A stretch of 33,970 bases of DNA from Nitrospira japonica. GTDB taxonomy: Bacteria > Nitrospirota > Thermodesulfovibrionia > Thermodesulfovibrionales > SM23-35. Shown here one piece after another: positions 1 through 33,970 of the stretch; the first letter of the stretch is position 1, and each line of letters starts with the position of its first letter. The notes under the pieces were generated by a model. It had not been told where the DNA came from, did no database searches, and was given only the letters and a program-made list of their open reading frames with translations. Location: contig DYFC01000042.1 in the NCBI GenBank assembly GCA_020725385.1, forward strand, positions 1 to 33,970, in the 5' to 3' direction. The translations under genes and the position numbers were made by a program.

Positions 1-172
1 AAAAATGCATTTGAAATAATGCAGATGTTGCGAGAAAATTTATTTTTCGATACCTTAGTGTACGTTTAAAGATGATTTACCATGAACTTTTTTATTCATT
101 GCCAATAAATATCTTTTAATATAAAAATTATCGAGTTAAATAAATTTTTGAGCAATGTCTGCATTATTTGGG

Positions 173-364
173 TTAATTGCATTTTGTTTCCCATTCAACA
201 ATTGTTTTACATACAGGACATCTTATCATGACCGCAGGAATACCGTAAGCATCTTCTGTAAGATCGATCATATTTGTATATAATTTATTTAAATCTAATG
301 TTAGTTTACAATTATGACAGGTCATCTTTTCAACAAGTGGAAAAGTAATTATTGGCTTCATCAT
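173..364 (-). CDS. Small zinc-ribbon protein (two CxxC motifs), function unknown
   Basis: 63-aa ORF with CHNC and CPVC motifs. A strong SD (GAGGAGG, reverse complement of cctcctc at 371-377) lies just upstream of the ATG, and TTGACA lies on the minus strand at 416-421. Confidence 0.7.
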   Translation of the reverse strand: MMKPIITFPLVEKMTCHNCKLTLDLNKLYTNMIDLTEDAYGIPAVMIRCPVCKTIVEWETKCN

Positions 365-585
365 TATCCGCCTCCTCTCTTATTATACTTTATATATATA
401 ATATTTAATTTATTTTGTCAAATGTTATTTGCTCATTAATGTAAAACTTGTCTTAGATTACTATTCCGTCAATTTTGTCTCGTAACGATATTTTACTTGC
501 AGATTTTTCGATAGCATGATATTTGATTATGGTTCGATTTAATCTTTAAGTATTGCTAACTGATGATTGTAGAAAGACAAACTTA

Positions 586-661
586 TGGTGGGCAGTCGCA
601 GAATCGAACTGCGGACACGAGGCTTTTCAGGCCTCTGCTCTACCGACTGAGCTAACTGCCC
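586..661 (-). tRNA. tRNA-Phe (GAA)
   Basis: Reverse complement GGGCAGTTAGCTCAGTCGGTAGAGCAGAGGCCTGAAAAGCCTCGTGTCCGCAGTTCGATTCTGCGACTGCCCACCA is 76 nt with D-loop, anticodon loop CT-GAA-AA, GTTCGA T-loop and an encoded CCA. Confidence 0.98.
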
Positions 662-670
662 GTAACTTTA

Positions 671-700
671 ACTTTACTATTTTGTCTTTTTAACTGTCAA
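671..700 (-). promoter_or_regulatory. Putative sigma70 promoter of tRNA-Phe
   Basis: Minus strand TTGACA (695-700), 18-nt spacer, TAAAGT (671-676), ending 9 nt before the tRNA 5' end. Confidence 0.55.
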
Positions 701-758
701 GCTGTCAATGTTTTATGTCACATTTTCATTATAATGAAGTAAAATATATAGTTATATT

Positions 759-2330
759 ATGTTGAATTTTAAATTAAAAACCTTTCTTATATTGCACGGA
801 CCCTCAATAATTTCGGGGTTATTGCTGATATTATGCTTCCCGAAACCTGAACTATATTATCTTGCATGGATAGCTCTTGTTCCATTCTTAATTTCTTTGT
901 ACAATAAAAAACCAAAACAAGCGTTTTACTCCGGTTTTTTGCTGGGTATTCCATACTTTTTTGGTACCCTTTACTGGATCTACCACTCAATAAATCATTA
1001 TGGTGGCGTTTCATTTTTAGGTAGTCTTTCTATAGTGGTTTTACTCTGTTTTTATTTAAGCATATATACAGGTATATTCGGTTTTATTTTCTCTTTAACC
1101 ATTCAAAATACCAAACTTCCCGGTCTTATACTTGCTCCTGTTTTCTGGGTTGTATGCGAGTTTATAAGGTCCTATGCCTTTACAGGTTTTCCATGGTCGA
1201 GTATAGGGTATTCTCAAGTTAAATTTTTGTCAATTATACAAATCGCCGATATTACAGGTATTTATGGTGTTTCTTTTTTAATCCTGTCTGTTAACGGTGC
1301 TATATCAGATGTTATTTTATTAAAAAAACGTGTTAAAACCATACCACTTTTTCCGAAATATCAATTCTACCTATGGTTAACATCTTTATGTATTCTAATT
1401 TCAATATCATTTCTTTACGGTCAAATCAAGCTAATACAGGAAAGACCAGGGAAAACTATTACAGCAGGTATTATTCAAGGAAATATTGAACAGGATAAAA
1501 AATGGGATTCTTCTTACCAAAATGAGGTCATAAACATTTACAAAGAACTTACACTTGACGCCTCTAATAAAAAGCCAGACATTATTATCTGGCCTGAAAC
1601 TGCATTGCCTTTTTTCTTTGGAGAAGATATTTCACTTACTAATAATATCGTGGAATTCCAAAAAAATCTTTCTACTAACCTATTATTTGGAACAATCCTT
1701 TTCAAAGATAAAAAAAAGCAGCCTTTTCAACTTTCAAATAGCGCTGTCTTACTCGATGAAACTGGAAAAGTAATTTTTATATATGATAAAATACATATGG
1801 TACCTTTTGGGGAATATGTTCCTCTTAGAAAAATCCTTTTTTTCATTGATAAATTAGTCACAGGCATAGGTGATTACACACCGGGTAAAAGCTACATTAA
1901 AGCTAAAAGCTCAGCAGGAAACTTTGCTGTGCTAATTTGTTACGAAGTAATCTTTCCCGGTCTTGTAAGAAAGTTTTTTACAGATAACGGTGATTATATA
2001 GTAAATATTACTAATGATGCATGGTTTGGAAAAACATCGGGTCCTTACCAGCATTTTAGCATGGCTGTTTTTAGGGCTATAGAAAATAGAAAACCAGTTA
2101 TAAGAGCCGCTAATACAGGAATATCCGGATTAATAGATAGTAATGGTAAAATAGTAGCTAAGACAGATTTATTTCAAAGAACATTTTTAATAGAAAGGTT
2201 CAAAACAGATAGTACAAAAAGTTTTTATTCTAGATATGGAGATTTGTTTTCTTATTTTTGCATTATTTTTACTGTTATATTAATCTCTAATTTATCTACT
2301 AAACTTAAAAATTGTTTTAAGGAGGTTTAA
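759..2330 (+). CDS. lnt: Apolipoprotein N-acyltransferase
   Basis: Multi-TM N-terminus, TGFPW motif, QGNI, and the nitrilase triad WPE / YDKIHMVPFGEY / ICYE, followed by NITNDAWFG and RAANTGIS. Confidence 0.97.
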   Translation: MLNFKLKTFLILHGPSIISGLLLILCFPKPELYYLAWIALVPFLISLYNKKPKQAFYSGFLLGIPYFFGTLYWIYHSINHYGGVSFLGSLSIVVLLCFYLSIYTGIFGFIFSLTIQNTKLPGLILAPVFWVVCEFIRSYAFTGFPWSSIGYSQVKFLSIIQIADITGIYGVSFLILSVNGAISDVILLKKRVKTIPLFPKYQFYLWLTSLCILISISFLYGQIKLIQERPGKTITAGIIQGNIEQDKKWDSSYQNEVINIYKELTLDASNKKPDIIIWPETALPFFFGEDISLTNNIVEFQKNLSTNLLFGTILFKDKKKQPFQLSNSAVLLDETGKVIFIYDKIHMVPFGEYVPLRKILFFIDKLVTGIGDYTPGKSYIKAKSSAGNFAVLICYEVIFPGLVRKFFTDNGDYIVNITNDAWFGKTSGPYQHFSMAVFRAIENRKPVIRAANTGISGLIDSNGKIVAKTDLFQRTFLIERFKTDSTKSFYSRYGDLFSYFCIIFTVILISNLSTKLKNCFKEV

Positions 2331-2331
2331 A

Positions 2332-3430
2332 ATGCTTATTCAGGAAGAGCTTAAAATAGATATATCCGGTCTTAAGGAGAAAATTGAATCTTTACGAGGT
2401 TATCTTTGATATACCTGCCCTGAAAAAAGAAATTGAAGAAATATCTCAAAATTTGGCACTTAATGAAATATGGTCTTCTCCACAAAAAACTAATGAACTT
2501 TTAAAGAAAAAATCAAAGCTTTCTGATTTAGTACTGCATTTTGAAAATTTATCTAAAAAATTAATGTATCTTGAAGAATCTATTAGCATTCTTGAAGAAG
2601 AAAGTGGAGAGCTATTTCTAAAAGATATTCAAAGCGAAATTACAAATTTAAGAAACGAAATAGACTCGCTTGAAATAGAATATCTTCTTTCTGGTGAAAT
2701 GGATAAAAACAATGCAATTTTAACAATACATCCGGGTGCAGGGGGTGTAGAAAGTCAGGATTGGGCTCAAATGTTACTTAGAATGTATTTGAAATGGTCT
2801 GAAATGCATGGTTTTAAGATAACTATAGCCGAGATTCAACCCGGCGAAGAAGCTGGAATAAAGAGTGCAACAATTTCTATTTCAGGACCATTTGCGTACG
2901 GTCTTTTAAAATCTGAAGTAGGTGTACACAGACTTGTAAGAATTTCTCCTTTTGATGCAGGAAAAAGAAGACATACATCTTTTGCTGCTGTACTTGTTTA
3001 TCCGGAAGTTGAAGATAATATAGATATCCTCATAAAAGATGATGATATTAAAATAGACACATTCAGGGCATCAGGTGCAGGAGGCCAACATGTAAATAAA
3101 ACTTCATCGGCAGTAAGAATTACACATATTCCTACAGGAATTATCGTTAGCTGCCAGAATGAACGTTCACAGCACAAGAACAAAGCTATCGCTCTGAAAA
3201 TATTAAAATCCCGTCTTTATGATATTAAATTAAAAGAAAAAGAAAAGAAACTGGAGGGATTCATTGGTGATAAAAAAGGAATATCATGGGGAAGTCAAAT
3301 AAGGTCATATATACTTCAACCTTATCGTATTGTAAAAGATCATAGAACTAATTACGAAACAAGTAATGTCGATTCTGTACTTGATGGAAATATTGATGAT
3401 TTTATAAAAGCTTTTTTGAAAAAAAAGTAA
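2332..3430 (+). CDS. prfB: Peptide chain release factor 2, expressed through a programmed +1 frameshift at 2404-2410
   Basis: ATG at 2332 follows SD AAGGAGG inside the end of lnt. Frame 0 reads MLIQEELKIDISGLKEKIESLRGYL then TGA; the +1 frame continues DIPALKKE... with RISPFD (SPF) and GAGGQHVN (GGQ) motifs. Confidence 0.97.
2396..2410 (+). promoter_or_regulatory. RF2 autoregulatory +1 frameshift cassette
   Basis: GAGGT (internal SD), TAT, CTT TGA T, matching the established prfB SD-N3-CTTTGA signal. Confidence 0.95.
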
Positions 3431-3647
3431 TTCTTAATAAGGCCTTGAACTCTACTATTACTTATATATTAAAAATAAAAATTAGCTGGAGTAGTAGGTA
3501 TTGTTTATTTGTTAAAAGACGATGAATCATATTGAAAGATAAAAAGAAAATTTGTTGGTAGATTATTAGATTTTAAGACTCTTTTTTAACTATTATTAAA
3601 AAGAAATTTTTTCTACAAAATAACAAACATGATACTAACTAAAAAGC

Positions 3648-3677
3648 TTGTGTTAGTTGTTAACATTAAGCTATAAT
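3648..3677 (+). promoter_or_regulatory. Putative sigma70 promoter of dnaA
   Basis: TTGTGT (3648-3653), 18 nt, perfect TATAAT (3672-3677), about 65 nt upstream of the dnaA ATG. Confidence 0.5.
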
Positions 3678-3697
3678 TGTAAACTTCCCGTAAAAAG

Positions 3698-3728
3698 TTA
3701 CTAACATTTGTTAGTAAAATGTTAATAA
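3698..3728. repeat. Cluster of three 9-mers, putative non-canonical DnaA boxes
   Basis: TTACTAACA (3698-3706), tt, TGTTAGTAA (3709-3717, perfect inverted copy), aa, TGTTAATAA (3720-3728). The repeat is directly visible; the function is inferred. Confidence 0.65.
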
Positions 3729-3740
3729 ATAGAGTAAAAA

Positions 3741-5072
3741 ATGTCTCTTGAAGAAATTTGGAACGATATTTTAGTAAAAATAGAGGAGAGAGTAGGCAAA
3801 AGCACTATTAATTTATGGTTTAAGCCTATAAAACTCTTCCAGATTAAAGAACAGCAAGCTACTCTTGATATTCCGAATAGATTTTTTAGGGATTGGATAG
3901 AAGATAACTATCCTGACATGCTTCCGGAAATATTTAATTACGTATTGGGACATCCTGTCGGTATAAAGTATAGAATTGTTGAAAAAGTTGACCCTGATAT
4001 AAAGAAAAAAGATATGAAAATGGAAAACCGCAGGCAGAAACTTGCAAGCAGAGGTATATACCTGAATCCGAAATATACATTTGAAAATTTTATAATAGGT
4101 CCGAGCAACCAATTTGCTCAAGCAGCTGCAAAAGCTATTGTAGAGTCCCTGGGAAAAGCATATAATCCTCTTTTTATTTATGGAGGCGTAGGGCTCGGAA
4201 AGACACATCTTATTACCGCGATTGGCAATGAAGTAATTGATAGAAATCAAGATATGATAGTTATTTATGTTTCTGCAGAACAGTTTACAAATGAAGTAGT
4301 TTCGGCTATCAGACATGAAAAAATGGCTGAGTTAAAAGAAAAATATAGAAACGTTGACCTTCTTTTACTGGATGATATTCATTTTATTGCTAATAAGACT
4401 CAAACACAGGAGGAATTTTTTCACACATTTAATGCAATTTATGAAAGACAGAAACAGATAGTTATCTCAAGCGACAGACCGCCAAAGGAAATAGGAGCAA
4501 TAACAGATAGACTCAGATCAAGATTTACAATGGGCTTAATAGCCGATATACAGCCTCCAGAATTTGAAACTAAACTTGCTATAATTCAAAAGAAAGCAGA
4601 GCTTGAGAAGATTGCAATACCTGATGACATTGCACAATATATTGCTTCTAAAGTGAAATCTAATATTAGAGAACTTGAGGGTTGTCTGATAAGATTGGGG
4701 ATGCAATCTTCGTTAACAGGAAAACCAATAGATATTGAAATGGCAAAAAATGTGCTTAAAGATCTTATAGAAGACGAGGAAAAACCAATCTTACCCGAAT
4801 ACGTACAGAAAATAGTTTGCGATCACTTCGGGATTAAAACGAGTGAAATAAAAGCTAAGAAAAGAAATAAGGAAATTGCTATACCGAGACAGGTAGCAAT
4901 GTATATCACAAAGCAGACAACAAATCTTTCACTTAGCGATATAGGCAAAAACTTCGGGGGCAAGGATCACGCAACAGTAATATATGCTTGTAAACAAGTT
5001 GAGGAAAAGCGTGCTAAAGATGAAGCTTTTAATAAAATGGTTGAAGGTCTTCTTAAAAAGATAAAAGCATAG
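3741..5072 (+). CDS. dnaA: Chromosomal replication initiator DnaA
   Basis: YNPLFIYGGVGLGKTHL Walker A, LLLLDDIHF Walker B, QEEFFHTFN, RLRSRF, NIRELEG, and domain IV GGKDHATV. Confidence 0.99.
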   Translation: MSLEEIWNDILVKIEERVGKSTINLWFKPIKLFQIKEQQATLDIPNRFFRDWIEDNYPDMLPEIFNYVLGHPVGIKYRIVEKVDPDIKKKDMKMENRRQKLASRGIYLNPKYTFENFIIGPSNQFAQAAAKAIVESLGKAYNPLFIYGGVGLGKTHLITAIGNEVIDRNQDMIVIYVSAEQFTNEVVSAIRHEKMAELKEKYRNVDLLLLDDIHFIANKTQTQEEFFHTFNAIYERQKQIVISSDRPPKEIGAITDRLRSRFTMGLIADIQPPEFETKLAIIQKKAELEKIAIPDDIAQYIASKVKSNIRELEGCLIRLGMQSSLTGKPIDIEMAKNVLKDLIEDEEKPILPEYVQKIVCDHFGIKTSEIKAKKRNKEIAIPRQVAMYITKQTTNLSLSDIGKNFGGKDHATVIYACKQVEEKRAKDEAFNKMVEGLLKKIKA

Positions 5073-5110
5073 CATAATAAGGTACTCTTATTACAGAGGA
5101 GGGAGCTTAA

Positions 5111-6253
5111 ATGAAGTTCAATGTCAGAAAAGAAGAGATGCAGGAAAAACTTTCAAATATTCAGAATATTATTGAAAAAAAGAACACAATGCCAATACTA
5201 AGCCATTTCCTGTTAAGTGCAGGCAAAAAGGATTCTTATATAATCGCAACTGATATAGAAACTGCGTTAAAAGAGCCTATTGACTTAACTGTTGAAAAAG
5301 AAGGTAGAATTTGTATCCCTGCAAAAAAGCTACTCGAAATTGTGAGAGAAATTGATAAAGACCTATCAATTGAAACAGTTGATGAACAATGGCTAAAAGT
5401 TAAAGCAGGCTCAAGTGAATTCAGGCTGGCAACGCTCCCGCATATTGATTTTCCTGCATGGCCTGCGGTTTTTGAAGGGCAAGATATAGAAGAAATATTG
5501 ATTGCTCCCGGACTTTTGCTTGAAATGATAGAGAAAACACTTTATGCAGCAGGTGAAAATGACACAAGATACACCCTTAATGGACTTTTATTTCATATTA
5601 AGCCGGATGAGAAAACCCTGAGTATTGTTGGAACCGATGGTCACAGACTTGCTTTTATACAAAAGCAAATAGATAATGATAAACTCAATATTAATGTGAA
5701 GGAAGAAAAAAGGTTAATTATGCCAAGAAAGGCGGTATCAGAGTTAAGAAGATTTCTGCCATTATCCGGGGATCAGAATGAAACTACAAAGGTTAAGATA
5801 ACTCTGGGGCCGAAACATATTCTATTTAATATAGCCAATATAGAGTTTTTATCAAGGCTTGTAGATGGCACATATCCAAATTATGACAACGTGATACCGA
5901 AAGAAAATGAAAAAACACTTATTATAAAAAGGGATAATTTTATAAAGGTTCTTCGCAGAGTCTCAATAATGTCGAGGGAGAGAGCGAGTGCTGTAAGATT
6001 TGATATAGATTCTGACAGAATGTATGTTTCTTCATCGAGCCCTGATATTGGCGAGGCAAAAGAAGACATGGAAGTCGCATTCAACGGGGAAAAAATAACT
6101 CTCGGTTTTAATGCGAAATATCTGTTAGATGTTGCTGGTGCTATGAATGGAGAAAAGATTTTACTTGAACTACAGGATCCGCTCAGCCCGGTTCTTTTAA
6201 AGGAAGAGGGAAGCGAGGATTACAAATGTGTTGTCATGCCTATGAGGATATAA
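5111..6253 (+). CDS. dnaN: DNA polymerase III beta clamp
   Basis: 380 aa following dnaA, with TMPILSH, TRYTLNG, GTDGHRL, GFNAKYLLD and C-terminal VVMPMRI; strong SD. Confidence 0.99.
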   Translation: MKFNVRKEEMQEKLSNIQNIIEKKNTMPILSHFLLSAGKKDSYIIATDIETALKEPIDLTVEKEGRICIPAKKLLEIVREIDKDLSIETVDEQWLKVKAGSSEFRLATLPHIDFPAWPAVFEGQDIEEILIAPGLLLEMIEKTLYAAGENDTRYTLNGLLFHIKPDEKTLSIVGTDGHRLAFIQKQIDNDKLNINVKEEKRLIMPRKAVSELRRFLPLSGDQNETTKVKITLGPKHILFNIANIEFLSRLVDGTYPNYDNVIPKENEKTLIIKRDNFIKVLRRVSIMSRERASAVRFDIDSDRMYVSSSSPDIGEAKEDMEVAFNGEKITLGFNAKYLLDVAGAMNGEKILLELQDPLSPVLLKEEGSEDYKCVVMPMRI

Positions 6254-6269
6254 AAAATTAGAGGAGTAA

Positions 6270-8660
<2,391 letters not shown>

Positions 8661-8692
8661 TTGAAACCACAAAAAGTGGATTATTTGATAAA

Positions 8693-8726
8693 AAAGCTCA
8701 AAGGTTTTTTTAAACCTTTGAGCTTT
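8693..8726. terminator. Bidirectional intrinsic terminator between convergent gyrB and hup
   Basis: Perfect 15-bp inverted repeat AAAGCTCAAAGGTTT-tttt-AAACCTTTGAGCTTT, with A/T runs at both ends. Confidence 0.85.
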
Positions 8727-8751
8727 AATAAGATGACAAAATATCTATTTT

Positions 8752-9039
8752 TTATTTCTTACCTAAAATTGCATCTTTTGCAGCTTTTGCTACACGGAAT
8801 TTAACAACTTTCTTTGCAGGTATTTTAATGATTTCACCGGTCTGAGGATTTCTGCCTTTGCGGGCTTTACGCTGAACAAGTACTATTTTTCCGAGGCCCG
8901 GCAATGTGAATGAGTTCTTTGCTTCTTTGTAAGCCAGTTTTGCGATTTCATCAAGAATCATTGCAGCCTGCACTTTCTTGATCTCAGCTTTTTTTGCGAT
9001 GTGGTCAGCGATTTGAGACTTTGTCATTGGTTTTCCCAT
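8752..9039 (-). CDS. hup: HU family DNA-binding protein
   Basis: 95-aa basic protein with MTKSQ start and RKARKGRNPQTGEIIKIPAKKVVKF arm; SD AAGGGAGG. Confidence 0.95.
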   Translation of the reverse strand: MGKPMTKSQIADHIAKKAEIKKVQAAMILDEIAKLAYKEAKNSFTLPGLGKIVLVQRKARKGRNPQTGEIIKIPAKKVVKFRVAKAAKDAILGKK

Positions 9040-9161
9040 AAAACTTTCCTCCCTTATTTTAGATTTTTATTTTGAACTTATTTCCGGGGATTTTAAAATC
9101 CTTTCCGGAAATCATTTTTATTATCTGTTTTTCTTTGTTAACTCAAAATACTTATTTATGT

Positions 9162-9190
9162 AGTATAGTGAATCTTTAAATAATCTGCAA
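9162..9190 (-). promoter_or_regulatory. Putative sigma70 promoter of hup
   Basis: Minus strand TTGCAG (9185-9190), 17 nt, TATACT (9162-9167). Confidence 0.6.
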
Positions 9191-9321
9191 TCTATTTTAA
9201 TAAAAAAATCGAAAAAATTGAATTAGAAAAAATGATTTGGACACTTGAGCAACAAAATGGTATATTAATCTGGAAGGATAATTGGAATCAGAATAATAAG
9301 ATTAAATTGAGGAGAAAATGT

Positions 9322-9786
9322 ATGATTGGTAGAAATGATAAAGCCTTTATTTTAATAAAGGGCATTATTTTGTCACTATTGAGTATTATTGTATCTTTAA
9401 TTCTAATTTCATGTGGCGGTAGCAAGGAAGTCAAAAAAGCTTCTGAAGAATCAAAAGTTGCCCGGGAGGCATTTGAACTTGCAGAAATCCTTAGAAGTGC
9501 TTATGAAAAAAAGGATATGAAAGAGCTTGAAGAAAATTCTACAAGCAATGGTTATAGAGAATTGCTCACAGTGATGAAAAAATTTGATAAAGCCTCTTTG
9601 AACTTTACACCAACATGGGTAGAAATACATGAAACAAAGGTTTTACTCTCTGTCTCCTGGAAAGGCATATGGACAGTTAATGGAAAAGAGTCAGAAGAAA
9701 GAGGTCTTGCTGTTTTTGTTTTTCAGGGCAAACCCTTAAAACTCGAGCAGATTCAGAGAGAAAACCCTTTCAGACAACCTGAATAG
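9322..9786 (+). CDS. Hypothetical lipoprotein
   Basis: Start moved to ATG 9322 (SD GAGGAG at 9309-9314). A hydrophobic signal ends in lipobox LISC-GG; 154 aa. Confidence 0.8.
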   Translation: MIGRNDKAFILIKGIILSLLSIIVSLILISCGGSKEVKKASEESKVAREAFELAEILRSAYEKKDMKELEENSTSNGYRELLTVMKKFDKASLNFTPTWVEIHETKVLLSVSWKGIWTVNGKESEERGLAVFVFQGKPLKLEQIQRENPFRQPE

Positions 9787-9808
9787 AAGTTCTATATCAA
9801 AAAAAGAA

Positions 9809-10027
9809 TTATCTACATGTACTACAACTTGTTTTGCTGCATGATGAACATCCTGAAGAAACAGCAGTTCCAGCCAATGGTCTTTCAGTTCCTGATGCGC
9901 AGAAAACCGAGAATTTTTTCTTTACATTTTTTGAACTACATTTAGGACAGGTTACTTCTTTATTTCCAAAAACAAGCTTTTCAAAATCTTCACCGCAAGA
10001 TGTACACTTATATTCAAAAATAGGCAT
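9809..10027 (-). CDS. FmdB-family zinc-ribbon protein
   Basis: MPIFEYKCTSCG...CPKC signature with a Cys-rich tail; SD AGGAGA. Confidence 0.9.
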   Translation of the reverse strand: MPIFEYKCTSCGEDFEKLVFGNKEVTCPKCSSKNVKKKFSVFCASGTERPLAGTAVSSGCSSCSKTSCSTCR

Positions 10028-10051
10028 TCTTAATCTCCTTAATTATTAGTT

Positions 10052-10699
10052 TTATTTATTCGGAACTTTTTCCCAATCTTTAAGAAATTTTTCAATTCCT
10101 ATATCAGTCAATGGATGTTTGGTTAATTGTATTATAACAGAATAAGGGATTGTAGCAATATGTGCTCCCATCTTAGCAGCCTCAACAACATGTAAAGGGT
10201 TTCTAATACTTGCAACTATAACCTCTGTATTGAACATATAATTATCGAATATTTCAAGAATATCAGCTACAAGACTCATGCCATTATGACTTATATCATC
10301 GAGTCTTCCGACAAAAGGACTTACATAAGTGGCACCTGCTTTAGCAGCAAGTAAAGCCTGGGACGGAGAGAAAATCAGTGTAACATTTGTTTTGATACCA
10401 TCTGCCGATAGTTTTTTAACTGCCTTCAATCCATCAGGAGTCATTGGTATTTTTACAACAATGTTTTTGTGTATTTTTGAAAGACCTTTAGCCTCTTTGA
10501 TCATATCATCAGCCTTCATACTTACTGCTTCAGCACTTATGGGTCCATTAACTATTCTGGATATTTCTTTGAGCAATGGAATAGGTTGTCTGCCTTCTTT
10601 GGCAATGAGTGAGGGATTTGTTGTTACACCATCAATCACACCAAGTTCATTTGCTTTGCGAATTTCATCAACATTTGCTGTGTCAATAAAAAATTTCAT
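10052..10699 (-). CDS. tal: Transaldolase (small type, TAL/FSA family)
   Basis: MKFFIDTAN start after SD AAGGTG; GVTTNPSL and Schiff-base VVKIP. Glu in ISAEAV and Phe in YVSPFVGR indicate transaldolase rather than fructose-6-P aldolase (Gln/Tyr). Confidence 0.93.
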
Positions 10700-10864
10700 T
10701 GTATCACCTTCATACATTTAATTTTATTTATACGGGATAATTACCCGGAATAATGCTGATATTATCCCTACTACCCGAGTCATTCTAAATGCATTTTTAC
10801 GGATTAAAAAGAAATAAAGTGTTTTATTATACAATAAAAAATAATAGTATTGTAAAATTAATAC

Positions 10865-11533
10865 ATGGAAAAGCTTAGAAAATTATTTTTAACAGTAACC
10901 TTTTTTCTTTTATTATTTGGAAAAGTAGATGCAATAGGTTTTGATAATATTATTCAGGATCTTAATAGTTATGACTTAAAAACCCAGATTGAAGCAGTTA
11001 ATGAGTTAGGTAAAATAAGAGATGAAAAAGCAATTCAAAAATTAATTGATTTTGTTTTTACAAAAGCAGAGAACTGGAAGGTTAAAATCAGGGCAATAAC
11101 AATTCTCGGAGAAATACCTGATGCTAAAATTACAGACAAACTTGTAACTATTTTTAATGACCCATTTCTTAATGATGAATGTCCGGCAATGAAATGGTAC
11201 ACAGCTGTTGCTCTCGGAAAAAGTTTTAATAGAGGCACACGTGCGGTAGATACACTTATTACTGCATTGAATTATGATAATCTGCTTATAAAAGAGGCAG
11301 CTATTAAATCACTCGGAAATACCGAAGACCCATCTTCAATTCCATATTTACTTCCCTTTTTGGATGATAACAGATTTTCAATAAAATATAGTGTTATCAA
11401 AGCTTTCGGACAAATAGGAGATAAGAACACCATTCCTTATCTGAAAAAAATTATTGATGAAGAAAAAGACATTTTATTAAAAGAAGAAGCTCTAAAAGCT
11501 ATTGAAAATATCGAAAAAAAGTCACGAAACTAG
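10865..11533 (+). CDS. Exported HEAT/PBS-lyase-like repeat protein
   Basis: Signal peptide (..KVDA) then about 31-aa helical repeats (AVNELGKI, AITILGEI, TAVALGK, AIKSLGN, VIKAFGQI). Confidence 0.85.
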   Translation: MEKLRKLFLTVTFFLLLFGKVDAIGFDNIIQDLNSYDLKTQIEAVNELGKIRDEKAIQKLIDFVFTKAENWKVKIRAITILGEIPDAKITDKLVTIFNDPFLNDECPAMKWYTAVALGKSFNRGTRAVDTLITALNYDNLLIKEAAIKSLGNTEDPSSIPYLLPFLDDNRFSIKYSVIKAFGQIGDKNTIPYLKKIIDEEKDILLKEEALKAIENIEKKSRN

Positions 11534-11578
11534 TAGTATTTTTTGCAACATTTTGTAATTTATGTTTCAATATTGTTA

Positions 11579-12082
11579 ATGAGTAAGCTCTGGGAAAATA
11601 TATTTAGGAAGAAAAGACATTCAGACAGGATAGAGGAAATTCTTGTCAGAATACCGGTCTTTCAGGATTTGACTCCTCGAGAATTAAAATCAATAAAAGC
11701 TATCCTTTATCAAAGAGAATATAAAGCAAATGAATTTATTTTCAAAGAGGGGGATGCGGGTCTTGGAATGTACATAATATTTAGTGGCAAGGTTATGATT
11801 ACATGCGATAATGATAAACAAATTCTTGCTGAACTTGAAGAGGGTGATTTTTTTGGAGAGTTGTCTCTTCTTGATGAATCTCCCCGTAGTGCATCTGCCA
11901 TAGCAAAAACCCAGTGTATATTACTTTGTTTTTTCAAGCCCGAACTCCTTGATATAATCGAAAGAAATCCGAAACTTGGCTGCAAGATTTTATTAAAACT
12001 TGCATGGACAATAGGTGAACGCCTGAAGAGCACCAATGAACAGTTAAGGGCTTTAAATTGTCGGGTTGGAAAAAATGAATAA
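11579..12082 (+). CDS. Stand-alone cyclic-nucleotide-binding domain protein
   Basis: IFKEGDAG-MYIIFSGKV and FFGELSLLDESPRSASA phosphate-binding cassette; no HTH. ATG 11579 is preferred over TTG 11543, but the start is uncertain. Confidence 0.9.
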   Translation: MSKLWENIFRKKRHSDRIEEILVRIPVFQDLTPRELKSIKAILYQREYKANEFIFKEGDAGLGMYIIFSGKVMITCDNDKQILAELEEGDFFGELSLLDESPRSASAIAKTQCILLCFFKPELLDIIERNPKLGCKILLKLAWTIGERLKSTNEQLRALNCRVGKNE

Positions 12083-12107
12083 ACATAAATTATTCATTTA
12101 ATTTGCC

Positions 12108-13157
12108 TTGAAAGGATCTTCTTTGAAGGAACAGAGTAATATTGTTCTAAGAATTTTGTTATTTATAATCATTATCATAGCCTCAGGCATTTTTCTATAT
12201 TCTATTCCAAGCATAGTAAAACTTGTAATAATTGCTGCCTTACTTGCTTATATTCTTGATCCGCTTGCAAACTTACTTGAATCACGGGGAATGAGCCGAA
12301 CAGCAGCTACGGTAGCCATTTTTATTGGTATAGTATTTTTGATTGCGATTTCTTATACATTAATTTTACCTCTATTATTAAATGAAATTAAGAATCTTAA
12401 AACAGGGTTTAGTGCAGAACAAACAATCAGTCTTGTTTCAAAACTTGAGCAAATTATAATTTCAAATTTAGCATTTCTTGGAGTAACAGAAATCGATCTT
12501 ACCGGAAGACTCCAGGAAACACTGTCTCATACCGGAGAATGGATATTTTCCCATGTTTTGGATGCTGCTTCAGTAATAACGAGTTTTATTCTAATACCTT
12601 TTATCGTATTTTTCCTTTTAAAAGATGGCAGAGAATTCAAAAAGGCATTTATAAATATAATCCCGAATAAATATTTTGAGTTTACTCTTTACCTTTTTTA
12701 CAAACTTAGTGCTCAGGTTGGAAATTTTCTCAGGGGACAATTTATTGATGCAGCTATCGTGGGTGTAATGGCAACTTTGGCTTTATGGATAGTGGGATTA
12801 AAATATTATTTCCTTATCGGATTATTTACAGGCATAGCCAATTTAATTCCATATTTTGGTCCACTTACCGGAGCTGTTCTTGCAACGATTCTCTCAATAA
12901 TACAAACCGGTGGTTTACAAATGGCTGCTTATGTGCTTCTTGCTTTTATAATAATCAAGCTTTTAGATGATGCAATAGTACAACCTGTTGTTGTTGCAAA
13001 AAGTGTTCATATGAACCCATTAACGGTTTTACTCGTAATTTTAATAGGCGGTAAATGGTTTGGCATACTCGGAATGCTACTTTCAGTTCCTGTAGCAGGG
13101 TTTTTAAAAGTTGTTTTCAACGAGAGTATACAGAACTATAGACGTTATAGAGCTTGA
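12108..13157 (+). CDS. AI-2E (UPF0118/PerM) family transporter
   Basis: Multi-TM with AYILDP, FFLLKDG, FLRGQ, NLIPYFGP, HMNPLTV and FGILGMLLSVP. The start may be TTG 12123 (after AAAGGA). Confidence 0.92.
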   Translation: MKGSSLKEQSNIVLRILLFIIIIIASGIFLYSIPSIVKLVIIAALLAYILDPLANLLESRGMSRTAATVAIFIGIVFLIAISYTLILPLLLNEIKNLKTGFSAEQTISLVSKLEQIIISNLAFLGVTEIDLTGRLQETLSHTGEWIFSHVLDAASVITSFILIPFIVFFLLKDGREFKKAFINIIPNKYFEFTLYLFYKLSAQVGNFLRGQFIDAAIVGVMATLALWIVGLKYYFLIGLFTGIANLIPYFGPLTGAVLATILSIIQTGGLQMAAYVLLAFIIIKLLDDAIVQPVVVAKSVHMNPLTVLLVILIGGKWFGILGMLLSVPVAGFLKVVFNESIQNYRRYRA

Positions 13158-13163
13158 GTATTT

Positions 13164-14330
13164 TTATAAAAATATATTTTCAATCACTTCTATAAGATGC
13201 ACGACTTTTTTATTACCGAATTTTTGTGAAAGTTGCAAAATACATCCCGGGCATGATGTAATAAGGGTCTCAAATTTATACCTATCATAATAATTTACAC
13301 AAGTGTCGAGCATATTTTTTGATAAGCTTTTATTTGAAAAGCAGAAAGTCCCTGCAAAACCGCAACATTTGCTTTCTTTTGTTTTAATTAGATCAATGCC
13401 AATCTTACTTAAAATTTCTCGTGGTTCATTTATTACACCAAGACCGTATTTGAGATGACATGGATCATGAAAGATTGCCCGATTATTAGAGATATTTTTA
13501 ATATTTTCCCGGGAAGAAATTTTATCTAACAGAAATTCCGATATATCATATGAATAATTTATACCTTTACCAATAATTTTTGGATATTCAGATTTTAATG
13601 CGAGTGTGCAGGTAGGGCAAAGACTGAGGACTGCCTCAACATTAAGCTTTGAAAAGAGATCATAGTTTTTTTCTGCCAATAGAATTGCTTCTTTTTCCAT
13701 ACCGAGTGTTCTTAGAGGTGTGCCACAGCAGACTTCACCCGAAGGAAGAATTACTTCATATCCAAGAATATTTAATACATTTATGAGAGATTTTCCTATA
13801 TTAGGATAAAGAAAATTGGTTATACAGCCGGTAAAAATAGCTACTCTTCCTATTTTCCGGGGAACGGTTACTACCTGCAATTTATCTTTTAATCTACGTT
13901 CGGGAATAGTAAGATTAAACGGTAAAACATCTTTCTTATTAATGTATGGTAAGAGAATATGCTGCGATAAGTTTAAGAACTTGAAACTTATTAGAGGGTG
14001 ATTTGTGAAAAATTTTGAGATAAATCTTAACAGCTTCCTCGAAGAATCATGTTTTCTTAGTATGGTTCTTCCTTTATAAATTATTTCTTTTATATCGATT
14101 CCAAGAGGACACTGGTGCGTGCAAGCTCCGCATAATGTACAACTGAAAACTTTTTCGCAAATTGTATTAGAAGGTATCAATTGTCCATTGTTCAATCCAA
14201 ATAACAATGCAAGCCTGCCTCTTGCACCAAGAGACTCTTCTGAATCAGATTCATATGTAGAGCAGTAAGCTTTGCATGTGCCGCAATGAACACATTTTTT
14301 TAATTCATTTATATATTGTTCCTCATTCAT
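13164..14330 (-). CDS. (Fe-S)-binding protein, GlcF/HdrD-like, with two 4Fe-4S motifs and two CCG domains
   Basis: CVHCGTCKAYC, CTLCGACTHQCP, FTGC..VCCG..CPTC, HDPCHL..KCCG..SCPGC. Confidence 0.9.
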   Translation of the reverse strand: MNEEQYINELKKCVHCGTCKAYCSTYESDSEESLGARGRLALLFGLNNGQLIPSNTICEKVFSCTLCGACTHQCPLGIDIKEIIYKGRTILRKHDSSRKLLRFISKFFTNHPLISFKFLNLSQHILLPYINKKDVLPFNLTIPERRLKDKLQVVTVPRKIGRVAIFTGCITNFLYPNIGKSLINVLNILGYEVILPSGEVCCGTPLRTLGMEKEAILLAEKNYDLFSKLNVEAVLSLCPTCTLALKSEYPKIIGKGINYSYDISEFLLDKISSRENIKNISNNRAIFHDPCHLKYGLGVINEPREILSKIGIDLIKTKESKCCGFAGTFCFSNKSLSKNMLDTCVNYYDRYKFETLITSCPGCILQLSQKFGNKKVVHLIEVIENIFL

Positions 14331-14349
14331 TCTTCAAACTGAATTTATT

Positions 14350-15147
14350 CTATAATTTTATAATCTGGTTCATACTCCCGGTTTTGAAATCCGATAAATC
14401 GACAGATACAAAGAAATAACCGTATAATCTCAATTTTCTTTCAATTAATTTACGCTTTCTTGAACTACAAAGCATCTTAAATTCATTTGCCGGCAATTCA
14501 ATTCTTGCCAGAATATCATGATCTCTTACCCTTATATTATTGAATCCAAGAGAATATAAAAATTTCTCGGATTTTTCAATTCTATTTAAAATCTTATTTG
14601 TTATCTTATGACCATAAGGTATTCTTGTAGCAAGACAGGATGAAGATGGTTTATTCCATGATATAAGGCCGAGTCTCTTAGAATAGTTTCTTATTTCTTT
14701 TTTTGAAAAACCTGCATCAATTAACGGACTTATAACACCATATTTTTTTACAGCCTTAAATCCGGGTCTATAATCCTTCAAGTCGTTTTTATTGCTTCCT
14801 TCAATAACATGACAGAAATCATTTTCTTTGGCAATTTTACTAATCACTTTGAAACGTATATCTTTGCATATGTAACATCTATTAAAAGAATTTTTAGCAA
14901 AATCATTTTTCTGTAGTTCATTTGTTTCAATAATCTTATGTTTTATTCCGATTTCTCTGGCAATTTTTTTTGCAAAAATAATTTCTGAAGCAGGAACTAT
15001 TTCTGATTTTGCAGTAACAGCAAGAGCTTTTATGCCCGAAAGCTTTACAGCTTTAAGCAGGAAAGTACTATCGCACCCTCCTGAAAACGCAATAACAGCA
15101 CTTTGCAGGTTTTTAAGTATTTTTAAAAGATGATCTAACTTATTCAC
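14350..15147 (-). CDS. larE: LarE-family ATP-dependent sulfur transferase (PP-loop)
   Basis: AFSGGCDS PP-loop, RCYICK, DYRPG, SKKEIR, SSCLATRIPYG, RVRDH..ARIE, GSMN; GTG start. Confidence 0.9.
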   Translation of the reverse strand: MNKLDHLLKILKNLQSAVIAFSGGCDSTFLLKAVKLSGIKALAVTAKSEIVPASEIIFAKKIAREIGIKHKIIETNELQKNDFAKNSFNRCYICKDIRFKVISKIAKENDFCHVIEGSNKNDLKDYRPGFKAVKKYGVISPLIDAGFSKKEIRNYSKRLGLISWNKPSSSCLATRIPYGHKITNKILNRIEKSEKFLYSLGFNNIRVRDHDILARIELPANEFKMLCSSRKRKLIERKLRLYGYFFVSVDLSDFKTGSMNQIIKL

Positions 15148-15156
15148 AGGGAGTTT

Positions 15157-16662
15157 TTAGAGTACAGTTACTTCATAATTTTCCTGGTGGAAACTCCGGC
15201 TTTCTCTGATTGTTATCTTAACATTGTACTTATTCTCAATATCTTCAATTCCTCCGCGTTCTTCGTCTGTCAGTATCTCTGCCACAGAGGGGTGTGCAGT
15301 TACTATTATTCTTTCGGAGCCATGTTTTGCAAGACGCATTATCTTTCTGAATATCTCATAACAGAGGGTCTTGGGTGATTTTACAAAACCTTTACCCTCA
15401 CAGTATGGGCAGGACTCACAAAGAGTCCTGCCAAGACTTTCTCTCACCCTTTTCCTCGTCATTTGTATCAAACCAAGGTCGGAAATATGGGATATTGTAT
15501 TTTTTGCCCGGTCTTTTTTCATTGCATCAACAAAAGCATTGAAAACTCTGTCTCGATTCTCAAGTTTTTCCATATCAATAAAATCAACAATAATTATACC
15601 CCCAAGATTTCTCAAACGAATTTGATATGCAATTTCTTTGACAGCCTCGAGATTTGTCTTTAGTATGGTATCCTCCAGTTCTTCTTTCCCGACAAATTTT
15701 CCTGTATTAACATCAATGACTGTCATTGCCTCGGTCTGGTCTATTACTATATATCCACCTGATTTTAGCCAGACTTTTCTGCCCAGTGCTCTTGATATAT
15801 CAAACTCTATACCAAAGGCGTCGAAGATTGGTTCCGTGCCTTCGTATAATTCAATGTTTCCAAGCAATTTCTCAAAATATGTTCTTACAAAATCCTTTAT
15901 TCTTTCATATTCCTCAACAGAATCAACAACCAGCCTTTTAACATCCTGCACCATAAGGTCTCTTACACTTCTAAAAACAAGGTCAAGATCACTATAAAGC
16001 AGAGTCGGAGCAGATACCCTATCTTTTTTCTTCTGAACGTTTTCCCATAATAAAAGAAGAAACTCAAGGTCTTTTTTAAGATCATCCTCGCAGGAACCTT
16101 CGCTTGCTGTCCTGATGATAAGACCAAAACCTTTTGGTTTTATTGTTTCTACTATATTTCTTAAACGTGTTCTTTCTTCTTCATCCGAAATTCTTCTTGA
16201 GATACCAATATGTTCAACATTTGGCATTAAAACAAGGTATCTGCCGGGAATGGTTACATAAGAAGTTACTCTTGCACCTTTGCTGCCTATCGGATCTTTT
16301 GAGACCTGAACGAGTATTTCCTGACCTTCCTGAATGAGTTCTTCAATAGTCATTTCAGGACGTGTTTTTTTGGTAATAATATCCAGAGAATTAACTTTTT
16401 CTTCTTCGTCAAGAAATGGTGCAAATTCTTCCAGACCTGCATGAATGTCCGTGACATAAAGGAATGCGGCTTTTTCAAGCCCGATGTCAATAAAAGCTGA
16501 TTGCATGCCCGGCAATATTTTTACTACTTTGCCTTTGTATATATTACCTACAAGGCTTGCATCACGTTTTCTTTCAACGTAAAACTCCACAACCTGACCG
16601 CCTTCAAGCAGTCCAACCCTGACTTCATCCCGTGTTACATTAATTAAGATTTCACTATCCAT
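15157..16662 (-). CDS. rng: Ribonuclease G (Rne/Rng family)
   Basis: VGNIYKGKV, AFIDIG, TEAMTVIDVNTG, RLRNLGGIIIVDFIDM, CPYCEG; 501 aa without an RNase E C-terminal scaffold. Confidence 0.95.
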   Translation of the reverse strand: MDSEILINVTRDEVRVGLLEGGQVVEFYVERKRDASLVGNIYKGKVVKILPGMQSAFIDIGLEKAAFLYVTDIHAGLEEFAPFLDEEEKVNSLDIITKKTRPEMTIEELIQEGQEILVQVSKDPIGSKGARVTSYVTIPGRYLVLMPNVEHIGISRRISDEEERTRLRNIVETIKPKGFGLIIRTASEGSCEDDLKKDLEFLLLLWENVQKKKDRVSAPTLLYSDLDLVFRSVRDLMVQDVKRLVVDSVEEYERIKDFVRTYFEKLLGNIELYEGTEPIFDAFGIEFDISRALGRKVWLKSGGYIVIDQTEAMTVIDVNTGKFVGKEELEDTILKTNLEAVKEIAYQIRLRNLGGIIIVDFIDMEKLENRDRVFNAFVDAMKKDRAKNTISHISDLGLIQMTRKRVRESLGRTLCESCPYCEGKGFVKSPKTLCYEIFRKIMRLAKHGSERIIVTAHPSVAEILTDEERGGIEDIENKYNVKITIRESRSFHQENYEVTVL

Positions 16663-16664
16663 TT

Positions 16665-19148
16665 TTAAACCTTACATTCAAAAAGAGGAATATTAGAAAC
16701 ATTTAATGGTTTTATCCATTTATTATCCCATCCATATAATCCTGTTCGTATAATAGAAAGTTTTTCAATAGGTACATTGAATATTACAGGAAGAATTTCG
16801 CCAATCCTCACTTTTTTTTCATTAAGATCTTTTAAAATTAGTGTAACATAATTGTCTTCACCAATTATTGCAGATTCAACCATAGCTCTTAAATTTATAA
16901 CATATTTTTCTCTTTTTGTAACTATTTCTTTTTTATCGAGAAAATCTTTAACAGATGATATATCACCGCCTGAAATTCTGTATTCATAACAAGAAATGAA
17001 ACTGTTAAGGGACGGAGTATCTGAAGGAATAGGGCTCATCTGATTTATTTTTATGCCTTCAGGCAAACAGAGATTTAGTTTCTCTTTATTAGCATATAGA
17101 TCAAAAGGTGGAAAAACTTTCATATCAAAATACTCGCTTAACCCGGAAATTCCAACACCGAGAGGCGGTCCAAAAGAAATTTCAGGCATAGGATTGAAAC
17201 CTTTTGAGTAATCAACTTTAATTCCTGCTCTTCTAATTGCCCTTTGAATAACAAAAATAAGTTCAAGATGGGACAGATATTTAAGCAAGCCTGTTTTAGA
17301 AAACTCTACCCTTATTATGATAGGTTTAAAAATAGTTGATAAACGGGAAGCCTCGATATGCTCTGATATTATGTTTAATTTTTGTTCTTGTACACTTTTT
17401 ATATTACAGCTCAATCCACAATTATGGCAGACTTTTCTGCAATCAGATGTAATTTCTTCATTAAGTGCTTTATTGTATTCCTTTATTAAGAAATTCTTTG
17501 ATACTCCGGTATCAATAAAGTCCCATGGCAAATTATCGCTCGGCTCATATTTTTTCGATGCATAATATCCGGCATCAATGCCTGTTGTTTCCATTGCTTC
17601 CTGCCACTTCTGGAAGTCAAAATTCTCTGTCCAGCCATCGAGCCTGCAACCCGATGACCATGCTTTTTCAATAAGTTTTGACATTTTTTCATCCCCGCGG
17701 GAGAAAGCAGCTTCAAGAAAACTCATATAAACATTATGACTCTTAATATTAAAAGACTTCCTTGACAGAGCATTTTCTACTAACTTCTTCCTCCTTATTA
17801 TCTCTTCTATCTGCTCCTGTCCATGCCATTGAAAAGGAGTATGAGGCTTTGGAATGAAAGGTGAAATTCCTATATTTATATTGACAGATCTTCTCGAGTT
17901 CTTTCTTGAAATCTTTAAGGCTTTATATGCCATTTTGATTATTCCTTCAATATCTTCATCAGTTTCAGTTGGCAATCCTATCATGAAATAGAGTTTAAGA
18001 TTTAACCAGCCTTCTTCAAAAAGTAATGAAAGAGATTTTTCAAACTCTTCTTCTGAAAAGTCTTTGTTGATAACTTTCCTTAATCTATCTGTTCCTGCTT
18101 CAGGCGCTATTGTAAAACCTGTTTTCTTTACTGTTCTGATTTCACGCAGGATTTCACGGGTAACAGCAGCAATTCTTAATGAAGGCAATGATAAAGCAAT
18201 ATTTTTACCGTAATATCTTTTGTTAAATTCTCTTAAAACTTCATAAAGACAACTGTAATCCCCGGCGCTCAAAGATGTAAAAGAAACTTCTTCATAACCG
18301 GTATTTTCAAGAGAAATTTCTGCAAGTTCAAGAACTTTTCGGGGCGAACGTTCTCTTACAGGTCTATATATCATACCCGCCTGACAGAATCTGCAACCCA
18401 TTGAACAACCTCTTGAGACTTCAATATTTATCCTGTCATGTATTATTGAAGTATATGGCACAATAGGTTTTTCAGGATATGGAAGAGAATCAAGAGATTT
18501 AACAAAACGTCTCTTAATAGAAAAAGAAGCGTTTTTATTAAAGGTTCCATTATTAAATAAAGGAACATATATGCCTTCAATCTCGGAAAGGTTTTTGAGT
18601 AAAGATTCTTTTCTACCATCACCTTCTTTTTTCCACTGCTCATATGTATTAATAATTTCAAGGATTGCTTCTTCACCATCTCCGATTAAAAAAGCATCAA
18701 TAAAAGGAGACAAAGGAAGTGGATTCACGGTACACGGTCCGCCTGCTATTATTAAAGGACAATCTGAAGATAAACGTTCATCTGTTTTTAAAGGAATATT
18801 TCCAAGATTTAGAATATCCAATACAGTAGTATATGAGAGTTCATATTGAAGACTAAACCCGATAATATCAAAATCCTTTAAAGGTCTTTTTGATTCAAGT
18901 GAGTATAGAGGCAATGAATTTACTTTTAGATAATCTCTGAAATCATTCCATGGAGCAAATACACGCTCAGCAGATGCATAAGATATATCATTAATTATCT
19001 TATAAAGTATCCGCAAGCCGAGATGCGACATTCCGATTTCGTAAATATCAGGGAAAACAAGAGCTACCTTCACAGGAGCTTCTTTATAAATGACATTTAC
19101 TTCATGATTGATATATCTGCTTGGTTTCAGAAAAATAGATAGATTCAC
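16665..19148 (-). CDS. TIGR03960-type radical SAM protein fused to a DUF2344/TIGR03936-like C-terminal domain
   Basis: FPDIYEIGMSHLG, FSLQYEL, RGCSMGCRFCQAG (CxxxCxxC), APEAG and FIPKPHTPFQW; C-terminal KYLSHLE..YSKGFNP..FGPPLGVG..EY. Confidence 0.9.
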   Translation of the reverse strand: MNLSIFLKPSRYINHEVNVIYKEAPVKVALVFPDIYEIGMSHLGLRILYKIINDISYASAERVFAPWNDFRDYLKVNSLPLYSLESKRPLKDFDIIGFSLQYELSYTTVLDILNLGNIPLKTDERLSSDCPLIIAGGPCTVNPLPLSPFIDAFLIGDGEEAILEIINTYEQWKKEGDGRKESLLKNLSEIEGIYVPLFNNGTFNKNASFSIKRRFVKSLDSLPYPEKPIVPYTSIIHDRINIEVSRGCSMGCRFCQAGMIYRPVRERSPRKVLELAEISLENTGYEEVSFTSLSAGDYSCLYEVLREFNKRYYGKNIALSLPSLRIAAVTREILREIRTVKKTGFTIAPEAGTDRLRKVINKDFSEEEFEKSLSLLFEEGWLNLKLYFMIGLPTETDEDIEGIIKMAYKALKISRKNSRRSVNINIGISPFIPKPHTPFQWHGQEQIEEIIRRKKLVENALSRKSFNIKSHNVYMSFLEAAFSRGDEKMSKLIEKAWSSGCRLDGWTENFDFQKWQEAMETTGIDAGYYASKKYEPSDNLPWDFIDTGVSKNFLIKEYNKALNEEITSDCRKVCHNCGLSCNIKSVQEQKLNIISEHIEASRLSTIFKPIIIRVEFSKTGLLKYLSHLELIFVIQRAIRRAGIKVDYSKGFNPMPEISFGPPLGVGISGLSEYFDMKVFPPFDLYANKEKLNLCLPEGIKINQMSPIPSDTPSLNSFISCYEYRISGGDISSVKDFLDKKEIVTKREKYVINLRAMVESAIIGEDNYVTLILKDLNEKKVRIGEILPVIFNVPIEKLSIIRTGLYGWDNKWIKPLNVSNIPLFECKV

Positions 19149-19153
19149 TACTT

Positions 19154-19183
19154 AGAATACCATCTTTTTTTATAAACGGACAA
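19154..19183 (-). promoter_or_regulatory. Putative extended -10 sigma70 promoter giving a leaderless radical-SAM mRNA
   Basis: Minus strand TTGTCC, 18 nt ending TGG, TATTCT, 5 nt, GTG start; no SD. Confidence 0.5.
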
Positions 19184-19214
19184 GTTTCCTATTAGCACAG
19201 ATGATGTAAACATT

Positions 19215-19304
19215 TGGCGGAGGGGGAGGGATTCGAACCCCCGGTGGAGTTGCCCCCACAACGATTTTCGAGACCGCCCCGTTCAACCGCTCCGGCACCC
19301 CTCC
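19215..19304 (-). tRNA. tRNA-Ser (CGA)
   Basis: Reverse complement GGAGGGGTGCCGGAGCGGTTGAACGGGGCGGTCTCGAAAATCGT...GGTTCGAATCCCTCCCCCTCCGCCA is 90 nt with a long variable arm, anticodon loop CT-CGA-AA, G discriminator and CCA. Confidence 0.97.
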
Positions 19305-19311
19305 ATTTTGT

Positions 19312-19554
19312 TTAAAAAGATTCATTGTCTTTGACTTTTATTTGTTGTTCGGGTATTTCCTCTATTTCAGAAAGAACTTTTTTTATTTCCTTGTCAGTTG
19401 CATATAATTTTTCCCTGCAGAATTTTATAAGAAATATAGCTCTTTTAACTTTATCTGTAAGAATATCAACATCTATATCGGCTTTTTCTATGTGACTGAC
19501 TATATCCTGAAGTTCTGCCATTGCTTTTGCATAAGTCATTTTCTTTTCACTCAT
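19312..19554 (-). CDS. xseB: Exodeoxyribonuclease VII small subunit
   Basis: MSEKKMTYAKAMAELQDIVSHIE...FCREKL; ATG 19554 follows SD GGAGGA and overlaps the end of xseA. Confidence 0.92.
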   Translation of the reverse strand: MSEKKMTYAKAMAELQDIVSHIEKADIDVDILTDKVKRAIFLIKFCREKLYATDKEIKKVLSEIEEIPEQQIKVKDNESF

Positions 19555-20932
19555 CTTTCGTTTCCTCCAGCAAAAACTCAACGTTGCTTATTATTTTACC
19601 ATCATGCAGCCGGGTAGATATAGCATCTGTTTTTTTGACTGACTTAATACTTTTCAATACTTTCCCGTTTAAGGTAGTAATGCTATACCCCCTTTTAAGC
19701 ACATTCAAAGGGTCAAGAAGATTAATTTGTATATGAATATTCTCAACAATTTTATTCTGTATTGAAATAAGATGAGATGTTTTTTCATTTATAGTTTTTA
19801 ATTTTTCCTTTAACGACTGCTTTTCGTCTGAAATGAACTTGATTAACGCTGAATTAATTCTTGCCTCACATGATTTGATATTAAGGGCAGGATTCTGCAA
19901 TGATGAAAATGAAAAAGCCTGAAGGGAAAAAACAATATGCTTTATCGTTGCATGTGAATTTTTGAAAAATTCTTTTATATATTTTGATAAGGATGAAGAA
20001 AGGTGATTTATTTGATTTTCTTCTTTATTGATGACAGATAATGTTCGAAGTACGAGTCTTTCTTTTAGAGTATCTATATTGTCTTCAAATTCCTTAGCTT
20101 TTGAGATCAAAAACTCTGCGACAGCAGTTGGTGTTATAAACCTTATTTTAGCTACTCTGTCTGCAACTGTTTCATCTTTTTCATGGCCTATTCCTGTGAA
20201 TACAGGCAACGGAAATAGTGCTATTTCTTTTGCAAGAGCATAACTATCAAAGCAATGCAGGTCTACCGAAGAACCCCCACCTCTAATAATTACTACAGCA
20301 TCAAAAAGATTTTTTTCTTTTAAGCATAAATTCAAAGCCGAACGTATAGATTCATCGGCTTTTTCACCCTGAACATAAGCCGGAAACAGTTTGTAATAGA
20401 ATCTGTATTTGTAGGGATTATTTGCCAGCCTGCTTGAAAAGTCACCATAACCGGCAGCATCCGAAGAAGAGATGACAGCTATATTCTGTATAACCGGAGG
20501 CAATGGCAATTTTTTATTGAGATCGATTAAACCCTCTTTCGATAGTTGTTCAATTACCTGCTTTCTTTTTAAAGCCATTTCTCCAAGAGTATATCCAGGG
20601 TCTAAGTCCTTTATATTCAATGATAAACCATGAATATCGTGGTAAGTTACTTTGACGAGGATAAGAATTTTCATCCCTGCTTGAAGCTCCTGTCCCGTGA
20701 TTTTTCTAAAGTTATTGACAACAATACGATACGTATTTGACCATATATTTGCTCTCATTTTTGTGATAATAGAATCATCCTGTTTTTCGACAAGGTCGAT
20801 GTAGCAATGGCCTGAATTTGTATGTAGATTTATCTGCGCAATCTCGGCAATCACCCAGTATTCATCCGGAAAATTAATGAAGATTGACGATTTAATTAGA
20901 GAAGATAATTCGCTAAGTTTAATAAAGTTCAT
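19547..20932 (-). CDS. xseA: Exodeoxyribonuclease VII large subunit
   Basis: N-terminal OB fold (SGHCYIDL), IIRGGGS, TGIGHEKD, TPTAVAE, coiled coil, LDPLNVLKRGYS. Confidence 0.95.
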   Translation of the reverse strand: MNFIKLSELSSLIKSSIFINFPDEYWVIAEIAQINLHTNSGHCYIDLVEKQDDSIITKMRANIWSNTYRIVVNNFRKITGQELQAGMKILILVKVTYHDIHGLSLNIKDLDPGYTLGEMALKRKQVIEQLSKEGLIDLNKKLPLPPVIQNIAVISSSDAAGYGDFSSRLANNPYKYRFYYKLFPAYVQGEKADESIRSALNLCLKEKNLFDAVVIIRGGGSSVDLHCFDSYALAKEIALFPLPVFTGIGHEKDETVADRVAKIRFITPTAVAEFLISKAKEFEDNIDTLKERLVLRTLSVINKEENQINHLSSSLSKYIKEFFKNSHATIKHIVFSLQAFSFSSLQNPALNIKSCEARINSALIKFISDEKQSLKEKLKTINEKTSHLISIQNKIVENIHIQINLLDPLNVLKRGYSITTLNGKVLKSIKSVKKTDAISTRLHDGKIISNVEFLLEETKDE

Positions 20933-21393
20933 TTGTGCCTTCTTAACTTAAAGAAATTACTAAGTATTTCACCACATTCTTTTTCGAGAACTCCCGATAC
21001 AATTTCGACCTGATGATTAAGGCGTTTATCATTCAAAAGATGGAAAAGACTATCAACACCCCCGCCTTTTTCATCTTTACAGCCATAAACAAGCCTTTTA
21101 AGACGGCAATTAACCATAGCGCCGGAGCACATAATGCACGGCTCCTTAGTTACATACAGCGTTGCATTTGTAAGCCTCCAGTTACCGGTTATCCTGCAAC
21201 TTTCTCTTATAACTATGATTTCAGCATGTGCTGTTGGGTCAAATGTTGATTCACAGTGATTATAAGCTTTGGAAATAATCTTGTTTTCAATGACCAACAA
21301 AGCCCCAACCGGAACCTCTTCTTCTTTAAATGCCCTGAAAGCCTGTTCCAGAGCAATCTGCATAAATTGTATATCATACATGGAATACTTCAT
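20929..21393 (-). CDS. tadA: tRNA adenosine(34) deaminase
   Basis: EVPVGA, DPTAHAE, WRL, LYVTKEPCIMC, LNHQV, FFKLRR; 4-nt overlap with xseA. Confidence 0.93.
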   Translation of the reverse strand: MKYSMYDIQFMQIALEQAFRAFKEEEVPVGALLVIENKIISKAYNHCESTFDPTAHAEIIVIRESCRITGNWRLTNATLYVTKEPCIMCSGAMVNCRLKRLVYGCKDEKGGGVDSLFHLLNDKRLNHQVEIVSGVLEKECGEILSNFFKLRRHK

Positions 21394-21469
21394 TGTTTTA
21401 TTTTTATATATTCCATATTATATAAGCAACAAGAATGAAGAATTTTTGAGACAAAATCAGGATAAAGTC

Positions 21470-22246
21470 ATGACTAAAAAAGATATAGAGTATTTCAGAA
21501 ATTGGTTTTCGGATTTTTGCAGGTCTTTTTATACCGATAATCAAGAGGATCTGAAAAATATTAGACTAAAGGAAATACATACATTTAAAGTTTGTGAAAA
21601 CATATTAAGGATAGCAAAAAGTCTTAATCTTGAAGAAGAAAAAACTTTGATAGCAGAAACTGTTGCCTTATTTCATGACATAGGCAGATTCCCCCAGTAT
21701 CAGAAATATAAAACTTTCAGGGATAGTGAATCTGTAAATCATGGTATTCTTGGTGCAGAAACACTTAAAAAAACGAAAGTCCTCGATAGATTAAATGAGC
21801 CGGATAAAAGAATAATAGAGAAATCAGTAATGTTTCATAATGCATTTTCTATTCCGAAGCTTGAAGACAGAATAACTTTATTATTCATAAAACTTGTAAG
21901 AGATGCTGATAAACTTGATATATGGCGCGTCTTCCTCGATTATTTCGAATGTCCCGTAGAATCCCGGGCAAATGCAATAACTTTAGGTCTGCCTGATACC
22001 CCTGAATATTCAAAAGAAGTTATTGAACACATATTCAGAAAAGAGACAGCTCCTCATTTAGAAGTGAAAACTGTTAATGATTTCAAGTTACTGCAACTTT
22101 CATGGATCTTTGATCTCAATTTTGCTCCTTCAATAGAAATTATGAAGGAAAGAGACTATGTAAACCGCTTGATCAGCCATTTGCCACAAACAAAAGAAAT
22201 ACAGGAAGTAAAAAATTTTATAGATAAACATATTATAAGATTGTGA
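21470..22246 (+). CDS. HD-domain metal-dependent phosphohydrolase
   Basis: H..HD..D motif (KEIHT, FHDIGRF, NHG, FHN, RDADKLD). Start moved to ATG 21470 (AGGA upstream), which avoids overlap with tadA. Confidence 0.9.
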   Translation: MTKKDIEYFRNWFSDFCRSFYTDNQEDLKNIRLKEIHTFKVCENILRIAKSLNLEEEKTLIAETVALFHDIGRFPQYQKYKTFRDSESVNHGILGAETLKKTKVLDRLNEPDKRIIEKSVMFHNAFSIPKLEDRITLLFIKLVRDADKLDIWRVFLDYFECPVESRANAITLGLPDTPEYSKEVIEHIFRKETAPHLEVKTVNDFKLLQLSWIFDLNFAPSIEIMKERDYVNRLISHLPQTKEIQEVKNFIDKHIIRL

Positions 22247-22303
22247 AGGAAGATTCATAATTATGTAAAAAATCCCATATGCCCGATCTAAAATAGTAAA
22301 TAA

Positions 22304-22316
22304 TATCAATGAGTTA
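22304..22316 (+). promoter_or_regulatory. Putative IHF-binding site
   Basis: TATCAATGAGTTA is a perfect WATCAA-N4-TTR match, with an upstream A-rich tract, 5 nt before the -24 element. Confidence 0.55.
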
Positions 22317-22321
22317 GAATC

Positions 22322-22337
22322 TGGCACAATAAGTGCT
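22322..22337 (+). promoter_or_regulatory. Sigma54 (-24/-12) promoter of the pilus tip operon
   Basis: TGGCAC-AATAA-GTGCT has exact GG-N10-GC spacing and lies about 55 nt upstream of the first gene. Confidence 0.8.
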
Positions 22338-22390
22338 TAAATACTTTACAGTTTATTTTCCTTTTAAAAAAAATAACTTATGAGGTGCAT

Positions 22391-22741
22391 ATGTTGAAAG
22401 TATATAATTTGCATAATCGTAGAAATTTTATCCTGCCTATCTTGTTGATTTTACTAATTATTTTTGTATCCCTTCCTTCCCTCGCAAAAGAAAAAGTACA
22501 TAACCATCAGTTAGAAACAGAATATAAAGCTGTCAAAGGATTTATTGAGGAAATTTATGATAATAAAATAAAAGTTAAAGGACATTTCTATAATATTGAA
22601 AAGGCTGAAATCAAAGAAGTCTCCGGTAATAAAATTAATAAAAATATTCTTCACAAGGGCGCTGAAGTAGAGGTGCACATCAAATTGGAAAACGATGAAG
22701 TAAGCGAGGTAATTTATTATCACAGACATCTACCTCAATAA
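22391..22741 (+). CDS. Small exported beta-barrel protein, possibly PilY2/DUF5666-like
   Basis: ATG 22391 follows GAGGTG; signal peptide ending SLA; beta-rich KGFIEEI..IKVKG..GAEVEV pattern; directly upstream of pilY1. The family call is tentative. Confidence 0.7.
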   Translation: MLKVYNLHNRRNFILPILLILLIIFVSLPSLAKEKVHNHQLETEYKAVKGFIEEIYDNKIKVKGHFYNIEKAEIKEVSGNKINKNILHKGAEVEVHIKLENDEVSEVIYYHRHLPQ

Positions 22742-22756
22742 GGAGGGTTTTAAATA

Positions 22757-25700
22757 ATGCAGGGTTCAGATTATCAAAAAGCAGGATATGTAAAATACAT
22801 TTTTATTGTAAGTATTTTATTGATTATTATGAATAGTAGTTTTAATTACTCCACGAGTTTTGCTGCAATGGAAGATTATTGTGTTGTACCCCCGTATGTT
22901 ATACAGGACGTGCCTCCTGATGTAATGTTATTAGTTGATAATTCCGGAAGTATGTATAATTTTGCCTATACCTGTCCTGAAACAGAAACTTCACAGAATA
23001 GCCCCAGTTCTTCATTTGTTAACCAGCCAGTATATGTTAAAAGTGTGATGGGATTCAATGTTGGTGATGCAATTATGGTATGGGATAATTTACACGGAGC
23101 CGGTTCTGATTACTGGCGCGGTCATCCAAGTAATACACCATTAATAATAAGCGCTATCGATAAATCTACAAATTCTTTTATTGTAGTTGACCAAAATGGT
23201 AATCCCGCATCACTTCATTATAATGCAGACCAACCAGTTGTAAAAGCTTCATGTATTACAACAGCAGGTCTAAATAATGTTTCACATTATGATTCAAGTT
23301 TTAACCCTGATAGAACATATTATGGATATTTTAACTCTTCATGGTATTACACCTATAGTTCAAGTAGGTTTACTCCGAGCAGAAATAAATCCGCGGGAGC
23401 CAAAACCACAAGTGAATGGGATGGCAATTTTCTTAACTGGCTGACAATGAGAAGGGTTGATGTATTAAGAAAGGTTCTTACAGGTGGAAGGGTATCTTCG
23501 AATAGACTTTCACCTGAAAGAGCTGATTCTGATGTAAGGGGCGTTTATAAGATGGTTAATGGAAATACAGAAAATTATGCTCCGAGCACATATTCAGGCA
23601 CACGTTGTTTTAAAGTGCCGAGCGGTTCAGGGAATGCTACTTTTGAAGCTGCAACATCAACGGGTATTTGTCCTCCGTCTTCATCAAATTCATTTACTCT
23701 AAGCATTGTTACAAATGATCCGGTTGAAGGTGTACTTCAGGGTTTAGCAGGCACGCGCGCAAGACTCGGATTGGCTTTTTATAGGCCTAACACGAGCGGC
23801 GGTAATCAAGGTGGTTATATAGCAAGAGATGTACGCGGTAATAACTGTACAGGCCAAAGCAATAGTCTTCCATGCGTTGTAAATGATATTAATAATACAA
23901 GTCCGAATACCAATACACCTCTTGCTGAAGCTTTATGGTCTGTAGCGGGATATTTCGCCCGTGTAGATACTTTATTTAGTGGACCAGGACCGAGATATTC
24001 AAGCGGTGATTATAATATAAATAACAATGACGATCCTTTTAATTTTGGAACAGGGGGGCAGCCAAGGTATCCAAATTGTGCAAAAGCTTTTGTTCTTATT
24101 ATTACAGATGGAGAACCATGTGCGGATGGATATTTGCCCGGAACTTTGCGTGATTATGCTTCTGGAAGATCGAGCTATAATTGTTCCGGGACATCATGCC
24201 CGTCGGTTGGTTCTTTTTCTGCTTCAATCTTTCCTTCATGTTATGGAGAAGGTTCATCATCTTATTGTAATGGCGTAACAAGCGGATGTTATGTAGCAGG
24301 AATAGAAGATGTTGCTTTATGGGCACATACAACAGATTTAAGGTCTTCATCTTTGGGGTATAATAATATTCCCGGAAAACAAAATTTGAATATATATACT
24401 GTTTTTGCATTCGGGAAAGGCTCTACATTGCTAAGATATGCAGCTATAAATGGAGGGTTCGAGGATTTAAACGGTAACAATATGCCTGACCTTCAATCTG
24501 AATGGGATAACAATGGAGATGGAGAGCCGGATAACTTTTACGAAGCCGATGACGGATATGAACTCGAACAGGCAATTAAAAATGCTTTATCGAGTATATT
24601 AAAGAGAGCAGCATCGGGAACAGCTGCTTCGGTTCTTGCATCGGGTGAAGGAAGTGGTGCTAATTTAATCCAGGCTGTTTTTTATCCGCGCCGGAGATTT
24701 GGTAATGCAATAATAAACTGGACAGGTGAAAATGTTAATTACTGGTATTATGTTGACCCTTATTTTACAAATAGCAATATCAGGGAAGATACAGTTCAGG
24801 ATGATATATTGGATCTAAGGGAAGATTACATTATTCAACATTATTTTGACACAAGCGCACAACTTACAAAAGCAAGGAGATATGTTGATAACGATGGAGA
24901 TGGCGATGCTGATTCACAAGTAGAACCGCCAATATTATTTGAAAATGCGAGCACGTTATGGAAAGCTGGACAATTGCTATGGCAAAGAGATATAAACTCT
25001 TCGCCAAGAACAATTTATACAACTCTAAATGGTACATCTTTTCTTTCCGGCAATTTCAGTGTAGCCAATAAAACGGTACTAAGGCCATATCTGGATGTTA
25101 CCAGCGATACCTTAGCAGAAGATATTATAAGGTACTTACATGGCGAAGGTCTGACAACTTTAGATCTGGATAACGATGGCATAATTGATACGGCAGCAGG
25201 TGATATTTTAGGTATTGATAGAGATGGAGATGGTATTGATGATTATCGAACAAGATATGCTACAATTGGAGATGAAACACATGTCTGGAAACTCGGTGAT
25301 GTATTAAATTCTACTCCAAGAATATCTTCATGGATACCTTTAAATAATTATTACGAATTACATAATGATCTTTCCTATAAGAACTATACAAATTCTTCAA
25401 ACTACAAAAATAGAGGGATGGTTTTTGCCGGTGCTAATGATGGAATGTTGCATGCCTTCAAACTCGGAAAACTGGAATTAAAATGGAGCGCTCAGGGAAC
25501 ATATGAAATTGCACGTTTGACAGGTTCGGATCTTGGTAAGGAGGAATGGGCTTTCATTCCAAAAAATGCATTGCCATACCTTAAGTATATACTTAATCCC
25601 GAGTACTGCCATATTTATAGTGTCGATTTAAGTCCATATATTTTCGATGCGAGTATAGGACCTCCCGGTTCAGGGGATATTTCAAATAACAATAAACCCG

Positions 25701-27052
25701 ACGATGGTTCAACATGGAGAACAATACTTGTTGGAGGAATGAGATTTGGTGGAGCCTGCAGAAAAACAGGGTCATCATGCACAGATTGTGTTAAGACTCC
25801 TATATTAGATCCGTCTGATAGTTCAAAAGGCTTGGGCTATTCATCTTATTTTGCTCTTGATGTAACAGATCAAAACAATCCTCAACTACTATGGGAATTT
25901 ACCGATGAAAGTTTAGGTTTTACGACCTCGGGTCCGGCTATTGTAAGAATTGGCGAAAAGACAAAAAATGGCAAATGGTTTGTTGTAATTGGTTCTGGCC
26001 CGACAGGACCGATAGATACGACTTACTGGCAATTCAAAGGAAGTTCGGATCAAAATTTGAAGTTTTTTATACTTGATTTAAAGACAGGTAATTTATTAAG
26101 AACTATAGATACAGGAATTCAGTATGCTTTTTCAAGTTCGATGTTGAATGTAACTATTGATAATGATGTTAATTATACCGATGATGCTATTTATACCGGA
26201 TATGTCAGAAGAACAGGTTCAAGTGGAAGTTATACATGGACAGAAGGCGGTATCGGAAGGATTTTTACCAAGTCTAATTCAAATCCAAACACATGGATAT
26301 GGAGAACATTAAGAGATGGTGTTGGTCCTGTAACATCCTCTATTGGAAAACTTCAGAATAACAAGAAAAATATTCTTTGGTTATATTTTGGAAGCGGTAG
26401 ATATTATTATGAAATTGAGACAAATGTTGATGATCCTGATAGTCAGAGAAGGTTATTTGGAATAAAAGAACCGTGTTTTACTTCTGGAAATGTTTTAGAT
26501 CCGGATCGGACAGGAGATTGTCAGAATATAGCTTCAGGGACAACAGGATTAACAGATATTACTTCAATAAGTTCTGTGCCTACTGAAAATGATGCAAATT
26601 TACCAAGTTTTAAAGGCTGGTTCATTAATCTCGATACATCAGGTAATTATGCATACCCCGAAAATGGGGTTTCTGTAACGAGGGCTTACAGAGCCGAGAG
26701 AGTAATTACGGATCCTATGACAACAACAACAGGACTTGTATTTTTTACAACCTATAAGCCCTATAACGATGAATGCGGACTCGGTGGAAAAAGTTTTATA
26801 TGGGCTCTCAGATACAACACCGGAGGTTCAGCCGGGGCACTTCTTAAAGGTGTTGCTTTGCTTCAGGTTTCCACTGGTAGTGTTGAACAATTAAATTTAG
26901 CAGATGCATTTAAAACAAGTACTTCGAACCCTGATTCGAAAGGAGAAAGGAGATCAGGTGCTCTTGAAGGGGTCCCGCCTACCCAGCAAGGTTTATCTTT
27001 ATTGTCGACCCCGCCACCTGTTAAAAGGATTTTACATATAAAAGAGAGATAG
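22757..27052 (+). CDS. pilY1: Type IV pilus tip adhesin PilY1/PilC (vWA + beta-propeller)
   Basis: Signal peptide; MIDAS LLVDNSGSM, TPLAEAL, IITDG; propeller motifs KLGDVLNSTP, GANDGMLHAF, EEWAFIP, YFALDVTD, LLWEF, YFGSGRY, GWFINL; SD AGGAGG. Confidence 0.93.
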   Translation: MQGSDYQKAGYVKYIFIVSILLIIMNSSFNYSTSFAAMEDYCVVPPYVIQDVPPDVMLLVDNSGSMYNFAYTCPETETSQNSPSSSFVNQPVYVKSVMGFNVGDAIMVWDNLHGAGSDYWRGHPSNTPLIISAIDKSTNSFIVVDQNGNPASLHYNADQPVVKASCITTAGLNNVSHYDSSFNPDRTYYGYFNSSWYYTYSSSRFTPSRNKSAGAKTTSEWDGNFLNWLTMRRVDVLRKVLTGGRVSSNRLSPERADSDVRGVYKMVNGNTENYAPSTYSGTRCFKVPSGSGNATFEAATSTGICPPSSSNSFTLSIVTNDPVEGVLQGLAGTRARLGLAFYRPNTSGGNQGGYIARDVRGNNCTGQSNSLPCVVNDINNTSPNTNTPLAEALWSVAGYFARVDTLFSGPGPRYSSGDYNINNNDDPFNFGTGGQPRYPNCAKAFVLIITDGEPCADGYLPGTLRDYASGRSSYNCSGTSCPSVGSFSASIFPSCYGEGSSSYCNGVTSGCYVAGIEDVALWAHTTDLRSSSLGYNNIPGKQNLNIYTVFAFGKGSTLLRYAAINGGFEDLNGNNMPDLQSEWDNNGDGEPDNFYEADDGYELEQAIKNALSSILKRAASGTAASVLASGEGSGANLIQAVFYPRRRFGNAIINWTGENVNYWYYVDPYFTNSNIREDTVQDDILDLREDYIIQHYFDTSAQLTKARRYVDNDGDGDADSQVEPPILFENASTLWKAGQLLWQRDINSSPRTIYTTLNGTSFLSGNFSVANKTVLRPYLDVTSDTLAEDIIRYLHGEGLTTLDLDNDGIIDTAAGDILGIDRDGDGIDDYRTRYATIGDETHVWKLGDVLNSTPRISSWIPLNNYYELHNDLSYKNYTNSSNYKNRGMVFAGANDGMLHAFKLGKLELKWSAQGTYEIARLTGSDLGKEEWAFIPKNALPYLKYILNPEYCHIYSVDLSPYIFDASIGPPGSGDISNNNKPDDGSTWRTILVGGMRFGGACRKTGSSCTDCVKTPILDPSDSSKGLGYSSYFALDVTDQNNPQLLWEFTDESLGFTTSGPAIVRIGEKTKNGKWFVVIGSGPTGPIDTTYWQFKGSSDQNLKFFILDLKTGNLLRTIDTGIQYAFSSSMLNVTIDNDVNYTDDAIYTGYVRRTGSSGSYTWTEGGIGRIFTKSNSNPNTWIWRTLRDGVGPVTSSIGKLQNNKKNILWLYFGSGRYYYEIETNVDDPDSQRRLFGIKEPCFTSGNVLDPDRTGDCQNIASGTTGLTDITSISSVPTENDANLPSFKGWFINLDTSGNYAYPENGVSVTRAYRAERVITDPMTTTTGLVFFTTYKPYNDECGLGGKSFIWALRYNTGGSAGALLKGVALLQVSTGSVEQLNLADAFKTSTSNPDSKGERRSGALEGVPPTQQGLSLLSTPPPVKRILHIKER

Positions 27053-27061
27053 ATTTTTATA

Positions 27062-27571
27062 ATGAAAGAAAGAGGGATAACATTAATAGAACTAATAGTA
27101 GTAATTTCAATAATTGGAATTCTTGTTGTTGCTCTTGGGTTTAGCTTTCATGGATGGATAGGAAAATACAGAATAGAAAAGCAGATGAGAGAAATGTCCT
27201 CGGATTTTCTAAACTATAAAACAAAAGCTATGCAAAGGAATAGAGCACATTTTATTGTTTTGAATAATAATTCTTATACCATTTATGAAGATACCAACCC
27301 TGTACCGGATGGGAATGATATTCTTGAAACAGGTGCGGACACAAAAGTGCTGTCGAAAAATCTTTTGTATCCAATAAGCGCTACTTTTGATCTTCCAGCA
27401 ACTTTAAGGATTAATCAAAGAGGACTTTTAGGAAAAAATGGTATAGGAGTTGTTGATATAGGTGTATTATATTCAACAGAGTTTCCTGACTCGGATTATG
27501 ATTGTTTAAATCTAAAAGAAACAAGAATAAACACAGGAAAATGGAATGGTACAGTTTGTGAAGAAAAATAA
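27062..27571 (+). CDS. fimU: Minor pilin FimU/FimT (GspH-like)
   Basis: Prepilin site MKERG|ITLIEL with E5, followed by a hydrophobic helix; position in the cluster. Confidence 0.8.
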   Translation: MKERGITLIELIVVISIIGILVVALGFSFHGWIGKYRIEKQMREMSSDFLNYKTKAMQRNRAHFIVLNNNSYTIYEDTNPVPDGNDILETGADTKVLSKNLLYPISATFDLPATLRINQRGLLGKNGIGVVDIGVLYSTEFPDSDYDCLNLKETRINTGKWNGTVCEEK

Positions 27572-27959
27572 TAGTGGTTTCACCCTTATTGAAATTTTAG
27601 TTGCTCTTGTAATTTCATTGCTTGTATTCTTTGCAATGATGCAGGCAGCATTGGTCTCTATTGATTCAAATATCAGGAACTCACTTAGAAATGAAGCTGT
27701 TGAAATAGCAACAATAAAAATTAATGAAGCGCTTAACAAACCTTTTGCAACCCTTACAGCAGGTACTTCAACCGAAACCCTTACTAAGTCTTTTAATAAT
27801 ATACAAAATTTTCAATATACCGTTACACGTACAATCACAGATTTAAGTTCGGATTATAAACAGATAAATATTATGGTTAGGTGGGAATGGAAGGAAAGAA
27901 AAGTATCGAGCGGAAATCCTTATACTTATAGTATGACAACTTTGAGGAAAAGCACATGA
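27546..27959 (+). CDS. pilV: Minor pilin PilV
   Basis: NSG|FTLIEILVAL prepilin motif, small size, position in the cluster. Confidence 0.8.
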   Translation: MVQFVKKNNSGFTLIEILVALVISLLVFFAMMQAALVSIDSNIRNSLRNEAVEIATIKINEALNKPFATLTAGTSTETLTKSFNNIQNFQYTVTRTITDLSSDYKQINIMVRWEWKERKVSSGNPYTYSMTTLRKST

Positions 27960-29203
27960 TTAATCAAAGAGGTTTTGCACTAATAGAACTCTTAATCGCT
28001 GCTTTATTATTTGTTTTTGTTATGGCTGCTGCCTCGAATGTTTTTACAGCGTTGTTAACTCAATTCAAACAGCAAAGCAAAATAGGTGAAACCAATATCG
28101 AAGGCATTATAGGACTCGAGATATTAAGACAGGATCTTATAAATGCAGGATACGGGTTGCCAAGAAATATAATAGGTGTGGATGATTCAGACGGTGACGG
28201 AAATTTCTGGGAACATTTACCGAATTATGATGAAGCAATTTCAAACGGCTCGCCCGACCCTGCAGCTTTCAATGATGCTACAAAAAATCTTGATGGCGAC
28301 ACGAATGCTGGAGAGCAACCAAGAGCATTGGTTAGCGGTGATAATGTAACTTTTAGCGGTCCTAACAATGTGCTGGATGGCTCTGATTACTTAGTCATTA
28401 AATCAATTAATATTGCTGATGATGAAGCTTGTAGAAAGTGGACAACATTAAAAGTTGGCGATGTTAAAAAGACATGGAATCCGGCATTTGAAAATCTTCA
28501 AAACAGTGATAGGGTCATAGTCCTTTCTCCCGGAGGCATAGAAACTAACTTGATGTCCCTTGTTGTAAGTAGTTCCGGAAACTACTATACAACTTATGGC
28601 AGTACTTCTGATTATGCTCCGTTAAGTGATAATGAAGCAAGAACCATTTATGGTATCAGTTCTACTTCAGATCCCAGAATGCCGTTCAATAGAGCAGATT
28701 ATTTTATCCGGAGATTTGATAGTGGCGGAAATAATATCACTCCTCAAAAATGTGCTCCAAATACAGGAGTTCTTTTTAAAGCGGTACTAAATCATTCGGA
28801 TGGAACTTTCCAGAATTTGTTACCGCTTCTTGATTGTGTGGCAGATATGCAGGTAATTTACAGATTTGATATGGATCAAGATGGAGTTATTAAAACAGCT
28901 TCCAACGCTGATGGCAGTATGATTGCCGATATAGATGGGGGAGAAGGTGCAACTGTGGAAACTGTTCAAAATGCTTTAAATAGTGCTGCAGTTATGAAAA
29001 ATGTTTTAAAGGAAATTAGAGTTTATATCCTTGCGCATGAAGGACAGAAAGATTTAAATTTTTCTTATCCATCAAGTACAATTACAGTTGGAGAATATGG
29101 ACTTGGTAGGAATTTTAATCTTTCAAATAACATAGGCGCAGAATATAAATATTATAGGTGGAAAGTTTTTACAATTGTCGTATCTCCATTGAACTTGAGG
29201 TAG
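27956..29203 (+). CDS. pilW: Minor pilin PilW
   Basis: QRG|FALIELLIA, LRQDLINAGYG, large globular domain ending PLNLR; ATGA overlap with pilV. Confidence 0.85.
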   Translation: MINQRGFALIELLIAALLFVFVMAAASNVFTALLTQFKQQSKIGETNIEGIIGLEILRQDLINAGYGLPRNIIGVDDSDGDGNFWEHLPNYDEAISNGSPDPAAFNDATKNLDGDTNAGEQPRALVSGDNVTFSGPNNVLDGSDYLVIKSINIADDEACRKWTTLKVGDVKKTWNPAFENLQNSDRVIVLSPGGIETNLMSLVVSSSGNYYTTYGSTSDYAPLSDNEARTIYGISSTSDPRMPFNRADYFIRRFDSGGNNITPQKCAPNTGVLFKAVLNHSDGTFQNLLPLLDCVADMQVIYRFDMDQDGVIKTASNADGSMIADIDGGEGATVETVQNALNSAAVMKNVLKEIRVYILAHEGQKDLNFSYPSSTITVGEYGLGRNFNLSNNIGAEYKYYRWKVFTIVVSPLNLR

Positions 29204-29209
29204 GCCGGA

Positions 29210-29848
29210 ATGAAAGTAAAGAAAAGATTTAAATATTTAAAAGTACCATTTAAATCCGATAAGGGCATTGCATTGGTAATGATGCTTATACTTTCAGCAA
29301 TGGTTTTAGCATTTATTAGTTTATTAGTGTACATCATTACTTCATCAACACAAATTTCGGGATTGGAAAAGAATTATAAAACTGCGCTTGAAGCCGGAGT
29401 TGGAGGTACCGATATTTCTTTTGGAATTATTGCTGCAAGGTCTGTTGCCGAGATACCAACAGGCATTGGTTTTTATAAGCCTATAACAGATGCTTGTTTA
29501 ACAGCAAAATTAAATACAACGACATCATCGACAAATTGGTCAAGCTGTTCCAACTATGATAAAACAACTTCCTTATCTATTAATCCGAGTGACACAGCTA
29601 CTTATGATTTCAGATTTTCGTTAGGTTCGAGCCCGTTCCCAACATATACTGTTTACTCCAAGATTGTAGATACTGTAGAAGGAAATTCAGGCGCTGATGA
29701 AGGTCTTCTTGGCAAAGGAGTTGTTGCATCAGGTTCAGGAGAAGTAACCGTAGTAAGCAGACCATATTTGTATACTATAGAAATTCAAGCTGAAAATAGT
29801 TCTAATCCATCTGAAAGAGCTAAATTATCAGTTCTATATCAATATTGA
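29210..29848 (+). CDS. pilX: Minor pilin PilX (GspK-like)
   Basis: DKG|IALVMMLIL prepilin site lacking E5, as typical of PilX, plus an ALEAG motif. Confidence 0.82.
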   Translation: MKVKKRFKYLKVPFKSDKGIALVMMLILSAMVLAFISLLVYIITSSTQISGLEKNYKTALEAGVGGTDISFGIIAARSVAEIPTGIGFYKPITDACLTAKLNTTTSSTNWSSCSNYDKTTSLSINPSDTATYDFRFSLGSSPFPTYTVYSKIVDTVEGNSGADEGLLGKGVVASGSGEVTVVSRPYLYTIEIQAENSSNPSERAKLSVLYQY

Positions 29849-29867
29849 TATAGTTGCTCTGTTATTT

Positions 29868-30761
29868 ATGAATTATTTTAATTTAAAGACCTTATTACTA
29901 TTAATACTTATAATTTTTTTCATTTCCTGTTCTTCTGAAAAGCCATCAGAGACGATTCAGACAGGAGGACAAAGTACTGTAGAAACTCCTATTACTTCGA
30001 AATCACTTGAGATTACGCCTGTTAATCCTACCCGGAAGACTCCTATTTATGCGATACCCCATGGTTTCCAGTTTTCGGATGCAAAGATTGAATGGCTTGT
30101 AAATGGAATTATTGTTGAATCACAGGGACCAGAACAATTCAATCCTTCGGAAACTAAAAAAGGTGACAGTATTCAGGCAAAAGCAACAATCGAAGGGAAA
30201 GAAGTTTTTTCAAATATTGTACAGATTAAAAACTCTCCGCCTGAACTGAAAAAAGTAAAAATTCTTCCGGATGATATACATCCCGGGGACACACTTAGTG
30301 TTGATGTAGAAGGATACGACCCTGATGGAGATGAAATTAGCTATGAATATGAATGGAAAATAAATGGCGAACCAGCAGGAAATAAATCAACCATAGATGG
30401 AAGAGTAAAAAGAGGTGACAAAATCACATTGACTATAACACCTTTTGATGGTGAGGAAAAAGGCAGGGCTATATTTCTTCAAAGAGATATAGGCAATATG
30501 CCACCTAAAATATTGGATAACAGGAAATTTAATTTTGATGGTAAAATTTTTACCTTTCAAATAATAGCTTCTGACCCGGACGGAGATAATCTTACTTATT
30601 CACTTAAATCAAATCCAAAAGGCATGACTATTAATCCTTCAAACGGTCTAATTCACTGGAATATCCCTTCAGATTTCAAAGGAAAAATAGCTTTTACTGT
30701 TTCGGTGTCTGATGGACACGGCGGGGAGACCCTTCAGAGCTTTAATCTTGATATAAAATAA
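29868..30761 (+). CDS. Lipoprotein with tandem Ig/cadherin-like domains
   Basis: Lipobox FISC; repeated NxPP...DPDGD..Y motifs; C-terminal He_PIG-like PKGMTINPSNGLIHW..VSVSDGHGG. Confidence 0.85.
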   Translation: MNYFNLKTLLLLILIIFFISCSSEKPSETIQTGGQSTVETPITSKSLEITPVNPTRKTPIYAIPHGFQFSDAKIEWLVNGIIVESQGPEQFNPSETKKGDSIQAKATIEGKEVFSNIVQIKNSPPELKKVKILPDDIHPGDTLSVDVEGYDPDGDEISYEYEWKINGEPAGNKSTIDGRVKRGDKITLTITPFDGEEKGRAIFLQRDIGNMPPKILDNRKFNFDGKIFTFQIIASDPDGDNLTYSLKSNPKGMTINPSNGLIHWNIPSDFKGKIAFTVSVSDGHGGETLQSFNLDIK

Positions 30762-30804
30762 GTTTCCCGTTATTGAATTAGTCATACTCTGAATTGTTTT
30801 CTGG

Positions 30805-30833
30805 TTGATTCAAAATCTATTTTTCGCTATTAT
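30805..30833 (+). promoter_or_regulatory. Putative sigma70 promoter of the TA operon
   Basis: TTGATT, 17 nt, TATTAT, 32 nt upstream of the MNT gene. Confidence 0.55.
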
Positions 30834-30865
30834 TTAAGTTGGAATTTTATTAGGTCAAATAACGG

Positions 30866-31261
30866 GTGATGAAAAAAAATATTTTTAGAAAATTCGGTAT
30901 TCTTGCAATATACCTTTTTGGTTCGATTGTTGAAGGCACGGAAACAAAAAATAGTGATATTGATATAGGAATTGTTTTTAAAGATCCTTTATGTATTGAT
31001 GATACACTCAATTTATATACAATGATTCAGAAAGAACTTTCAAACGTACTGAAAATAGATAAAAAAAGGGAAATAGACATTGTTTTTTTACAAAAAGCCA
31101 GTTTGCCTGTTCAATATAATGCAATAATAAATGGTAAAGTAATATATGAGGATGATGCTTTTGAAAGGCTCAATTATGAAGAAAATATTATTAACCATTA
31201 TATGGACTTTAAGCCATTTTTAGAATATTTTGATAAAATGCTAATAAAACGGTATTTATAA
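30866..31261 (+). CDS. mntA: Minimal nucleotidyltransferase antitoxin (MntA-type, type VII TA)
   Basis: GS-X10-DxD motif (GSIVEGTETKNSDID) and third Asp in IDIV; TAATG overlap with the HEPN gene. Confidence 0.88.
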   Translation: MMKKNIFRKFGILAIYLFGSIVEGTETKNSDIDIGIVFKDPLCIDDTLNLYTMIQKELSNVLKIDKKREIDIVFLQKASLPVQYNAIINGKVIYEDDAFERLNYEENIINHYMDFKPFLEYFDKMLIKRYL

Positions 31262-31722
31262 TGAGAAAAATTGCTTTGAATAAAGAAATAATTACTACAA
31301 GATTGACATATATAGAAGAAGCTATAAAAAGTCTTGAAAGATTCAAAGGCATTACTTTTAAAGAGTTTGCATCAAATCCTGATAATTTTCGAATAGCATT
31401 TTTTGATTTACACAGGGCATTAGAGGCTATGATGGACATTGGTTCGCACATTTTATCAAGAATTCCAGGAGCGAGAGCTACTTCATACAAAGAAATACCA
31501 TTACTGTTGAAGAAACACAAAATTATACCTGATGAATTTGCAGAAAATGCTTTTTTAAAAATGGCAGGATACAGAAATCGTATGGTTCATTTTTATTCAG
31601 AAATTACTAAAAAAGAACTTTATAACATTATCCAGCATAATCTAAAAGATTTTGAAAAATTTTGTTTTTATATCTTAAAAATCATAAATAGCCCTATGAA
31701 ATATGGTTTTTCAGTGAAATAG
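31261..31722 (+). CDS. hepT: HEPN/DUF86 ribonuclease toxin (HepT-type)
   Basis: R-X4-H-X-Y motif (RNRMVHFY), DIGSHI, SYKE. Confidence 0.88.
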   Translation: MRKIALNKEIITTRLTYIEEAIKSLERFKGITFKEFASNPDNFRIAFFDLHRALEAMMDIGSHILSRIPGARATSYKEIPLLLKKHKIIPDEFAENAFLKMAGYRNRMVHFYSEITKKELYNIIQHNLKDFEKFCFYILKIINSPMKYGFSVK

Positions 31723-31738
31723 TAAATATCAAATAATT

Positions 31739-33970
31739 ATGAAAAAAAACACTGCTATTTTAATTGCTTTGATATTAACCATCATTATTGTTCTGTCCGG
31801 ATACCTGTACTTCAGATCTGAAGTAAAAGTGCTACTCAAACATAGGCACGAAGATTTGAAAGCTATTTCTGAATTAAAATCAGGTCAGATTGAAAAATGG
31901 TTTCATGACAGACTTGGAGATGCACGTACAATTTCAGGCTCTCCTTTTATGAAAAGAGCTTTTAGTCAATTAATCAAAAATCCAGAAGATATTTCTCTGA
32001 GAGATGATATTTTAAAAAGATTATCCCTTGCCCAAAAAAATTGGGGATATGAAAATATTCTGGTTGTCTCTACGAAGAATAAAGTGTTGCTTTCTCTTGA
32101 CCCTCATTGTAAAGAAATTAGTTCTGAAACAATAGAAAAGATTAACCAGGCATTTGAAAGACATGAAGTTTTATTTACCGATTTCTATTATTGTAACCTG
32201 CATAGAAGAATTCATCTTGATTTTATCGCTCCTGTACTGGTTGAAAATAAAACACCGGTTGTTTTATTAGTGTTCCGGATTTCACCGGATGAATATCTAT
32301 TTCCTCTAATTCAGTCATGGCCTACCCCAAGTAAAACAGCAGAAACTTTGCTTGTCAGAAAAGATGGAGACAATGTTCTTTTTCTTAATGAACTAAGACA
32401 CAGAAAAAATACAGCATTGAAACTAAGAATACCTTTAACTAAAAAGGAAGTTCCTGCTGTACAGGCAGCATTAGGATATGAAGGAATTTTTGAAGGAAAG
32501 GATTACAGGGGAGTTGATGTACTTGCTGATATTAAAAAGATAAAAGATACTCCATGGTATATGGTAGCAAAGGTTGATAAAAAAGAAATTTACGCAGAAA
32601 TATATCAAAGAGCTGTTACAGTTATAGTTTTTATTATTCTATTGGTTCTTCTGATGGTAATTGCAACTTCAAGGTTTTATTATTCAAGACAGAGGGATAT
32701 TTATCGCCAGTTGTTTTTAAAAGAGAAATCTTTAAGAGAGGCTCATGAGGAATTTGAGATTACACTAAATTCTATTGGAGATGCTGTTATTACAACCGAT
32801 ACTAAAGGAAATATTAAATTTATTAATCCTGTTGCTGAAAGATTAACAGGCTGGAATGAAGCCGAGGCAAAAGGGAAAAATATAGAAGAAGTTTTTAGGA
32901 TAATTAATGAAAAGACAAGAGATAGGGTTGCAAATCCTGTACAAAGGGTCTTAAAAGAGGGTTTGGTTGTAGGGCTTGCCAATCATACTTTATTAATTTC
33001 GAAAGATGGAAGGGAAATTCCTATTGCTGACAGCGGTGCTCCTATTCATGATCAGGGAGGAATAATTGGTGTAGTCCTTGTATTCAGGGACCAAACAGAA
33101 GAAAGAGCATATCAAAAAGCATTGGAGCAAAGCGAAGAACAATTTAGAAAATTATTTGAAAAATCGCCTGCTGCAATTTATATATTTGACAAAGACACAG
33201 GGGAAATCATTGATGCAAATATAAATGCAATCAAAAGCTATGGTTTTACAACACTCGATGAACTGAAGAAAAATGAATTCTGGATTGAACCACCATATTC
33301 ATTCAATGATGCACTCGAATGGATTCGTAAAGCAGACAAAGAAGGCCCCCAGCGCTTTGAATGGCTTAACCGCAAAATAACAGGTGAAATATTCTGGGAA
33401 GATGTAAGGCTTAGTAAAATTAATATAAATGGTATCGACAGAATTCTTGCAACTACAATAGATATTACAGAGAAAAAGAAAACAGAGGAAAGATTGCGTG
33501 ATAGTGAAGAACTTTTCAGAAAATTATTTGAAGAACATGCTGCCATAAAACTTACAATTGATCCAGAGACTGGAAATATAATTGATGCCAATAAAGCAGC
33601 GGAGAAATTTTATGGCTGGAGTCGTGAAGAATTAAAGAAAATGAAGATACAGCAAATAAATACTCTACCTTCTGAAGAAGTAAAAAGAAAAATGGAAGAG
33701 GTTAAAGAGCAAAAAAGCACCCATTTTGAATTTAAACATAGACTTGCAGATGGTTCAATTAAAGATGTAGAAGTCTTCAGTAGTAAAATTGAATTAAAAG
33801 GAAAAGAATTACTCCACTCAATTATACATGACATTTCGGACCGGAAGAGACTCGAAGCACAGCTTATACAGGCACAGAAAATGGAAGCAATAGGCCAGCT
33901 TGCAGGAGGAATAGCGCATGACTTTAACAATATACTTTCAGCAATGGTAGGATTTGCACATATATTGAAG
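31739..33970 (+). CDS. Membrane sensor histidine kinase: TM, Cache-like periplasmic domain, TM, three PAS domains, HisKA (3'-truncated by the window)
   Basis: My manual translation is open from ATG 31739 to the window end: MKKNTAILIAL..., DYRGVDVL..PWYMVAKVD, SIGDAVITTD..INPVAERLTGW, two further PAS domains (IIDAN..YG), and H-box QKMEAIGQLAGGIAHDFNN. Confidence 0.93.
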   Translation, partial: MKKNTAILIALILTIIIVLSGYLYFRSEVKVLLKHRHEDLKAISELKSGQIEKWFHDRLGDARTISGSPFMKRAFSQLIKNPEDISLRDDILKRLSLAQKNWGYENILVVSTKNKVLLSLDPHCKEISSETIEKINQAFERHEVLFTDFYYCNLHRRIHLDFIAPVLVENKTPVVLLVFRISPDEYLFPLIQSWPTPSKTAETLLVRKDGDNVLFLNELRHRKNTALKLRIPLTKKEVPAVQAALGYEGIFEGKDYRGVDVLADIKKIKDTPWYMVAKVDKKEIYAEIYQRAVTVIVFIILLVLLMVIATSRFYYSRQRDIYRQLFLKEKSLREAHEEFEITLNSIGDAVITTDTKGNIKFINPVAERLTGWNEAEAKGKNIEEVFRIINEKTRDRVANPVQRVLKEGLVVGLANHTLLISKDGREIPIADSGAPIHDQGGIIGVVLVFRDQTEERAYQKALEQSEEQFRKLFEKSPAAIYIFDKDTGEIIDANINAIKSYGFTTLDELKKNEFWIEPPYSFNDALEWIRKADKEGPQRFEWLNRKITGEIFWEDVRLSKININGIDRILATTIDITEKKKTEERLRDSEELFRKLFEEHAAIKLTIDPETGNIIDANKAAEKFYGWSREELKKMKIQQINTLPSEEVKRKMEEVKEQKSTHFEFKHRLADGSIKDVEVFSSKIELKGKELLHSIIHDISDRKRLEAQLIQAQKMEAIGQLAGGIAHDFNNILSAMVGFAHILK

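Follow-up and report, generated by a model that had tools for sequence, protein, structure and literature searches.

The window, the whole 33,970-nucleotide stretch of DNA analysed here, comes from a lineage of the Thermodesulfovibrionales (Nitrospirota) and carries the genes lnt, prfB, dnaA, dnaN and gyrB in that order. The DnaA protein matches TIGR00362 over its full length (556.9 bits; curated cut-off, 343.9). A single large gap adjoins the gene, as a preliminary description of this DNA had noted: prfB and dnaA are separated by 310 bp (3431-3740), and dnaA and dnaN by 38 bp. The upstream lnt and prfB have the same orientation as dnaA, so that gene orientation does not switch at the prfB-dnaA gap, which counts against an origin there. 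The genome to which the window belongs (G000) comprises 71 contigs and 2.46 Mb and is 96.6% complete. Features of the gap and of dnaA are listed in Table 1.

Table 1. Features of the prfB-dnaA gap and of dnaA, in window coordinates
Feature	Position	Strand	Basis
CTACTAT, inverted TAGTAG copy, beyond the AT-rich stretch	3452..3458	+	columns at least 60% conserved
AT-rich stretch, 23/24 A/T, putative DNA unwinding element	3459..3482	.	distal to trios
DnaA-trio-like repeats TAG CTG GAG TAG TAG	3483..3497	+	TAGTAG columns conserved order-wide
4-nt spacer GTAT, trios to proximal box	3498..3501	.	read in sequence
Boxes TGTTTATTT and TGTTAAAAG, overlapping by one base, TGTT-to-TGTT offset 8	3502..3518	-	conserved TGTTnnnnTGTTnAnAA columns
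Box TGTTGGTAG (reverse complement CTACCAACA)	3553..3561	-	matrix score 9.2; alignment columns conserved
Degenerate box TTTTTAACT	3583..3591	+	conserved TTtTnAaca columns
Degenerate boxes AAAATAACA (3617-3625) and ATACTAACT (3632-3640)	3617..3640	+	conserved aAcA, TAACA columns
Putative dnaA promoter: TTGTGT (3648-3653), 18-nt spacer, TATAAT (3672-3677)	3648..3677	+	CTTGTnTT, TATAAT columns at least 80% conserved
Box-like TGTTAGTTG/TTGTTAACA inside the promoter spacer	3651-3665	+	
Three strong boxes, 11-bp pitch, between -10 and ATG	3698..3728	mixed	lineage matrix; kept in 28/28 order relatives
Strong box TTACTAACA	3698-3706	+	read in sequence
Strong box TGTTAGTAA, inverse of TTACTAACA	3709-3717	-	read in sequence
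Strong box TGTTAATAA	3720-3728	-	read in sequence
dnaA, 443 aa	3741..5072	+	TIGR00362, Pfam domains, alignment to 1j1v_A
S399 (E. coli P423)	4935-4937	+	domain IV codon
A411 (E. coli T435)	4971-4973	+	domain IV codon
Y415 (E. coli H439)	4983-4985	+	domain IV codon

Box-like 9-mers in the prfB-dnaA gap

The gap is devoid of the canonical box (0 matches to TTWTNCACA in 3431-3740), and the four matches in the window, at 4417, 14004, 15140 and 24077, all lie outside it. Two of its 9-mers come within two mismatches of TTATCCACA and none within one; a predictor that tolerates one mismatch finds no gap boxes, as anticipated in the preliminary description, which held that standard tools would miss this putative origin. 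The series described there instead, TTACTAACA, its inverse and TGTTAATAA at an 11-bp pitch, is located exactly as claimed, and the weaker copies are likewise present (3510-3518, 3553-3561, 3583-3591, 3617-3625, 3632-3640, 3651-3659 and 3657-3665). Measured against TTATCCACA, TTACTAACA differs at positions 4, 5 and 6, and TTATTAACA at positions 5 and 6. Relatives carry a recurrent box at about -188 to -198, the counterpart of the one at 3553..3561. The boxes flank conserved -35/-10-like hexamers, the degenerate pair at 3617..3640 lying directly upstream of the -35-like one; a sigma-70 consensus scan of the + strand makes no call for this putative promoter, whose -35-like hexamer matches at 3/6 positions.

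The bare motif count in the window is not significant (3 matches, 1.66 expected; 25 of 100 shuffles reach 3). Genome-wide enrichment, which the preliminary description had suggested as a check, is absent (motif, 119; reversed control, 165), and it was dropped as a criterion, there being none in G000 and none in the complete relative G078. Clustering and conservation, not the bare count, exceed chance. Genomes were scored with a matrix whose training set was the three leader boxes of the order loci. The dnaA-upstream region ranks first among the clusters of G000, with 5 hits and a summed score of 60.9 (next cluster, 44.0; reversed-matrix control, 41.4), and also among those of G078, with 7 hits and 73.5 (next, 37.4; control, 36.9); the training sites themselves necessarily supply three hits of each leading cluster. 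The remaining lineage-box clusters of G000 score about as high as the control, and of four that were inspected, three fall within long open frames. Canonical-box clusters were also considered as the origin (C29:113288 and C26:1903 in G000; 532,586 in G078) and set aside, having at most 4 hits and lying inside long open frames. A canonical cluster marking the origin elsewhere, which would have told against the proposal, was not found in G000 or G078.

A putative unwinding module

In the basal unwinding system (PMC8287927), a DnaA box with at most two mismatches lies within 16 bp of at least three consecutive NAN trios, best 3'-GAT-5', with an AT-rich region distal to them. In the window, the AT-rich stretch is distal to the trio-like repeats and the tandem boxes are oriented toward them. 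GAG TAG TAG (3489-3497) provides three consecutive NAN trios, with only three contiguous in the window; 5'-TAG-3' is 3'-GAT-5'. The boxes stand 4 and 12 nt from the trios, the distance from the first trio to the distal box being 12 nt. Both boxes are degenerate in the window: each has four mismatches to TTATCCACA, against the published limit of two, and scores below 8 bits on the lineage matrix, and the distal one has two mismatches to the lineage consensus. A relative, L010, has a perfect TTATTAACA at the position of the distal box, and the trio-box spacers of relatives are G-rich (for example, GGGG and GGAG).

Column conservation in the gap was read from an alignment of 18 order relatives. 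A strict regular expression for trios plus tandem boxes has a single match in the whole 2.46 Mb of G000, at the gap; in G078 the same expression has no match in the dnaA-upstream region, where a degenerate version of the module is found. Module order, orientation and 12-nt spacer agree with Bacillota dnaA-dnaN control loci (12 nt in 6/7 regex hits), in which the 8-nt box offset also occurs, as read by eye from the sequences, and with the arrangement defined in PMC8287927. A close parallel is B. subtilis incC (DnaA-box 6/7, DnaA-trios and AT-rich region; PMC8287927), which shares the AT-rich stretch, the 5'-TAG-3' trios, a short G-containing spacer, a weak box and a better box, as well as the 12 nt from better box to first trio and, by eye, the 8-nt offset. 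The two also differ. The boxes here have TGTT in place of the Bacillota TGTG (position 6); the module precedes dnaA instead of lying between dnaA and dnaN; its trios are interrupted by one non-NAN triplet; and a conserved inverted CTACTAT lies beyond its AT-rich stretch.

Conservation of the AACA box core

The order set comprised 30 loci, of which two (L029 and L038) were excluded for a gene that is truncated or split at its 5' end. The three-box arrangement recurs in the dnaA leader of all 28 remaining relatives, with position 6 read as A in 80, C in 2 and G in 2 of the 84 boxes. The order-wide consensus, TTAYTAACA, replaces the C of position 6 with A and has T at position 5 and either T or C at position 4, and the conservation in relatives on which the preliminary description depended is borne out. 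An unbiased count of TTWTN[x]ACA within 400 nt upstream of dnaA gives A 73, C 5, G 4 and T 4 in the order, A 30 and C 25 in other Nitrospirota, and A 57 and C 327 in 70 non-Nitrospirota controls; in the Bacillota controls C6 predominates overwhelmingly. A6 is unlikely to result from mutational bias, because G025, at 42-47% G+C, keeps TTATTAACA in all three leader boxes.

Outside the order, Nitrospirota with P, T and H at the three residues discussed below have 13 A and 14 C at position 6 of the homologous three-box slot, in a count that includes one mis-registered locus, L158. The slot reads TTATCCACA/TGTGTATAA/TGTGTATAG in L151 and TTATTCACA/TGTGAATAA/TGTGGATAG in L152, and mixed A6 and C6 boxes fill it in 13 further out-of-order loci. 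By this comparison of sequences, the three strong boxes of the gap occupy the same position as the consensus DnaA boxes of related Nitrospirota. Elsewhere in the phylum, A6 boxes often fill these slots alongside a canonical DnaA, and in the class they are nearly the sole kind. Our literature searches found no paper on Nitrospirota DnaA boxes.

Base-reading residues of DnaA

In E. coli, the base-reading residues of DnaA are R399, P423, D433, H434, T435 and H439 (PMC7561715, PMC2533591, PMC5043019). HMMER alignment of the window DnaA to E. coli domain IV (1j1v_A) places S, D, H, A and Y opposite P423, D433, H434, T435 and H439, in agreement with the preliminary description. R399 is kept; the six-residue E. 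coli-type reading set is incomplete, with R, D and H retained and P->S, T->A and H->Y. Across the 28 order genomes, which span 13 families, P is absent from position 423 and Y is invariant at 439. When the residue changes and A6 fixation are mapped on a quick tree, P423 is lost at the base of the class, and A435 and Y439 are gained at the base of the order. Because all of these changes, together with A6 fixation, fall in one clade, the covariation rests on a single history.

Comparison with other lineage-specific boxes

Several origins with non-canonical boxes have been described. In the thermophilic Firmicute Thermoanaerobacter tengcongensis, the oriC box consensus is TTATCNACA, with non-C allowed at position 6, and the EMSA oligonucleotide carried TGTTGATAA plus TGTGGATAA (Pei et al., 2007; PMC1888806). 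In that organism, the origin lies directly upstream of dnaA and its last boxes overlap the dnaA promoter, as here. Compared by box spelling, position 6 is variable there, whereas in our order A is nearly fixed, with T at 5 and Y at 4; a further point of difference is that three base-reading residues in the window differ from those of E. coli. The Epsilonproteobacteria have class-specific boxes, TCATTCACN, with core TTCAC and binding established by footprinting, and their DnaA varies at 423, 435, 438 and 439, with S, T or A at 435 and K, H or Y at 439 (PMC5043019). That class likewise combines a lineage-wide box spelling with DnaA variation at contact positions, but its boxes, as that source presents them, change at positions 2 and 5, keep C6 and have been footprinted, whereas those described here are known from sequence. 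Variants of the 'perfect box' include TT(G/C)TCCACA in Actinomycetes, TGATCCACA in Caulobacter and AAACCTACCACC in Thermotoga, according to a review that describes cognate DnaA and boxes as co-evolving and most variants as one or two bases from TTATCCACA (PMC4285127); of those listed there, none changes position 6.

GC skew and origin position

The replication skew of G078 is weak (0.016) against its coding-strand skew (0.136), and the whole-genome curve needed correction for the latter; even then, its resolution for the origin is no finer than about 100 kb. The fit is best at 1.45-1.49 Mb, which is 75-115 kb away from dnaA, and the delta chi-square for dnaA itself is 4-9. Skew drawn from twenty 20-kb samples of the complete genome G025 was discarded as uninformative, being dominated by coding-strand skew.

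Proposed origin and alternative readings

We propose that the prfB-dnaA gap is probably the chromosomal oriC of this Thermodesulfovibrionales bacterium, fused to the dnaA promoter. The conserved module, with the order, orientation and spacing of the Bacillota unwinding system, argues for this as the most likely reading of the gap. ATP-DnaA would bind about ten 9-mers between 3502 and 3728, the pair at 3502-3518 would load a DnaA filament onto the TAG trios of the + strand (3483-3497), and the filament would then open the AT-rich DNA of 3459-3482. Through the three strong boxes between the -10 hexamer and the ATG, DnaA may repress its own gene.

Five of the boxes lie around or downstream of the -35/-10-like hexamers, and they could instead serve only to autoregulate the dnaA promoter, with the origin elsewhere, possibly in the unassembled part of a 71-contig genome whose completeness falls short of the whole; the distance between dnaA and the fitted skew peak of G078 would agree with such an arrangement. 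We consider it unlikely. The trio/tandem-box/AT-rich module is found order-wide 240 bp upstream of the ATG and is no feature of a promoter, and the complete G078 genome has neither another box cluster above control nor a canonical one, the two module-like regex matches near its skew minimum lying inside open frames. It is more improbable still, to the point that we give it very little credence, that the palindrome TTACTAACA-TT-TGTTAGTAA serves another dimeric regulator as its operator or forms a hairpin in the dnaA-leader RNA. The perfect 9+9 inverted repeat of the window, placed between -10 and start codon, invites such a reading, but its halves are identical in just 11 of 27 order loci (3 of 15 distinct pairs), the uncompensated differences fall at the degenerate box positions 1, 3, 4, 5 and 6, and the 11-bp pitch extends to a third box. 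Other Nitrospirota hold textbook DnaA boxes in this slot, and Rfam gives no match at E up to 1. As a test for a regulon, TAACA-N2-TGTTA was sought in G000; of its 5 sites, the dnaA site alone has the full 9-mers, and the full palindrome is unique in that genome.

A separate matter is whether, at this probable origin, P423S, T435A and H439Y make DnaA prefer A6 and no longer TTATCCACA, so that initiator and boxes form a strictly re-coded, matched pair. Substitutions affect three of the six published base-reading positions, two of them throughout the order; the leader boxes, expected to be the strongest sites, are nearly uniform in A6, which persists even at the G+C content of G025, and the Bacillota controls overwhelmingly have C6. 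Strict co-evolutionary re-coding nevertheless strikes us as doubtful. Nitrospirota with the canonical P/T/H residues divide almost evenly between A and C in the same slot. L141 combines the DHTT signature with A6 boxes next to the trios, and the order members L032 and L033, with DHST, have A6 boxes only; conversely, L153 (P/S/Y) has C6 boxes only, and L013 and L021, which share the domain IV motif of the window exactly, have TGTG-type boxes beside their trios. The T. tengcongensis boxes, which follow TTATCNACA, and the A6-plus-C6 oligonucleotide (PMC1888806) also speak against it, as does the confinement of all changes to one clade. The preliminary description had suggested testing the motif for covariation with DHAT or DHTT; in these loci A6 is not tied to DHAT. 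Of the initiator-origin co-evolution it envisaged, the lineage-specific spelling and the three changed residues stand, whereas strict re-coding finds only partial support, given A6 under canonical DnaA and the single clade. The shift in box preference appears to accompany the residue changes; re-coding as cause and effect is unproven.

Implications

The CACA core of the DnaA box is usually treated as nearly universal, and here a whole, environmentally widespread order, with thermophilic sulfate reducers and magnetotactic Nitrospirota, spells it AACA. Together with three changed contact residues, this core amounts to a natural experiment on the determinants of DnaA specificity. The pattern is graded, with mixed boxes in the phylum, then fixation in the class, then residue changes, as in a drift of initiator and origin. 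We offer only tentatively, as a possibility with the balance against it, that Thermodesulfovibrionales DnaA switched to T:A over C:G at box position 6 and relaxed position 4 through the loss of P423 and the changes T435A and H439Y. If true, this would be a natural initiator-origin pair partly orthogonal to canonical DnaA and TTATCCACA, and it would pinpoint the residues that set specificity for the box position otherwise most constant. The lineage matrix (TTAYTAACA) and the TAGTAG trio module would allow origins to be annotated in Nitrospirota genomes and MAGs, where they are useful because GC skew is too weak.

A conserved three-box element in the dnaA leader

The 310-bp gap between prfB and dnaA (3431-3740) contains the three boxes of consensus TTAYTAACA, and the weaker copies, that the preliminary description had reported there. 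As it also stated, the canonical DnaA box is missing: the gap holds no TTWTNCACA and no site within one mismatch of TTATCCACA. The number of motif matches is unremarkable in the window (3 against 1.66 expected; 25 of 100 shuffles reach 3), and G000, the source genome (2.46 Mb in 71 contigs, 96.6% complete, with the window as contig C40 entire), shows no enrichment, with 119 matches versus 165 for the reversed control.

Features of the prfB-dnaA gap and its neighboring genes, in window coordinates
Feature	Position	Strand	Grade or basis
lnt	759-2330	+	
prfB, class-2 release factor gene	2332-3430	+	
CTACTAT	3452-3458		alignment
AT-rich stretch	3459-3482		alignment
Trio-like TAG CTG GAG TAG TAG	3483-3497		alignment
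Spacer GTAT	3498-3501		alignment
Putative boxes TGTTTATTT and TGTTAAAAG, one-base overlap	3502-3518		alignment
Further putative boxes	3553-3561, 3583-3591, 3617-3625, 3632-3640		alignment
Conserved CTTGTnTT / 18 nt / TATAAT pair, box within spacer	upstream of three strong boxes		alignment
CC-rich patch	between TATAAT and three strong boxes		alignment
Putative box TTACTAACA	3698-3706	+	strong
Putative box, exact inverse of TTACTAACA	3709-3717	-	strong
Putative box TGTTAATAA	3720-3728	-	strong
dnaA	3741-5072	+	TIGR00362, 556.9 bits (cut-off 343.9)
dnaN	5111-6253	+	
gyrB	6270-8660	+	

The variant-box feature is both real and conserved. All 30 relatives searched within the window's own order, Thermodesulfovibrionales (Nitrospirota), yielded a DnaA, and in the 28 loci used (L029 and L038 were left out, the gene's 5' end being cut or split) every dnaA leader carries the element box(+)-N2/3-box(-)-N2-box(-). 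Among these 84 leader boxes, position 6 is A in 80, C in 2 and G in 2, under a regular expression that fixes ACA at positions 7-9, allows A or C at position 6 of boxes 2 and 3, and leaves it free in box 1; position 5 is T in 72, C in 10 and A in 2, and position 4 is T in 52 and C in 32. An unbiased count of TTWTN[x]ACA within 400 nt upstream of dnaA gave A 73, C 5, G 4 and T 4 at position 6 in the 28 order loci, versus A 30, C 25, G 0 and T 3 in 20 loci from other Nitrospirota and A 57, C 327, G 32 and T 36 in 70 non-Nitrospirota controls, mostly Bacillota. Base composition does not explain this preference for A at position 6 (A6), because the relative G025, at 42-47% G+C, keeps three leader boxes that all read TTATTAACA.

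In four relatives (loci L025, L016, L027 and L028, from G030, G013, G023 and G024) the leader boxes lie 60-165 nt ahead of the called ATG, versus 20-45 nt, reflecting either a leader insertion or a mis-called start; the extra stretch in L025 contains a GC-rich inverted repeat.

A putative unwinding module and promoter

Alignment with MAFFT of 18 of the 28 order upstream regions revealed a single architecture common to the order. Across the AT-rich stretch from the TAGTAG trios (3492-3497) lies the conserved CTACTAT, their inverse, and trio-like repeats therefore border the putative unwinding element at both ends, in opposite strands; no box was found adjoining the left copy. A strict pattern of TAGTAG plus tandem boxes matches once in the whole G000 genome, at the dnaA-upstream gap. 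A looser pattern matches 13 of the 28 order loci, each time 216-260 nt ahead of the ATG, and the remaining loci show degenerate versions in the alignment.

In layout, this module agrees with the basal unwinding system as described in the available text of PMC8287927: one or more boxes are followed by three or more trios (consensus 3'-GAT-5') and then an AT-rich stretch, and the spacer between boxes and trios is 16 nt or shorter, with a peak at 10-13. It is also the reverse complement of the arrangement in Bacillota dnaA-dnaN gaps, except that TGTG becomes TGTT. Those gaps, taken from nine printed control loci, hold TTATCCACA, a weaker box at an 8-nt offset, a GC cluster, CTA repeats and an AT-rich stretch; a pattern for this arrangement matches seven of the nine, with a 12-nt spacer in six of the seven. 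The trio-adjacent weak box reads ATGTTAACA in control L049 and ATACTAACA in L066, and A6 boxes thus lie next to trios also in Anoxybacillaceae with a canonical DHTT DnaA.

The gap is best read as an origin, beyond a promoter role alone: a candidate oriC combined with the dnaA promoter and built from a lineage-specific putative A6 box.

Competing readings and GC skew

A lineage matrix places the top cluster of G000 upstream of dnaA (5 hits, summed score 60.9; next 44.0; reversed-matrix control 41.4), and does the same in the complete 1,935,540-bp relative G078 (7 hits, 73.5; next 37.4; control 36.9); three hits in each top cluster are present by construction, the matrix having been trained on the three leader boxes. 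Canonical-box clusters were considered as a rival origin in both genomes and rejected, each having at most four hits and lying within long open frames. To read the palindrome in the leader boxes as a dimer operator or as an RNA stem is unlikely to be right. Its two halves match exactly in just 11 of 27 loci, with uncompensated differences at degenerate box positions, a pattern that suits independent monomer sites better than either alternative. Rfam gave no match for the region. No second copy of the full palindrome occurs in G000, so there is no sign of a regulon.

GC skew gives little guidance here: it would allow an origin at dnaA but does not prove one. In G078 the coding-strand component (0.136) is about eightfold the replication component (0.016), and along the whole contig (L159-L255) gene orientation does not switch clearly; origins predicted from skew are therefore unreliable in this lineage. 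In a two-breakpoint fit the terminus falls at 0.53 Mb and the origin at 1.45-1.49 Mb, which leaves dnaA, at 1.566 Mb, 75-115 kb off the fitted origin (delta chi-square 4-9). Two module-like matches near the fitted minimum were rejected, both lying in open frames.

DnaA residues and box type across Nitrospirota

Aligned with E. coli chain 1j1v_A, the window's DnaA has S, A and Y at P423, T435 and H439 and keeps R399, D433 and H434, in line with the preliminary description; these six residues make the base-specific contacts (PMC7561715, PMC2533591, PMC5043019, available sections). Across the 28 order loci, position 423 is S, N, G or A, position 435 is A in 26 and S in 2, and position 439 is always Y. 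We sampled 121 Nitrospirota genomes (DnaA matched in 119) and examined 20 dnaA loci that lie outside the order. The 18 from other classes all have P at 423, T or S at 435, and H (15) or Y (3; L150, L153 and L154) at 439; the two from other orders of the same class, Thermodesulfovibrionia, have A or S, S and H. Because class and order each form one clade in a quick DnaA tree (SH-aLRT 99 and 95), the residue changes trace one nested history. With midpoint rooting, four Bacillota outgroup sequences fall inside Nitrospirota beside the Thermodesulfovibrionia clade (support 84), probably a single-gene tree artefact.

The three-box element and trio module occur phylum-wide, and box type is mixed outside the order. 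Lineages with P/T/H at 423/435/439 have 13 A6 versus 14 C6 boxes (10 versus 14 without the mis-registered L158), and those with P/S/H have 8 versus 4. Among P/S/Y loci, L150 has only A6 and L153 only C6. Next to the trios, L141 (DHTT signature) carries A6 boxes, and L013 and L021, both members of the order, carry C6 boxes. This mixture suggests that canonical DnaA in the phylum accepts A6. As judged from these sequences, A6 would have neared fixation at the class level, together with the loss of P423, and A435 and Y439 would have followed later. A link between A6 boxes and the DnaA residue changes is thus plausible, and the initiator-origin co-evolution proposed in the preliminary description may stand in a looser form than it envisaged.

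A review (PMC4285127) catalogs the "perfect box" variants known so far and describes DnaA as having co-evolved with its boxes; in its available part, no listed variant is altered at position 6. The box consensus of T. tengcongensis is given as TTATCNACA (PMC1888806, in part), and a phage T5 preprint counts TTATCAACA and TTATTAACA among non-consensus boxes whose affinity it gives as unknown. In epsilon- and delta-proteobacteria, residue 435 is S, T or A and residue 439 is K, H or Y (PMC5043019, available sections). Within the article texts searched, no paper dealt with DnaA boxes or oriC in Thermodesulfovibrio or Nitrospirae.

Neighboring genes

A 184-aa open reading frame (9232-9786, +) has no match in Pfam or NCBIfam. 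At 8752-9039 (-), 3.7 kb away from the putative origin, is an HU/IHF-like gene; its top NCBIfam matches are HU-beta and IHF-alpha, every one under cut-off. The prfB gene, which starts 1 nt past the lnt stop, has a classical programmed +1 frameshift site: a 25-codon frame from its ATG runs to CTT TGA at 2404-2409, and the long frame resumes in +1.
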